Origin: Promethearchaeota archaeon Loki_b32
GTDB taxonomy: Archaea; Asgardarchaeota; Lokiarchaeia; Sigyniarchaeales; SOKP01
Reading direction: 5' to 3'
Assembly: GCA_005223125.1 (NCBI GenBank)
Contig: NJBH01000005.1
Coordinates: 64,001-128,000 of the forward strand
DNA length: 64,000 nt
Shown piece by piece: positions 1 to 64,000 of this stretch (within the stretch, counting starts at the first letter, position 1; each line of letters begins with the position of its first letter). The position numbers were made by a program, and so were the translations under genes. Under the pieces are notes generated by a model. It did not search any database. It worked only from the letters and a program-made list of their open reading frames with translations, and was not told where the DNA came from.

Positions 1-1218
1 TGAAGCATTTAGCCCAATCTTCTTGTACATCTCAGCCCATGTGAGATCATAATGAAAAGGTCGATAATCATGATTTCCTAAGGTTGTGAAAATTGGACAA
101 TTTAACTCTTCACCTCTGACAACTCCTTTATATTTTTCTGTGGAGGGAACGTTTAAGATTAAATTTTTAAACGTTTTCCAATTACTATCATCGTAATTAA
201 ATTCATTTAGTTTACGAAGTTTCTTAGACAATCTACTTAATATTGTATAGTCAACAATATCTCCTGTTAGTACAATGAGATCTAATTCATTTCTAAGTAC
301 TTTCCTATTCATTAATTTAATAAATCTTCTAAATTGATTATTCGGATTAATCAGACGCTTCCTCAATGGAATTTTAATTTCAGATAAAATTCCTTCTTCT
401 TTTGTTTTTTGCTTTTTAATCTTCAATTTTTTTTTTACTGTCTCAAAAAAATCTTCAACGCTTTCCTTAATAGAAGATTCTGCCCATTTTTTAACTATTC
501 CATAAATATTATCATTTCTTTCCGCTAAATGCAGATCAGTGGCATGGACAAATGTAAAATTTTCCCATTTTTGCTTTGAAATTACGAGTGAGTGATAATT
601 TATTTGGTCATTAGCACAAAGGATATCAAACATTACAAAATTTCGTTCCTTTAGAAATTTAAGAACTTCTTTACTCAGAGTAAACTTAATAGTTACTTTA
701 TAAAATTTGTCTAATTCGCCAAATACTTGATTTTTTATTAAAACTTCTTGGGGACTCAAATCTTCTGTATTAGAGATATTCTGAATTGGGATTATGGAAG
801 AATTTTCAACATTTAATACTTTTGGAAAAATAGTTTCTCCTCTATGTAGTCGTGATTTTAATTGCTTTAATCGTTCTAAATTTAAATCTAAATCCTTTCC
901 ACTTTCCAATAAATCTTCAATGAATTTTTTTCTCTTTTTTCTAGCTCTTTTTTCTCTCCATTTAGAGAACAATCCTTTTGGTTTTTTCACGAAAATAAGT
1001 TTATAAGACCATTTATAGTCATATAAAGGCACTAAGGTTATATGATTTTGAATGGATTTAGTAAAAGCCTCTAAATCAATATTATCGGTAATAAGAAGCA
1101 AATTAGCTTGAAAATCTTTGTTCTTCAATTTATGATCTATTTTTAAAATTGATGGACAGCCCAAATTCGGACTTATAAGAATAATTTTTCCCGTTTTCTC
1201 TACTTCTGTCGAATTCAC
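1..1218 (-). CDS. Calcineurin-like metallophosphoesterase (3' end runs off the window)
   Basis: Absent from the ORF track. Manual translation of the minus strand gives motifs FVHATDLH, LIVLTGDIVD and TTLGNHD in one frame. The GTG at 1218 is in frame with position 1. Confidence 0.85.
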   Translation of the reverse strand, partial: MNSTEVEKTGKIILISPNLGCPSILKIDHKLKNKDFQANLLLITDNIDLEAFTKSIQNHITLVPLYDYKWSYKLIFVKKPKGLFSKWREKRARKKRKKFIEDLLESGKDLDLNLERLKQLKSRLHRGETIFPKVLNVENSSIIPIQNISNTEDLSPQEVLIKNQVFGELDKFYKVTIKFTLSKEVLKFLKERNFVMFDILCANDQINYHSLVISKQKWENFTFVHATDLHLAERNDNIYGIVKKWAESSIKESVEDFFETVKKKLKIKKQKTKEEGILSEIKIPLRKRLINPNNQFRRFIKLMNRKVLRNELDLIVLTGDIVDYTILSRLSKKLRKLNEFNYDDSNWKTFKNLILNVPSTEKYKGVVRGEELNCPIFTTLGNHDYRPFHYDLTWAEMYKKIGLNAS

Positions 1219-1423
1219 TTTTAAAAAAGTACTCTGTTTATGAAACTAATTATTGCATTTATTTCAAATATATAATCTTACTAGATAATCGTAATTTAAA
1301 AATGTAATCAAGTTATTACTTCGTAGTTATGATTGTAAGAATAAAGCTATGACTTATTATCATTAAAAATGGAATAACCTAATCGAGACTGTATTCTATC
1401 GTTATGTACATGAAAATATATCG

Positions 1424-1669
1424 TTAAATCGAAATAAATATTACATTATCTCCTCGAACAACAATATCTCCAAGTGTCTCGTGTTCTTCACGAATGTTAC
1501 CCTCGTCATCTTGATATTCAAAAAGCTGGGTGGTTTCTTCTAAATATAGGTTTAGGTGCTCGTCGAAGCCAATTAATATTCCCCTAAAAAGACGGTTACG
1601 CTTAACCTTAATGAGAATGACTTTATTAATTGAAGATTTCAAATAATCGATAGGTCTGTTATGTTGCAT
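1424..1669 (-). CDS. Sm/Lsm-family RNA-binding protein (SmAP)
   Basis: Sm1 motif (RPIDYL...FRGILIGFDEHLNLYL) and Sm2 motif (LGDIVVRGDNVIFI). Confidence 0.93.
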   Translation of the reverse strand: MQHNRPIDYLKSSINKVILIKVKRNRLFRGILIGFDEHLNLYLEETTQLFEYQDDEGNIREEHETLGDIVVRGDNVIFISI

Positions 1670-1884
1670 CTTTTATAAACTCGAAAAAACAATTATTGAT
1701 AAAAAAATATTTATAATAACAAGTAAATACACAGCTAATTAAAACCTTTTGATTCAACCGATTCTTATTTTTATAGTTCCCTATATAAAAACTCACATAT
1801 AAACAAATGATAAATTTGTCTAAGGAAGAATAAGATGATAAGGAAAAAGAATTGTATTCATTCAACTTTTTATTATATTAGGTG

Positions 1885-1892
1885 TTTATATA
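1885..1892 (+). promoter_or_regulatory. TATA box of tRNA-Arg gene
   Basis: TTTATATA lies about 25 nt upstream of the tRNA 5' end (1917). Confidence 0.6.
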
Positions 1893-1916
1893 ATCATACA
1901 ATTACCTTTTAATATT

Positions 1917-2024
1917 AGGCCTGTGGCCCAGTTTGGATAAGGCGGCAGCCTCCTAAGCTGCAAATCGGGGGTTCAATGTGAAATGTACTTCACATTTCAT
2001 GAACAAATCCCCTCAGGCCTGCCA
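1917..2024 (+). tRNA. tRNA-Arg(CCU) with 30-nt T-loop intron and encoded CCA
   Basis: Acceptor stem AGGCCTG/CAGGCCT, discriminator G and CCA (2022-2024). D-loop contains GG. Anticodon stem GCAGC/GCTGC with loop CT-CCT-AA. The T arm GGGGG-TTCAAAT-CCCCT is restored once 1977-2006 is removed. Confidence 0.95.
1977..2006 (+). other. tRNA intron at non-canonical position 58/59 with strict bulge-helix-bulge motif
   Basis: Central helix GTTC/GAAC, 3-nt bulges AAT and AAA, inner helix GTGAAATGT/ACATTTCAT and outer helix GGGG/TCCC. Cutting after the second nt of each bulge gives a normal T-loop. Confidence 0.9.
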
Positions 2025-2071
2025 TTTTTAATTTTTGAAACTTTATAAGGTATTGAATTTTTTTCAAGATA

Positions 2072-4030
2072 ATGAAACAAAAGTATGTTACTAACTTATC
2101 ATATCTAAAAGTAATAGTTAGACCCAGGTTTCCTAAATTCATTCGAAGATTAAACAAAATTATCATGAGGCATGGTATTGTTCCTTTAGTGAGGATTTTA
2201 GGAAAGTTATTAGGAATGGGATTTAGCAAGAATGGTGTCAAAAGATATCCTGAATATTTCATAACCTTAAAAGATGGCACAAAATTAGCTACGGACGTGT
2301 ATGTTCCAAAGAAGGTTTTTAAGAAAAAAAGCAAGTGTCCTACGATTTTAGTAAGATTACCATATTGGAAAGACAGTATGAGTATATTAGGGTATGTGTA
2401 TGCTGCTTATGGATTTGTGACAATCATCCAAGATATTAGAGGAACAGGTCATTCAAGTGGTTTTAACTATTACTTATTTACAGAAAGAGATGACGGTTTA
2501 GAAACTTTAGAATGGATTTCTAGACAATATTGGTATAATGGTAAAATAGGAATGGCAGGAGCAAGTTATTTTGGGATAACCCAGCTTGCTTTATCTTGGG
2601 ATAATGAATACTTAACTTGTATTGCCCCAGCTATTACATCTACATTGAATCTGTGGATAAATAATGGAGGTTTACAAATTCATGCTCTTACAACTTCGAT
2701 TTATAGAATAATGGTTAATATTGTATCACACCGAGATATTCCTCCGGTAGATACATTAACAAAATTAATGTATGAGAGATATCTAAATCCTAAATATGCT
2801 TTATTCAATGATTCAGTTAAAAAGAAGGGTGGAATAAGATTATCTCAATTAAAAGGCAAATCTATTAAAGAAGTTCAAGATCTCTTAGTATCATTTTATA
2901 ATATCAATAATTTTGACTCCTCTAAGCGAAATCTCAATATCTATTTTAAATTTCTAAATGATTTCTTAATAACACGAGTTTTGGATAAGGATTCATATAA
3001 GATGTCTGGATTTTTAGAAATGGATGCAAGTAAATTCTCTCAACCTGCTTTCATGTTAGCTGGTTGGCAAGATATGTTTTTTGAACAACAACTAAATGAT
3101 TTTCTCGAGATCAAAACGAGTGCTCATGGAGATGCTAAAATATATTCTAAAATGATAATAGGAAGTTGGGCTCATGCTGCGAAGGGTCACCCAGAAAGTC
3201 GGATTAGAAATGCAGGAATGCCACGATTTTTCAGAGAGTTATTGAAGATAGATTGGAACCGCTATTGGCTACTGAATGACAAGAATGCATTTCCCGATAT
3301 TAATAAACCTTCGATAAAATATTGGGTTATGGGAAAAAATATCTGGAGATACACGGAAAATTGGCCGCCTGAGAATATTGAATATAAAAAGGTCCATATT
3401 CATTCTGTCCAAGGGGCAAATAGCATAAAAGGGGATGGTATATTAAATTCCGAAGAACCAAGTAATGAGCCAGAGGATAAGTACATTTTTAATCCGATAA
3501 ATCCAGTGATTACTAAAGGAGGAAGAAACCTAGGTATTTTAAAAGGAGCTCGAAATCAAAAAGATGCTGAAAAGCGAAAAGATGTTTTGATATATTCTAC
3601 CAAACCATTAGAAAAAGGGATTGAAATTACGGGCTCTGTGAAGATGGTACTTTATGCTTCCTCTTCAGCGAAAGATACTGATTTCATGGTTAAGTTAGTA
3701 GATGTATATCCTCGAGGAAGAGCGATAAATATATTAGATGCGGGAATTCGAGCTCGATTTAGAAATGGCGATGATAATCCCTCTCTTATAGAACCAAGAA
3801 AAGTGTATAAGTATGAAATAAAATTAGGAAATGCGTCGAATTACTTTAGGAAAGGTCATCAAATAAGAATAGAAATATCTTCAAGTAATTTTCCCAGATT
3901 TGATATCAACTCAAATTTAGGCGGAGAGGGTCAACCAGCAGATTTTGTCATAGCTGAACAAGAAATATTTCATACAAAGGAGTTTCCTAGTCACCTTATA
4001 ATCCCCGTTTTTGAAAGTAAAGAACTTTAA
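2072..4030 (+). CDS. CocE/NonD family hydrolase (peptidase S15 / cocaine esterase-like)
   Basis: DGTKLATDVYVP, RLPY, QDIRGTGHSSG, nucleophile motif GASY, GSWAH and a C-terminal SSSNFPRFD domain. Confidence 0.9.
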   Translation: MKQKYVTNLSYLKVIVRPRFPKFIRRLNKIIMRHGIVPLVRILGKLLGMGFSKNGVKRYPEYFITLKDGTKLATDVYVPKKVFKKKSKCPTILVRLPYWKDSMSILGYVYAAYGFVTIIQDIRGTGHSSGFNYYLFTERDDGLETLEWISRQYWYNGKIGMAGASYFGITQLALSWDNEYLTCIAPAITSTLNLWINNGGLQIHALTTSIYRIMVNIVSHRDIPPVDTLTKLMYERYLNPKYALFNDSVKKKGGIRLSQLKGKSIKEVQDLLVSFYNINNFDSSKRNLNIYFKFLNDFLITRVLDKDSYKMSGFLEMDASKFSQPAFMLAGWQDMFFEQQLNDFLEIKTSAHGDAKIYSKMIIGSWAHAAKGHPESRIRNAGMPRFFRELLKIDWNRYWLLNDKNAFPDINKPSIKYWVMGKNIWRYTENWPPENIEYKKVHIHSVQGANSIKGDGILNSEEPSNEPEDKYIFNPINPVITKGGRNLGILKGARNQKDAEKRKDVLIYSTKPLEKGIEITGSVKMVLYASSSAKDTDFMVKLVDVYPRGRAINILDAGIRARFRNGDDNPSLIEPRKVYKYEIKLGNASNYFRKGHQIRIEISSSNFPRFDINSNLGGEGQPADFVIAEQEIFHTKEFPSHLIIPVFESKEL

Positions 4031-4039
4031 GTTTGTAAG

Positions 4040-4318
4040 TTAGAACACTTTCTCACAATATAATTTTAATTTTCTACCAAATTTATTGATAATTCCTTCT
4101 AAAGATAAGCCCAAATCGGGAATTCCTATCATCTTTCCCTCATCATTACTAAGGAAAATATCTTTTTGTTTCAACTTCAATTCTTTTAATAAGGAGAGAT
4201 ATATCTCATGAAATTTTTTTCTCAAATTCGTTTGGCTTAATGAGATTTTTATTATTTCTCCACTCTGAATAATCTTAAAGGATAGAAACTCATCACTCTG
4301 CATATTTGAACGACTCAT
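4040..4318 (-). CDS. Small hypothetical protein, probable beta-grasp (ubiquitin/UFM1-like) fold without C-terminal Gly
   Basis: 92-aa ORF with the strand-strand-helix-strand-strand-strand pattern and residue matches to UFM1 by eye (LSFKI, NDEG, KFGRKLKL). It ends EKVF. Confidence 0.5.
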   Translation of the reverse strand: MSRSNMQSDEFLSFKIIQSGEIIKISLSQTNLRKKFHEIYLSLLKELKLKQKDIFLSNDEGKMIGIPDLGLSLEGIINKFGRKLKLYCEKVF

Positions 4319-4485
4319 ATTTCTTAAAAAGAAATAAGGCTAGACTTTAATTAAAGCTATTCCATTTTTACAAAATTATCAATAATTCAATGTTGAGTCG
4401 TCTTGGATGACAATACATAACGAGCTGTTTAAATAAAATTGAAACACTATTATAACTCGCCTAAAAAAAAATAGAGGTGAAAAAT

Positions 4486-6216
4486 TTGCCAAAAAGAATA
4501 TTAAGAGTAAATATGACCAATCTTGAGAGTCAATTCGAAGATTTACCAGCGGATTATGCTGCTTTAGGTGGCAGAGGGATGACTTCTACTATTGTAGCAA
4601 AAGAAGTACCCCCAACCTGTAATCCATTAGGAATACATAATAAGTTAGTATTTGCTCCGGGGATCGTAACTGGTACTAAAGCACCCACAAGTGGGAGGCT
4701 TTCTGTCGGCGGAAAGTCTCCTTTAACAGGAGGCATTAAAGAAGCTAATGCAGGCACTCCTTTCGCCCAAATGTTAGCGAGAATGCGGATAGGTGCAATA
4801 ATAATTGAGGGTAAACATGCGGGAGATGATTATTATCTTTTAAAAATAACCATGGATGGAACTGAATTTATAAAAGCTAATAAATGGGTTGGAAAGGGAT
4901 TATATGGTGTATATAAGGATCTTTTTAAAGAATATGGTGACAAAGTAGGGATAAGTGGTGTGGGAATAGCTGCTGAGCTTCTTGGAGCTATGTCAGGAGT
5001 TTGTTTTAACGATCCTGAGGGTTTACCCAGCAGATATGCAGGACGAGGCGGATTAGGTGCTGTTATGGCATCTAAAGGGTTAAAATTCATTATAGTTGAC
5101 GATACAGGTGCTCCAGGAGTGGAAATTGCGAATGAAGAGGTCTTCTCGCAAGGGATTAAAAAATTAAGAGACGCCCTTACATCTCATGATGTAACTAAGC
5201 CAGGTGGAGCCCTTAATTCATATGGTACCGCCGTATTAGTGAATATAATAAACGAAGCAGGCGGTCTCCCTCAAAGAAACTTTTCTTCGGGTCAAGATGA
5301 GGGGGCAGAAAAAGTATCTGGTGAAGCTAAAGCTGAGGAAATAAAGAAGAGAGGAGGAACACGCCCTCATTTCTGTAATCCAGGATGTATTATTCAATGT
5401 TCTGAAGTTTGGGTAAAACCAAATGGAAAAGACCCAGTTGGTGTTCTTGAATATGAAAGTGTTTGGGCACTTGGACCTAATTGTGCGATCTATAATTTAG
5501 ATGATATAGGTGAACTAAATCGAGCGTGTAATGATTTAGGAACAGATACAATCGAAGCAGGTGATACGATCGCCGTAGCAATGGAAGGTGGTTTAATTGA
5601 GTTTGGTGATGGAAAGGGAGCTATAAAACTAATGGATGAAATTCGCAAAAAAACACCAATAGGTAAAATATTAGCTCAAGGCACTGAAATTACTGGTAAA
5701 GTTTTTGGAGTAACAAGGATTCCTACTGTTAAAGGGCAAGGACTACCAGCATATGATCCAAGAGCAATTAAGGGAATAGGCGTTACATTCGCAACAACTC
5801 CTATGGGAGCTGACCATACTGCTGGTTATGCTATTGCTCCAGAAATCTTAGGTGTTGGTGGAAAGTTAGATCCCCTGAGTCCTGAAAAAGCAGAAGTATC
5901 TCGAAACCTACAATTTGCTACAGCAGCTATTGATGCATCAGGATATTGTCTTTTCATTGCATTTGCGATTCTTGACATTCCTGAAGGATTGCAAGGTGTT
6001 GTCGAATCTTTAAGCGGTGTATTAGGAGCTAATCTAACTGTTGATGATGTTGGACCAATTGGAAAGTCAATTATTGACACAGAACTTGAATTCAATAAAA
6101 AAGCAGGATTTACAAAAATCCATGATAGACTTCCAGAGTTTTTTCTTGAAGAAAAACTCCCACCGCATAATACGGTATTCGATGTGCCAGATGATGATTT
6201 AGATAGTGTGTTTTAA
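4486..6216 (+). CDS. aor: Aldehyde:ferredoxin oxidoreductase (tungsten-pterin AOR family)
   Basis: KSPLTGGIKEANAG, AGRGGLGAVMASKGLK, Cys motif CxxxCxxxC, EYES, VKGQGLPAYDPR and GADHT. The likely start is TTG at 4486, after SD GAGGTGA; the track starts at 4477. Confidence 0.95.
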   Translation: MPKRILRVNMTNLESQFEDLPADYAALGGRGMTSTIVAKEVPPTCNPLGIHNKLVFAPGIVTGTKAPTSGRLSVGGKSPLTGGIKEANAGTPFAQMLARMRIGAIIIEGKHAGDDYYLLKITMDGTEFIKANKWVGKGLYGVYKDLFKEYGDKVGISGVGIAAELLGAMSGVCFNDPEGLPSRYAGRGGLGAVMASKGLKFIIVDDTGAPGVEIANEEVFSQGIKKLRDALTSHDVTKPGGALNSYGTAVLVNIINEAGGLPQRNFSSGQDEGAEKVSGEAKAEEIKKRGGTRPHFCNPGCIIQCSEVWVKPNGKDPVGVLEYESVWALGPNCAIYNLDDIGELNRACNDLGTDTIEAGDTIAVAMEGGLIEFGDGKGAIKLMDEIRKKTPIGKILAQGTEITGKVFGVTRIPTVKGQGLPAYDPRAIKGIGVTFATTPMGADHTAGYAIAPEILGVGGKLDPLSPEKAEVSRNLQFATAAIDASGYCLFIAFAILDIPEGLQGVVESLSGVLGANLTVDDVGPIGKSIIDTELEFNKKAGFTKIHDRLPEFFLEEKLPPHNTVFDVPDDDLDSVF

Positions 6217-6232
6217 GCAAAATTGATTGAAA

Positions 6233-6517
6233 ATGCCAATTGCTTTAAAATTATTCGGAGATTTAAGAAAAAAAGTGGATCCAAAAGTATCAGGAACCTT
6301 ACCATTACGATTAAAGATTGATGATCCAGAAATAACATGGGTATCAGATATACTTAGAAAGTTCATGATTGAAGAAAATGAGGTTAGCCATATTTTTGTA
6401 AATGGTCGATTTGCTGGATTTAGAAAGAAAGTGAGTAGAGGAGATACTGTAGCATTATTCCCTAAAAACATGGGATTATTATATAAATGGTATTTTAAGC
6501 GAGAAGAAGATGAATAA
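6233..6517 (+). CDS. MoaD/ThiS-like beta-grasp protein lacking terminal GG
   Basis: LKLFGDLRK...IFVNG...GDTVALFP, followed by KNMGLLYKWYFKREEDE instead of GG. Confidence 0.8.
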   Translation: MPIALKLFGDLRKKVDPKVSGTLPLRLKIDDPEITWVSDILRKFMIEENEVSHIFVNGRFAGFRKKVSRGDTVALFPKNMGLLYKWYFKREEDE

Positions 6518-6755
6518 CAACTCAATCTCAGTTACTGTTAAGTTTTTTGCTACATTAAGGCAATATGGACCAGATAAGGATGTCTTAATAATTCCAGAAA
6601 ACAGTAAGGTTAAATTACTATTCGATAAATATAGTATTCCAAAGGAAGAACGAAGAGCAATTATATTAGTCAATGGACGACCTCATAAGGACCTTAACAC
6701 TGTTATCAAAGATGGAGATTTAATTTCAATTTTTCCTCCAATTGGGGGCGGATAA
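6510..6755 (+). CDS. MoaD/ThiS/SAMP-family sulfur-carrier ubiquitin-like protein
   Basis: VKFFATLR...ILVNG...DGDLISIFPPIGGG with terminal di-glycine. Directly downstream of AOR. Confidence 0.9.
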   Translation: MNNNSISVTVKFFATLRQYGPDKDVLIIPENSKVKLLFDKYSIPKEERRAIILVNGRPHKDLNTVIKDGDLISIFPPIGGG

Positions 6756-7047
6756 TTCTCTACAAAATCTAAATATCTTTTTTTTATTTTTATTTCTAAA
6801 TTATTAGAAATTCAAATTTTATCAATTTCTTGTATTTAATTATATGGGAGAATTATTTAACATTCTATTGAAATATATAACAAATTTAACTGTAATTTTT
6901 TATTTGTACGGGACATCGGAACGTAAATTATCAATATCTTATAGAATATTACATGAAACATAAAATAATGTTTGTGATATTATCTATTAAATTAGATATT
7001 TTTGCGATTATACTTAATATATAAGAAATTAGAAGGAATCCTTAATC

Positions 7048-9957
7048 ATGAAATCAACAGAAAAGAAACTTAGAGAATCTGAGGAAAGATTCAAAGCATT
7101 ATTTAAGATAAGTCCAGTTCCGACTTATGCTTGGCAAAAAGTAGGAGTATCGTTTAAATTGATTGATTATAATAATGCTGCTGATATTATTACGCAAGGA
7201 AACGTGCAAAATTATTTAGGAATTAAAGCTTCTGAAATGTACAGAGAACGTTTGGATATTTTAGAAGATATTAATAGTTGTTTTGATAAAAAAACTACTG
7301 TTGTTCGAGAAATGAAATATTTTTTTTCAAGTTTAAAAGAAGAAAAAGAGCTATTAGTGAAATATGCTTTTTTACCTCCAGATTTAGTCTTAGTTCATAC
7401 AGAAGATATCACAGCCCGAAAGAGAGCGGAGGAAAAAATTCAATATCAAGCTAAACTTGTTGAAGACGTTTCAGATGCAATTGTTTCCAGTGATTTAGAC
7501 TTTAACATTGTATCTTGGAATAAAGCAGCAGAATCTATATATGGATGGAAAGCTGAAGAAGTAATTGGGAAAAATATTAAGGATACAATTCCCGTAGAAT
7601 ACCCCTATGATGATCAAGAAGCTGTTCTAAAACAATTTTTTGAAGAAGGATTTTGGAAAGGAGAAGTAATTCAACCACAGAAAGATGGTACACCTATTAA
7701 TATCTTAACCTCAGTTTCATTAATTAAAGATATCAAAGGAAATCAAGTAGGTGCTGTAGCAATTAACCGAGACATTTCTGAGCGCAAATTAGTAGAGCAA
7801 AAATTAAAAGAATCTGAATCTAAGTTTAGAAGTATCTTTGAAGCTATTCCAGATTTATATTTTTTACTATCTGAAGATACAACAATATTAGATTTTCGGG
7901 GGAAGAAACAAAATTTATATGTTCAACCCGAAGAGTTTATGTGGAAAAAAGTTGTAGACCTCTTACCACCTCATATCGGAGAACAGACAATGAATTTGAT
8001 CAAGAAAACCATTATGACGAAGCAACCACAAAATTTAGAATATGAATTACTTATACAAAATAAAATTCATTATTTTGAAGGAAGATATTTTTATCTTTCT
8101 AAGAATAGAGTTTCTTGTTTTGTTCGAGATATTACGGAAAGAAAAAAGATAGAAAAAGAAATTTCTGATTTAGCAAAGTTCCCTTCAGAAAATCCAAATC
8201 CCGTATTGAGAGTGGATAAAAAAAAGATTCTTTATATCAATCAGTCGGGTAGAAATTTGTTTGATACAACTGAAGGTAGTAAGATTCCAATTCTATTAGA
8301 AGAAATAATTGTTGAAGCATTTGACGATAATACTACTAAAGTTTTTGAAATTGAAGTTGATGATAAAATATATTCATTTGATATAGCACCGATACAACAA
8401 GAAGGATATGCTAATATTTATGGACAGGATATAACAGAGAGAAAGAAATCAGAGATCGGCCTCAATATCGAGAAACAATTTACAGAAGATATATTAAATT
8501 CTTCACTGGATACTATCTTCGTTTTTGAACCAGAAACAGGTAAAGCACTTAGATGGAATAAAGTTTTTAATGAAATGACTGGTTATTCTGATGAAGAAAT
8601 TTCTTCAATGAAAGCCCCAGATTCATATTATAATGAAGAAGATTTAAAAGTTTCTTCAGAAGCAATAAAAAGATTAAAAGAGGAAGGAAAAACTACACTT
8701 GAAATTTCATTAATTACTAAGGATGGCAGGAGAATTCCATATGAGTATAAGGCAACGGTACTTAAAGACCCCCACGGGAAATTTTCAATTGTTTCTATTG
8801 GAAGAGATATGACTGAAAGAAAGGAAGTAGAGCAAAAATTAAAAGAATCTGAAATTATATTTAGAGACTTATATGAAGAAGCGCCTAATGCGTATTTCTC
8901 AATAGGGCCAGAAAAGTCAATAATTCGAACCAATAAAGCAGCGGAAAGACTTTTAGGCTATACAAAAGAAGAATTTTCAAAGTTGAAAGTCTATGAATTA
9001 TATACTGATACAAAATATGGATTAGAGAAAGCTGAAAAAGTGTTTAAACAATTCATGAATGGAGAGGCTATTAAAGATATTGAACTTCAAATGAAACACA
9101 AAAATGGAAACACCGTGTGGGTAAGCTTATCTGTTAAACCCATTTTCGATTCAGATGGAAGAGTTATTGAATCTCGTTCTATGGTTTTAGACATTACAGA
9201 ACGTAAAAATACAGAGGAAGCTTTAAAAAAATCAGAAAAGAAATATAAGGAGGCCTATGACAAGGCTAATTTCTATAAAGATCTTTTTACTCACGATATG
9301 AATAACATCCTACAAATTATAAATTCTTCAGCAGAAATAATTGGATTCCAGCTAGGTGATTCTGAAATGTCAATGTATATTGAAAATATGACTAAAATGA
9401 TTAAAAACCAAGTTGATAGAGGTTCCAAATTAATTTCCAACGTTCGCACTTTAACCGAACTTGATGAACAGGAGGAAATTTCAACAAAACAAGTAAATAT
9501 CTCCAAATTCTTAAATTCTTCAATAAATTTTGTTAAAAAAGCATATATTGGTAAAAATATATCCATTTTTGCAGAAAAACTTGATCAAAAATATTACACT
9601 AATGCTAATGAACTTCTTCAAGACGTCTTTGACAACATTTTAATAAATAGTATAAAGTATAATGAAAACTTAGAAATAGAAATATCTATAAAAATTTCTA
9701 AGCAAATTATGGATGGGAAAAATTATTTCAAATTAGAATTGAGTGATAATGGGATCGGTGTTTCTGATGATAGAAAAGATGTTATATTTCAACGGGGTAA
9801 TAGAGAACTTAAAGGAACTAAGGGAATGGGAATTGGTCTCTCCTTAGTAAAAAAAATTCTTGAAATTTTTGAAGGTAAAATTTGGGTTGAAGATAAAATT
9901 AAAGGAGACTATACAAAAGGGAGTAATTTTATTGTATTATTGCCCGAAGTAAACTGA
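7048..9957 (+). CDS. Soluble multi-PAS sensor histidine kinase
   Basis: Repeated PAS/PAC units ending DITERK-like, H-box FTHDMNN, N-box NILINSIKY, G1 DNGIG and G2 GMGIGL. Confidence 0.93.
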   Translation: MKSTEKKLRESEERFKALFKISPVPTYAWQKVGVSFKLIDYNNAADIITQGNVQNYLGIKASEMYRERLDILEDINSCFDKKTTVVREMKYFFSSLKEEKELLVKYAFLPPDLVLVHTEDITARKRAEEKIQYQAKLVEDVSDAIVSSDLDFNIVSWNKAAESIYGWKAEEVIGKNIKDTIPVEYPYDDQEAVLKQFFEEGFWKGEVIQPQKDGTPINILTSVSLIKDIKGNQVGAVAINRDISERKLVEQKLKESESKFRSIFEAIPDLYFLLSEDTTILDFRGKKQNLYVQPEEFMWKKVVDLLPPHIGEQTMNLIKKTIMTKQPQNLEYELLIQNKIHYFEGRYFYLSKNRVSCFVRDITERKKIEKEISDLAKFPSENPNPVLRVDKKKILYINQSGRNLFDTTEGSKIPILLEEIIVEAFDDNTTKVFEIEVDDKIYSFDIAPIQQEGYANIYGQDITERKKSEIGLNIEKQFTEDILNSSLDTIFVFEPETGKALRWNKVFNEMTGYSDEEISSMKAPDSYYNEEDLKVSSEAIKRLKEEGKTTLEISLITKDGRRIPYEYKATVLKDPHGKFSIVSIGRDMTERKEVEQKLKESEIIFRDLYEEAPNAYFSIGPEKSIIRTNKAAERLLGYTKEEFSKLKVYELYTDTKYGLEKAEKVFKQFMNGEAIKDIELQMKHKNGNTVWVSLSVKPIFDSDGRVIESRSMVLDITERKNTEEALKKSEKKYKEAYDKANFYKDLFTHDMNNILQIINSSAEIIGFQLGDSEMSMYIENMTKMIKNQVDRGSKLISNVRTLTELDEQEEISTKQVNISKFLNSSINFVKKAYIGKNISIFAEKLDQKYYTNANELLQDVFDNILINSIKYNENLEIEISIKISKQIMDGKNYFKLELSDNGIGVSDDRKDVIFQRGNRELKGTKGMGIGLSLVKKILEIFEGKIWVEDKIKGDYTKGSNFIVLLPEVN

Positions 9958-10011
9958 ATAATTCTACCAGAAGATATCTAGATTTTTAAGGATAATTTTT
10001 TATTTCTCCTT

Positions 10012-10581
10012 TTATCCTATCCAATCTTTTCTATAAATAGCAAATTGATGCATATCAACATATTCTCCATCAACATATAGATGATCTTTAAAATGTGCTT
10101 CTTGTTTGAATCCTAATTTTTCGGCAGCTCGAAGTGATCTTTTGTTAGGAATGTAAACCCCCGCATAAATTTTATGGAAATTTAATTCTTTAAATCCATA
10201 ATTTATTAATAATTTTGCAGCTTCACCAACAATTCCCTTACCCCAATAATCTGGTTCTCCTATCGTCGCGGAAATAAAAGCATTACGATTTAGCCAATCG
10301 ATACTAAAAAAGCCAATACTGCCTATTGGGCATTTATCTTCTTTATGGTAAATTGTAAAGAATATATATTCCTTAAGACCTCGTCCCGGAGATGGTTCAA
10401 ACCATTTTTTTATCTGTTCGGGAGTGCTAGGCATTGTGTGTCTAGCATAATGGCGTACTTGTGGGTTATTATTCCATTTGCAATATAAAGGAATCCATTT
10501 AGAATTTTGAGCAACTAAATCTATCCTTTCTCCCTCAATAAAGGGAAAAACTTCAATTTTTTCTTGTTCTTCTTCTGGCAA
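10012..10581 (-). CDS. RimJ/RimL-type GNAT N-acetyltransferase (copy 1)
   Basis: IGEPDYWGKGI, FKELNFHKI, NKRSLRAAEKLGF and YVDGEY. Confidence 0.9.
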   Translation of the reverse strand: MPEEEQEKIEVFPFIEGERIDLVAQNSKWIPLYCKWNNNPQVRHYARHTMPSTPEQIKKWFEPSPGRGLKEYIFFTIYHKEDKCPIGSIGFFSIDWLNRNAFISATIGEPDYWGKGIVGEAAKLLINYGFKELNFHKIYAGVYIPNKRSLRAAEKLGFKQEAHFKDHLYVDGEYVDMHQFAIYRKDWIG

Positions 10582-10718
10582 CTTGATACATCTAGGGTTT
10601 TTATGTAAAATATTAGAATTGCTATGTTTATTTAATTAAAATACAAGATTAAATTTTACTTTTTGTTCATGGTCGAGTTAATAATATGGCAAGAATAATA
10701 AAGAGAATTTTATTGATC

Positions 10719-11288
10719 CTAGTCGATTTCTTTCTTTCTTTTCATCCAATCCTCCTTTAAAATCCCATAGGTTTTAACATTATAATATTTTCCATCAACA
10801 TACATCTCATCTTTTCGGATTCCATTAAACTTAAAACCTACTTTTTCTGCAACACTCCATGAGCCAATATTTTCAACAGCAGCTCCACCTTGCAATTTGT
10901 GAAGATTTAATTCGTTAAAAGCATATTCAACAAGCATTTCAGTAGTTTCAGTTGCGATATTTTGCCCCCAATATTCAGGTTCTCCAATAGAAAGAAAGGC
11001 ATTTGCCCATCCACTAACCCAATCTATCCATGCTAATCCACATGAACCAATTGGTTTATTATCTTTATTATGCCAAATCTCAAAAACTATAAAATTATGC
11101 ACTCTTCCTTTTCGAGGTTCAAACCATCTCTTAATATCTTCAAGTCTTATAGGCATCTCCCATCGAGCAAACACACGCACTTTTGGATTATTCATCCACT
11201 TCGCATACAAATCGATGTGCTCTGAATTTTGAACAGCCAAACAAATGGTCTCTCCCTCAATAAAAACTGGAACGTCTTTATCTTTCAT
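10719..11288 (-). CDS. RimJ/RimL-type GNAT N-acetyltransferase (copy 2)
   Basis: IGEPEYWGQNI, FNELNLHKL and NIGSWSVAEKVGF. Confidence 0.9.
   Translation of the reverse strand: MKDKDVPVFIEGETICLAVQNSEHIDLYAKWMNNPKVRVFARWEMPIRLEDIKRWFEPRKGRVHNFIVFEIWHNKDNKPIGSCGLAWIDWVSGWANAFLSIGEPEYWGQNIATETTEMLVEYAFNELNLHKLQGGAAVENIGSWSVAEKVGFKFNGIRKDEMYVDGKYYNVKTYGILKEDWMKRKKEID
10785..10838. repeat. 54-nt exact direct repeat, copy A (identical to 12010-12063)
   Basis: ATATTTTCCATCAACATACATCTCATCTTTTCGGATTCCATTAAACTTAAAACC is identical in both copies, with a mismatch immediately on each side. Confidence 0.9.
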
Positions 11289-11324
11289 TTAATTAATTAA
11301 AACCCCATTATATAGATTATTTTA

Positions 11325-11897
11325 CTAAATTTTTTTAGAATTGAGCCAATCTTTTTTAAATATTGCAAGCTTCACTTCATCAACATACTCTCCTTCAATA
11401 TATACCTGTTCTTTCAAGGTTGCTTCAAACTTTAAGCCAACCTTTTCCGCAGTCCTTAAAGATCTTTTATTTGGTGCATTTATACATGCATGAATCTTAT
11501 GGAAATTTAGTTCTTCAAATCCATAATCCACTAATAATTTGGCAGCTTCTGGTCCTATACCTTGCCCCCAATATTCAGGTTCTCCAATACTCGTAAAAAT
11601 ATTTGCATTTCGGTCTAACCAATTAATACTATCAAAGCCTGCTGTCCCAATAGGTTTTTTATCCTTTTTATGCCAGATTTCAAAAGTTACATCTCTTTTT
11701 CCACTTTCTTTCTGTTGCTCAAACCATTTTTTCACCTCTTCAAGATTCCACGGAAACATATTTCTAGCATATCGGCGTACTTCAGGATCATTACCCCACT
11801 TAGTATACAGATTCACATGTTCTAAGTTAATTGGACCCAAATCAATAATTTCTCCTTCAATGAAAGGCATGACTTTTTTTGTTTCCTTATCTTCCAA
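11325..11897 (-). CDS. RimJ/RimL-type GNAT N-acetyltransferase (copy 3)
   Basis: IGEPEYWGQGIG, FEELNFHKI and NKRSLRTAEKVG. Confidence 0.9.
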   Translation of the reverse strand: MEDKETKKVMPFIEGEIIDLGPINLEHVNLYTKWGNDPEVRRYARNMFPWNLEEVKKWFEQQKESGKRDVTFEIWHKKDKKPIGTAGFDSINWLDRNANIFTSIGEPEYWGQGIGPEAAKLLVDYGFEELNFHKIHACINAPNKRSLRTAEKVGLKFEATLKEQVYIEGEYVDEVKLAIFKKDWLNSKKI

Positions 11898-11946
11898 TTT
11901 TATCTATTCCACCTTTTTACATTAAAATTCCATAAATTAATAAAAT

Positions 11947-12549
11947 TCACATAGAGTTTTTTCTTTTTAGCCAATCTTCCTTTAATAAGCTATGTGTCTT
12001 GACATCTACATATTTTCCATCAACATACATCTCATCTTTTCGGATTCCATTAAACTTAAAACCCATTTTCTCAGCTACAGTCCAGGAACCAATATTCTCT
12101 ACAGCAGCTCCCCCCTGTAATTTATTTAGATTCAATTCATTAAATGCATATTCAATAAGCAATTCAGTAGCTTCAGTGGCTATATTTTTATTCCAATATT
12201 CAGGTTCTCCAATGAAAAGAAATGCATTTGCCCACCCATTAATCCAATCTATATGTCCTAATCCTAAATTTCCAATAGCTTTTTTATCTTTCTTATGCCA
12301 AATATCTAAAGATATATGATCCTTGAATTCTTCAACTTTAGATTCAAACCGTTGCTTTTGATCTTCAAGGGTTCTTGGTACCACATTTCTGGCATATTTT
12401 CTTACACGAGGATGATTTTTCCAACGAACATATTGTTTAAGCAATTTAGAATTTCGCACGCATAGATCAATATTCTTCCCTTTAATAAAAGGAAAAGGTT
12501 CAATTTCTTCAGTTTCTGGATTTTCTTCTGATTTTTCTTCTTGTCCCAT
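11947..12549 (-). CDS. RimJ/RimL-type GNAT N-acetyltransferase (copy 4)
   Basis: IGEPEYWNKNI, FNELNLNKL and NIGSWTVAEKMGF. Confidence 0.9.
   Translation of the reverse strand: MGQEEKSEENPETEEIEPFPFIKGKNIDLCVRNSKLLKQYVRWKNHPRVRKYARNVVPRTLEDQKQRFESKVEEFKDHISLDIWHKKDKKAIGNLGLGHIDWINGWANAFLFIGEPEYWNKNIATEATELLIEYAFNELNLNKLQGGAAVENIGSWTVAEKMGFKFNGIRKDEMYVDGKYVDVKTHSLLKEDWLKRKNSM
12010..12063. repeat. 54-nt exact direct repeat, copy B (identical to 10785-10838)
   Basis: Base-by-base comparison with copy A. Confidence 0.9.
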
Positions 12550-12581
12550 GAATCAAACCTCTTCTTCAGGATTTATAATCT

Positions 12582-13145
12582 TCATTGTAATTTCATCCAA
12601 TCTTCTTTAAAAATTGAATACTCTAAAGCATCAATGTGTTCACCATCAATGTAGACTTCTTGTTTAAGTGTTATTTCATGTGTAAGCCCGATTTTTTCTG
12701 CCACTCTTAAAGAAGCTTTATTTGGAGAAAACATTCTAGCGGTAATTTTATGTAAATTCAACTCTTTGAAACTATATTCTAAAACCAGTTTGCCTGCCTC
12801 AGTTCCGTTGTTTTGACCCCAATAATTCGGTTCGATAAGATAAAATATATGTGCATTACGAGTAAGCCATTGAATCCGAATAAGCCCAACAAATCCTATT
12901 GGTTTCTCATCCTTTTTATGCCATATTTCAAAAAAAATTTCATTTTTTACAGGTTCTTCTTTTGGTTCAAATAATTTTTTAACTTCTTCAATAGTTTGAG
13001 GCATATTGTATCTGGCGTATTTTCGTAATTGTGGATCATTCATCCATTTAGTATAAAGATGAATGTGATCCATATTTACTGGACAAAGTGAAACGTTTTC
13101 TCCTTCTATAAATGGAAAAACTTTATCTTCTTTAACTTCAGACAT
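12582..13145 (-). CDS. RimJ/RimL-type GNAT N-acetyltransferase (copy 5)
   Basis: EPNYWGQNNG, FKELNLHKI and NKASLRVAEKIG. Confidence 0.9.
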   Translation of the reverse strand: MSEVKEDKVFPFIEGENVSLCPVNMDHIHLYTKWMNDPQLRKYARYNMPQTIEEVKKLFEPKEEPVKNEIFFEIWHKKDEKPIGFVGLIRIQWLTRNAHIFYLIEPNYWGQNNGTEAGKLVLEYSFKELNLHKITARMFSPNKASLRVAEKIGLTHEITLKQEVYIDGEHIDALEYSIFKEDWMKLQ

Positions 13146-13261
13146 TTTTATGATAACGATATATTTGATTTTGTAATTAATTGTTGAAATACGCCGTCCA
13201 ATATTAAATTTAGCAAATTATGGGAATACTTGGAGCTAATACCAAAAGAATGTTAAATTTT

Positions 13262-14470
13262 TTAGAGATATTCACTTTTTACTCGAGTAAATAGGGTGAG
13301 TATCAATATTAGTATTCCTATTATAATAAATACAGCATAAAGATTCCACATTACAATAAGTCCTACAAATGGGTAAATAATTGCCATTATTAAACTACCA
13401 ATCATGTTAATCGTACTAAGAACTGTTGCTCTATCATCAGATTCGATTTGATTATTAATTCCATTCACATATATTAAAAATCGAGGATATCCAAATCCAA
13501 CAATTATTAAAATCAATATAGTGCCTAAAATTTGGTTCATAGTAAACCCTAGAAGAATAAATGCAATTCCATTTATTATATCAATTATTACTAGTAATAA
13601 GATTTTCTTTTTAACGTGTTTAAATAATTTTGGGTAAATATTCATAAAAGCAGCATTCATAATATTCATTAAAGATGTTATTATACCGATCCAAAAATAA
13701 GTGGTGTTAAATGATAGTAGAAAAGGTTGGTATGTCCAGAATAGAAAAAAAATTAATACACCGATAAAGACCCTATCAAAACATAAAATCCTTAGTACTT
13801 TATTTTTTTTCAATTCTTTAAATCCTTCTTTTAGAGTGGATACATAACTCTTTGAATACCTTTCATTTCGATATGGAGGTTCTTTTAGTGTAAATGTCAT
13901 TAGAAAAGCGGCAAAATATACTACCGCTAAACAGTTCATAGTAGATTGTAAAGAAAATACATCCGCTATTATTGCCCCGAGAGGAGCGGATAAAGTTAAG
14001 GCAACTAAATTCAGTGTTTGAACCCTTCCTAAAATTTTAGAGAGTTCTTTCTCCTCTCCATACACTTTTAATGTACTATACAAGAATGCTTCCTGTGTGC
14101 CAGAACTTAAAGCCAAACTAAATGCCCAGAATGTTTCTGCAATAAAAAACAAGAAAATGCTCGGATAAATGCTATAGAATGTTGCTGCCAACACCAAAGT
14201 AATACCTGCCAAAGAAAGTGCCTTTTTTCTTCCTAAATAATCTGCTATTGCACCTGAGGGTATTTCAAAAATAAAAATCATGAACATAAAATAACTTTGT
14301 AAGATCATTATTCCAAAAAAGGTAAGTCCGCCCCATACGGTGCTAAATGCGTAATAAACTGCTCTAACTGTATGAATCCCTAGAATAAAATATAAAATAT
14401 ACGATTTGTATATATTTAACTTATAGTTTTTAGGCTTTTCTTCTAAAACTAGGTTATTTGTTACTTCCAT
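13262..14470 (-). CDS. MFS transporter
   Basis: About 12 hydrophobic segments, motif A EIPSGAIADYLGRK, SSGTQEA and RATVLS. Confidence 0.9.
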   Translation of the reverse strand: MEVTNNLVLEEKPKNYKLNIYKSYILYFILGIHTVRAVYYAFSTVWGGLTFFGIMILQSYFMFMIFIFEIPSGAIADYLGRKKALSLAGITLVLAATFYSIYPSIFLFFIAETFWAFSLALSSGTQEAFLYSTLKVYGEEKELSKILGRVQTLNLVALTLSAPLGAIIADVFSLQSTMNCLAVVYFAAFLMTFTLKEPPYRNERYSKSYVSTLKEGFKELKKNKVLRILCFDRVFIGVLIFFLFWTYQPFLLSFNTTYFWIGIITSLMNIMNAAFMNIYPKLFKHVKKKILLLVIIDIINGIAFILLGFTMNQILGTILILIIVGFGYPRFLIYVNGINNQIESDDRATVLSTINMIGSLIMAIIYPFVGLIVMWNLYAVFIIIGILILILTLFTRVKSEYL

Positions 14471-14579
14471 ATCTATAATTTTAAGTGTTTATATTATTAA
14501 TAGAGTTCTAGTCCGAACTTTTTGTGAACTTTTAATAGAAATTAGAATAATTTTTATTAGAATTTTTAAGGTAATTTTA

Positions 14580-14741
14580 TTATTTAGAATTAATCTTATC
14601 TAATGAAAAATCTAGTGAAGGATTTTTCACTATTTTATATGGTATTTCTAAAGCTTTTAATACTAACTCAGCTGCATATAGTCTTCCTTTAATTTCTGAA
14701 GAGATTTCTATTGTTGGAGTCTCTTTATAACAGATTGTCAG
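14580..14741 (-). CDS. Possible 53-aa small protein (CTG start) or gene remnant
   Basis: Open frame (L)TICYKETPTIEISSEIKGRLYAAELVLKALEIPYKIVKNPSLDFSLDKINSK with an AAGTGA SD-like sequence upstream. There is no in-frame ATG; an internal GTG leaves only 15 codons. Confidence 0.3.
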   Translation of the reverse strand: MTICYKETPTIEISSEIKGRLYAAELVLKALEIPYKIVKNPSLDFSLDKINSK

Positions 14742-14890
14742 TACCTTATCACTTTTTTATATTTTTTTGTGGTAAAAATAAGATTATTCCTACTAAAAAA
14801 ATAAAAGAATTTATATTTATATTTTTCTTTTTGTAAACAGAAAATAGTTTGTGGTAAAAAAAACCTTTAAGGAAAAATTCTAATTTATTT

Positions 14891-15970
14891 TTAAAATAAT
14901 TTTTTAATGAATTCAGCGATTTTAATTATTGCCTCTTTTGCTTCTGGAAGGTCATGTAATCCAAACCCTTGAAAAACATGAATAGTATCTTTCCATTCTT
15001 GTAATGTAACGTCTACACCAGCAGCTTTAGCTTTCTCCGCAAAACGTGTTGAATGATCATATAACATTTCACTTGTACTTACTTGTAGTAGAATTGGAGG
15101 TAATCCTTTTAAATCTGCATTTAAGGGTGATATTAATGGATTCTCTGGATCTTCTCCTGCTAAAAAAGCTGTTAGCCACCAAAATACACCAATATCCGCT
15201 AAAATTGGGTCAGTCTTGGCGTTTTTATAGAAAGTTTCACTATTATCTGTATAATCAGTAGCGGGTGATAATGCTACAGCCCCAGCAGGTAATGGAATTC
15301 CATCATCTTGTAGTTTAATCATACTTGTTAGTGTTAAATTTCCTCCTGCAGAATCTCCAGCAATTACTATATTTTCTGCTTTAAATCCTTGTGTAAGAAG
15401 CCATCTGTAAACATTAACACAGTCTTCTAATTGAGCAGGGAAAGGATGCTCGGGTGCAAGGCGGTAATCAACGCTTAATACACGCATCTTCGTAAGCTGT
15501 GCAATTTCTATAGTTAACGCTCTATGTGTCTTTGGTGACATTAAAACCATACCACCACCATGTAAGTATAAAATCACCTTATCATCAACTGCCCCGGGTA
15601 CTATTTGCCATTCCGCAGGAACTCCTCCAGCGTCTATTTCTTTTATTTTCACATCTTCAGAAATTGGATATTTCTCTAATTCAGTTTTGATGTAGTAATC
15701 TACAGCAAACCGAAAAAATTTCGCAAGCATCCGCATTTCTTCATCAGTAAAGAATCCATATAGATCTTCTATAGTTCCTTCTTTATTAGATAACATTTGA
15801 AAAAATTTCTCGTTTGCTTCTGCTATTTTTTGCAAATAACCTTGCAGGTTAAACCCTTTATTTTCTTCAAATTTAAGATATTCTAATGCACCTTTTAATT
15901 GAAGCTTCTGAGTCTCATCTATTGATTTAAGAACCTCAGGACGAATTTTTGATCTATCTAATATAGTCAT
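14891..15970 (-). CDS. Alpha/beta hydrolase, HSL-family (GDSAG) esterase
   Basis: YLHGGG, DYRLAPEHPFPAQLED, GDSAGG and C-terminal HVFQ. Confidence 0.93.
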   Translation of the reverse strand: MTILDRSKIRPEVLKSIDETQKLQLKGALEYLKFEENKGFNLQGYLQKIAEANEKFFQMLSNKEGTIEDLYGFFTDEEMRMLAKFFRFAVDYYIKTELEKYPISEDVKIKEIDAGGVPAEWQIVPGAVDDKVILYLHGGGMVLMSPKTHRALTIEIAQLTKMRVLSVDYRLAPEHPFPAQLEDCVNVYRWLLTQGFKAENIVIAGDSAGGNLTLTSMIKLQDDGIPLPAGAVALSPATDYTDNSETFYKNAKTDPILADIGVFWWLTAFLAGEDPENPLISPLNADLKGLPPILLQVSTSEMLYDHSTRFAEKAKAAGVDVTLQEWKDTIHVFQGFGLHDLPEAKEAIIKIAEFIKKLF

Positions 15971-16110
15971 GTTATTATCCCCTAATAACTAAAATTAAAA
16001 TTATAATATCTTAATTATTCTTTCCTTTTGAGTTTTGCATTTAGAGAATTGAACTATTTAAAATAAAGTAAAAAAAAAAAGGGGTATTAAAATATATTAG
16101 ATAAGATAAA

Positions 16111-16323
16111 TTAGAGTATTTTCATTGCCAAGTCCATATCATTGAGAGTTAATTTCTTCCTTCCGGCGTGTCGTGTCATTTCAAGAGCTTTATTTGTCAT
16201 GACTTTAGCTAATTTTTCTAAATAATCAATTAAGGCATCAACAGCATCTCGAGCCACCATCTCAGCGCCATTGTCTTTCATTAACTTTCGTACAGGAGAC
16301 CAGGCAAAAACTTTTTTGGCCAT
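16111..16323 (-). CDS. Archaeal histone (70 aa)
   Basis: MAKKVFAWSPVRKLMKDNGAEMVARDAVDAL...HAGRKKLTLNDMDLA histone fold. ATG at 16323 is preceded by GGAGG, and a T-run terminator follows. Confidence 0.93.
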   Translation of the reverse strand: MAKKVFAWSPVRKLMKDNGAEMVARDAVDALIDYLEKLAKVMTNKALEMTRHAGRKKLTLNDMDLAMKIL

Positions 16324-16351
16324 TTTATTATTCCTCCACTTTTTAATTGTT

Positions 16352-16497
16352 TTGGTTAATTTGCTCGTTTTAAGAGGTTCATCAACCAATATTTTTTTTC
16401 TGAAGTTTTTAAAATTTAACTTTAAACTTCTTTAACTAATATACATTAGCCAAATATATAAAGATTACGGTAAATTTTCGGTAGAGTATGTTTCGGT
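16352..16497 (-). promoter_or_regulatory. Histone promoter (TATA 16455-16462, three ACCG(A/T)AA boxes) and structured 5' leader
   Basis: TTTATATA on the minus strand. Boxes at 16465-16471, 16476-16482 and 16491-16497. Leader hairpins at 16402-16430 and 16352-16389. Confidence 0.55.
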
Positions 16498-16667
16498 TAA
16501 TAAATTCATTAATAATTTCATTGCGATGTCTGAGAAGAACACCGTCAGATATGGATCTGAGCTTTTAGATCTAAGATTTTTTTTGATTTTAAATTTTTTA
16601 ATCGAAGAAGGTTAAATGGTTTAAATTTTATACCATTATTATAATTCAAATAGGTTTATTATTAATT

Positions 16668-17228
16668 TCAAAGTTCTTTACGCATTACATAATAATCTTT
16701 AAATTCTTTATATATAGAAAATCTTTCAGAGAGATATAATGAAATTGGCCCTCGATAACTATGGGCATCTGATAAGATTTCTCCTTTCCGGGGGTAAGCT
16801 TCAATTAGATCATAACCATTATTTTGAGACGAAGAACATGCAAATCTCAACATTTTTCTTGCGATACCTTGTTTTCTGTGTGAAGGGGCAACTACAAAAC
16901 AAATAAGGGAAGCAATTTTAGCTTTTGATTTTTTTTCATAAGGGATTTTTGCATAATTATCCTTAGAATTAACGTTACACCATCCAACTGGTTTTTCATC
17001 TAAATATGCAATCAAACCATTCATCTTTCCAGTAAGAATTAATTCCTTTGAAGCATTTCTATTCTCTTCAGCAGTTCTTTTAAAAAAATTTTTATTTTTT
17101 CCAGCAAAATGATAAAAATGACAATAGCAGGTAGCCCAATCAGGATTATCAGAAAAACCAACATTTTCAAAAAAGTAGAGAAAGTCTTCGAGAATATCGG
17201 GAGTTAAAGACTTAATCTTGATATCCAT
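16668..17228 (-). CDS. GNAT-family acetyltransferase (CYC-motif type)
   Basis: CYCHFYH, PVGWC, CFVVAPSHRKQGIARKML and IEAYP. Confidence 0.88.
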   Translation of the reverse strand: MDIKIKSLTPDILEDFLYFFENVGFSDNPDWATCYCHFYHFAGKNKNFFKRTAEENRNASKELILTGKMNGLIAYLDEKPVGWCNVNSKDNYAKIPYEKKSKAKIASLICFVVAPSHRKQGIARKMLRFACSSSQNNGYDLIEAYPRKGEILSDAHSYRGPISLYLSERFSIYKEFKDYYVMRKEL

Positions 17229-17267
17229 TATAGTATTCTCCTTACATAAAGAAATAAAAATTGAGGA

Positions 17268-18827
17268 TCAATATTTATCATCTATATGGGATAGCATCAC
17301 TTTCAATTGATCGAATATATCCAGCCTGAAATCAGTCCCAATTCTAAAGAATAAGAGATCAACTAATTTTTTGTCAAGGTGATCATCAACATTTAGTTGT
17401 TCAATTATCTCTGACCAATTACTACTCTCAGATACCCTGATTCCAATTAAAAGTACAGTATTTTCCTTTGCATTTTCAATCATTTTAATAATCATTTCTT
17501 TCCAGTTTGATACTACTTTCAGTTGGCCATGTGTATCGAAAATACAAAATATTCCGTCAGTACTGGAAATATCCTCAATAGCAGAATATTCATGTTGTTT
17601 GACAATCATCCCATTTGTATACTGATAGACTTGTTCATCGTCATAATCTCTAATCATTGATTTCTCTCCTAACTTCCTCATATTAGTTATGATCTGTAAT
17701 CCAGGACTCCATTGTGAACTTTCTGTTATAAAAGATAATGTGAAAACTATCTTTTTTTCTAAGATAGATTTAATAAGTTCTAATAAAACGTCACTACGTC
17801 TTTTGTCTTCAATTTCCTTACTCCTCATGACATAATGATATGAAATTAGATTAAATGCATCCTCTACATTGCTCCCATTTAACGCACTAGTCTCAATATA
17901 ACTTAATTTAATTTTCTCGCGTTCTGATAACATGTTAGCTAATTTAGCACCTTCCTGATAAAAAACTCTTCTCTCTTCAACTAAATCAGTTTTATTCCCG
18001 ACGATTATAATTGGAATATCTTCTCCGGGTGTAAAAAGTTTTAATTCCTCATACCAATTGGTAATATTATCGAATGATTCACGTTTAGTTAAATCAAATA
18101 CAATAAATCCCGCTTGGGTTCCTGAATAATAGACTTTTCTAAATCTTTTAAAATATTTTTGAGCTCCCAAGTCGTATAAAGTGACGCCAATCTGGTTTCC
18201 AAAAAACTCAAATTCATGAGATAAGATATTGATTCCAATTGTTGCTCTATAGTCAGTATTGTATCTTTTTTCTACGAATCGTCGAATTATTGAAGTCTTT
18301 CCAACTTCATGATCTCCCAAAATAACGAATTTAAATCTGTATTCACCTTTAATACCCATAGGCATCTGATACAACTGATTTTTTAATCGTTCGACGTTCC
18401 CTGCTTCATATTCAAAGTTTGGAATTGATACTTGAATTAAAGCATCTTCATCAGCAGTGAGAATTTGAGCTGTCTTTTCTGTTAAAAAAAAACCATAAGG
18501 CGTAATTTTTTCAATTGAAGCCATGCTTTCTAAAACCAAACTCAGGATTCGTTCCTCATCAACAGAGATGAATAAAAGGCGATGATCCTCTGTATCAAAA
18601 CTCGCATTCCCAAATTTCTGAAAGTCAAATTCACTTCGCATTCTTTCTAAGATTGGATTGATAATTGATGTCAAAACTGAAACGAGTTCTATATCAATAT
18701 CTTTCCTTTTCTCTCCCGCAATGACTAATCCTTCAGAATCAGAAACAATTACTGATTCTACTTCTTGGTTAGCCTCTAAAAACTTGTTGAAAAGTTCTCT
18801 AAAGAGTTTATTTTTTTGGATAGGCAA
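17268..18827 (-). CDS. Roadblock-domain / Rab-like GTPase / degenerate GTPase-like domain fusion (paralog 1)
   Basis: N-terminal VESVIVSDSEGLVIA roadblock pattern. G1 GDHEVGKTS, G2 ATIG, G3 DLGAQ, G4 NKTD and G5 ETSAL. The start is probably TTG 18827 after GGAGTGA; the track gives 18836. Confidence 0.88.
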   Translation of the reverse strand: MPIQKNKLFRELFNKFLEANQEVESVIVSDSEGLVIAGEKRKDIDIELVSVLTSIINPILERMRSEFDFQKFGNASFDTEDHRLLFISVDEERILSLVLESMASIEKITPYGFFLTEKTAQILTADEDALIQVSIPNFEYEAGNVERLKNQLYQMPMGIKGEYRFKFVILGDHEVGKTSIIRRFVEKRYNTDYRATIGINILSHEFEFFGNQIGVTLYDLGAQKYFKRFRKVYYSGTQAGFIVFDLTKRESFDNITNWYEELKLFTPGEDIPIIIVGNKTDLVEERRVFYQEGAKLANMLSEREKIKLSYIETSALNGSNVEDAFNLISYHYVMRSKEIEDKRRSDVLLELIKSILEKKIVFTLSFITESSQWSPGLQIITNMRKLGEKSMIRDYDDEQVYQYTNGMIVKQHEYSAIEDISSTDGIFCIFDTHGQLKVVSNWKEMIIKMIENAKENTVLLIGIRVSESSNWSEIIEQLNVDDHLDKKLVDLLFFRIGTDFRLDIFDQLKVMLSHIDDKY

Positions 18828-18977
18828 ATATTTCACTCCACGTAATAATAATTATAATTTGATCTATTTCTTATCAAATATCTTATTTATTTTTGAGATT
18901 TTTATTATTATTGATTATTAACTATAAATGATAATCTTTTGACCAATTGTTTTCATGATTTGTAATAGTAGAAGATC

Positions 18978-20564
18978 TTAAAGATACTTAATGGTATTTA
19001 GCATAACTTTGAGTTGATCATATATTTCTAATCGATATTCGAGTCCTAATTTGAAAAACAATAGTGATACCATTTTTTGTTCAAGTAGTTCATTTACATC
19101 AAATTCCTCCATTATCGCCGACCAATCGCTTTTATCTGAAACTCTAATACCAATCAATACAACCTTATTCTCATTGATTTCACTGATAATTTTAATAACA
19201 ACATCTTTCCACTTTGGGTCAATATGTTCTTTTTGACGGGCATCAAAAATGCAAAATACTCCATCAGAACCACCAACATCAAAATTATTGTAGAGAAAAC
19301 TTTTTAATTCCACGCCGTTTGAAAATTTATATAATTTTTCTTCTCTATCATCTTTGACTTTTTCACATTCACTTAAATTATTGATCTCTGAAAGAATTTG
19401 CAATCCAGGACTCCAGAATTCATTTTCAGAGATGATTGTCAGAGTTAATAACGAATCAAATTCTTCACCAATTACTTTCCTTTCCTTCAAAATTGAATTG
19501 AGTTCCTCTATTAAATCATTTTTAACAATTTCCTCTTCGTCTGCTTTGCTTTTTGATATATAATGATATGCTATCAAAGTAAAGGCATCCTCAACATTTT
19601 CGCCTGAAAGGGCTGATGTTTCGATGTATGATATCTTAATATTAGGGTTCTGGGATAATTCATTTACCATATTTACTCCATCTTGGTATTCAATTACTCT
19701 TTGATCGCTCAAATCTGTTTTATTTCCAATAACTATAATTGGAATTTCTCTTCCGCCAATGAAATTTTCTAATTCTCCATACCATTCCTTTACGTTTTCA
19801 AATGATTCTCTATTCGTTAGGTCAAAAACTATAAAAGCTGCTTGGCTTCCCAAATAGTACGTTTGACGGAAGCGTTTGAAGTATTTTTGAGCCCCTACAT
19901 CCCACAAACTATAAATGATGCTATTTCCAAAGAATTCAATAGAATGTGCTAAAATATTAAGCCCAATTGTTGCTCTATAGTCATGAGAAAATTTACTTTC
20001 CACAAACCTTCTCACTAATGAAGTCTTACCCACTTCATGATTCCCAATAATTACGAATTTAAATCGATATACTCCACCCTCATCTAATCTCATTTGATAA
20101 ATTTGATTTTTTACTCGATCAAAATGAGCAGTTTCATCCGTTTCATATTCGAAATTAGGGATTGTAAGTTGAATCATATCACCTTCTTCAGCATGTAAGA
20201 TTTGTACAGATTTTTCTGCTAAAAGATAGGCATATGGACTAGCTTTGTCAACAGATGCTAAACTATTTAATACAACACTAAGAGTTCTGCTTTCGTCCAA
20301 AGAAATAAACAGCAGTCTATATATCTCGGTATCGAAACTAGCAGTCCCGAATTTTTTGAACATAAATTCATCACGAATTCTTTTAACAATAGGATTAATT
20401 ATTGAAGTTAATACTGAGACAATTTCCATATCAACTTCACTTCTCTTTTCACCGGCCATAACTAAACCTTGTTTATCGCTTACTATTACTGCTTCTACAT
20501 CAGGATTAATTTCTAGGAATTGGTTGAATAACTCGGTAAAAAGCTTTTGTCTATTTATTGACAT
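18978..20564 (-). CDS. Roadblock-domain / Rab-like GTPase / degenerate GTPase-like domain fusion (paralog 2)
   Basis: VEAVIVSDKQGLVMA, GNHEVGKTS, WDVGAQ, NKTD and ETSAL. Colinear with paralog 1 over its full length. Confidence 0.88.
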   Translation of the reverse strand: MSINRQKLFTELFNQFLEINPDVEAVIVSDKQGLVMAGEKRSEVDMEIVSVLTSIINPIVKRIRDEFMFKKFGTASFDTEIYRLLFISLDESRTLSVVLNSLASVDKASPYAYLLAEKSVQILHAEEGDMIQLTIPNFEYETDETAHFDRVKNQIYQMRLDEGGVYRFKFVIIGNHEVGKTSLVRRFVESKFSHDYRATIGLNILAHSIEFFGNSIIYSLWDVGAQKYFKRFRQTYYLGSQAAFIVFDLTNRESFENVKEWYGELENFIGGREIPIIVIGNKTDLSDQRVIEYQDGVNMVNELSQNPNIKISYIETSALSGENVEDAFTLIAYHYISKSKADEEEIVKNDLIEELNSILKERKVIGEEFDSLLTLTIISENEFWSPGLQILSEINNLSECEKVKDDREEKLYKFSNGVELKSFLYNNFDVGGSDGVFCIFDARQKEHIDPKWKDVVIKIISEINENKVVLIGIRVSDKSDWSAIMEEFDVNELLEQKMVSLLFFKLGLEYRLEIYDQLKVMLNTIKYL

Positions 20565-20749
20565 GAATTTTTCTACCCTTGTTCATTTTAATATTAATTA
20601 GATCTTATCCTTATAATCAAAATATGTCTTTTTAATATTTATTAAATCGTTGTTTTGAAATACATATTTTTATAAGGTTCTAGTTTTTTCTTTTTACTAT
20701 ATTACACGTTGAGTACTTTAATAAACTCAAAAAACCAAGATAGACTATT

Positions 20750-21334
20750 ATGCCCTCTTGTATAGTATGCCATTTAAATATTGATGAGAACACAGATTCT
20801 CTTTTTAAATGTAATAATGACCATCCTGTTCACAAATACTGCCTCGCGGAATGGTTGATGCATTCTCAGAACTGTCCTTTATGCAGTGATCCTTATCCTC
20901 AAAATGTAATTAATCAATTTAAAGATTATATGGAAAAAAAAGAACAAGAGAAACAAGCAGCACTAGATAAAGAACTACAAAAAGAATCAATGAAAAAAAT
21001 GGAAGAGGTCGCTGGAAAGGCAGTATTTCTTAAATTTATTGAATATATTGAACAAATAATAGAAGAAGAAAAGTATAATGAAGCAATTGATAAACTCTTA
21101 GATTCTTACGATGAAAGTTCCGTTGATGACAGAAATCTCAATATTCTTTTTTTGTTAGGGAAAGCAAATTATCTAAAGGGGCGATTTGATTTAACAATTA
21201 GCTTTTTATTTAAATTAGTTAAAATTAAATTTGATTATCCTGAAGGATTCTTATATTTAGGTAAAGCGTATGAAAAATTAGGTCTTAAAGATAAAGCCCA
21301 ATGGGCTTATGATCGAATCAAAGAAGGAAAATAG
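20750..21334 (+). CDS. RING-H2 finger + coiled coil + TPR protein (E3 ligase-like)
   Basis: CIVC...CNNDHPVHKYCLAEW...CPLC. C-terminal TPR helices LFLLGKANYLKG and FLYLGKAYEKLG. Confidence 0.85.
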   Translation: MPSCIVCHLNIDENTDSLFKCNNDHPVHKYCLAEWLMHSQNCPLCSDPYPQNVINQFKDYMEKKEQEKQAALDKELQKESMKKMEEVAGKAVFLKFIEYIEQIIEEEKYNEAIDKLLDSYDESSVDDRNLNILFLLGKANYLKGRFDLTISFLFKLVKIKFDYPEGFLYLGKAYEKLGLKDKAQWAYDRIKEGK

Positions 21335-21362
21335 ATTTATTTTTATCTTACCTATAAATATT

Positions 21363-22769
21363 ATGAAACCCATTTGTTTAACAATAGCAGGATCAGATCC
21401 TACTTCTGGAGCTGGAATTCAAGCAGATATTAGAACTTTTGATAGATGTGGTGTTCATCCTTTTTCTGTGATCACAGCGATTACTTATCAAACCGTTACT
21501 GAATTTCTTGGATATAAATCTCTTTCAGATGAATTGAATCAACAATTAGATGCTATACTAAAAACATATCCTGTAAAATATGTTAAGATTGGAATGATAC
21601 CAGATGTTAAAGCATTAGATATAATTATAGAAAAGATAAAGAAATATGATTTGAAGGCTGTTCTTGATCCGATATTTATGGCGAGTGTAGGAGAAAGACT
21701 TTCTAGTGAAGGATTAGAACTAGAGATAGAGAGAACTCTATTTCCTTATGTGAAAATAATTACACCAAATATATCAGAAGCGAACTTTTATTCAAACAGG
21801 GTTATACCTAAAATAACTAACAAAAAATTTGATGAGGTTGAAGAAGTTGCTGAAATTTTACTTAATAAATTATATATTAATGAAAATTCGAAAAATATGG
21901 AAAAAGCAGTAATAATCAAAAGCGTGGAAACTGATCTTGATGAAATTTATGATATTGCTTTGATAAACAAAAAAGTTCATGATAAAATGGAATCTGAACT
22001 TCTGTCATTTAAGAAGAAGAAAGTTCTATTTGAAGGAAATATTCATGGAACGGGGTGTGTATTTTCTTCCGCCATTACTGCTTTTTTAGCCAATGGATTT
22101 TCTATAAAAGAAACTATTGTTAAAGCAGAAGAATTTTTTGATAAGAAATTCCAATCCTTTATTGAATTACCAGATAGAGGTAAAATAATCGATTTAACAA
22201 TATCTGATGAAGAATTAAAAGTAATAGAACAGATAAAAAAAATTTATAATTTTATTTCTCAATCAAAAGAATTTAGTAAATTAATTCCTGAAGTTAGAAT
22301 GAATATATCTGGTTCACTTCCAAATGCCACAAAAATAAAGGAGATCGCCAGTATTGAAGGGAGAATTACAATTATTAATGGATACCCAAAAGCTTCTGGG
22401 GAAATTAAATTTGGGGTTTCTGATCATACTGCGAGATTAATTCTTTCAGCTAAGAAGTTTGATAATTCTATCAATTTCGTAATGAATTTAAAGTATAATC
22501 CAAACTGGATTATTTTAATTAAAGAAAACACGGGTTTAGAATTAAAAGAGATTATTAGAGAAGATCAGCCAGAATTTATTAAAGAAAAAGAGTTTTCCAC
22601 TATGCAGTGGTTAATAAAAGAAAGTGTAGAAAAAATTGGAAAAATACCCGATATTATTTGGGATATTGGATCTCAAGGGAAAGAGCCAATGATGAGATTG
22701 TTCGGGAAAAATTCTAAGGAAATGATTGAAAAGCTCGAGAAAATTAGGAGAGCAATTAATAATGAGTAA
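21363..22769 (+). CDS. thiD: Bifunctional HMP/HMP-P kinase and thiamine-phosphate synthase ThiDN
   Basis: LTIAGSDPTSGAGIQADI, VKIGM, ITPN and HGTGC. C-terminal ThiN domain LIPEVRMNI...FGVSDHTAR...GKEPM. ATG at 21363. Confidence 0.92.
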   Translation: MKPICLTIAGSDPTSGAGIQADIRTFDRCGVHPFSVITAITYQTVTEFLGYKSLSDELNQQLDAILKTYPVKYVKIGMIPDVKALDIIIEKIKKYDLKAVLDPIFMASVGERLSSEGLELEIERTLFPYVKIITPNISEANFYSNRVIPKITNKKFDEVEEVAEILLNKLYINENSKNMEKAVIIKSVETDLDEIYDIALINKKVHDKMESELLSFKKKKVLFEGNIHGTGCVFSSAITAFLANGFSIKETIVKAEEFFDKKFQSFIELPDRGKIIDLTISDEELKVIEQIKKIYNFISQSKEFSKLIPEVRMNISGSLPNATKIKEIASIEGRITIINGYPKASGEIKFGVSDHTARLILSAKKFDNSINFVMNLKYNPNWIILIKENTGLELKEIIREDQPEFIKEKEFSTMQWLIKESVEKIGKIPDIIWDIGSQGKEPMMRLFGKNSKEMIEKLEKIRRAINNE

Positions 22770-22770
22770 A

Positions 22771-24090
22771 TCATTGTTTTTTAGATTTTTTCTTACTTTC
22801 TAAAGCATCTTTTAATAGTTTAATGGCACAGAATTCTCCACACATACTACAAACATCATTATCAATAGAATTACCATTTCTATAATGAATCTCCCTTGCT
22901 AAATCAGGATCAATGGAATGTTTTATCATTCCCTCCCAATCTAAATTTTTCCGAGCGATATCCATCTTATAATCCCAATCTGACGCTCTTCTTCCATATT
23001 TAGCAATATTGACGGAATGAGCTGCAATCTTAGATGCTATAACTCCTCTTTTAACTTCTTCTTTAGTTGGTAATCCTAAATGCTCTGAGGGAGTTACATA
23101 GCATAAATAATCTGCTCCAGCTAATCCAGCAATGGTTCCTCCAATTGCACTTACTAAATCATCATATCCAGGAGCAATATCAGTAACTAAGGGCCCTAAA
23201 ACATAAAAAGGAGCTTCATCGCATAAAGATTTTTGCAGCTTAACATTTCGCTCAATTTCATTGGCAGGAATATGACCAGGACCTTCAACCATTACTTGGA
23301 CGTCTACTTTCCATGCTCTTTTTACTAACTTTGAAATTTCAAGTAATTCTTGTACTTGGGCATAATCTGTTGAGTCGAATATGCATCCAGGTCTAAATCC
23401 ATCTCCTAAAGATAATGTAAAGTCGTATTCTTGAGCCATTTCAAGTAAATAATCATATCTACGATTGTAGGGATTTTCCATCTCATTTTCTAATATCCAA
23501 GAAGCTAAAAAAGTTCCCCCTCTTGAGACGACTCCCATTGTACGTGGATGTTGAACCAAATAATCAACTATTTCTTTTGTCACTCCAACATGGATGGTAA
23601 AGAAATCAACACCTTCTTTTGCTTGTTCCTCTATTACATTGAACATATCATCTTCATCCATGTGGATAATAGCACCTTTAGTTTCAATAGCTCTTAAAGC
23701 AGATTGATAAATTGGAACTGTCCCAACTGGAACTTTAAGCTCTCGTAATATTTGCTTTCTAATTGTTTGAACATTAGGCTCAGTTATACCTGTACTTAAA
23801 TCCATAACTGTGTCTGCGCCAAATTTAACCGCTATCTTTGCCTTTTCTAATTCTTCTTCAATATTACATATAGTTTTTGAAGAGCCAACATTTGCGTTTA
23901 TTTTTACTAATAAACCTTTTCCAATTCCAATTGGAGGATCTAGCTCTCTTCTATTTGATTTAGGGATAATTATTCTGCCTTTTTCAATCCCTCTTCTTAT
24001 GAATTCAACATCTATTTGTTCGTTTTTGGCAACAATTTCCATTTCTCTGGTGAGATTTCCATTTCTAGCAGTTTTCATCAATGTAGACAA
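22771..24090 (-). CDS. thiC: Phosphomethylpyrimidine synthase ThiC
   Basis: KINANVG, GADTVMDLS, GTVPIYQ, SRGG, EGPGH, YVTPSEHL and CSMCGEFC. Confidence 0.97.
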   Translation of the reverse strand: MSTLMKTARNGNLTREMEIVAKNEQIDVEFIRRGIEKGRIIIPKSNRRELDPPIGIGKGLLVKINANVGSSKTICNIEEELEKAKIAVKFGADTVMDLSTGITEPNVQTIRKQILRELKVPVGTVPIYQSALRAIETKGAIIHMDEDDMFNVIEEQAKEGVDFFTIHVGVTKEIVDYLVQHPRTMGVVSRGGTFLASWILENEMENPYNRRYDYLLEMAQEYDFTLSLGDGFRPGCIFDSTDYAQVQELLEISKLVKRAWKVDVQVMVEGPGHIPANEIERNVKLQKSLCDEAPFYVLGPLVTDIAPGYDDLVSAIGGTIAGLAGADYLCYVTPSEHLGLPTKEEVKRGVIASKIAAHSVNIAKYGRRASDWDYKMDIARKNLDWEGMIKHSIDPDLAREIHYRNGNSIDNDVCSMCGEFCAIKLLKDALESKKKSKKQ

Positions 24091-24355
24091 ATTTTAAAAC
24101 CTTCACATAATTTCTTTTTCATATTTCATGAAATCATACTCTATTACAAAATAATAATGATAAAATTATATTCTTTTGTCTTATGATTTAGAAAAATAAT
24201 ACTACATTATTTTTTTTTTACTAAATCAAACTAATATGGATACTTTTCTAATTTTATGATTTTATAGAAATCTATATCCAGGATATAGTCTGATTATGTT
24301 TCTCCCTCTATTTGCTATTATCACATTAATAGTTCTTCGAACGAAATGTAAATCA

Positions 24356-24823
24356 TCAAAAACCAATTTTTAATTGTTTTAGTAATTCAATTAAAGATTC
24401 AGTTAATTTATATTTTTTAAGTTGGTCAAAGGGGACAAATTTAGCATCCTGAGCGTCATCAGCTGCCTTGGGAGGTTGATTAGGATATCCTTCTATTTGC
24501 TCTACAAAATAATTGATGAGAACATAGTGATATTCTATTCTTCCTGTATTATCGTACATGATTTTATCTATAATAACTGCTAATCTTGAAACCTTAACTT
24601 TAAAACCTGTCTCTTCATAAGCCTCTCTCACTGCGGCTTTTTCTACTCTTTCTCCAAGATCTAGATGTCCTCCAGGAATACTCCAGTAACCCGCATCAGG
24701 ATTGTATTTCCTTTTTATTAATAATAGATGGTTACCTCGGATTAACAGAACACCTACCCCTATATGTGGTCTCACAGGGTATTTTCGTGTATCAAAAGCA
24801 CTAAGTTCATATCTATCAACCAT
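24356..24823 (-). CDS. NUDIX hydrolase
   Basis: Nudix box GGHLDLGERVEKAAVREAYEETG. Confidence 0.92.
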   Translation of the reverse strand: MVDRYELSAFDTRKYPVRPHIGVGVLLIRGNHLLLIKRKYNPDAGYWSIPGGHLDLGERVEKAAVREAYEETGFKVKVSRLAVIIDKIMYDNTGRIEYHYVLINYFVEQIEGYPNQPPKAADDAQDAKFVPFDQLKKYKLTESLIELLKQLKIGF

Positions 24824-24954
24824 AATTCCAAACTATAATATATTTGTTAAATACTAGTACAATTAGAAAATATTAAATTTAAGTTCTATTATCAAATTTA
24901 TGTAATATAATTTTTATAGCATCATTGAACTATTCAAAAATGAAAGTGATTTAA

Positions 24955-25224
24955 ATGATCCAAGAAAATGAGTTAATAACATTCATGATTTGTATTGGTG
25001 TACTTATTTTTTTTATTTTGAATTATCAAAAATTAAAAAAACTTTCAGGATATAATTTATTTTTAACATCATTTATTTTATACACATGTGCCTGGTGTTT
25101 TACTGTAATTGAAGGTATTATTTTTGAAGAAGTTTTTAATCTCATTGAACACATATGTTATATAAGTAGTTCGGGAATTATGGTTGCTTGGATTTTAATT
25201 GCTTTTTGGAAGAGAAAAGAATGA
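24955..25224 (+). CDS. Small 3-TM membrane protein translationally coupled to the downstream kinase
   Basis: 89 aa with three hydrophobic helices. Its stop overlaps the next ATG (ATGA). Confidence 0.75.
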   Translation: MIQENELITFMICIGVLIFFILNYQKLKKLSGYNLFLTSFILYTCAWCFTVIEGIIFEEVFNLIEHICYISSSGIMVAWILIAFWKRKE

Positions 25225-26612
25225 ATCTGATAGGAATTCTTGATTTATTTACCCTTTTGTTTACTATTTTAGTGTTTTCGATTATTTTAATAAGATGGAA
25301 ACATCAATTTTCTTTACATTCCAAAGTATTTTTAATTTTTTCATTAAGTGCAATTTTATTTTATTATTTGAGTAATTTTTTAGAATGGTCAGGTATAAGT
25401 GATATTCTTATTGATATTGAAGATTATATAGCAATTTTAGTTCCATTATTATGGTTTTTCTTTTTATATTCGTTCTTCCAAATGTTATCAGGACAAGAAT
25501 TAAAAGCTTCGGAGAAAAAATTTAGGGTTATAGCTGTACAATCTTCAATGGGCATAATTATTATACAAAATAGAAAATTTAAATACCTGAATCCAGCTAT
25601 ATCAAAAATTATTGGTTATTCTATTGAAGAATTGTTAAATTGGAACGAAATGGACATCGCTAGTGTCATTCCCAAAGAAGATTTAATATTTATGATGGAG
25701 TTGTTTAAAAAAGGGAAGGAAGGAGAAATAAATTTTACTCCTAACTCATCATTTAGAACTATTAATAAGAAAGGGGAAGTAAAATGGTTAGAAAACCTTG
25801 TGAGTATTATCTCGTACGAGAATAAACCTGCAAATTTAGTTTGCGTAATTGATATTACAGATAAGAAAAGAGCTGAAGAACTTATTGTTGAAGAAAATAA
25901 GAGGTTATTGGAACTCAGCAAAATGAGAGAGGATATCATTACACGAGTTTCACATGAACTTAAGACACCTATTACAGCTATGTATGGAGCTACTCAAATG
26001 TTACTGAACCAATTTAGAGAGGAAATGAATACAGAAATTTTGGAATTCACAGAGATTTCTCATAGAGGAGCTCTCCGTTTAAAAAAATTAGTAGACAATT
26101 TAGTGGATGCTACAAAGTTACAAACTGGTAAACTTGAACTAAACTTACAAAATGAAGATATTGTTAATTCAATAAAAGAATGTATAGAAGAGATGAGTTA
26201 TCTAGTCAATAATCGTAATCTAACTTTAACATTCGAACCTTCAAATGATATATTTCTTTTAATAGATAAATATAGAATACAACAAGTAATCACTAATATT
26301 CTTTCCAATGCAATTAAAAATACCCCAAAAGGAGGGAAAATTAATATTGTTGTATTTGATAAGAACAAGCATATTGATATCCTGATAAAAGACACAGGAG
26401 TTGGGTTGACAGTTAAAGAACAAGAATTGTTATTTGAGAAATTTGGAAAAATTGAAAGATATGGCATGGATTTAGGCGTAGATATTGAAGGATCTGGTCT
26501 GGGTTTATATATATCTAAAGAGATTGTCGATTTGCATGGTGGACAAATTCTTGTTGAGTCTGAAGGAAGACATAAAGGAGCTACTTTTACAATCAGGTTA
26601 CAAAAAAATTAG
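25221..26612 (+). CDS. Membrane-anchored PAS sensor histidine kinase
   Basis: N-terminal 3 TM, PAS, H-box SHELKTP, NILSNAIK, DTGVG and GSGLGL. ATG at 25221. Confidence 0.92.
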   Translation: MNLIGILDLFTLLFTILVFSIILIRWKHQFSLHSKVFLIFSLSAILFYYLSNFLEWSGISDILIDIEDYIAILVPLLWFFFLYSFFQMLSGQELKASEKKFRVIAVQSSMGIIIIQNRKFKYLNPAISKIIGYSIEELLNWNEMDIASVIPKEDLIFMMELFKKGKEGEINFTPNSSFRTINKKGEVKWLENLVSIISYENKPANLVCVIDITDKKRAEELIVEENKRLLELSKMREDIITRVSHELKTPITAMYGATQMLLNQFREEMNTEILEFTEISHRGALRLKKLVDNLVDATKLQTGKLELNLQNEDIVNSIKECIEEMSYLVNNRNLTLTFEPSNDIFLLIDKYRIQQVITNILSNAIKNTPKGGKINIVVFDKNKHIDILIKDTGVGLTVKEQELLFEKFGKIERYGMDLGVDIEGSGLGLYISKEIVDLHGGQILVESEGRHKGATFTIRLQKN

Positions 26613-26695
26613 TAATAAGTCAAATAATTAATTGGATATATTAATTTTTATAATTAGGAAGAAAAAATAATCAAATTAGAATTACTTTAATTATT

Positions 26696-26827
26696 ATGAA
26701 ATTAACTGTTATTTATTTTTCAGCAACAGGGAATACTGAAAAAATTGCTAAAGTTGCTAAGGAGCAATTTATTGAATTAAACAATGTTGGTGATGATATA
26801 AATATTACAAATAAGATCTTATTATAA
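26696..26827 (+). pseudogene. Truncated flavodoxin-fold gene (N-terminal 43 aa only)
   Basis: MKLTVIYFSATGNTEKIAK is the flavodoxin FMN phosphate-binding loop. The frame stops after 43 codons. Confidence 0.75.
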
Positions 26828-26960
26828 ATTATATAATTATTTGTTGATCCTATGGTTCGCCCATCGTATTGGCCTAAAGAATAACCCAAAAGATATTTTC
26901 TCAGTTCCATTCACTATTACATAAACATAATTAGATAAAGTTCAAGTCACTGCTTCTATA

Positions 26961-28115
26961 TTAATCTATCATATGAAGGATATCTCTTAATATATGGTTA
27001 ATAGTTTGCTTTTTAGATTTGATAAGTTTTTGCATTCTTAGGAACTCAACAAGATCTGTTCTATTTAGCCACCACCTCAGGCTTAATAGATGACAAAAAA
27101 GTCCAAATTTCTTTCGACGTTCAGAAAATAACTGCTTTGATTCAAATTTTGCATCTCTGATTAATTCAAATTTTTGAATACTAAATTTTATATTTGGATT
27201 CGAAATAGATTGTGGATTCGATGACCATTCAAGGCATCCCCAAACTTCGCCAGTTCGGGAAAGTACGCTACAGGGATAAAACATTTTTTCTTTAGTAATT
27301 AAAACAGGACTCTTCCAAATCTTTTTTTCCATTGAAAGACCTTTATTAGTGTGCTGGAATTGAGTTTGAGATCGGATTTTACAAAGTGTACTATATATAA
27401 TATCTTCTTTATTTAAAGAATCCGGTAATAATCCTTCAATTGGATAATAAATCTGATTTTCATTCAAAAAATTATATTCAAGAATTTTATCGATCTTTTG
27501 TATAATTTCAGACATGTCTATTCCTAGATATTTCTTATTTTCGACAACAATTTTTCTTGCCTCGTCAAATTCCTTTCTTTTTTCGAATGACTGTTTAGAA
27601 TATAATAAAATAGCTAGATCTAAATTTTTTTTTTTTTTTAAGGCATACTGATAATCCCTATAATACTTAAATGTATTACGAAATTCTATATAACAAGGAT
27701 TTCCCCCCAATTCTAATTTATTTAAATTTTCAAAATTTTCAAAATTCCCAATTTCTTCTATAAGGTTACTTCTGAGATCCAATACTTCAAGCTGTGTGAG
27801 TTTTTCAAGTCCTTCAATTTTTTTTATATTATTTTTTTGCATCTGTAAAGTCTTAAGATTAGTACATCTTTCTAACCCTTTAATTTGTGTAATTTTATTT
27901 TGGGTTAAGTTAAGTTCCTGTAAATTCAGCAAATTTTCTAGACCTTTTATCTCAGATATTTGATTATTGTAAAGGTTTAATGATTGGAGATCAGTTAAGT
28001 TGTCGAGATTCTTGATTTCATCAATTTCTTTTATTTGTTTTGATTGCAATTTAAGCTTTAAAGAACCTTTTTTCCCTTTAACTTTATAATTTTTCCCCCT
28101 TATGTCTACAAACAT
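26961..28115 (-). CDS. Leucine-rich repeat protein (SDS22-like LRRs) with unknown C-terminal domain
   Basis: 22-aa repeats LxxLxLxxNxIxxIxGLE and cap LELGGNP. In-frame A15 run at 27625-27639. Confidence 0.88.
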   Translation of the reverse strand: MFVDIRGKNYKVKGKKGSLKLKLQSKQIKEIDEIKNLDNLTDLQSLNLYNNQISEIKGLENLLNLQELNLTQNKITQIKGLERCTNLKTLQMQKNNIKKIEGLEKLTQLEVLDLRSNLIEEIGNFENFENLNKLELGGNPCYIEFRNTFKYYRDYQYALKKKKNLDLAILLYSKQSFEKRKEFDEARKIVVENKKYLGIDMSEIIQKIDKILEYNFLNENQIYYPIEGLLPDSLNKEDIIYSTLCKIRSQTQFQHTNKGLSMEKKIWKSPVLITKEKMFYPCSVLSRTGEVWGCLEWSSNPQSISNPNIKFSIQKFELIRDAKFESKQLFSERRKKFGLFCHLLSLRWWLNRTDLVEFLRMQKLIKSKKQTINHILRDILHMID

Positions 28116-28184
28116 AATTTATCAACTCTCAAATTTTATTTTTTTTGTAATACTTTATATTTTTTGAACTGATACTATGAAATA

Positions 28185-28478
28185 CTAAATTTTCTTACCA
28201 CAAGTGGGACATTCGGTGATATCTATATTTATAGTTGTCATACATGCTGGACAAACTCTTTTCTCTAACATTGTCTCGTTAACTTTTATTTGAGACTTAT
28301 TTTTTTTCATTCCTCGAACAATAAGAATTATGATTCCAATAATTATCATTAAAAAACCTATTAATGCAGGTGTTAGGCTCTGAAGACTAAAACTATATCC
28401 AAAAATCCCTCCTACTGCTAAAAACAATATTCCTGTACAAATTAGATAATATGGATTGGAATATTTATTGTATGATAT
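28185..28478 (-). CDS. Small 2-TM protein with C-terminal zinc ribbon
   Basis: Two hydrophobic helices then CPAC...CPTC. The track start (TTG 28427) falls inside TM1; the frame extends to ATA 28478, 7 nt after SD AGGTG. Confidence 0.7.
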   Translation of the reverse strand: MSYNKYSNPYYLICTGILFLAVGGIFGYSFSLQSLTPALIGFLMIIIGIIILIVRGMKKNKSQIKVNETMLEKRVCPACMTTINIDITECPTCGKKI

Positions 28479-28698
28479 AATGCAACACCTTGTATCTAAA
28501 TTTTAAATGTTTATCTTTTTTATGGCTAATTTTGACTCAAATATAAATTTTATCCTAATTATGATTTTTTCTTTAATTTGCTATACCCTTCTCATCTCAA
28601 ACAAACTATATTTCACCGCTCCAGACACGCCTCACTAACCCTCATGCCCTAAGCCTGAACTTCCCGTAATCAAGGCAATCGCGAAAAATATGTTCAAA

Positions 28699-28718
28699 TC
28701 CTTAATAGGAATTAAGGA
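28699..28718. repeat. Perfect 8-bp inverted repeat TCCTTAAT-agga-ATTAAGGA
   Basis: Read directly from the sequence. Confidence 0.7.
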
Positions 28719-29039
28719 AAATTTTCATTAGAAAAACCAAAATTTTTCACTAAAATTCCTTCGAAATCAGACTCTGAATTTACCTTTTGTATATAACAGC
28801 AAGAATTTTAAAAATTTCAATTAAAAATTTTATTTTATAAACCTCGAATCGAAGTAAATTATTAATATTTTTCTCTGCGTTCTTGGAAAAATTCTTCAAA
28901 CTCTCTAAATTGTCCGTTTCTAGTATTCATTCTATGTTTTTTAAGCACTACCAATAAGACTTTTTCAATAAATCTTGTAAGTAATATTTTTTTTGGCTTA
29001 ATTGAAGGTTATTATGTTTTCAAATAAGATTATAAAAGT

Positions 29040-29230
29040 GTTGTACACACTTTTTTCATACATCTCATGTTTGTATTTTTCATAGGTACAGTTCCAGAGG
29101 GTGTCCATTTATGTTTTTAGGCTTCAGTCGACCTTGAGCTGTGCGAAAGGGAAAAACTTAAATAGGATATCTCTCTGACTCTATTTTTGAAAAATACATA
29201 ACAAAGGGGTGGTAAAAAGTGAAAAGCAAC
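29040..29230 (+). ncRNA. Candidate long rod-like structured RNA / structured leader
   Basis: Nested helices 29048-55/29214-21, 29061-66/29206-11, 29068-71/29200-03, 29072-82/29188-98 (11 bp perfect), 29095-106/29165-77 and 29107-18/29152-63. Several G-U pairs work only on the + strand. TTATAAAA lies at 29030-29037. Confidence 0.6.
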
Positions 29231-29346
29231 GGAATCAAAACCAAGAAAACAATTCAAAACAACCATATTGGATATATATGATCTGCGAAAAATCATTAAG
29301 AAAATATATAGTATGAAAAATTATATTTCAAAAATAAAAAAGAAAT

Positions 29347-29367
29347 AACGAGACACGAAATCTCGTT
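29347..29367. repeat. Hairpin AACGAGA-cacgaaa-TCTCGTT (terminator or operator)
   Basis: Perfect 7-bp inverted repeat followed by T-rich sequence, 30 nt before the phosphatase ATG. Confidence 0.55.
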
Positions 29368-29396
29368 TGTATCTTTGTAACTTTTAAACGAAACTC

Positions 29397-29849
29397 ATGA
29401 AAAATAATTCTGAGCCTTTTACTTGGATTGTTAAAAATAAAATGGCTGCTTCTTGGTGGCCAGATGCATCAGAAATTGAGATTTACAAAAGAGAAAAGAT
29501 TAAAATTATAATTAATTGTTCTGAATTTGATAATCGGAAAGAACTTTCAAAGGATTTTGAATATTTTCATATAAATATACCCGATTTTGGAACACCAACA
29601 AAATCTCAATTAGATAAATTCTTGGAAATTACTAGTAAGTATGGAGCTAATGGAGATCCTATAGTAGTCCACTGTGTAGCAGGTTGTGGAAGAACTGGTA
29701 TAATGATTGTTGTATGGGCTGCGTATAATGGATATATTCCAAAAGGGCTGGATCCAGTAAAATGGATTCGAAAACTTAGACCATGTTGCTTAGAAACAAA
29801 AGAACAAATGGATTTGGCACGCCAAATAGCTAGAAAGTATCAAAAATAA
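29397..29849 (+). CDS. Dual-specificity (Cys-based) protein phosphatase
   Basis: IPDFGTP acid loop and HCVAGCGRTG (CX5R) active site. Confidence 0.93.
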   Translation: MKNNSEPFTWIVKNKMAASWWPDASEIEIYKREKIKIIINCSEFDNRKELSKDFEYFHINIPDFGTPTKSQLDKFLEITSKYGANGDPIVVHCVAGCGRTGIMIVVWAAYNGYIPKGLDPVKWIRKLRPCCLETKEQMDLARQIARKYQK

Positions 29850-30026
29850 CGATAATGTAAAGTATTTAAGATTGAAATATATTTTATTATTAGGAATATG
29901 ATTTTTTGATTGTAAAATTACTTTGAAGTGTGGATGCTTATGCAAAAAATTGACTATATTTATATGATTACAGATAATATCTTGGTATATCAAATTAGTT
30001 TACCCGCGGAACTTAGAGGAAATCAA

Positions 30027-31103
30027 ATGCAACAGCATCTAGATAAATATGATGAGAAATTTCTTAAAATTATTGCTGGTTTTGATAAGAATTTCTTAGA
30101 GCATTTCCTTATTATATCAAAGGGGAGAAATCCAGAAGAATTTACTGATATTCTTAAGAAAATGGAAAAGATATCTTTTATGATTGGTCCTACAGGGAAC
30201 TTAAATTATCTTACAACTAATCAAATACAGTATATCCTCACTAAATTAGGATCTCTAAATTTAAATGAAATTAAAGAAAAGATAATTAGCAAAATTGCAG
30301 ATGAACAGATTGAAAAGGAATTTGGAACATCACATAGTGCTACATCGGCTTTAGAACGACAACTCTCAAGTGCCGCATTTTATTTACAATCAATTGGATA
30401 TTCGAATCAAGAGATACAAGAAAAGTTTAATGAAGTAAGACAAGATCCTTCAAAATTGGATACCTTATTTACCTTACAATCTAAAGAAATTTATAGTATA
30501 CCTGCAGAAATCCAACCAAGAAGCACTCCACCCTCAAGATCTCAACAAAACTCAACTGCTCAATCTACCTCTATTGAGAGTGGTCCAGAAACTCAAAATG
30601 CGATTGAGCAACATGTCCGTTCAATTGAACATGAAATAACTGGAGAAAGAGCAAAGAAAGTACACGAAATTATGGAACTGATAAAAGCTCACGTTCGAGA
30701 AATCATGGATGATAGTTATGAGAGAGTCTTTAGGCAAATACATCCCGATAGGCTTAATAAAGCTTATAAAATGTTAAAAAATACAAAGAGAAAATCAAAA
30801 AGAATGAAACTTTATATGGAATGGTTTTTCTGCTCAGCTCTCTTATCTAAAATTGAACTAAAAGTAGAACATTGGCAAGTATCATCCCAAGCAGGTCATG
30901 GACAGACAGGAGTATACACTGCTGGGATCAGTTTTTCTCGATATGACAATATTATAAGAGATTTCCCAGATCCTAAATTGACTAAAGTCATAAATATAGA
31001 AAGAAGGATTCTCCAAAACCCAACTAAAACAGCGATTCAAAAGCTAGCAACAGATTTGGTAGCCGAAACAGGTTTTGACGAGCACCTTTATTTTACAGAT
31101 TGA
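30027..31103 (+). CDS. Hypothetical helical protein with central S/T/Q/P-rich linker
   Basis: Long ORF. ATG 30027 follows GAGGA; the track start 29928 is probably too early. No recognisable family. Confidence 0.75.
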   Translation: MQQHLDKYDEKFLKIIAGFDKNFLEHFLIISKGRNPEEFTDILKKMEKISFMIGPTGNLNYLTTNQIQYILTKLGSLNLNEIKEKIISKIADEQIEKEFGTSHSATSALERQLSSAAFYLQSIGYSNQEIQEKFNEVRQDPSKLDTLFTLQSKEIYSIPAEIQPRSTPPSRSQQNSTAQSTSIESGPETQNAIEQHVRSIEHEITGERAKKVHEIMELIKAHVREIMDDSYERVFRQIHPDRLNKAYKMLKNTKRKSKRMKLYMEWFFCSALLSKIELKVEHWQVSSQAGHGQTGVYTAGISFSRYDNIIRDFPDPKLTKVINIERRILQNPTKTAIQKLATDLVAETGFDEHLYFTD

Positions 31104-31196
31104 AATCTATATTTTATGACAAATAAAGCCTATTTTTAATTATGCTAACTTAATTAATTAGATTTCAAATTTTCATAACAGATGAGATGAGCGAAA

Positions 31197-32005
31197 ATTC
31201 CTGATTTTATGTATGATGATGTTGAATTATATTATATAAAGGAAGGAGAAGGTCAACCACTTGTATTAATTAGTGGATTAGGAAGTAAAATGAGTTGGAT
31301 TTTCCAAATTCCATTTTTCAAGGAAAAAATGATGGTGATAGCGCCACATAATCGTGGAGTTGGAAAGAGCTCACGACCTAATTATCTCTATACAATGGGT
31401 ATGTATTTAAGAGATATTAAAGAATTATTTGAACATTTAAACTTAAGAGAAAAAATTCACCTATGCGGACTTAGTATGGGGGGATAATTGCTCAAAATTA
31501 CGTTCTAAAATACCCTGATACCGTCAAAACATTGATATTATGTGCGACAACCTCTTACCATCCTGAAACTTCCGTGAAAGCGATTATTGAATCACAACAA
31601 CTTATGGAAAATTTCAACTTAGAACAAAAGTTAAGAGTAAGAATTGGTGTTCTATATTCAAGACCATTCCAGAAGAAATTAAGATCTGATAAAGAGTTGT
31701 ATCAAAAAATCAGACATAACTTTATTGAGGACCCTACAAGGTTACAAGATTGGATAAATCAATGTGCTGGAATAAAAAATCATGATACAAGAGATTCATT
31801 GCATAAAATTCAGCAACCAACATTAATTTTGGCAGGTGATGAGGATAAAATTATGGTTGGATTGGAACATTCAGAATTAATGCATGAGAAAATTCCCAAT
31901 TCAAAACTTGAAATTATTAAAAATGTCGGTCATAGATTTGTAGATGAAGAGCCAGAAAAAGTAAATAATCTAATCTGGGATTTCATTAAAGAAAATATGG
32001 GATAA
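31197..32005 (+). pseudogene. Alpha/beta hydrolase split by a 1-nt frameshift in a G6 run
   Basis: ORFs 31209-31487 and 31532-32005 join as GLSMGG-IIAQNYVLKYPDTVKTLILCA if one G is added to the run at 31478-31483. This may instead be a sequencing error. Confidence 0.75.
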
Positions 32006-32014
32006 AGAAGTATA

Positions 32015-33622
32015 TTAATTATTTTTCTTAAATACTGACTTACCTCTAATGATAGTTTCAACTATTTGAATATCCTTAATCTTATCTTTTAGAACTTCAA
32101 GGGGATTTTGATCTAAGATTACAAAATCTGCTAATTTTCCCGCTTCTATACTACCTTTAATTTTTTCTTCAAATGCTCCATAGGCTGCATTTAACGTATA
32201 AGTTTTTATTGCTTCTTCCATTGGAATGCATTGCTCTGGAATAAATCCATTTCTATTAACTAATGCATGAAGTCCTAGTATTGGATTTGGGTCTTCAATT
32301 GGAGCGTCACTTCCTGAAATCAGTACTACGCCTGCATCGATTATTGATTTCATTGGATACGTATATTTGCATCTTTCTTTTCCCAATCTCTTTTCGAGCC
32401 ATTTATATTCTGAATTTATGAAAGGTGGTTGACATGATGCTATAATTCCATACTTATTCATATCTTCTATAACATCATCAGTTAACATTGAAGCATGCTC
32501 AATTCTATGTCGATGATCATCTCTAGGAAATTCTTTTAGGAGGCGTTTATATAAATCTACACAGATCCTGTTTCCTTTATCCCCGATTACATGAATAGAT
32601 ATTTGAAATCTATTGTTATGAGCTACCTTCATTTTCTCATAGATATTATCTTCTTCAACAACACAAAAACCGCACATATCTGGAGCATCAGAAAAAGGTT
32701 CCCACATACAAGCAGTCTTCGCTCCAAAAGTTCCATCAAGAAATAATTTCAGGCTTCCAACTTTGAATTTACTATCTTCTGAGCCCCCATCTAAAGGTGG
32801 CTTTTTAATTTTACTCAATTTCTTTGGATTATCTGTAGAAATAAGGCCATACCAGCTCTGAAGAATTTTCTCTTGAACAGATTTAAAAATTAGTGTTTCA
32901 ACAAGCCCCAAATCTCCGCCTTCACCGCTTCTACCAAGTTGTATAATTCCATGAAGAGAAGTTATACCTTTTTTAGCTAAAAGTTTAAATGCTTTATCGG
33001 CAGTTTCTTGTATAACATCAGGTTCGGGGATAAGATATTTAGTTATTTTTGAATAAATTAAATCTAAAGCATTTTCAGTTATAACTCCTGTTAATTCCCC
33101 CTCCACATCCTTTTTTATTTCTCCACCTTCAGGTACTTTAGTCTCGAAATTAAACTCGAACAAATCGAGAGCTTTTGAGTTTGCTATGCCAATATGAGAA
33201 TCATATCTTAACATAAATAATGGATTTTCTGGACATGCCTCATCCAGATCCCATCGTGTAGGTAATACAGGGACATCAAATTCCTCTTCTTTTAAGCTCA
33301 GTCCAAAGATAAATTCTCCTTTCCTTTTTTCTTTAGCAGTATTTTTTAATACTTCCTGAAGTTCTTTTAAACTTTTAACAGAAGAAAGATCAAGATTTAT
33401 TAAAAACAACATAAACGTAACTGGATGTATATGACAATCAATAAATCCAGGAAGTAGTGAATTCCCTTCTAGATCAATCAATTTCACATCTTTCCCCATT
33501 TTTTTTTTTACTTCTTCAAGACTACCCGTAGCAACAATTTTATCTCCTTCAATACCCACAGCATCAACAAAAGGTTGATTATCATTCATGGTAATAATCA
33601 GTCCACCATAAAAAATAATCAT
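32015..33622 (-). CDS. Amidohydrolase (YtcJ-like, amidohydro_3)
   Basis: LPGFIDCHIH, KLFLDG, HVIGD, RIEHAS, GSDAP and GKLADFVILD. Confidence 0.92.
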   Translation of the reverse strand: MIIFYGGLIITMNDNQPFVDAVGIEGDKIVATGSLEEVKKKMGKDVKLIDLEGNSLLPGFIDCHIHPVTFMLFLINLDLSSVKSLKELQEVLKNTAKEKRKGEFIFGLSLKEEEFDVPVLPTRWDLDEACPENPLFMLRYDSHIGIANSKALDLFEFNFETKVPEGGEIKKDVEGELTGVITENALDLIYSKITKYLIPEPDVIQETADKAFKLLAKKGITSLHGIIQLGRSGEGGDLGLVETLIFKSVQEKILQSWYGLISTDNPKKLSKIKKPPLDGGSEDSKFKVGSLKLFLDGTFGAKTACMWEPFSDAPDMCGFCVVEEDNIYEKMKVAHNNRFQISIHVIGDKGNRICVDLYKRLLKEFPRDDHRHRIEHASMLTDDVIEDMNKYGIIASCQPPFINSEYKWLEKRLGKERCKYTYPMKSIIDAGVVLISGSDAPIEDPNPILGLHALVNRNGFIPEQCIPMEEAIKTYTLNAAYGAFEEKIKGSIEAGKLADFVILDQNPLEVLKDKIKDIQIVETIIRGKSVFKKNN

Positions 33623-33689
33623 TTTTTATTAACTCCTATTATTATAAACAGATTATGAATTCTTAAAGAAAAATATTAATAAAATTTTA

Positions 33690-34268
33690 TTATTTTCTCT
33701 TAAGTTTTAATTCTATGGATTTAAAATTTGCCAACTTAGTAAGATTATCTTTTAGGACTTTAGATTTAGCCTTTAAGTCTTTTGCATCGATTTTTTCCTC
33801 TTTAATTTGTCGTTTACTTTCTTTTAAACCCTTTTCTAAATCATCTATTGGAAGTAAAGCTGTTGCAATACAAAAAAAACTCTTTGACCTACCTTCATTA
33901 AATTCTTCCAACATAAGTTCAAGCAGTTCAATTCTTCTTTTCTGTTGAGTTAGGAATTGTTCAATGCCTTCTTCCTTTATTATTTCCAAATTTGAAAGCG
34001 ATACTTTATGAGAGATAAAGGAATCATATTTATCCCATTTATTTATTTTTGAGCATGGAAATTCACTACACTCTGCACACGTCTCAAAATTACTTTTTTT
34101 TACGCAACATGTAATTATTGAACATGAAGGATGCTTATTAATAAAGTTAGGGCCACAACAACCAGGGCATTTTGAAGGTCCTTTAGTATAATACATTGGA
34201 CATAACCCACAATCTAATCCACAGCAAGCAACTGTAGGATATTTTTTAATTGGATATTCTGTAGTCAT
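33690..34268 (-). CDS. Cys-rich DUF3795-type protein
   Basis: CCGLDCGLC...CPGC...C...CC...CAECSEFPC. Confidence 0.8.
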   Translation of the reverse strand: MTTEYPIKKYPTVACCGLDCGLCPMYYTKGPSKCPGCCGPNFINKHPSCSIITCCVKKSNFETCAECSEFPCSKINKWDKYDSFISHKVSLSNLEIIKEEGIEQFLTQQKRRIELLELMLEEFNEGRSKSFFCIATALLPIDDLEKGLKESKRQIKEEKIDAKDLKAKSKVLKDNLTKLANFKSIELKLKRK

Positions 34269-34402
34269 TATTGGAACCTTCTAATAATTGAATTTAATAC
34301 TTATTACTTACATTTTAAGAAATAAAAAGATTATAAGAAAAATATTAAAAATATGAAATAATTTTAGGATTAATCAATAGGGAAAAATGTGAAATTTAGA
34401 AA

Positions 34403-36745
34403 ATGAAACCCTCACTTTTGAAAAAATTAAATTTAATAATTGAAGAAGCTAATGCTTTTAAAAATAAAAACAATTTTCAAAAAGCGATTAAAAAGTTCCA
34501 AGAAGCGATAACTTTTATTAATGAAAAAGTTAAAGAAGAAGAAGATAAAAATACAGAAATTATTAATATCAAAAATGCGATTAATCAAACTTACTCTGTT
34601 CAAGTTGATAACGTAGTTCAAGGAGCAATACGTTTAACAGCACAAAAAAAATTTGATAAAGCAAAAGAGGAATTTCAAAATGCCTTAAAAGTTGTTGATG
34701 ATATTGATGATCCTGATCTTCAAGAAGCTGAACTTGATGAAATTAATAAGTTAATTAAGGAAAATGAAATAGAACAATTAATGACAAAAGGATTTGAGTT
34801 GAAAATTGAAAATAAATCTGATGAAGCTGTAGAATTCTTCAAACAAGCGTTAAGTATTGCAGAGGTTGTTTATGTATCAGATTTCAGAAATGAAGGATTA
34901 GCAAGAATTAAAATTGAAATTACTCAAATTTATGATTCTAAGATTGATGATATTGTTGAACAAGGCAAAAAATTTAAACATGAGGGTCAAAATGATGATG
35001 CTATCAAAACTTTTAGAGAAGCTTTACAAACAATCGAAAAATACTTCGATCTTGATGCCAAGAAAACTCAAATAACTACAATTAAAAATTCTACAAATGA
35101 AATTTATTCTAATCGCATTAAACCGCTAGTTAATGAGGGAAAAGATTTATTAAAAAAAGATTTAATTGAACAAGCCATTTCTGAGTTCAATAATGCGGTT
35201 TCTTTAGCAAATAATATGTATGCTTCTGATCTCAAAAATCTTGAGATAAGTCTTATTGCTGAAGCGTTAAACCCTATTTATATAGAACGCATTAAACCAA
35301 TAATAGAAAAAGGAAGAAAAGTTACGTCTCAAGAAAAATTTGAAGAATCAATTAACTTAATTAATGAAGCAGTTGATATTTTCCATCAAGCTCTTGATAT
35401 AGCTAATTCTATGGTAGCTTCGGAAAGAAAAGAAATTGAAATTAAAGAAGTTAGTGAATTGATTAATGGTGCATGTAGCTCTGGTATTGATGTAATTAAA
35501 GATAATTCAATTCAGTATATCGTCCAAAAAAAATACGTTGACGCTGTAAGTGATTTATACATTGCTTTAAGTTTGGCAAAAAGAATGGCTTTTCCTGAAG
35601 AAGAGAACCCTGAACTAGATAATCTTAAGAAACTCGTTAACAAGGTCTATACAGCCGAAGTCACAGAAGTTGTAAATAAAGGAAAGAAATTGGACGAACA
35701 AAAAGATTATGAAAATGCAATTGAAACCTATAATAAAGCATTAACCATGACAAACAAAATGTATTTAACAGATGAAATGGAGAAGGAGGTCGGAATGATT
35801 AAAAGTTTAATCTACGAAACTGAAGTAAAACTATTGGTTGGCGTGGGAGGATTAGCAGAAGAACAAAAATTAAAAGAAAAAGAAATTGAGAAACTAAAGA
35901 AACGATTAGATTATGCTCAATCAATTGACGATCCAGAACGGAGAGCAGCAGAAATGACTAAGATTAAACTCCTAATCGATGATGTTCATTCTGAAGAAAT
36001 AAAATTGCTGATTGAGAAGGGTAACCAACTTGCAGATACAAAAAATTACGATGATGCCTTTAAATTTTATGAAAGAGCGTTAAAAGTCACTGAAATGATG
36101 GAATCACCAGATGTAAAAAATAAAGATTTAATAAAAACCTCCTATAAAAGAGAACTCATTAATCGAGCAAAGATAGAAATTGAGAATAAAGAATATGATA
36201 AAGCTATAAAAAACTGCCGAAGAGCGTTAGATCTTGATGATATATTTGTTGAGGCATATTATCACATTGGACTTGCTTTTAATTATAAGAGGAAATATGA
36301 TAGTGCAATTGAAAACTTTCAAAAAGCTGTTAATTTTGATAAAAAACATGTTAACTCTTGGAATTCTCTGGGATTAGCATTTGAAGCAAAAGAAGAGTAT
36401 GATAATGCCCTTAAGAATTTAAATAAATCAATAGAAATTGAGCCTAATTTTTCTGATGGCTGGTTTAACATTGGAAATGTGTACAAACTAAAAGAAGAAT
36501 ATGATATGGCTATTGAAAATTACACTAAAGCAACTGAAGTAGACCCCGAATTCGCAAAAGCATGGTTCTTCATGGGTTGTGCTTATTTTGATAAGAAAGA
36601 TTATAATAGTGCAATCCAATATATTGAAAACGCAATTAAAATTGATCCAAACTTAGGTCGAGATGTCAATCCAATTATTAAAGATTTAATGGTTAATCTA
36701 GATAAACTCAAAGAAACCCTTTCGTTGTCCTTTATAAATAAGTAA
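34403..36745 (+). CDS. Large alpha-helical repeat / TPR protein
   Basis: Canonical C-terminal TPRs (AYYHIGLAF, SWNSLGLAF, WFNIGNVY, AWFFMGCAY). The N-terminal part has longer helical repeats. Confidence 0.88.
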   Translation: MKPSLLKKLNLIIEEANAFKNKNNFQKAIKKFQEAITFINEKVKEEEDKNTEIINIKNAINQTYSVQVDNVVQGAIRLTAQKKFDKAKEEFQNALKVVDDIDDPDLQEAELDEINKLIKENEIEQLMTKGFELKIENKSDEAVEFFKQALSIAEVVYVSDFRNEGLARIKIEITQIYDSKIDDIVEQGKKFKHEGQNDDAIKTFREALQTIEKYFDLDAKKTQITTIKNSTNEIYSNRIKPLVNEGKDLLKKDLIEQAISEFNNAVSLANNMYASDLKNLEISLIAEALNPIYIERIKPIIEKGRKVTSQEKFEESINLINEAVDIFHQALDIANSMVASERKEIEIKEVSELINGACSSGIDVIKDNSIQYIVQKKYVDAVSDLYIALSLAKRMAFPEEENPELDNLKKLVNKVYTAEVTEVVNKGKKLDEQKDYENAIETYNKALTMTNKMYLTDEMEKEVGMIKSLIYETEVKLLVGVGGLAEEQKLKEKEIEKLKKRLDYAQSIDDPERRAAEMTKIKLLIDDVHSEEIKLLIEKGNQLADTKNYDDAFKFYERALKVTEMMESPDVKNKDLIKTSYKRELINRAKIEIENKEYDKAIKNCRRALDLDDIFVEAYYHIGLAFNYKRKYDSAIENFQKAVNFDKKHVNSWNSLGLAFEAKEEYDNALKNLNKSIEIEPNFSDGWFNIGNVYKLKEEYDMAIENYTKATEVDPEFAKAWFFMGCAYFDKKDYNSAIQYIENAIKIDPNLGRDVNPIIKDLMVNLDKLKETLSLSFINK

Positions 36746-36777
36746 TATATCATTAATTTTTAAAGAGATTAATATAG

Positions 36778-37806
36778 ATGAGAAATGCAAAAAGCAATGA
36801 TTGTTATAAATTAATTATTTTAGCTTTCATATTTACTGTGGTTTTATTATTTTTATCACTTGAAATCCCAATAATTTTAAACACTTATTTAGAGCCAATT
36901 TTTCCTGATATACATCCTGTTATAGAAGCGGATAAAGTTACAGATTTTATTAATTTTATGAGACCAATAGGCTATATTTGTCTTTTTGCTATTCTAGTTT
37001 TGATAATTATTGGATTCTTGATAAACAAAAAAAAGATAACAACAACAAGTTCATTTCTATTATTTCTTCCTACATTTGGTCAATTTATACAAGCAATGCT
37101 CTTTTTGGCAGGAATTGGAATCCTTCAAGTAATCTGGCTTCCTTTATGGTATCCAAAATTAAATTTTCTTGATTTAGGATATATTATTAATATTCCCTTC
37201 TTGTTTACAGATATTATGTGTTTATTAATATTTCCAAATCATCCCTTTTACCTCATAATAAAATATTTGATTGTGTTTGTAGGTCTCTTTATATTTATGT
37301 ATAGTATCCTCATTTGGTTCCATGAGAAACGTAGAGAAAAAGAAGTTTTTAATGTGTCAATTTATAAATACTCAAGACATCCTCAATATCTTGGATTCCT
37401 TATTTGGAGCTATGGAATGCATTCTTTGGCAAATTACCCCTTAAAAGCGCTACCAATGGGAGCTCTTTGGATAGATTATAGTTTACCTTGGCTTTTATCC
37501 GCTTTAATAATAATTAGCGTTGCTTTAATCGAAGAAATTGATATGAAAAAAAAATATTCAGAGAACTACATAAATTACCAAAAAGAGACACCATTCTTGT
37601 TTCCTCTTCCTAAGACTATTAAATCTATACTGATGTTCCCTTTAAGAAAAGTATTTAAAAAGAATTTCCCGGAAAATAAAAAAGAAGTTCTTTTTATTGT
37701 TTCATTCTATGGAGGGATTCTTGTTTTGATCTCTTTTATAACTCTAGCCGTTAATTTAGATGATTTGATCATTCAATTGATGATTGACATAATTTATAAG
37801 TTCTAA
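36778..37806 (+). CDS. Membrane protein with ICMT/PEMT-like methyltransferase domain
   Basis: Multiple TM helices, IYKYSRHPQYLG and EE...Y..Y...TPF motif. Confidence 0.78.
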   Translation: MRNAKSNDCYKLIILAFIFTVVLLFLSLEIPIILNTYLEPIFPDIHPVIEADKVTDFINFMRPIGYICLFAILVLIIIGFLINKKKITTTSSFLLFLPTFGQFIQAMLFLAGIGILQVIWLPLWYPKLNFLDLGYIINIPFLFTDIMCLLIFPNHPFYLIIKYLIVFVGLFIFMYSILIWFHEKRREKEVFNVSIYKYSRHPQYLGFLIWSYGMHSLANYPLKALPMGALWIDYSLPWLLSALIIISVALIEEIDMKKKYSENYINYQKETPFLFPLPKTIKSILMFPLRKVFKKNFPENKKEVLFIVSFYGGILVLISFITLAVNLDDLIIQLMIDIIYKF

Positions 37807-37964
37807 ATATATCTCTTTAATTTTTATGAGTTAGTATGTTTCGACTCCTCCTCCTCATATTTCAAAATTTTGAAATTACAAAAATGTAATAATGATAATA
37901 ACATATTTCTCTTTACAGCTTTAGTTACAATTTAATTGGTATATACGAAATCTTAGGATTATAA

Positions 37965-39089
37965 ATGAAAAGAATAAAAAGCATAGATACTTTTCGCGGT
38001 TGGTGTTTATTTATGATGATTTTTGGACATATGCTTTCCTGGTGGGTAAGATCTGAGGATCGTTGGTTAACTTCAGCAATTCATTCAATTTTCGGTGATA
38101 TAATAGGTACTGGATTCTTATTTGTTTCAGGATTAAGTGCTGTATTATTCTTCAAGAGTAGACTTATTAAAGCTGAAGCTTCAGAAGATATTAATATAGA
38201 GCATGTAAATAATGAATATTTATTTCGGGCTTTACTTATATTAATTGCTGCTTTAATATTTAATAGTATTACAGCAATAGGGACATTAAACCCTTTAAAT
38301 ATTTGGAAATGGTATATCCCACTTACAATTGCGATTTCACTCTTATTTGCGTTTTCAACATTAAAAACTCCAAAATGGTTTAGAATATTACTAGCCGTGA
38401 TTATTTGGATCTTCCATTATTATATTCTTTCAATTCTTTTACCTTATCAAGGACAGATTCATGTTTTTGGAGTATTATTTCATATTCTATATAATTCCAT
38501 GGGTTTACATCCCATTCTATTCTATTTCAGTTTTTTTCTAATAGGAACAGTTGTAGGAGATGTAATATTTGAAATTTACCTTATAGATAATCAAAAAGAA
38601 AGAAGATCACAATTTAAAAAAAAAATTTTACTTCCTTTATTAACAATTGGCTCAATTCTATTATTAATAGCATTTTTATTCCTTTTTCCTAGTTTTTTAT
38701 TACATGCTACTTTTTCATCAACAGTTTATTCTCTAGGAACGTTGTTTGTTTCATTCTCAGTTTTATTAATCTTTGAAGAATATAAAGTCATAAAAGTAGA
38801 AAAAAGCTATAGATTTTTCTTATTCTACTCTTTTTATTCTTTCACCATCTATTTTTCACATTTTATCTTATATTTTATTTTTTTAAATCGATTAAATGCA
38901 TTTAACTTCTGGATCGCCTTTTTCGGGACATTTATTTTGTTAACTTTATTAATTAGAATCGTGTATAAAAAATATAATATAAAGGCTTCTTTAAAGGTAC
39001 AAATTGCTAGGATATCGTTAATTTTAGTAACAAGGATGGAAGTAAAAAAAAAAAAGAAAGACAGAATTCTTTTACAAAGTAAAACATAA
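37965..39089 (+). CDS. Membrane acyltransferase-like protein (DUF1624/HGSNAT-type)
   Basis: RIKSIDTFRG...MIFGH, FLFVSG, YSFTIYFSH and about 10 TM. Confidence 0.78.
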   Translation: MKRIKSIDTFRGWCLFMMIFGHMLSWWVRSEDRWLTSAIHSIFGDIIGTGFLFVSGLSAVLFFKSRLIKAEASEDINIEHVNNEYLFRALLILIAALIFNSITAIGTLNPLNIWKWYIPLTIAISLLFAFSTLKTPKWFRILLAVIIWIFHYYILSILLPYQGQIHVFGVLFHILYNSMGLHPILFYFSFFLIGTVVGDVIFEIYLIDNQKERRSQFKKKILLPLLTIGSILLLIAFLFLFPSFLLHATFSSTVYSLGTLFVSFSVLLIFEEYKVIKVEKSYRFFLFYSFYSFTIYFSHFILYFIFLNRLNAFNFWIAFFGTFILLTLLIRIVYKKYNIKASLKVQIARISLILVTRMEVKKKKKDRILLQSKT

Positions 39090-39094
39090 AATAT

Positions 39095-40363
39095 TCATAA
39101 TAACATAGCTTTAAAGAATTTAGGACTTAAAGTTATTTTTGAAAGAGTAGGAAGTTTACCAAACCATTTTTCTCCCACGTATCGATCATTACTAGTATTG
39201 TGGTTTGCTAAGTCATGATTAATATATGCTTCGTAAATGTATTTTCTGGCTAATTTATTTTCATTAAGTAATTCTGTATATATACGCCATAAAGACTTTA
39301 CATGTGAACCTTCGTTGTAGATCAAGTATTCAAGGGCATTTCCATTCTTAAAATAAGGCAATAAGACACGTTTAACTTCTTTATCGTATTTTTGTAATTC
39401 TAATCGACTAAATTTACTTCCTTTCTCAAAGAGAGGTTTTAGCGTGTTATTTGCTATATCCGCACATGCTACTCCAGGTAACAACCCCTCATAAAAAAAG
39501 GCAGTGACTAATCCCGTTGCTTCACCAAGAACGAGAACTCGATCTTTTGAGAAACTTTTAATGGGATGTTTTGAGATATCGCCAACAATAGCAGTAGATA
39601 AATCATATTTCAATCCTTCGATTATGGGTTGAATTGGTTTATAATTTTTTAAAATTCGATCAAGTTTATCAATAACTGCATCCTTCGATTCATTTTTTCC
39701 ACCTAGAAATCCAGTTGCTATTCTCTCTTTACCTTTATTAAAATAAAAAGGTCCCATACTCGAGATCTTGGGATTTATGTGAAATACATAATTATATTCT
39801 AAATTTTCATTTATTTTATCTTCATTTCCAAATAAATGAATTAATGCTCCAGTGTAATGATCAGGTATTTCAAATCCTAAAGATCGTTGTAGATCAAATC
39901 CTCGTGAACCAGTCGCGAGAGCTAATAGCCTTGTATTATAAGATTCACCTTTATTATTGATTAATTCCAAATAATCATCATGTCTATTAATTTTAGAAAT
40001 TTTTTCATTTGAATTGAATGTTCCTCCTTGTTGCTCAAGTTGATTAATAAATTCTTGTAAAATGTTTTCAGTATAACACATATTTCCTAAAGGAATTCCA
40101 AATTCTGTAGAATCGATGATACCGTTAAATTCATCGCTCATATAATTCGATTTAATATGTGGGCATGGAAAGATTACTTTATCATCCCAGTTTATTTCCT
40201 CCTTTATAAAAGGTTTATTATGTTCGGGAAATACGTTTGTCCTAATTGGTATTTCTTTTCGGTAATCCTGCGCTTCAATTAGAAGCGTTTTTGCGTATTT
40301 AGAAATTTTAGATGCAAGTGTCGCACCAGCAACTCCCGCACCAATAATTATAACATCATACAT
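39095..40363 (-). CDS. FAD-dependent oxidoreductase, geranylgeranyl-reductase-like
   Basis: YDVIIIGAGVAG, LATGS and LVLGEATGLVTAFFYEGL. Confidence 0.82.
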   Translation of the reverse strand: MYDVIIIGAGVAGATLASKISKYAKTLLIEAQDYRKEIPIRTNVFPEHNKPFIKEEINWDDKVIFPCPHIKSNYMSDEFNGIIDSTEFGIPLGNMCYTENILQEFINQLEQQGGTFNSNEKISKINRHDDYLELINNKGESYNTRLLALATGSRGFDLQRSLGFEIPDHYTGALIHLFGNEDKINENLEYNYVFHINPKISSMGPFYFNKGKERIATGFLGGKNESKDAVIDKLDRILKNYKPIQPIIEGLKYDLSTAIVGDISKHPIKSFSKDRVLVLGEATGLVTAFFYEGLLPGVACADIANNTLKPLFEKGSKFSRLELQKYDKEVKRVLLPYFKNGNALEYLIYNEGSHVKSLWRIYTELLNENKLARKYIYEAYINHDLANHNTSNDRYVGEKWFGKLPTLSKITLSPKFFKAMLL

Positions 40364-40529
40364 AATTAATCATAACTTTCAAATGAATTGAAATTATTAG
40401 TTAAAATCTTCCTCTTGTTTTTAATTTTTAGTTGGAAAGTTTTTATAGGTGTGACATTCTAATTAACATGAACAAAAAATTTTATTATCTAAACAAAAAA
40501 AAATTCAATTAAATTAAAGGTGGTAAATT

Positions 40530-42236
40530 ATAGGATTAAAATTAGCTTCGGGACTTGCTATAACATCCCTATTTGCATTGATTTATGCTGTCATTTTCGT
40601 GATAGGCGTTTGGTTTTTACCTTCGTCAATATTCGGTCTTCTAATCATGGTTGCTCTTACAATCGGTATGGTACTATTACAATATGGAATATCTCCATTA
40701 ATCATCAATTGGCTCTATAGAATAGATTGGATTCCTTACGAACAATTTGCGGCAGAATTCCCCCATTTAGCAGACTCTCTTGATAAAGTGGTAGCTTATA
40801 ACCGTATAAAGATGCCACGACTAGGAATTATTAGGAATGATTTTAACCCTAATGCTTTCACTTTCGGATATACTAAAAATTCAGCAAGAGTTGTACTAAC
40901 AGACGGAATATTGAAATATTTAAACAAGAAAGAGCAAAATGCCGTATTTTCACATGAATTAGGACATGTTGTTCACTCTGATTTCATTTTAATGACTGTA
41001 GTTTTTGCAATTCCTTTATTGCTTTTAACAATAGCTAGATGGGCTTATTATGCTAGTTTATTTTCAAGAGGTAGAAGAAGTGATAGTGATGAGGCTTCTT
41101 ATCTTCGACTTGCGTTAATTGCGATAGCAGTATTATCTTATTTGACTTATTACTTAAGTTATTTTATCTCACTGATTATAAGCAGAATTAGGGAATATTA
41201 CGCGGATGAGCATAGTGCTGAAGTTTTAGAGGATCCAAATGCATTATCGACGGGACTTGTTAAGATAGCTTACGGTTTATTAGTTGATGGTAATATTGAA
41301 GAAAGAAAAAAATCACGAGTGCGAGCACTTAGAGGAATGGGTATATTTGATCCTAGAGCTGCAAAGGGACTTGGTATCATAAGTGTTGGAACTACACAGA
41401 CCTTCTCTATGGAAGCGATACAAAAAGCTGCAGCCTGGGACTTATACAATCCTTGGGCTAAATATTATCAAGCTATGTCAACACATCCGTTACCAGCGAA
41501 AAGAATAATGCGCTTAAATATGTTATGTGAAATTTACGGCATTCAACCAGAAATTGATTTTTCTGATGCGAAACGATTAAAAGAAGAACAAGCAGGAAAA
41601 TCAATGTGGGATGAATTTCTGTGGGATCTTTTCATGAAAACACTTCCTACACTAGTTTTCATTGCTTTACTAGGAATAACAATTGTTTGGATCTTAGATC
41701 CATTCATAACTGCATATAGTATATCGTTGTTCACTCCCAAATTTATGTTATTACTCTGGGCGGTTGGCTTTTATGTTATAGGCTTTATGTCGATATTAAA
41801 AACGAGATATATGTATAAAAGTGGTTTTGAAGATAAAACAGTATTAGACTTGGTTACTAATGTGAAAGTTTCTCCAATCAGAACAGTACCTGCCTTTTTG
41901 GAGGGAAAGATTGTTGGAAGAGGGATTCCAGGGTATTACTTTAGTGAGGATATGTATTTCCAAGATAATACTGGCTTGATGTATGTAGATTATAGGTTCG
42001 GAATTGGGCTTGTAGATCTTATATTCTCACTAAGAACTGTTAAGCGCTTAATGGGGCAAAGGGTGAGAATTAAAGGATGGTATAGAAGGGGTCCAAGTCC
42101 ATATATTCAAGTAGATACAATTTGGTCTGAATCTGGAAAAAGATACAGAAATTATTCTAAAGCTTTCAGGTATGTCTGGGCTGTTTTAGCATTCATTCTA
42201 GGGATCGTGTGCATTTACTTTTGGTTCCAATTTTAA
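40530..42236 (+). CDS. htpX: HtpX-like M48 zinc metalloprotease with C-terminal membrane and beta-rich extension
   Basis: PNAFTFG, HELGH, SRIREYYAD and STHP. The frame extends upstream of TTG 40578 to ATA 40530, 7 nt after SD AGGTG. Confidence 0.88.
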   Translation: MGLKLASGLAITSLFALIYAVIFVIGVWFLPSSIFGLLIMVALTIGMVLLQYGISPLIINWLYRIDWIPYEQFAAEFPHLADSLDKVVAYNRIKMPRLGIIRNDFNPNAFTFGYTKNSARVVLTDGILKYLNKKEQNAVFSHELGHVVHSDFILMTVVFAIPLLLLTIARWAYYASLFSRGRRSDSDEASYLRLALIAIAVLSYLTYYLSYFISLIISRIREYYADEHSAEVLEDPNALSTGLVKIAYGLLVDGNIEERKKSRVRALRGMGIFDPRAAKGLGIISVGTTQTFSMEAIQKAAAWDLYNPWAKYYQAMSTHPLPAKRIMRLNMLCEIYGIQPEIDFSDAKRLKEEQAGKSMWDEFLWDLFMKTLPTLVFIALLGITIVWILDPFITAYSISLFTPKFMLLLWAVGFYVIGFMSILKTRYMYKSGFEDKTVLDLVTNVKVSPIRTVPAFLEGKIVGRGIPGYYFSEDMYFQDNTGLMYVDYRFGIGLVDLIFSLRTVKRLMGQRVRIKGWYRRGPSPYIQVDTIWSESGKRYRNYSKAFRYVWAVLAFILGIVCIYFWFQF

Positions 42237-42293
42237 ATTTAAGTATTATGAATTGATTTTTTTATCTTATTTTTTATTTTTTTTGTATATTGT

Positions 42294-43052
42294 CTAAATT
42301 ATATTAGTAATCCTATTAGCTGTTTTCCGTAGGTTCATTTCAGCCATTCCTAAAGGTACTGTATCGTCAAAAAGAACAACAAATAAAAGCGGGTCTAATT
42401 TCCAAGGAATATCAATTATTTTGGAAAATACTTTTTGTCCATTCTCTAGACCGTAATACATTTCTGGAAGATTTAAAGCACCCACCATATATCTGATTTC
42501 TAATTCTTTCAAAGAATTAACCAATATCTCACTTGGAAGAGAAGTATAAATTATGTTTCCCTTAGTTGTAAGGAGTGCAGCTCCAACAATTTCATTCTCA
42601 TGTAATAATTCTTCAAAAAGATCGATTGCTTTTTGGTAAAAAGTTTTACTCATATAGATTTCATCTTCTCCTTTAATTATTGATTCAATCATTTTATCCA
42701 GTTTTGGGTTTTCAATTTGTTGGTAATCTTTAATTTCACTACTATCTGGATACTCCTCAAGAAAAACATCAGATATTCTTTCCAAACGAGTACTTACAAA
42801 CAAAAGACTCGCTGTTGAATCCGATAAAATTGAAAAGATGAGATCTTGATGTACCTTAAAGACAAATCTCAATTCTCTCATTTCAAGAATCTCAGGGGTT
42901 TTACGAGAAATTACATTCTCAGAAAAAGAAAATATTGCTGAAAAGAAAGGTGTAATTAAATTAACCTCTATATTCTCAAATTCTTTCGTAAAATTTTTAT
43001 GAAAGATACAAACACCTGACTTTTTGAGTATAAAAAGTGAATGTATTTTCAT
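42294..43052 (-). CDS. Longin-like + roadblock/profilin-like two-domain protein
   Basis: IHSLFILKKSGVCIF...LITPFFSAIFSF (longin pattern) and EIVGAALLTTKGNIIYTSLP (roadblock pattern). ATG at 43052. Confidence 0.7.
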   Translation of the reverse strand: MKIHSLFILKKSGVCIFHKNFTKEFENIEVNLITPFFSAIFSFSENVISRKTPEILEMRELRFVFKVHQDLIFSILSDSTASLLFVSTRLERISDVFLEEYPDSSEIKDYQQIENPKLDKMIESIIKGEDEIYMSKTFYQKAIDLFEELLHENEIVGAALLTTKGNIIYTSLPSEILVNSLKELEIRYMVGALNLPEMYYGLENGQKVFSKIIDIPWKLDPLLFVVLFDDTVPLGMAEMNLRKTANRITNII

Positions 43053-43140
43053 TGTGAGTGATACCTTAATTATCTTATAAGTTAAATTATAGCAATACAG
43101 TCTTTTAAGTATTTTTAATATAGATTTTAATAAAAGAAAT

Positions 43141-44004
43141 CTATTTGAATTCTTGTAAGCATTTTTCAATATCTGGTTTTATTTCTTCCCAAGATGCCAT
43201 TCTATTAATAACGGGAGTCCCGTTTAAACATACTCCCCTAGATAACCCTAATTTCTGAATGAATTCCCTCTTATTTGAATCTACAACGTTAACTTTTATG
43301 TTTGAATATTTATCTAGTCCTTTTTTAATCGTATTGATCATAAATCTTGACCATGGACATTGATCATTAGCAAAAATATCAAAGTTGATTTTTTTACTCT
43401 TCTTAGAATCCTTAGCTTTATGGAATATAAATTTGGGCTTTGCTTTAGAATCTAAATTGAGGAACATAAGAACCCGACTTCCATCTCGATCAACTTCCTG
43501 AAAACCAAATTTATTAAAAAAGGATGAGGGCATGTATTTTATGGAGGTTCCAAACCATCGGTCTCCATCATATGCTAATACACTAGCTCCACTATAATGT
43601 TTTGCTCTAAGAATAAATGAATCAACCAAAGCTGTACCTACTCCTGTATTCCAAAATGGTGGCAAAACCCACATACAATTAATAAAAAGTGATTCTGCTC
43701 CTATTATTGGTTCTAATGCATGTTCTATAGGGATATATTCGAGCAGTCCCATTGGTACCTGTCCTTGAATTGCTAAATCTGAATGAAGCATTTTACCAAC
43801 CCATTTATAATGGATTTCTTCCTGTCTAGGATTTTCAAGTGCTACTAATATTTCAAGACCTTTAGTCATCATCTTCTTAATCCAACAAATTCTTTTGTCC
43901 ATACCATTTTCCATAAGGTCTCTTGTTTCTTGATCCACACTAGGATCAAGACAAATAGCACAAATTAAATCTAACTTGTCCTCTGTTATGATTTGAATTT
44001 CCAT
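43141..44004 (-). CDS. GNAT acetyltransferase with C-terminal thioredoxin-like (YoaP-like) domain
   Basis: GLLEYIP, FINCMWV...GVGTALV, FFNKFGF and DQCPW. Confidence 0.78.
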   Translation of the reverse strand: MEIQIITEDKLDLICAICLDPSVDQETRDLMENGMDKRICWIKKMMTKGLEILVALENPRQEEIHYKWVGKMLHSDLAIQGQVPMGLLEYIPIEHALEPIIGAESLFINCMWVLPPFWNTGVGTALVDSFILRAKHYSGASVLAYDGDRWFGTSIKYMPSSFFNKFGFQEVDRDGSRVLMFLNLDSKAKPKFIFHKAKDSKKSKKINFDIFANDQCPWSRFMINTIKKGLDKYSNIKVNVVDSNKREFIQKLGLSRGVCLNGTPVINRMASWEEIKPDIEKCLQEFK

Positions 44005-44071
44005 AAATCTGATGTTATTTTTAATAAATTTAAATTAATATGGTTACAATATTTTTGGAATTTATGGAGAA

Positions 44072-44860
44072 TTATTCCTTTTTCACCCAATCTTGAATAG
44101 CAACTTTAACTGAACGACTCATTTCTTGCGAGAACTCAGAGCCTGTTTTCCCTAAATAGTAATCTTGTCCAAGATTCTCAGCATTTTTTACTAAGGTATC
44201 TTTTGCAAAGTCCTTAAACATTTCAGAGAACTCTTCTTTATTCAATCGTTTATAAGTATCTATAAAATGGATGAATTTTTTAGGAAATCGTTGTTTGAGT
44301 ATCCTTTTGGATGGATCCTGCTTAGGATATCCAAAACATAACATTATAATTGGAAATACCCATTTTGATAGATTAAACATTTCACGATGAGTTTCAATAT
44401 TTTCTATGATATCCGCTATATAACATGAACCTATTCCCATTGATTCAGCGACAATAACAGCATTCTGGGCTGCAATAATAGCATCACAGCATGCAAGTAA
44501 TAGATCCGACTCATCTGGAGTACGATACACGAGATCTTTCTCAGCACATAATTCTGGTATGCCCGATACTACATAATAATCATACCAGCGTTGCATATCA
44601 GCTAAAAAAATAAGAACTAAAGGTGCTTTTGCTATATGAGGTTGATTATCACAAGTCGTTACTAATTTATCCTTCATTTTTTGATTCTGAACTTCAATAA
44701 TAGAATAAAACATCATGTTCCCTGCGGTTGGAGCACGCATAGCTCCGTGAATGATCATATCTACTTCTTTTTGGGATATGAGTTTTTTGTCGTAAGCACG
44801 AACAGTGCATCTGTAATTTATTACTTCTAATACCTTGTTAATTTTTTCTTTTTCATTCAT
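44072..44860 (-). CDS. Nitroreductase family protein (NfrA-like)
   Basis: RCTVRAY, APTAGNMMFYSII, DAIIAAQN and ESMGIGSCYI. Confidence 0.9.
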   Translation of the reverse strand: MNEKEKINKVLEVINYRCTVRAYDKKLISQKEVDMIIHGAMRAPTAGNMMFYSIIEVQNQKMKDKLVTTCDNQPHIAKAPLVLIFLADMQRWYDYYVVSGIPELCAEKDLVYRTPDESDLLLACCDAIIAAQNAVIVAESMGIGSCYIADIIENIETHREMFNLSKWVFPIIMLCFGYPKQDPSKRILKQRFPKKFIHFIDTYKRLNKEEFSEMFKDFAKDTLVKNAENLGQDYYLGKTGSEFSQEMSRSVKVAIQDWVKKE

Positions 44861-45023
44861 AACTTCTTACCTATCAAATATTTACAAAATTGTTGTCAAT
44901 TATACCTTATTAAATTTTGTTAAATTTTTTTTGTTAACTTTCTTCGATTGTTTGTCTCAAAACTAGGCTCGTTTATTTCTATGTAGAATATTTTTATTAG
45001 TTAACACCTTAAATAAATTTGTC

Positions 45024-45776
45024 ATGAAAGAAAAAGATAATATTATATTTTATAATAGTGCTGAAATCTCTGAGAAATTTTTTCACAATAGGGTAAAACC
45101 AGAAGAAATCATTGATTATTTTGAAGCAGGAAAAATAGAAGGTAAAAAAATAGATAATAAATGGCATGCTGATGAAAAAAACATTGAAAATTTTATCCGA
45201 AATGTATATTTGAAAGAAAAGAGTTATGAAGCGGGGCTTCACAAAGTTGATTTATCTCAAATTACTTTAAATGGGAGAATTTTAGATATTGGAGGTGGAG
45301 GAGAGGGTATTATAGCGCAATTTAAAGGGGAATCTGTTGTAGCTATAGATCCTAATAAAAAAGAACTTGAAGAAGCACCAAGTAAAGGCGATTTAAAAAT
45401 AGTTATGGATGCAAAAGACCTTAAATTTTTAGATAATACATTTGATACAGTAACTTCATTTTACACATTGATGTATATCCCGAAAGAAGATCATAAAAGG
45501 GTTTTTCAAGAAATTTATAGAGTATTAAAAAATGATGGAGAATTTGTAATATGGGATTCCATAATGCCTACAAAAGGAGATAATGATAAATTAATATTTT
45601 TTATAAGTCTTGAAGTTAATATAGGTGCTAAGAAAATTGAATCGGGTTATGGTGTACAATGGAAAAATGAACAAAATTCTGAATATTTTTCAAACTTAGC
45701 AAAAGATGTAGGTTTTGAAATGCTTGAAAGTAATGAAGAGAAATTTACTTTTTACTTAAGATTAAGAAAAAAATAA
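45024..45776 (+). CDS. Class I SAM methyltransferase with N-terminal excisionase/MerR-like HTH
   Basis: N-terminal YNSAEIS...GKIEGKKIDNKW, then ILDIGGGGEG and FLDNTFDTV. Confidence 0.8.
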   Translation: MKEKDNIIFYNSAEISEKFFHNRVKPEEIIDYFEAGKIEGKKIDNKWHADEKNIENFIRNVYLKEKSYEAGLHKVDLSQITLNGRILDIGGGGEGIIAQFKGESVVAIDPNKKELEEAPSKGDLKIVMDAKDLKFLDNTFDTVTSFYTLMYIPKEDHKRVFQEIYRVLKNDGEFVIWDSIMPTKGDNDKLIFFISLEVNIGAKKIESGYGVQWKNEQNSEYFSNLAKDVGFEMLESNEEKFTFYLRLRKK

Positions 45777-45883
45777 CTTGATAAAATCCAGTACAAATTA
45801 AATCTGGTTTAATTTCTATATTTTTAATTATTAATAAAGCGGTTTTTTGAATCTTTTTATAGGATTTCGACCAAATAAATATT

Positions 45884-47233
45884 ATGAAAAATAAAACTCA
45901 TCAATCTTCAATTATTTCTATACTGTTATTCATTGTTATTCTTTCATTAGTTAATTCTGTTCAAAATTTGATTTCGCCAAATTTAATTATAATTTCAAAT
46001 TACTTTGGATTTGGTGGTAATACATCTCAATTAGGTGTTTTAACATCGACATTTATGATATTATCTGGGATATCAATAGTATTTTTTGGTTATCTTGCAG
46101 ATAAAATTACAAGAAAATGGATTGTTCTTAGCGGTACGATATTTTATTCAATTTTTTCAGTTCTTACGATTTTAGTATCCCCAAACTTAGATGGTTATTA
46201 TTTATTTTTTTTCCTCACAGCTATGAATGGAATTGGTTTTGGAGCTATAATTCCGAGCATCTTCTCTTTAATAGGTGATTTAATATCTCAAGAAGATAGA
46301 TCAAAGGGATTTTCATTTTTTTCGATTACCTCCCTTTTAGGAATGGCATTGGGGCTAATAATAGCCACAATCGTCGGCCCCATGGATTGGAGGTTTTCAT
46401 ATCTAATTATAGGAATAATTGGATTAAGTGCTGCTTTTTTTATTCTATTCTTTAATGAACCTTCACGAATTGGTAAGGATTTCTCTTTTTTAACTGAAAA
46501 AGGCGCAATAGATTATACTTATAGAATAAAAAAGTCCGATTTAAAGGTAATCTTCAAAAAAAAATCAAATGTCTGGTTAATAATTAATTTTGTTGATACA
46601 ATTCCAACAGGAATAATCTTGTTTCTAATATTCTATTATATGAGTGATTATCATAACGTTCCGGAAGATATTTCATTAATATTTTTAGGTACAATTTTAC
46701 TTAGTACTTTAATTGGCACAGTAGTTTTTGGATATGTTGGTGATAATTTATTCAAAAAAGGTAGAAAAAATGCACGCGTATTGCTAGCTTTAATAGGAAA
46801 TGTTGTTCCTATACCACTTCTATTTGTAGCTCTAATTATTCCCTTTCAAGCACCAAATAATGTATCTACGGGAGAACTTTTTGCAATTCCAGAAGCAATT
46901 ATTATGTTAATCTTAATGATGATAGGGATGTTTGCTAATGGAGCCGTGAATGGAAACTGGTATGCTACAATTGTAGACTTAAATCTTCCGGAACATAGGG
47001 GGACTACTCTAGCTACGGCTAATCTTTTTGATGTAATTGGAAGATCTCTGGGCCCTCTTATCGGATCTTTTGTCAGAGACGCTTTTAGTTCTGTGTACGG
47101 CATGATGATGTCGATAGTTGCGTGGATCCTAATTCCATTCTTCTGGATACCTGTTCTTAAAAATGTTATAACGGAAATGAATGCTACAGAAAAGATTTTC
47201 TCAGAACGTATAAAAAAATTAGAAAATTCTTAA
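45884..47233 (+). CDS. MFS transporter
   Basis: FGYLADKITRK motif A, 12 TM and PEHRGT. Confidence 0.9.
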   Translation: MKNKTHQSSIISILLFIVILSLVNSVQNLISPNLIIISNYFGFGGNTSQLGVLTSTFMILSGISIVFFGYLADKITRKWIVLSGTIFYSIFSVLTILVSPNLDGYYLFFFLTAMNGIGFGAIIPSIFSLIGDLISQEDRSKGFSFFSITSLLGMALGLIIATIVGPMDWRFSYLIIGIIGLSAAFFILFFNEPSRIGKDFSFLTEKGAIDYTYRIKKSDLKVIFKKKSNVWLIINFVDTIPTGIILFLIFYYMSDYHNVPEDISLIFLGTILLSTLIGTVVFGYVGDNLFKKGRKNARVLLALIGNVVPIPLLFVALIIPFQAPNNVSTGELFAIPEAIIMLILMMIGMFANGAVNGNWYATIVDLNLPEHRGTTLATANLFDVIGRSLGPLIGSFVRDAFSSVYGMMMSIVAWILIPFFWIPVLKNVITEMNATEKIFSERIKKLENS

Positions 47234-47242
47234 TATATTATT

Positions 47243-47464
47243 TTATCTCCAAGCTGCATGTTTCAATATAGCATTAAATGGGCAAGTGTCTTGACATGCT
47301 CCGCATTCAATACACTCACCAATATTTTCCGCATCAACTTTTCCATTAATAACTTCATAGACTTCAGCTGGACACACACTAACACATTCCCCTGATCCCA
47401 TACAGAGATCCAAATCAATTTCTACCCAGTGATTATCTTCTTCCCATTTTTTAATATCAGTCAT
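47243..47464 (-). CDS. 4Fe-4S dicluster-type ferredoxin
   Basis: CMGSGECVSVCP and CIECGACQDTCP. The first motif has Ser in place of the second Cys. Confidence 0.92.
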   Translation of the reverse strand: MTDIKKWEEDNHWVEIDLDLCMGSGECVSVCPAEVYEVINGKVDAENIGECIECGACQDTCPFNAILKHAAWR

Positions 47465-47558
47465 GGATAAATTAACCTTCCTACTTTTCTTATATGGAAG
47501 ATTATTTTATATAATTTATAATCAAAAAAATAAATATTTTCTGTAAATAATATAACTT

Positions 47559-48713
47559 ATGACTAGTTTAGAAACTCTTTTTAGTCCAGAAAAAATTGGA
47601 AATATTCAAATTAAGAATAGAATTGTGCGTTCTGCGACCTTCATGGCAAGTACAGAAAAATATGGGTATGTCAGCCAGAATCTTATTGATATTTATAGCG
47701 AATTAGCACGTGGAGGTACGGGATTAATAATATCTGGTTTTACAGCAGCAGATCCAGGAGGAACTGCTAGTCCTTTTCAGGCAGGTTTGTATGATGATTC
47801 ATTTATCCCTGGCCAAAAGAAGTTAGTAGAAGCAGTTCACGAGTATTCAGGTGTGAAGATTGCTATTCAAATAGCGCATACGGGTCGGCAAGGATATCAT
47901 CCAAAATATCACCCCGTAGCACCATCTCCTATACCCTTCAAAACAACAGGTTTAACACCACGAGAATTATCATCTGAAGAAATAAAAGATCTAATACAGA
48001 AATTTATAGACACAGGAAGAAGAGGGTATGAGTGTGGCTATGATATGATACAATTACATGCAGCTCATGGATATCTCTTGAGTAACTTCATTTCACCATT
48101 TACAAATAAAAGAACAGATGAATATGGTGGAAATATTGAGAATAGAGCAAAGATTTTAATTGATATATTTACTGGGTTAAAAGATGAATTAGGCAAAAAT
48201 TTCCCATTGATTATAAAATTACAGACAGAAGATTTTATTCCAGAAGGATTAAAATTAGAGGAGGGGGTTCAATTTGCTAAACTTCTTTCAGAAATTGGAT
48301 TTGATGCAATTGAACCTAGCGGAGGTGGAGGAGATGCCCAAATTCTTAGCAAAAAAGCATATCCTAGCCTAGTTATCAAAAACCCTGAAGAAGAGAATTA
48401 TTTTTTATCACACGTTAGAGAAATCAAGCAATACATAAATCGTAGCAAATTAATCTTAATGGGAGGAATTAAAAATCCAATTTTCGCTGAGAAAATCCTT
48501 AAAGATAAAATCGCTGATTTTATTTCGATGAGTCGCCCTTTAATCTTTGAACCAAACCTTCCAAATCGTTGGAAAGAAGGAGATCATTCACCGGCGAAAT
48601 GTATCAGTTGTAATGGTTGTTATATGACTGTGCGAGATGGTCCTGTATATTGTGTTACCAAAAAAAGATTAGAGAAAAAGGCTAAAAGGTTATCAAATTC
48701 TAAGAAAATATAA
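47559..48713 (+). CDS. NADH:flavin oxidoreductase (Old Yellow Enzyme family)
   Basis: IKNRIVRSA, QIAHTG, HAAHGYLLSNFISP, NKRTDEYGG and CISCNGC. Confidence 0.93.
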   Translation: MTSLETLFSPEKIGNIQIKNRIVRSATFMASTEKYGYVSQNLIDIYSELARGGTGLIISGFTAADPGGTASPFQAGLYDDSFIPGQKKLVEAVHEYSGVKIAIQIAHTGRQGYHPKYHPVAPSPIPFKTTGLTPRELSSEEIKDLIQKFIDTGRRGYECGYDMIQLHAAHGYLLSNFISPFTNKRTDEYGGNIENRAKILIDIFTGLKDELGKNFPLIIKLQTEDFIPEGLKLEEGVQFAKLLSEIGFDAIEPSGGGGDAQILSKKAYPSLVIKNPEEENYFLSHVREIKQYINRSKLILMGGIKNPIFAEKILKDKIADFISMSRPLIFEPNLPNRWKEGDHSPAKCISCNGCYMTVRDGPVYCVTKKRLEKKAKRLSNSKKI

Positions 48714-48736
48714 AATTATCTTAAACAGGAACTAAT

Positions 48737-49660
48737 ATGGAAAGTAATCGAAGCAAAAGTGCCTATTCGGACCATTTGTTCCAATTTCGCTTGGTAGAAC
48801 GAAGGAAATTAATCTTATCTCTATCAATTACAATAGTCGTAATGATTTTAGAGATACTTGGAGGATTTATTACTAACAGTATTGCTCTACTTAGCGACGC
48901 AGGACATATGTTTACACATGCATTTGCTATAGGGATTAGTTTGTTAGCTACAACAATCGCGAGAAAACCACCCTGCCATCATAAAACCTTTGGGTTATAT
49001 CGAGCTGAGGTTTTAGCTGCTTTTATTAATGGTTTATTTCTTATTCCTATTGTGGGCATTATTATTTATGAGGCTATTCTTAGATTCTTAAACCCACAAG
49101 ATATTATTGGTTCTTATATGCTAATTGTAGCGTTTATTGGGTTGGGAGTAAATATTACAAGCATTCTTATCCTTCAAGGTAGCCAAAATAATAATTTAAA
49201 TATCAGAAGCGTCTTCTATCATATGATCGCGGATGCCGCATCATCAATAGGAATTGTAATTGCCGCTTTTATTATAATATCAACTGGATTAGTAATTCTT
49301 GATCCTATTGTAAGTTTAGGGATATCTATACTCATTATTTATTGGGCTTATGGAATTTTAAAAGAATCAACCCGTATTTTACTTGAAATGGCACCAAAAG
49401 GAATGAACATAGATACTATTAGTGAGGATTTAAAAGTTAATTTTCCTGAAATTATCGAATTATTTGATGCCCATTTATGGACAATTATTCCAGATATGCT
49501 TATATATTCCGTACATGTCAAACTTAATAATGACCCGATAGAAGGTAATCAAGAAGAACTCATATCAAAAATCAACGATTTCCTGTCAAAATACTATAAA
49601 ATAATTGAATCCACTATACAGATTATGCCTAAAGAATCAGTAGAAGCCTGTAGTATTTAA
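48737..49660 (+). CDS. CDF-family cation efflux transporter (CzcD-like)
   Basis: SIALLSDAGHM, TFGLYRAEVL, NLNIRSVFYHMIAD and HLW. Confidence 0.92.
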   Translation: MESNRSKSAYSDHLFQFRLVERRKLILSLSITIVVMILEILGGFITNSIALLSDAGHMFTHAFAIGISLLATTIARKPPCHHKTFGLYRAEVLAAFINGLFLIPIVGIIIYEAILRFLNPQDIIGSYMLIVAFIGLGVNITSILILQGSQNNNLNIRSVFYHMIADAASSIGIVIAAFIIISTGLVILDPIVSLGISILIIYWAYGILKESTRILLEMAPKGMNIDTISEDLKVNFPEIIELFDAHLWTIIPDMLIYSVHVKLNNDPIEGNQEELISKINDFLSKYYKIIESTIQIMPKESVEACSI

Positions 49661-49763
49661 AACCATTTCCATTCAAAATATAAAATAAACATTTAAATAA
49701 TCCTCTAACCCAAAATTATTAATAATAAAAAATTTCTTATGAAAATTTAACGAGGAATTTATT

Positions 49764-50198
49764 ATGTCATCCGAAAGGAATATAGATCCGTTTGCCGTAA
49801 TGATTTTAGTTCTTAGTGTTATTGGGTTAATATTATTAGCGGCTTTAGACTTTGCAGCTTTTGATTTAAATGGTTCAGGAACCAGATGGTCATGTTTAAG
49901 TTGTGAATATAGTACAACAGGTGATATAATCGCACAAGTGGTAATTCTAATTTTACTTATACTACAAATAGTTATTGCCTTAAATGAGCTTCTGCCAAAA
50001 AGATTAATTGAGAAAGATCTTAACTTAATCGGTATGATTTTAGCATGTCTTACTATACTTTTTGTTATTATTGGAATAGCTTCATTTGGTATTGAATATA
50101 GTGAATATTATTGGTGGCCAGAAACAGGATTTTATGGTGCTATTATAGCAGGAATACTCAATTTAGCTTTGTTCTTCCTAAAATTTAAAAATAGATAA
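49764..50198 (+). CDS. 4-TM membrane protein, possibly claudin/PMP22-like topology
   Basis: Four hydrophobic helices. Loop 1 contains WSCLSC, and TM4 starts GFYGAIIAGIL. Confidence 0.6.
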   Translation: MSSERNIDPFAVMILVLSVIGLILLAALDFAAFDLNGSGTRWSCLSCEYSTTGDIIAQVVILILLILQIVIALNELLPKRLIEKDLNLIGMILACLTILFVIIGIASFGIEYSEYYWWPETGFYGAIIAGILNLALFFLKFKNR

Positions 50199-50262
50199 GT
50201 TCTAGATTTTTAAACCCTTTTTTTTCTTTCTTGAATAATCTGATTAATTGAATAATTTCAAA

Positions 50263-51960
50263 TTAACTTTTTAAGATTTGATGGCTCTCTCTTAATTTCC
50301 TCCTAAAAATTTTACCAACTACAGTCCGAGGCAATACATTTACAAATTCTACCTTACGAGGATATTTATAAGCAGCCATTTTTTCTTTTGACCATTCAAT
50401 AATATCGATTTCTGTAACTTTTTCTTTATATTCTGGTCTAAGAGCTATATATGCTTTTATGGTTTCTCCAATATTTGGATCGGGAGCGGAAACTACTCCC
50501 GCTTCTAAAATTCCTGGGTGTTCACATAATTTTTCTTCGACTTCTTTTGGCATAATCTTATACCCTTTGTATTTTATTATATCTTTTGTACGACCTTCGA
50601 TATAAAAATACCCTTCATCGTCCATTCTGGCAAGATCACCTGTTCTAAGCCACCCATCGACTATTGTTTCAGCAGTTTCTTCTGGCTTTTTCCAATATCC
50701 TTTCATGATTTGGGGTCCTTTTATTAATATTTCTCCTATTTCGCCTGGAGGAAGTTCTTCTAATGAATCGGGATTCACAATTTTTACATCAGTATCAATA
50801 AGAGGAATACCGATACTTTCGATTATTATTTTAGGTAACCAAGTTGGGCTCATATGTGTTATTGCCGCGGTTTCTGTTAGCCCAAAACCTTGCCCAACTT
50901 TAAATCCAACCACTTCTTCCCATTTTCTGTTTAATTCTGGAGACAATGCTGCTGACCCAGAAATTGCTGATTCAAGACTTGAAAGATCTCGATTTCTAAA
51001 ATCAGGGGAGTTAACTAACATTTGAAACATAACTGGTACACCAATAAATATAGATGTTTTGTAGTATTCAATCGCTTCTAGAACTTCAGAAGCATTAAAT
51101 GACTGGAACATAACAAGCATCGTTGCTAGCACTGATGATGAAAGTAAGATTTGAAAACCAAAAGAGTGGCAAATAGGAAGAACTGTTAAAACTGTATTTT
51201 TACCATATATATCAATGTCTTCTACATCATCCTTTTTCAAACCATTTAAGCTCGCAAGAGAGCAAGCTACTAAATTATTATGTGTTAGCATAACTCCTTT
51301 CGGTAAACCTGTTGTACCACCAGTATACAATAATGCTGCAATATCGTTCATTGGATCTATGTCCACTTCGGGAGGTTTTGGTGTCTTTCCACTTATAAAC
51401 TCTTGGAAGGTGATAGTATCAGGTTTAGCTTCTTCTGTTCCAAGAAGAATAACGTTCTTAAATTCAATATCCTTTCTAACTTTCTTAATAACCCTGAAAT
51501 TATTTTTGTGAACGAAAATAGTATCAATAATTCCAGCATCTTTAATAATATGTGTAACATCCACCTCTTTGAGAAGGGGGTTTATTGGAACTAAACTTGC
51601 GCCAGTTTCCATAATACCTAAACAACAGAATAAAAACTCAGGACAATTACTTGTCATAATCGCTACTCCATCTCCTTTTTTCACACCCGCCTCGTGTAAA
51701 GCATTTGCGATTCTGTCTGAAATATTGACAAGGTCTCGATATGTGTATTTTTTATCTTTCGGTTTATAATAAACACAAACATTATTAAGATATTTAGTAA
51801 TTGTCCTTTTTAGATATTCATGCACCGGGATAGGATCAAATTTAATTGATTTTGGAATGTAGTCAGGCCTAAATTTTAACCAGGGACGATTTGGATTCTC
51901 GAGATAAGGAGATTCATTTTCGTAATCTAAATATGGTTCCCAATCTGAATAATCTTTCAT
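50263..51960 (-). CDS. Long-chain fatty acid-CoA ligase (AMP-binding)
   Basis: YTGGTTGLPKG, GFGLTE, GWLRTGDL and PRTVVGK. Confidence 0.93.
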   Translation of the reverse strand: MKDYSDWEPYLDYENESPYLENPNRPWLKFRPDYIPKSIKFDPIPVHEYLKRTITKYLNNVCVYYKPKDKKYTYRDLVNISDRIANALHEAGVKKGDGVAIMTSNCPEFLFCCLGIMETGASLVPINPLLKEVDVTHIIKDAGIIDTIFVHKNNFRVIKKVRKDIEFKNVILLGTEEAKPDTITFQEFISGKTPKPPEVDIDPMNDIAALLYTGGTTGLPKGVMLTHNNLVACSLASLNGLKKDDVEDIDIYGKNTVLTVLPICHSFGFQILLSSSVLATMLVMFQSFNASEVLEAIEYYKTSIFIGVPVMFQMLVNSPDFRNRDLSSLESAISGSAALSPELNRKWEEVVGFKVGQGFGLTETAAITHMSPTWLPKIIIESIGIPLIDTDVKIVNPDSLEELPPGEIGEILIKGPQIMKGYWKKPEETAETIVDGWLRTGDLARMDDEGYFYIEGRTKDIIKYKGYKIMPKEVEEKLCEHPGILEAGVVSAPDPNIGETIKAYIALRPEYKEKVTEIDIIEWSKEKMAAYKYPRKVEFVNVLPRTVVGKIFRRKLRESHQILKS

Positions 51961-52086
51961 AATAACTACCCCTAATATTCAAATTTACATATATTAAATC
52001 TTAAAATATATAAACTCTAATATAAAAAATTCAATCTAAATATTTAAAAGTCTTCACTTATGAAAGAGACGGAATTGTAAATGAAA

Positions 52087-52428
52087 TTACATCCATGAAA
52101 CTATTTTTTCTGATTCTACTAGAACGTCAACTAACTGATCATATCCAATACCTTTTACTTTATCATTTAGAGTTTTAGGGTCCATTCCTCTAGCTTTAAT
52201 ATCAGGTATTAAAGCATAAACACTGATGGGCAGATTTAAAAGATTCCTTAGTTTTTCAGTTGTTAGTGTTCTTTTTGATGTGCCAATTACACCATCATGT
52301 AAAAAAATTATTATCATATCGATATTTAATTGGGAATGTTCTTGTATGATCTCGAATAAAATATCGAATTTTGCATCATTGGTATGGCTAAAACCATACA
52401 AGTAAACAATTTTTTTTTTTTCTTGCAT
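52087..52428 (-). CDS. DsrH/TusB-like sulfur-relay protein
   Basis: FLHDGV, YALIPDIKARG, IGYDQLVD and terminal VSWM. ATG 52428 follows GGTGA. Confidence 0.82.
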   Translation of the reverse strand: MQEKKKIVYLYGFSHTNDAKFDILFEIIQEHSQLNIDMIIIFLHDGVIGTSKRTLTTEKLRNLLNLPISVYALIPDIKARGMDPKTLNDKVKGIGYDQLVDVLVESEKIVSWM

Positions 52429-52441
52429 TTCTATCACCAAA

Positions 52442-52810
52442 TCAATACTTAAAGCTCATATCAGCGTCTAAAATGAGCTGAGAAATTTCTTGAATATTTA
52501 CAATTTTTAAATTTTCCTTTAAACTTAGATCATTAACTTCTAATCCTGCTATTTTTAATGCTTCATCATGAATTAGTATTTCAAGTTCAGAGAGTTCTAT
52601 TAATCTCATAACATTTGTAAATTTGTCCACGTTTAAGGCCTCTGGATTTAAATTCTTATCAAAAAAGTAAACAGCATCTTTTAAAATAATAACTTTTACA
52701 TCCTCTACATCTCCTACTGCGAGGATTCCCGCAGCCATACGAATAGATTCTATTACCGAATTTTTGCCAAATGGAGATTCTTCACACATAATAACAACTG
52801 ACTCGACCAT
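52442..52810 (-). CDS. DsrF/TusC-like sulfur-relay protein
   Basis: ESPFG...ESIRMA and DAVY. Lies between the DsrE-like and DsrH-like genes. Confidence 0.82.
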   Translation of the reverse strand: MVESVVIMCEESPFGKNSVIESIRMAAGILAVGDVEDVKVIILKDAVYFFDKNLNPEALNVDKFTNVMRLIELSELEILIHDEALKIAGLEVNDLSLKENLKIVNIQEISQLILDADMSFKY

Positions 52811-52815
52811 TCCCC

Positions 52816-53184
52816 TCATCCTCCAGGACCAAAAAATATGACTTTATCGGATCTAGCAATTAAATCAGATAATCCGCCCAAACCTTCTCGATAAGCACCT
52901 TCAATAAATTCTTCCTTTTTAATCCCAGTAAAACCAATCCAAGTACTGCAAGCTAAGAGTTCTATATTATAAACTTTACAAAAATTTTCAAGAAGATCTG
53001 ATAAATTACGATCAGAAGTACTCTTGATAATTCTCTTTTTAATATTATACACACCGCTGCCATAGAGAAATATTCCTAAAATTTTATGCCCTTTTTTAAT
53101 TATAGCTTCACCTAAATTAAGTAAAGTATCCATAGCTTCATATTTATAGGGTTCTGCACATACGACAAAAGTAAATGATACCAT
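52816..53184 (-). CDS. DsrE/TusD-like sulfur-relay protein
   Basis: EPY, GHKILGIFLYGSGVYN, active-site ACST and GLGGL...DKVIFF. Confidence 0.85.
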   Translation of the reverse strand: MVSFTFVVCAEPYKYEAMDTLLNLGEAIIKKGHKILGIFLYGSGVYNIKKRIIKSTSDRNLSDLLENFCKVYNIELLACSTWIGFTGIKKEEFIEGAYREGLGGLSDLIARSDKVIFFGPGG

Positions 53185-53288
53185 CTTGAATTATCTTTAT
53201 ATTTTAATTTTTCGTTAGAATTAGAAATTTAATAATAAATTTAATTCTTATTTTAACAAAAAATAATAAAGTTAAAAAAAAATGGACC

Positions 53289-54200
53289 TTATTTTAAAGG
53301 TTTTATAGCTTTAACATTTATACTTGTATTAGAAACATCTAATTCAGTAAAATCATTGAATGATTTAACTTGATCTCCCAAAAGTTCTTTAACATTTGGA
53401 TCATTCAGCAAGAAATCAACTGTAGAGAAGTTGCTATCTTCAAGGATCTCAACCTCTTGAAATCCTGCCTTTTCAATTGCTTCTATATATTTATCTTTTA
53501 AAATCGCTCCACCTATACAACTGACATAAGCTTCTATATTAGATTTTATTTCTTCAGGGAGTTCCTTTAATAAAACTATGTCTGAAACCATAATCCTCCC
53601 TCCAGGCTTTAAGACTCGATAAGCTTCTCTAAACACTCTTTCTTTATCTGGCGCAAGGTTAATTACACAATTTGACATAATAAGATCAACTGAATTATCA
53701 GCAACCGGTAAATTTTCTATTTCGCCAAGTCTAAACTCAACATTATCAAAATTACCTTCTTTAGAATTTTTACGAGCTCTATCTATCATTGCAGGGGTCA
53801 TATCTACTCCGATTACTTTTCCTGTTCTTCCTACACTGTTTGCAGCAATAAAGCAATCTAACCCTCCACCAGAACCAAGATCGAGAACAACTTCTCCCTC
53901 TTTTATAGAGGCATGAGCCGTTGGGTTCCCACATCCTGCGCCTAGATTTGCTCCTTTAGGAATACTTTTAAGATCATCTTCAGTATATCCTAAGTGAGCA
54001 CTATAATTCTTCATAAAATCTTCAATCTTATCAGCAGGAATTGCGATTGGGGCACAAGTACCCGTCCCACAAGAACTTGATGAAATATTTTCTGAATTTG
54101 TAGAGGGACTGCAACAACTTGAACCCCTAGATCTTGTAGCTACTTTACCATATGCTTCTCTTACAATTTTCTTTATCTTATTATCTTCTAATTCAACCAT
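53289..54200 (-). CDS. arsM: Arsenite S-adenosylmethionine methyltransferase (copy 1)
   Basis: N-terminal CC, LGAGCGNP, LDLGSGGGLDC, SNCVINL and SCIGGA. Confidence 0.9.
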   Translation of the reverse strand: MVELEDNKIKKIVREAYGKVATRSRGSSCCSPSTNSENISSSSCGTGTCAPIAIPADKIEDFMKNYSAHLGYTEDDLKSIPKGANLGAGCGNPTAHASIKEGEVVLDLGSGGGLDCFIAANSVGRTGKVIGVDMTPAMIDRARKNSKEGNFDNVEFRLGEIENLPVADNSVDLIMSNCVINLAPDKERVFREAYRVLKPGGRIMVSDIVLLKELPEEIKSNIEAYVSCIGGAILKDKYIEAIEKAGFQEVEILEDSNFSTVDFLLNDPNVKELLGDQVKSFNDFTELDVSNTSINVKAIKPLK

Positions 54201-54225
54201 ATTTTTTACCTCTATCCTATTATTT

Positions 54226-54354
54226 CTATTTTATACCTTTAAATAGGCAGTAGCCCAATGTTCCATTAAGAACTACTTCCAAAAATTTTCTTTGATTTTC
54301 AAGTGCTTTATTTACTCCTTCTTGAACATATTCATTAGTGATTTTATCTCTTTG
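54226..54354 (-). pseudogene. C-terminal remnant of a deleted gene, probably a methyltransferase
   Basis: Frame QRDKITNEYVQEGVNKALENQRKFLEVVLNGTLGYCLFKGIK* with an in-frame stop directly upstream and no 5' start. GYxLFxGxK resembles the last strand of class I methyltransferases. Confidence 0.45.
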
Positions 54355-54404
54355 TTATTTTAAATTTTTAAAAAAAAGAATAATAGTAAAATAAAATTTT
54401 ATTT

Positions 54405-55253
54405 CTAGATATCTTTAGGTTTATATGCCTTAACTTTCAAACTTATCCCTGCCTCACCAAAATTTCGAATTTCTTCTATTTGTTCAGGAGTCAAGTCTAA
54501 TTTTTCCTTGAATTCAAGTAAATTATGATCTGATATCATGAATTTGATTGGAAAATAAGATTCTCCAACTATTTCAACATTTTGAAATCCCGTTTCTTGA
54601 ATGATTCTTATATAATCTTCTCTTAATAGTGCTCCTGCTACACAGCCAATATATGCTTCTAAATTTTGCTTTAATAGATAGGGTAATTCTTCCATTAAAA
54701 CAATATCAGAAATCAATATCCTTCCACCTGGTTTTAAAACACGATAAGTTTCCTTAAAAACCTTTTCTTTTTCAGGAGAAAGGTTGATAACACAGTTAGA
54801 AATCACAAGATCAGCAACATTATCAGCAACAGGTAAATTTTCAATTTCACCAAGTCGGAATTCTACGTTTTTATAATCTTCTTTTCTTGCATTTTCTCGA
54901 GCTGTATCAATCATCTGAGGTGTCATATCTACACCAATTACTTGGCCATTTTTTCCTACTTTATTTGCTGCTAGAAAACAATCAAATCCGGTACCTGAAC
55001 CAAGATCAACAATAGTTTCGCCTTCCTTTATAGAAGCAAGTGCAATTGGATTTCCACACCCTAAACCTACTGTACCTTGAGGAACATTTTTAATTTCCTC
55101 TTCTGAATATCCGATTTTAGTACTATAATTTTGTGCTGTCTTAATTGAATTCGTCGAAGAGCAACCACAAGCATAACTCTTTGCACGATCTGCTGTTTTA
55201 CCGTATTGCTCTCTTACAATTTTTCGTATTTCTTGAGTATCTAATTCTACCAT
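54405..55253 (-). CDS. arsM: Arsenite S-adenosylmethionine methyltransferase (copy 2)
   Basis: CGC, LGCGNP, VDLGSGTGFDC, SNCVINL and GCVAGA. ATG at 55253. Confidence 0.9.
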   Translation of the reverse strand: MVELDTQEIRKIVREQYGKTADRAKSYACGCSSTNSIKTAQNYSTKIGYSEEEIKNVPQGTVGLGCGNPIALASIKEGETIVDLGSGTGFDCFLAANKVGKNGQVIGVDMTPQMIDTARENARKEDYKNVEFRLGEIENLPVADNVADLVISNCVINLSPEKEKVFKETYRVLKPGGRILISDIVLMEELPYLLKQNLEAYIGCVAGALLREDYIRIIQETGFQNVEIVGESYFPIKFMISDHNLLEFKEKLDLTPEQIEEIRNFGEAGISLKVKAYKPKDI

Positions 55254-55333
55254 TTTTTTACCACACTCCAATTCAATAATTATTTTTTATAATTTTATTC
55301 AATTATAAATAATCAACTATAGAATATAAAGGT

Positions 55334-55354
55334 TCCGAACATTTCGGATCCGAA
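55334..55354. promoter_or_regulatory. Candidate operator with three TCCGAA half-sites upstream of arsM TATA
   Basis: TCCGAA-cat-TTCGGA-TCCGAA, including the perfect palindrome TTCGGATCCGAA. It abuts TTTATATT on the minus strand (55323-55330). Confidence 0.6.
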
Positions 55355-55393
55355 CTATTTCTGAAAATAAAAAAGCTATTTCAAATAATGAAA

Positions 55394-55879
55394 TCAAGCT
55401 TGATATACGTCCATCTCATTCATTTCAAATGAATTATCTAATTTTTTCAGAAGATGGACCAGGTATTTAATCTCTTCAGCTTCAAAACCACCACAACAAT
55501 CCTTTACAACAATCTTAATAGGTCGAGGTAGAGATTTTAAATTTTTTCCTTTTTCAGTAAGTTTTACTAAAAGACTTCGTCTATCATTTGGATTTGATTC
55601 TCGTGTTACTAGATTATTTTTTTCCATAGTATCAACAATCCCTGTTATTGTTGATTGAGAACAACAATATGCTAAAGCTAGCATTTTAAATGGTTTTTCA
55701 TCTGATTTCCAGAGTTCTTGTAGGATTGAGTATTGAGGAGGAGTGAGATTTGATTCCTTAATAACACGACGTTGTAATTTTTTATATTTTTTATTAATTC
55801 TATTGATCAATTCGAAGATCTCTGAAAAATAAATTATTTCTACATCATCATCGTTGCTTTCAATATTAAGTTCAGTCAT
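55394..55879 (-). CDS. MarR-family transcriptional regulator
   Basis: LTPPQYSIL, STITGIVDTMEKNNLV and DRRSLLVKLTEKG. Two CC pairs. ATG at 55879. Confidence 0.92.
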   Translation of the reverse strand: MTELNIESNDDDVEIIYFSEIFELINRINKKYKKLQRRVIKESNLTPPQYSILQELWKSDEKPFKMLALAYCCSQSTITGIVDTMEKNNLVTRESNPNDRRSLLVKLTEKGKNLKSLPRPIKIVVKDCCGGFEAEEIKYLVHLLKKLDNSFEMNEMDVYQA

Positions 55880-56081
55880 TATATTTTTTACCAAATTATT
55901 AGGATATTAATTATTTACTTCCTTAATATATTAATAATTTTATAATTTATTATTGTTTCGCTTTATTTATGATAAATAAAAAAAGAATTGGTAGTTTCAC
56001 CTAATATATATTAAACTATTGATTAAAATTTAAGTGGAAAATAATATCTTTCTCTTTCAAATAGATGGTATTGAACTCAAA

Positions 56082-56696
56082 ATGAAAAATCCCTATGATA
56101 TCTGTATTTGGAAAGATACTGCAGAGTGTGGAACTTGCCCAATTAATGGTAAACTAATATGCCACTTTCATAGAAAATATTTGTTTAGTTTTATTGGATT
56201 CTTTTTTGCTTTTGCTGTTACTGCTTTTATCGGGGTTATAATAGCAGGTTACGGTTGGTTTTTATTGGGTTGGGTTGGTTTTTGGTTATTTTTCTTTGAA
56301 TTTTGGGAAATTCGAATTCTGTGTAGCCATTGTCCCTACTACGCTGAAAAAGGGAAAACATTACATTGTATTGCTAATTATAGCAGCTTTAAACTCTGGA
56401 AATATCACCCTGAACCTATGAATTTATCCGAGAAAATCCAATTGTTAATTGGTTTTATTATTCTTATTGGATATCCTTTAATTTTTTTGATGATCGGTGG
56501 TCAATTTATCTTTTTAATAATTACAATTATCGAAATTTTCATTTTTTTTGGCTTTTTAATAGTAAAAAGGTGTGGAAATTGTTTGAATTTCTCGTGTCCT
56601 TTCAATCGTGTAAAAAAAGAATGTGTTGATATTTTTCTAAAAAAAAATCCAGTAATGAGAAAAGCTTGGGAAGATAAAGGGTATAAAACAGATTAA
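56082..56696 (+). CDS. Cys-rich 4-TM membrane protein (putative metal-binding)
   Basis: CIW...CGTC...C, CSHCPYY...C and CGNCLNFSCPFN flank TM pairs. ATG at 56082. Confidence 0.75.
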   Translation: MKNPYDICIWKDTAECGTCPINGKLICHFHRKYLFSFIGFFFAFAVTAFIGVIIAGYGWFLLGWVGFWLFFFEFWEIRILCSHCPYYAEKGKTLHCIANYSSFKLWKYHPEPMNLSEKIQLLIGFIILIGYPLIFLMIGGQFIFLIITIIEIFIFFGFLIVKRCGNCLNFSCPFNRVKKECVDIFLKKNPVMRKAWEDKGYKTD

Positions 56697-56741
56697 TTTA
56701 GAAAAATTAATATAAAAAAAAGTCTAAAATTTGTTCTTTAA

Positions 56742-57197
56742 TTATATTTTTATTTTTATAGCTATTATTTCTCCAGTTACATATTCTATTTCTTTAACGA
56801 AAAGCGAGCAGGATACAGTTATTTTTCGTTCTTTCATTTCCTTTATTCGTGCTCGAAAGACCCACGGTTTATTCAATGGTGTTGGTTTTAAGAATTTCAC
56901 AAATAACGAACCGGTTGCATATGCGATTGGAGGATCGGTACCTTCCTCTCGACCTTCTGCTCTGTGAGCTGCTGAAGCAGCAGTATTAAGACAGTGACAA
57001 TCAAGAATAGTTGCTATTATTCCTCCACATCCTCTACCAGGATATGCACAGTGATATCTTTTTGGTTTCCAAGTACAGACACATTCATCTCCTTCCCAAT
57101 AGCTTTTGATTTGTAATCCATGTTCATTATTCTTACCACATCCCCAACAGTAGTTTCCCATATCAGGCCATTTATCTTGAATGGCTTTATTTTCCAT
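56742..57197 (-). CDS. PaaI/hotdog-fold thioesterase
   Basis: CWGCGKNNEHGL, GGIIATILDCH and VKFLKPTP. Confidence 0.88.
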   Translation of the reverse strand: MENKAIQDKWPDMGNYCWGCGKNNEHGLQIKSYWEGDECVCTWKPKRYHCAYPGRGCGGIIATILDCHCLNTAASAAHRAEGREEGTDPPIAYATGSLFVKFLKPTPLNKPWVFRARIKEMKERKITVSCSLFVKEIEYVTGEIIAIKIKI

Positions 57198-57326
57198 ATA
57201 AAATTCTCCTTTTTTTTTACTTTTTCATAAAATCTATTGAATTTCATTAATAAATTTTTTTGATAGAAACGTCAATTTTTAATTAAATAAAAAGATTATT
57301 TAACTCTTATGGGATTTATTGATTTC

Positions 57327-57956
57327 TTATAATGCAAATTCCTGACCTATTGAGAGAAATTTTGAATTAATACCATTATCAACAAGATACTCTGTTAATT
57401 TTTTTGCTTCATTCTCCTTTTCATAGTTAAAATGATATGGTATTGTTATTTTTGGGTGTATAATTCTAAGAAATTCTAAATAATCATTAAAATTTGACTC
57501 AAAACAAGCAACAAAACACAGATCGATACTTTCATCTATAGATTTTAATTGATCTGAAAATTCAGCTGAATCAGCTGTGTGTAGAATTTTTTTGTTTTCA
57601 ATAGTAAATAAATAAGCAACACAACCTTCTGCTTTCCAACATTTATTTTCAAAAACCTCTACAAATCCATCGTTCAAATTAATTCTTGAATTCGGTTGAA
57701 TAAGGGTAAAATCAATATTTAATTCTTCATAAACACACAACGGACCAAAAATCTCCAGTTCTTTATCTTCTTTCTTATAATTATTCAAAATTTCTTTTAA
57801 TTTTTCTTGAGAGACGTGATCTGAATGATGATGTGTTAAAAAGACCTTTTCGATTCCTTTTTGTGGCGCAGATAAAAATACTGGATCAATGATAATATGA
57901 TCTTGTTTACTGATAATTTCTATACATGCATTTCCTAAAAATTGAATATTAACCAT
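57327..57956 (-). CDS. Metallo-beta-lactamase-fold hydrolase
   Basis: IIIDP, THHHSDH, HTADS and IPYH. Confidence 0.87.
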   Translation of the reverse strand: MVNIQFLGNACIEIISKQDHIIIDPVFLSAPQKGIEKVFLTHHHSDHVSQEKLKEILNNYKKEDKELEIFGPLCVYEELNIDFTLIQPNSRINLNDGFVEVFENKCWKAEGCVAYLFTIENKKILHTADSAEFSDQLKSIDESIDLCFVACFESNFNDYLEFLRIIHPKITIPYHFNYEKENEAKKLTEYLVDNGINSKFLSIGQEFAL

Positions 57957-58119
57957 ATATTATATCACCATAAATTTAGATTTATATCGTTCTTGAAATT
58001 TTATTAGGATTTTGAAAAGTTAAGATGATTATTAATAAAAAAATATTTTTTTTATTCTTTTGAAGTTTACTTTTATACTATAATTTAAGTTTTCGACATA
58101 CTTAATAATCAAGATAATT

Positions 58120-58473
58120 ATGAAAGAAAAAAAATGCCGAGTTAAGGAGGATTATAATTCTCCTTACACAGAACCACTCCTGATTACTAAAGGAGAAATA
58201 TTATCAATTGGAGAGAAAGAAAGTGAATGGTCAGGATGGATTTGGTGTACTAATAAAGAAGGAAAAAGCAGGTGGGTGCCTGAAAATTATCTTGAAATTC
58301 ATGGAAATACAGGTAAAGCAAACCAGGATTATAATGCAACAGAACTTACTGTTTCTATTGGAGAAGAATTAATCATTGAAGAAGAGGAAGCTGATTGGTT
58401 CTGGGTTACAAATCAGCAAGGAAAAAGCGGTTGGGTTCCTATTAAAAATGTTCAAATAATTAATAAAATATGA
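58120..58473 (+). CDS. Tandem SH3-domain protein
   Basis: DY...L.ITKGE...WSGWIW...GKSRWVPENYL and DYNATELTVSIGE...WFWV...GKSGWVP. Confidence 0.85.
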   Translation: MKEKKCRVKEDYNSPYTEPLLITKGEILSIGEKESEWSGWIWCTNKEGKSRWVPENYLEIHGNTGKANQDYNATELTVSIGEELIIEEEEADWFWVTNQQGKSGWVPIKNVQIINKI

Positions 58474-58529
58474 AATTTTAGATAAAACAAAATTGCTAAA
58501 TATTTTACCTTTGAAAAGTCAATAGAATC

Positions 58530-59336
58530 ATGTTCAAATACTCAAACAGTAAAGATTGGTTCGAAATCATAAAATATAAGGATTATCTATATGTAATCCG
58601 GGAAAGGTTGGATGAAATTGATCCTCGGTTTTATACTTCTTATACTAATTTATATTTAGTTGTTGGTTCTCATTCCGCTTTATTAGTAGATACTGGTTCT
58701 GGATTATTTCCCCTTAAACCAGTTATTAGCGATCTTATCTTAGATAAAAGATTGATTGTAATAAACACTCATTCTCACTTTGATCACATTGGTGGAAATA
58801 ATGAATTTGATGGAGTTCTCATTCACAAGAAAGAGTGTAAAGAAATTTCTAAATCTTGTGATATATTATTCTTAAAAGATTCTTCTAATGAAATAGTTAA
58901 ACTTTATGAGAGAACAAATTATACTCTTCCGCCCGCTAATAATATCCAATCAATAAAAGATGAGGATACTATAGATTTAGGTGAATTATCAGTAAAGATT
59001 ATTCATACTCCCGGACATTCACGAGGCTCAATATCTTTATTAACTAACAGAAATGAACTTTTCACGGGAGATACCGCTCATTATGGTACTATGTACCTCA
59101 CAAAAAAGACTTTTCCAATTGTATTATCAAGCATATCAAAATTACTTGATTTATTTCAAGAATCTAAAATTGAAGTTTATCCATCTCATGAAGAATTTGC
59201 TGTTGGTAAAGAATTATTAGTAGAACTAAGTAATGGGATAAAAAATATTGATAAAATCTGGGATACAAAAGTTAGAGATGATTTCCTAGAAGCTTGGATA
59301 TTATCAGACGAATATTTCAAATATGCAATATTTTAA
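58530..59336 (+). CDS. Metallo-beta-lactamase-fold hydrolase
   Basis: LVDTG, THSHFDHIGG, TPGHS, FTGD and YPSH. Confidence 0.9.
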   Translation: MFKYSNSKDWFEIIKYKDYLYVIRERLDEIDPRFYTSYTNLYLVVGSHSALLVDTGSGLFPLKPVISDLILDKRLIVINTHSHFDHIGGNNEFDGVLIHKKECKEISKSCDILFLKDSSNEIVKLYERTNYTLPPANNIQSIKDEDTIDLGELSVKIIHTPGHSRGSISLLTNRNELFTGDTAHYGTMYLTKKTFPIVLSSISKLLDLFQESKIEVYPSHEEFAVGKELLVELSNGIKNIDKIWDTKVRDDFLEAWILSDEYFKYAIF

Positions 59337-59371
59337 AATGCAAATAATGAAGATAACCGATTCTCTTTTAC

Positions 59372-59929
59372 TTATATCAGTTTTATTTGAGCATATCCCT
59401 GTTCACTAAGTATCCTCAACAGTAAATCTTTAAATACTAATTCCACATTCTCTCCGGTTTTAGATGAACATTCAATATAATTATGGAATTTATATAATTG
59501 CATTATGTCTATAGCGTCTTCTTCTCTACATATTCGTTTCTCTTCAAGATCTAGTTTACTACCTACCATAATTAGAGGAACTCTTCTAGCTATTTTTCTA
59601 AATTCTGGATGCCAATTAATTACATTGATTAAACTATCATAATTGGTGAGATCAAACATAAAAATTCCTCCTGATGCTCCTTGAGCGTAAGATGAGATTA
59701 GAAATTTGAACTTTTCTTCGCCCCCAAAATCCCAAACTTGAAGGGTTGCTTTTCCCTTATCTAAATCTACGTATTTAATATGTATTGCAGCCCCCAGAGT
59801 TGATTTAATATTTGTAAGAAAATTATTCGTGAGATAACGATTTACTATTGTTGTTTTTCCAACACCGCTGTCCCCAAATATACAAATCTTATATGTTAGG
59901 TTTAATTCATTTTGTTCTGTTACTATCAA
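59372..59929 (-). CDS. Rab-like small GTPase
   Basis: GDSGVGKT, STLG, WDFGGEEKF, GSKLD and ECSSK. No C-terminal prenylation Cys. Confidence 0.9.
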   Translation of the reverse strand: MIVTEQNELNLTYKICIFGDSGVGKTTIVNRYLTNNFLTNIKSTLGAAIHIKYVDLDKGKATLQVWDFGGEEKFKFLISSYAQGASGGIFMFDLTNYDSLINVINWHPEFRKIARRVPLIMVGSKLDLEEKRICREEDAIDIMQLYKFHNYIECSSKTGENVELVFKDLLLRILSEQGYAQIKLI

Positions 59930-60155
59930 ATCTAACCAGGGTAGTTATATTATTGATTAATTACGAGTTACCAATCCTATTCTCATACCTTAACTTCAAG
60001 TCATTTCGAGAAGTATATCTTTTAGAAAATGATTTTATATATTTAAAATTTTCATCTTAAGATTTATTAATAATTTCAAGTGGGGAATTTCGATAGTTTT
60101 TATATAATATTATCAACTTAAAAAATGAAATCCGAGTATGATTATGATCATAAAA

Positions 60156-60869
60156 TTAATGTTTTTTCCACCAATAAGGTATTTCTACGGTAATCAATTT
60201 ATTAGAATCAAGAAGTAAGATGTTATCCTCTTTAAATGAAAAAGCAAAACCTCCAAGATAATTTATCCACTTTTTGTCGGGAGGTATTCCAAACCAGCCA
60301 AACCTTAAAGCTAATAAATGAAGGTCATGAGTTACGTGAATATCTAATAGTGATTCTGAGGACTCTTGATTTTTTACCCACATGAGTTCTGCAGCTTTTT
60401 GAGAGTATGGTGTTAAGGGAGCCCAAAGTTCAGGAGAATAAAGACCTGCACTCCAACGATTAAAAATTTCAAGTATATTATATTTTTTGTTTTCTTCTAT
60501 AAAAAATTCTATACTAATACCTATACGATATAATGGAAGTAAATTCCCCTCTAAAACAGCTTCACCGCCAATTTTTTTAAAACCATTGAAAATTTCTTCA
60601 GCAGTCTCCTTACATCTGTCAGCTTTACTGTGAAAGAAACGAATTGGTTTATTTTCTGGTAAATTTTCACCAAAAACCTTAGCTATTTCTCGACCTTGAT
60701 TTGTCAGGTTTAAATCTGCATCCACGTCAAATTCTTTAGGTTCATTCCTTTGAGAGTGTCTTAAAAGAAGAATTATTTTTGAATCATCTGGAAATTTCTT
60801 AAGTCCGTTGATTAATTGTCTTGCTTGAGATGGCCAATCGGCTTCCTTCCAGATTTTATTGATGTCCAT
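60156..60869 (-). CDS. Histidine phosphatase superfamily protein
   Basis: LLRHS, LTNQG, RCKETA and VTHD. Confidence 0.85.
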   Translation of the reverse strand: MDINKIWKEADWPSQARQLINGLKKFPDDSKIILLLRHSQRNEPKEFDVDADLNLTNQGREIAKVFGENLPENKPIRFFHSKADRCKETAEEIFNGFKKIGGEAVLEGNLLPLYRIGISIEFFIEENKKYNILEIFNRWSAGLYSPELWAPLTPYSQKAAELMWVKNQESSESLLDIHVTHDLHLLALRFGWFGIPPDKKWINYLGGFAFSFKEDNILLLDSNKLITVEIPYWWKKH

Positions 60870-61007
60870 ATTATTTTGAATATTTTATAGCTTTAGAAAA
60901 TTTTCTTCTTATACAATAAATGATAGGATTAGGTATGAAACTATAAATAAGATAAAAGTGACGATATAATATTATAACCAAATATAAAATTTAAAAAAAT
61001 TGATTAA

Positions 61008-61889
61008 ATGACAACCATTAGGAAAGAAGGAAAAGTTAATGACGATACAATTCTCATCGATATTAGAATGTTTGGAGTTCCGAAAATCACAGCTATTTAT
61101 CTTATAGAATCTGGAAAGACATGCTTAGTTGATGCGGGGACTCATACAGAAGCTCGAAAAATCCTTAGACAGTTAAAAGCATTAGATGTATTCCCTCCAG
61201 ATATGATTATTCTAACCCATTCTCATTGGGATCACTGTCAAGCAATTCCTTTTTTATTGCAAAGAGCTAAAAAGGAGGGAAAGGAAATTGAGATATTAGC
61301 TTCAGAAAAAGCTATCCCTAATCTAAGAGATCAATCCTATAATGAAGTTTTTGGAACAGGACCTTTTACCAATATTGAAGAAGATATTAAGCCACTAAAA
61401 GAAGGAGATATTGTTGATCTTAATGGTATAACTTTAAAAGTTATTGAAACACCGGGTCATATGACCGATCATATTTCCTTTCTAGATGAAAAAAATAAAA
61501 ACCTTTTCGTGGGAGATGTTCTTGGAGACAAGGTCTCAGATATTGTATTTGTACCACCATTCATGCCTCCCTATTGGGATAAGGATGCATATCTTAATTC
61601 AATCGATAAACTTAAGAAACTTGATTTTGAGACAATAAGTTTACATCATTTTGGCTTGGTCTATGAAGATGAAGCTAAGAGTATTTTAGACGAATCTATA
61701 ACTAATTTAAATAAATACTGGGAATTGTATGAGGAAAATATTGAACATCTAGACGATATCCCTTTTTTGATTGAAAATGCACTTACTAGATATATACCTA
61801 AGTCAGAACTTGAGAAATATCCCCAAAAACTTAAAGAAGCTATAGCATTTTGGTTAAGTGAAGGTTTTAAAATCTCGAAAGGGATTTGA
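61008..61889 (+). CDS. Metallo-beta-lactamase-fold hydrolase
   Basis: LVDAG, THSHWDH, TPGH, FVGD and HHFG. Confidence 0.9.
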   Translation: MTTIRKEGKVNDDTILIDIRMFGVPKITAIYLIESGKTCLVDAGTHTEARKILRQLKALDVFPPDMIILTHSHWDHCQAIPFLLQRAKKEGKEIEILASEKAIPNLRDQSYNEVFGTGPFTNIEEDIKPLKEGDIVDLNGITLKVIETPGHMTDHISFLDEKNKNLFVGDVLGDKVSDIVFVPPFMPPYWDKDAYLNSIDKLKKLDFETISLHHFGLVYEDEAKSILDESITNLNKYWELYEENIEHLDDIPFLIENALTRYIPKSELEKYPQKLKEAIAFWLSEGFKISKGI

Positions 61890-61906
61890 AAGTATAAAAA
61901 GAATGT

Positions 61907-62242
61907 TTACTTCTCGCTTAATCCGCTTAACATTCTCTCCATTTTTTTCCGATAAACTTCAAAGGATTCTCTGCCTTGTTTACTAAGCTTTAAAATCGTC
62001 TGAGGTTTTTTACCCTTAAATTTTTTTTCTACTTCCACATATCCAGCAGTTTCAAGTTTACTTAAATGAGATGATAAATTCCCATCAGTCAGTCCAGTTT
62101 GGTTTCTCAAGAAAACGAAATCAGCACTCTCAACAACATATAGATATGACATAATCATCAACCTTGCAGGTTCATGAATTATTTTATCAATATCGCTGAG
62201 AGGTTGGATAATATCGTCTGATTCCGCCTTCTTCTTTGCCAT
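61907..62242 (-). CDS. Winged-helix transcriptional regulator
   Basis: IHEPARLMIMSYL and LTDGNLSSHLSKLETAGYV. Confidence 0.9.
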   Translation of the reverse strand: MAKKKAESDDIIQPLSDIDKIIHEPARLMIMSYLYVVESADFVFLRNQTGLTDGNLSSHLSKLETAGYVEVEKKFKGKKPQTILKLSKQGRESFEVYRKKMERMLSGLSEK

Positions 62243-62252
62243 TAAGACCCAC

Positions 62253-62888
62253 CTATTCTGATAAAGGATATTTTTTTAAGAAGCGAATAAAATAATATAA
62301 TCCGATTATTACAATTGCCCCTCCAGTAATAGCAAAAGAGAGAATAATATCCAGAGGAGAACTTACAATTGGATTAAGCATTTCAGTTAAGAATAACCCA
62401 ATTCCTGCTAAAAAGGCATAAAAATACAATCGTGTAAATTCTAAATAATAAGGTACAACACAAAACGGAAGAGTAAATGCGCCCAATCCTAATACTAAAG
62501 TTAACATGAGAGGTTGGATTTGAATGTTTCTAAGTACGCCCGTAAGTGGTATAAATAGTAAAATTATATTTACTAAAAACATAAAAAGCAAAAAAATTTT
62601 TAATTTTAGCTGTTTAACCTTTCTTTTAGGGCCAAATTTAACAAAACCCATGCGCGGGATAGTAATAAACTTCTTACCTAAATAAAATATCAAGAATGCA
62701 ATTATATTCATTATTAACACTGGAATAATTGTATCCCAGCCTTCAGGTAAATTAAGTATTGTCCCAATAAATGTACTAAGACCTATACTTAAAATAATCA
62801 AGCCCATAAACAAATCCCATATCCCGTCATCAAATATTGACCTATACGCTTTTCTCTCAAGTGCTTTTAATTCATCATCTTCAGACAT
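62253..62888 (-). CDS. Membrane protein, paralog family A (copy 1)
   Basis: About 6 TM, with DGIWDLFMG, PRMGFVKFGP and FLKKYPL. Confidence 0.8.
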   Translation of the reverse strand: MSEDDELKALERKAYRSIFDDGIWDLFMGLIILSIGLSTFIGTILNLPEGWDTIIPVLIMNIIAFLIFYLGKKFITIPRMGFVKFGPKRKVKQLKLKIFLLFMFLVNIILLFIPLTGVLRNIQIQPLMLTLVLGLGAFTLPFCVVPYYLEFTRLYFYAFLAGIGLFLTEMLNPIVSSPLDIILSFAITGGAIVIIGLYYFIRFLKKYPLSE

Positions 62889-62891
62889 TAA

Positions 62892-63530
62892 TTAACTCAC
62901 CTCCTCCTTCTTTAATGGATACTTTTTAAGAAATTTAATAAAAATGACCAATCCTATAAAAAAAATAATACCTCCTATAATCCCATATGATAAAAGCCAT
63001 CTAATTCTATAATCTATGGGATCATATAATAGCTCGTTGATGAATATAGCCAACCATATAAGCATTCCAATAAAATATAATCGTGGATATTTCATTAAAT
63101 ATGCTATAATAGCGAAAATGGGTATAAAAAATAAACCTATCATTAATATAAACATCATTCCTTCTACGTGTATTCCACGACCAATTCCAATAACTAATAG
63201 GATAACAAATGTTAAATGGATTACAAATTGAATAAAAGTAACAATGAATAACTTCTTTCTCATTGATTTTAAGGATGGACCAGGTTTAGCAATTCCTGTT
63301 CTAGGCTGAATGACGTATTTGATAATAATAAAAAGTAATAAATCTGCAATTATAACAAGAATTAATGGCCATAAAAAATATTTATGTGGTGAAGGTAGAC
63401 TCTCACGGAAAAAAGGACCAAACGCCATTCCCGTTACAACAAAACCAATAAACATATCAAAAAAACCATGTTGGTGAGCTGATTTGAGAATGTTTTTCTC
63501 AATAACTTTCAAATCAATATTCTCTGCCAT
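62892..63530 (-). CDS. Membrane protein, paralog family A (copy 2)
   Basis: HGFFDMFIG, PRTGIAKPGP and FLKKYPL. Confidence 0.8.
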   Translation of the reverse strand: MAENIDLKVIEKNILKSAHQHGFFDMFIGFVVTGMAFGPFFRESLPSPHKYFLWPLILVIIADLLLFIIIKYVIQPRTGIAKPGPSLKSMRKKLFIVTFIQFVIHLTFVILLVIGIGRGIHVEGMMFILMIGLFFIPIFAIIAYLMKYPRLYFIGMLIWLAIFINELLYDPIDYRIRWLLSYGIIGGIIFFIGLVIFIKFLKKYPLKKEEVS

Positions 63531-63532
63531 TT

Positions 63533-64000
63533 TTAAGTCATCTCCTCTTTAGATAATGGGTATTTCCGAATGAATTTAATTAAAGATATAATCCCCATAG
63601 CTATTATTGCGCCACTTACAATGCTAAATACTATTAAAGTATCGAAAGGTTCAGGTATAAAAATTGAGAATAGATCTGATAAAAAGAAACTCAATCCCAC
63701 CAGCAAGCCTATAAAGTAAAAACGGGAATATTGTATGAAATAAGCGGCAAAACATATAGGAGCTGTTATAAAGAGTAATCCAAGAATTAATCCTTCTAAA
63801 TATCCAGGAAAATCCAAACTTAATTCAGGGTTAATAAACCGGATTAAAAAGAGGATTAAAAGAATAATAAAATTTATGGATAACATAATTAATGTCTTTA
63901 ATTTACGTCCTTTTCGTTTCAATCCAAATTTTACTACACCTAACCTAGGTTGAGTAATAAATTTTTTTGTAGTTAAAAAAAAAGCTAACCCAATTCCAAT
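63533..64000 (-). CDS. Membrane protein, paralog family A (copy 3; 5' end outside window)
   Basis: The frame is open to the window edge (IGIGLAFFLTTKKFITQPRLGVVKFG) and ends FIRKYPLSKEEMT. Confidence 0.8.
   Translation of the reverse strand: MGIGLAFFLTTKKFITQPRLGVVKFGLKRKGRKLKTLIMLSINFIILLILFLIRFINPELSLDFPGYLEGLILGLLFITAPICFAAYFIQYSRFYFIGLLVGLSFFLSDLFSIFIPEPFDTLIVFSIVSGAIIAMGIISLIKFIRKYPLSKEEMT

Follow-up and report, generated by a model that had tools for sequence, protein, structure and literature searches.

A long palindrome beside a putative decayed GIY-YIG endonuclease gene start in a Loki-type Asgard archaeon is a probable relic of a homing-cassette control region

Results

An insertion splits the start of a phosphatase gene

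The window analyzed here is a stretch of 64,000 nucleotides from Promethearchaeota archaeon Loki_b32 (contig NJBH01000005.1, positions 64,001 to 128,000). It carries a dual-specificity/Tyr phosphatase gene (29397-29849, + strand; Pfam DSPc, Tc-R-P and PTP-SAK) whose N-terminus has been replaced (MKNNSEPFTW...), while the displaced and degenerate first ~20 codons of the gene (MVRPSYWPKE*...PFT) are found at 26852-26920 of the + strand. Synteny with 29 congener loci places between them a lineage-specific insertion of ~2.46 kb in the 5′ end of the phosphatase gene, with approximate boundaries at 26921 and 29384. The insertion holds an LRR gene (26961-28115, − strand) and a TM/zinc-ribbon gene (28185-28427, − strand), and the rest of it consists of ~600 nt of non-coding DNA, a palindrome and the remnant of a nuclease gene. 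The C-terminal part of the LRR protein has no homologues in the protein database outside near-identical strains, and the zinc-ribbon protein has none in 153 other genomes of the order. Contigs of such strains are present in public (Logan) assemblies and encode LRR and zinc-ribbon proteins that are 96-98% identical to those of the window (P0003, P0018).

The phosphatase gene is present in 45 of the 54 genomes of the genus, the window genome counted, and its intact alleles start with MVRPWYWPKNG..PFTW or MVRPSYWPKNG..PFTW (ATGGTTCGYCCATGGTATTGGCC... at the DNA level). Within the same 90% cluster, intact alleles encode 161-165 aa, one of them starting MVRPSYWPK like the displaced fragment, and in close relatives the gene is unsplit and the insertion is absent, so that the site is "empty". 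No homologous or comparable hairpin was seen in the phosphatase upstream regions of the 29 congeners. The history of the insertion explains the 970-nt "empty" gap, the truncated phosphatase N-terminus and the stray 5′ fragment 2.5 kb upstream. In the congener G002, a GIY-YIG gene lies at the same site, with a different junction, between a 5′ fragment of the phosphatase gene and an intact phosphatase gene; its presence at this position suggests site-specific homing.

The palindrome forms an extended hairpin with a structured tip

The palindrome, which is long and imperfect, is supported by its MFE fold, its folding z-score and a homologue described below. It lies at 29040-29233 of the + strand, with a 5′ arm (29040-29118), a tip (29119-29151) and a 3′ arm (29152-29233), and TTATAAAA (29030-29037) is located just upstream. 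On the + strand, its MFE fold has an energy of −64.5 kcal/mol and contains 74 pairs, about 66 of which form a single rod. The initial annotation of this DNA had proposed one stem of more than 50 pairs, and all of the helices that it listed are found in the MFE fold; the items that it described are all in the sequence at the coordinates given. The rod comprises CACUUUUU/AAAAAGUG, CAUCUC/GGGGUG, UGUU/AACA, an 11-bp UGUAUUUUUCA helix, CAGAG+GGUGUCC/GGAUAUC+CUCUG, AUUUA/UAAAU and GUUUUU/AAAAAC. The 287-nt stretch to which that annotation referred also folds better than shuffled controls, with a z-score of −5.1 on the + strand (none of 200 shuffles was as good) and −2.9 on the − strand; the single-stranded DNA fold is likewise significant (z −3.9). 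The hairpin has 8-9 G-U pairs on the + strand, where at least four had been noted, as opposed to one on the − strand, and none of its 1x1 mismatches is A/C. Four T5-6 tracts, which could terminate archaeal transcription, are located inside the rod.

The tip (+ strand) is asymmetric and folds into two mini-hairpins, GGC-UUCA-GUC and CCUU-GA-GC-UGU-GC-GA-AAGG, in the MFE structure, and the tip of the homologue is alike. Two competing folds had been envisaged for this apex; the hairpin with tandem G-A pairs is the one seen in the MFE fold, whereas the alternative pairing GCUUCA/UGAGC is missing from both the MFE and the centroid structures. The tip is not a K-turn, having just a tandem G-A internal loop and no 3-nt bulge. 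A BHB (splicing-endonuclease) stem, defined as two 3-nt bulges on opposite strands separated by a 4-bp helix, was likewise rejected, as the loop inventory of the MFE fold contains no 3-4-3 motif.

A scan of the 4.1-Mb genome for inverted repeats with 47-nt ungapped arms identified 36 loci, among which the window hairpin ranks third by folding energy and is therefore far beyond what chance would produce. The hairpin has a copy number of one in its own genome, as determined by BLASTN, tblastx and a covariance model, which refutes the reading as a MITE, a class expected to have many genomic copies with terminal inverted repeats and target-site duplications. The element is absent from the 53 other genomes of the genus that were searched.

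Searches for known RNA families, SRP RNA, 6S, Y RNA, H/ACA and omega RNA among them, gave no match, in agreement with the initial annotation, which had recognized none: Rfam at gathering scores returned nothing in the whole window, and at E values up to 10 only chance-level matches were obtained between 28600 and 29600, none of them on the hairpin. A tRNA/tmRNA search found nothing, and the SRP RNA of the genome is located on another contig. When the hairpin was compared by BLASTN with its own genome and with 40 relatives, the only matches were chance A-rich ones, and no paralogue of the gap was found in the genome by BLASTN and tblastx. Pattern scans for the hairpin were negative in metagenome contigs (two scans) and viral contigs (three patterns), and a 16-base tip pattern, scanned against species-representative genomes, gave nothing but chance matches in bacteria.

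Each arm carries a promoter-like and gene-start module

The 3′ arm of the palindrome runs into what is probably left of a GIY-YIG homing-endonuclease gene, a remnant of 35 codons (MVKSEKQRNQNQENNSKQPYWIYMICEKSLRKYIV, MVKSEK...PYWIYMI...RKYIV; 29209-29316, + strand) identified by its N-terminus and by alignments to the genome G093. The first six residues, MVKSEK, are identical to the N-termini of three family members (L244, L249 and L260), and the remnant reads P-Y-W-I-Y...R-K-Y-I-V where the family has P-F-G-Y-I-Y...R-K-V-Y-I-G. In a tblastn comparison, it aligned with residues 8-30 of the G093 protein at an E value of about 1, which is weak alone, and the family HMM was not significant against it. 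Alignment of the DNA at 29231-29396 with the 5′ coding sequence of the G093 gene gave a z-score of 3.2 that was matched by 1 of 300 shuffles. The initial annotation had entertained a decayed nuclease system resembling GIY-YIG enzymes, and this idea gains support from the G093 gene, the MVKSEK start and the same-site gene of G002. The sequence GGGGTGG (29206-29212) and the reading frames of 20 and 35 aa that open at GTG 29219 and GTG 29209 read as previously described. The SD-like GGGGTG and both GTG codons (29206-29221, + strand) are contained in the basal stems of the 3′ arm, within the helices CAUCUC/GGGGUG and CACUUUUU/AAAAAGUG, and the SD and start codon thus form part of a stable stem.

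A right-facing TATA-like box, TTAAATA (29158-29164, + strand), preceded by the purine-rich GGGAAAAAC, was recognized by its motif and position 44-54 nt upstream of the GTG starts, the position at which GAAGTTTAAATAC is conserved in more than 12 family members. We infer that TTAAATA was the promoter of the right-hand nuclease remnant. The mirror box, ATAAATG (29106-29112, − strand), faces left and is preceded by CCTAAAAAC; in G093, an identical ATAAATG stands at the same distance, 56-57 nt, from where the intact gene has its start codon. The counterparts of the TTAAATA box in G093 are ATTAAATA/ATAAATG, in both arms. A TATA-like block with a purine-rich upstream element is therefore found 44-57 nt from the start in four of the four arms of the window and G093, as well as in other family members. 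The left arm ends in a second, mirror-image gene start, GAGATGTATGAAAAAAGTGTGTACAAC (29036-29056, − strand), which stops after 6 codons and which shares 22 of 25 aligned bases with the beginning of the intact gene in G093. Each arm thus contains a TATA-like box, a leader, an SD-like motif and a start codon.

The only homologous hairpin found adjoins an intact nuclease gene

A covariance model (R1) built from a single sequence, the window hairpin, detected one homologue, at G093:C2:3890-4086, in a genome of another genus of the same family. The score at this locus was 47 bits on the + strand versus 13 bits on the − strand. The two hairpins align co-linearly and share the blocks CAUUUAUGnUUUUAGG, CGACCUyG and AGGGAAAAnC-UUAAAUAG. 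The G093 hairpin folds with −91.2 kcal/mol (z −9.7) on the + strand and −85.6 kcal/mol (z −9.1) on the − strand, and its tip has the two-hairpin architecture of the window (GGGGGG...CCCCCC and CCUC-GCAA-GAGG) with compensatory changes. Among the 74 pairs, 23 are altered on both sides between the two sequences and 95.8% of the cells are paired, as compared with 1-6 double changes and 46-56% paired in slid controls. The comparison supports the view that the structure was selected or maintained rather than accidental. However, gene conversion between the arms accounts for the "covariation" of two sequences equally well as selection does.

The gene adjoining the G093 hairpin (L236 613-1509, − strand) is intact, encodes 298 aa and has its start codon inside the basal stem. 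Its product scores 31.6 bits against the Pfam GIY-YIG domain PF01541 (cut-off 22.6), and the closest solved structure in a PDB search is the catalytic domain of I-TevI. On the gene's own strand, the basal stem holds GAGGTG...ATG, the positional equivalent of the SD-like GGGGTG and GTG codons of the window. The G093 arms pair nearly perfectly from the tip to ~30 nt into the coding sequence, and past that point the duplicated coding sequence has decayed; on the right side, the duplication extends beyond the hairpin into ~35 decayed codons. Between G093 and G072, a genome of the same genus as G093, synteny is interrupted at the gene that flanks the palindrome on its right.

The strand relationships are not straightforward. 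The + strand tip of the window matches the + strand tip of G093, whereas the intact G093 gene is on the − strand; the RNA-stabilizing motifs of the tip (the GCAA tetraloop of G093 and the tandem G-A pairs of the window) are therefore antisense to the live gene. Furthermore, the G-U pairs of the G093 hairpin are distributed 4 versus 4 across the strands, with no bias. The G-U pairs had been taken as evidence for an RNA structure rather than a DNA inverted repeat, and while the window bears this out (9 versus 1), the argument does not fully hold because G093 is symmetric and both arms bear a complete promoter-leader-start module, a hallmark of inverted duplication at the DNA level.

A patchy family of I-TevI-like nucleases

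The nuclease family occurs in 43 of 154 genomes of the order, with 1-7 matches each, and is both patchy and multi-copy; the genome of the window has zero matches and no intact copy of the gene. Its members range from 300 to 700 aa, and many have 1-5 C-terminal repeats of a ~70-aa module. No further copy of the hairpin was found upstream of 29 other GIY-YIG family genes and 12 viral relatives, nor in 151 genomes of the order and 151 of the phylum. With just two copies found, the hairpin does not generally accompany these nucleases. Three GIY genes (L254, L258 and L264) are preceded by apparently strong folds, which proved to be the GC-rich, GGM-repeat 3′ ends of thermosome genes and not hairpins.

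The family resembles the free-standing endonucleases of the I-TevI/Seg type (PF01541, PF19835 SegE_GIY-YIG; PDB 1mk0/1ln0), in that the G093 protein has the domain above cut-off and I-TevI as its best PDB match. The distribution is likewise patchy and multi-copy, and the Asgard family has entered the same conserved gene start in two genomes while the sites of relatives are empty. Unlike that type, the family is archaeal (Loki-type Asgard), many of its members carry the ~70-aa C-terminal repeats, and the window keeps just ~35 decayed codons.

Discussion

We consider it probable that the hairpin represents the 5′ control region, palindromic in form, of a free-standing GIY-YIG (I-TevI/Seg-like) cassette, which inserted among the first codons of the conserved phosphatase gene and decayed afterwards. 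The rod in the window is a relic, as no nuclease is left there, and it is probably no longer functional; the biological weight therefore falls on the intact G093 copy. The phosphatase gene, presumably parted from its own promoter, may now be driven by the one that faces right.

In the intact element, two modules would face outwards from a short structured spacer, each consisting of a BRE/TATA-like box, a leader of ~20-30 nt, an SD-like motif, a start codon and the first codons. A transcript initiated at the gene's own TATA box would not include the opposite arm and would be translatable, whereas an outside read-through transcript would span both arms and fold into a rod of 90-100 bp, burying the SD and the start codon. 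From this arrangement, we infer for the intact element a translation gate like those of phage T4, which would block nuclease synthesis on read-through transcripts. The broader proposition, that the 200-nt palindrome functions in the control of archaeal homing-endonuclease genes as a device in which mirror promoter-leader modules yield a rod on any RNA that crosses them and so shut off nuclease translation or, from the + transcript, regulate it by antisense, is offered tentatively.

RBS-sequestering hairpins with an internal late promoter have been described for I-TevI, I-TevII, I-TevIII and segB of T-even phages and for mobE of phage Aeh1, and the hairpins of T-even phages keep the nuclease silent on host read-through RNA (PMC2988022). 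As in those systems, a stable stem hides the SD and start codon of a homing-endonuclease gene (GIY-YIG or HNH), the structure encloses a putative promoter of the gene, whose transcripts would lose the inhibitory arm, and a free-standing nuclease is placed next to or into a conserved host gene. The archaeal structure differs in being a rod of 90-100 bp with a two-hairpin tip rather than a short local stem-loop, in having a distal arm that mirrors the whole promoter-leader-start module with a gene stub of its own, and in being known from sequence alone. Moreover, its host is an archaeon with TATA/BRE promoters and no early/late switch.

One alternative is that the palindrome is a matter of DNA only. 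A head-to-head inverted duplication of the promoter, leader and first codons of the GIY-YIG gene, arising for example by fold-back or template switching at small spacer hairpins, would act as a bidirectional promoter flanked on either side by a gene or gene stump, with its arms kept alike by intramolecular gene conversion, and no rod RNA would be made or needed. This possibility has to be taken seriously, even if we judge it improbable on balance. The full TATA-leader-SD-start module faces outwards in both arms, the G093 copy continues past the hairpin into decayed right-side codons, the window has gene stubs on both sides, and transcripts from the inferred promoters would not include both arms; the unbiased wobble pairs of G093 and the significant fold of the single-stranded DNA also agree with it. 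In addition, palindromes maintained by gene conversion, such as head-to-head gene duplicates, show the same arrangement: a promoter with its 5′ gene end is present twice, facing outwards from a short spacer, and the copies are alike within a genome while diverging between genomes. Unlike in such palindromes, however, the spacer structure is conserved and the pairing ends sharply ~30 nt into the coding region; near-perfect pairing up to that point with decay beyond is more readily explained by selection on the stem than by conversion acting indiscriminately. The unpaired spacer is beyond the reach of conversion, yet its mini-hairpins (helices 4 and 5) have been kept by compensatory changes, and the G-U bias of the window is not accounted for. 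Long palindromes are normally unstable unless favored, and this also counts against a duplication at the DNA level only.

A further alternative is a stand-alone or antisense structured RNA that is transcribed from the + strand through the whole palindrome and that, in the intact element, would regulate the nuclease mRNA in antisense or act as its antidote. The 5′ arm could pair with the left-hand gene over its leader and start, the tip motifs specific to the + strand are found in both copies, and both the covariance-model scores on the G093 strands and the G-U bias of the window point to the + strand. Both copies also have a TATA-like motif ~25-30 nt upstream of the base of the hairpin, namely TTATTATG in the window (29011-29018) and CTAAATAAATG in G093 (L236 1444-1454), although such strings are common at 28% GC. 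We regard this explanation as unlikely, given that there is no terminator directly 3′ of the rod, the T5-6 tracts being within it, and that just two copies exist, each linked to the start of a nuclease gene. The main reading of the initial annotation was a leader that is still active in cis, or a type I toxin-like module, for a functional peptide of 20 or 35 aa, and the SD-like motif and both GTG codons are indeed located in the 3′ arm. It is nevertheless very improbable, and the claim of a leader for a short ORF has to be abandoned: the ORF has just 35 codons, corresponding to the truncated N-terminus of nucleases that reach 300-700 aa in this family, the genome has no intact copy of the gene, and the element is missing from the rest of the genus as searched. 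The peptide is hydrophilic and not toxin-like, which, together with its being a gene stump, eliminates a type I toxin. Least credible of all is that the palindrome arose by chance or is a mobile hairpin of the multi-copy kind, such as a MITE. The inverted repeat is long and AT-rich and the region around it is rearranged, as this would predict, but the single genomic copy and the homologue, with its conserved asymmetric tip sequence, refute this reading; the rank among the long inverted repeats of the genome speaks against it as well, and no homologous transposase-bearing element was found.

Under the favored explanation, a relic control region, what had appeared as an unexplained RNA becomes readable genome history: a selfish GIY-YIG gene homed into the conserved start of a phosphatase gene at least two times and then decayed, and in the window the nuclease control region stayed behind. 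The analysis brings to notice a patchy, multi-copy family of I-TevI-like nucleases in Loki-type Asgard archaea, together with a palindromic promoter/leader of unusual length, through which nuclease expression may be gated as in phage T4. If the palindrome is truly a control device, no RBS-occlusion gate would have been described before it for homing endonucleases other than those of phages, and its promoter pair would have the unusual second role of an RNA switch.

Fold and rank of the hairpin in its genome

The initial annotation described a long rod-like RNA and two short ORFs at 29030–29316; the sequence matches that description, and both ORFs are present. The + strand between 29040 and 29233 folds into a rod of about 66 pairs with two small hairpins at its tip, giving 74 pairs at −64.5 kcal/mol. 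The proposed folding was borne out against dinucleotide shuffles, the z score of the 287-nt stretch being −5.1 for the + strand and −2.9 for the − strand. There are 8–9 G-U pairs on the + strand versus 1 on the − strand, and the three 1x1 mismatches in the rod are U/U, C/C and U/U, with no A/C. An inverted-repeat scan of the whole 4.13-Mb assembly (47-nt ungapped arms, at least 37 pairs) returned 36 loci, among which the hairpin ranks third by folding energy. The hairpin is not a chance feature, and the original observation is confirmed.

The strongest inverted repeats of the genome are two adjacent long hairpins (G000:C6:82550-82900; L114 1560-1920; 46% GC, −150 kcal/mol, z −10.6), which have no Rfam match. 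A near-perfect 220-nt palindrome of 17% GC (G000:C17:4900-5120; L115 1400-1620; z −14) is found some 400 nt from a contig end. It may have arisen in assembly, or be a DNA palindrome or a hairpin end.

Rfam gave nothing at gathering scores, and for the hairpin nothing at E up to 10 either. A tRNA/tmRNA search found none, and the SRP RNA of this genome lies on another contig. The hairpin is not a MITE, because BLASTN, tblastx and a covariance model all find it as a single copy in the genome. A bulge-helix-bulge motif is absent from the structure, and the tip is a tandem G-A internal loop lacking the 3-nt bulge of a K-turn.

A homologous hairpin in another genus

No DNA-level homologue of the hairpin was found in the relatives searched. 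A covariance model built from the single window sequence and its MFE structure had no match in the other 53 genomes of the genus and gave a single full-length match, at G093:C2:3890-4086 (47 bits, E 2e-7), in a genome of another genus of the same family. The opposite G093 strand scored only 13 bits, and the orientation is therefore defined. The G093 hairpin has the same rod and two tip hairpins (−91.2 kcal/mol, z −9.7). Common sequence blocks surround the tip (CAUUUAUGnUUUUAGG, CGACCUyG and AGGGAAAAnC-UUAAAUAG), and UACACAyUUUUUU-CAUACAyCUCA is common to the outer 5′ arms.

In a model-guided alignment of these two sequences, fitted to the structure, 23 of the 74 pairs were changed on both sides with pairing kept, 6 were changed on one side via G-U, and 95.8% of cells were paired. 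When partners were slid by 1–3 columns as a control, 1–6 double-changed pairs and 46–56% paired cells were obtained. The alignment shows that complementarity was maintained while the two copies diverged; it does not identify the force behind that maintenance. A second model, built from both hairpins, was run on 151 genomes of the order, on 151 drawn from the phylum, and on the loci of other GIY-YIG family members and viral relatives; none yielded a third copy. Two metagenome scans and one genome-collection scan gave no useful match.

The hairpin lies in an insertion at the start of a phosphatase gene

The hairpin sits in a gap of 970 nt that holds no credible gene and is flanked by a small membrane/zinc-ribbon gene (28185–28427, − strand) and a dual-specificity phosphatase gene (29397–29849, + strand). 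The phosphatase is present in 45 of the 54 genus genomes searched, this one counted, and its N-terminus in congeners reads MVRPWYWPKNG...PFTW. In the window, a decayed phosphatase 5′ end with a stop after codon 10 lies 2.5 kb upstream of the gene body, at 26852–26920, and the body begins anew at 29397 as MKNNSEPFTW. The intervening DNA of about 2.46 kb (~26921–29384) is therefore an insertion within the first ~20 phosphatase codons, and a short target stretch appears to be duplicated on both sides of it. Besides the palindrome and the short ORFs, it carries an LRR gene, the zinc-ribbon gene and some 600 nt that are non-coding. The intact form (161–165 aa) is found in proteins that share at least 90% identity with the window phosphatase, one of which starts MVRPSYWPK, an exact match to the displaced fragment; the insertion is therefore recent.

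Further gene decay surrounds the insertion. A flavodoxin/ferredoxin-like gene (26696–26827) is down to 43 codons, some 630 nt shorter than in the closest congener, and an alpha/beta-hydrolase gene (31209–32005) is broken into ORFs 31209–31487 and 31532–32005. Inside the gap, 70–80 nt at 28581–28660 are 77–87% identical to DNA of four congeners (G052, G043, G001 and G024). The gap also carries a motif of about 45 nt, TTTTCAnnnnAATTTTCATTGAAATCAGACTCTGAATTTACCTTTCCA (28742–28787, + strand), that recurs in intergenic DNA, with nine more copies in this genome and many genus-wide at 85–97% identity. Its copies have unrelated flanks, a sharp 3′ edge and two short palindromes inside; none was found near GIY-YIG genes or in the viral contigs searched. 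The motif may encode a small RNA or serve as a binding site for a protein.

In G093 a GIY-YIG nuclease gene starts within the palindrome

The basal stem of the G093 hairpin contains the start of an ORF of 298 aa that is read from the opposite strand (L236 1509 to 613). The product scores 31.6 bits against Pfam GIY-YIG, above the cut-off of 22.6, and has a weak match to SegE_GIY-YIG; in the PDB it is related only to the I-TevI catalytic domain (1mk0 and 1ln0). Of 154 genomes of the order, 43 have relatives, often in multiple copies and with variable C-terminal repeats, a patchy distribution of the kind that selfish genes show. Family members across the order are often 500–700 aa long (e.g. G128:C89:1358-2602 and G003:C2:240426-241772), with a C-terminal module of about 70 aa (G093 residues 230–297) repeated three to five times that may be a modular DNA-binding array.

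No intact copy was found in the window's own genome. The window ORF from GTG 29209 reads MVKSEKQRNQNQENNSKQPYWIYMICEKSLRKYIV*; three family members open with exactly the same MVKSEK (MVKSEKAPFGYIY...), and the remainder of the ORF aligns, partly by eye, to residues 8–33 of the G093 protein (NNQNSTKKPFGYIYLATNTFTRKVYIG). Taken singly, these protein similarities are weak: E is about 1 in tblastn, and a search with a family HMM yielded no significant match. The DNA to the right of the window hairpin is co-linear with the G093 5′ coding region (z 3.2, equalled by 1 of 300 shuffles). Taken together with the hairpin homology and a nuclease gene at the same site in a congener, G002, they indicate that the ORF is probably a 35-codon stump of a GIY-YIG gene.

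Among genes outside G093, the G002 gene (G002:C8:385-1221) resembles the G093 nuclease most closely, at 50% identity and with one internal stop, and it lies immediately upstream of the same phosphatase gene. A displaced phosphatase-start fragment (ATGGTTCGTCCATAGTATTGAGC) precedes it and a complete phosphatase gene follows. The insertion junctions of G002 differ from those of the window, and the site is empty in genomes more closely related to the window's. A site-specific homing endonuclease would be expected to produce just such a pair of separate insertions into one very conserved sequence. In three genomes (L254, L258 and L264, from G070, G115 and G095), a family gene also follows the GGM-repeat 3′ end of a thermosome (chaperonin) gene at a distance of 160–200 nt, which suggests a second preferred insertion site.

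The arms carry the same elements in mirror order

All four arms, left and right in the window and G093, have the same elements from the tip outwards: a purine-rich block, a TATA-like box, a 44–57 nt leader, an SD-like hexamer (GGGGTG, GAGATG, GAGGTG or AGGGTG) and a start codon. The block and box read GGGAAAAAC-TTAAATA and CCTAAAAAC-ATAAATG in the window, and GGGAAAATC-ATTAAATA and CCTAAAATC-ATAAATG in G093. More than 12 other family genes, which lack the palindrome, conserve GAAGTTTAAATAC at an equal distance from the ATG. Given this common order, the arms can therefore be read as two mirror copies of the nuclease gene's putative promoter, leader and first codons. The left copy runs into the intact gene in G093 and ends after six codons in the window; the right copy runs into about 35 decayed codons in G093 and extends 35 codons in the window.

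Discussion

One possible role for such an arrangement is a translational gate. A transcript from an arm's own putative TATA box would lack the other arm, leaving the SD and start codon free, and a transcript across the whole palindrome would form the rod and bury both. For I-TevI, I-TevII, I-TevIII, segB and mobE, early read-through RNA folds into a stable structure that conceals the RBS, and translatable RNA comes from a late promoter within that structure (PMC2988022). The palindrome gate that we infer would resemble these systems in its RBS-hiding structure and internal promoter.

Such a gate implies selection on the folded single strand, for which several observations speak. Near-perfect pairing extends from the tip through roughly the first 30 nt of the coding sequence, past which it decays. 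The spacer lies beyond the reach of arm-to-arm conversion, and its two mini-hairpins (helices 4 and 5) are kept by compensatory changes; the 9 versus 1 G-U bias of the window copy also favours such selection. Other observations count against it or leave the question open: G-U pairs in G093 are 4 versus 4, with no strand bias; the tip motifs specific to the + strand (a GCAA tetraloop and tandem G-A) are antisense to the live G093 gene; there are two copies only; and gene conversion between inverted repeats can mimic covariation. On these grounds two rivals remain, a purely DNA-level inverted duplication, which we consider unlikely, and an antisense RNA from the + strand, which seems to us distinctly improbable.

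Whatever its former role, the palindrome in the window is now a relic, because no nuclease gene is left there. The phosphatase ORF is intact, its native promoter having been lost. The right-facing TATA-like box at 29158–29164 is one candidate for the present phosphatase promoter, and the AT-rich boxes near 29300–29330 are further candidates.
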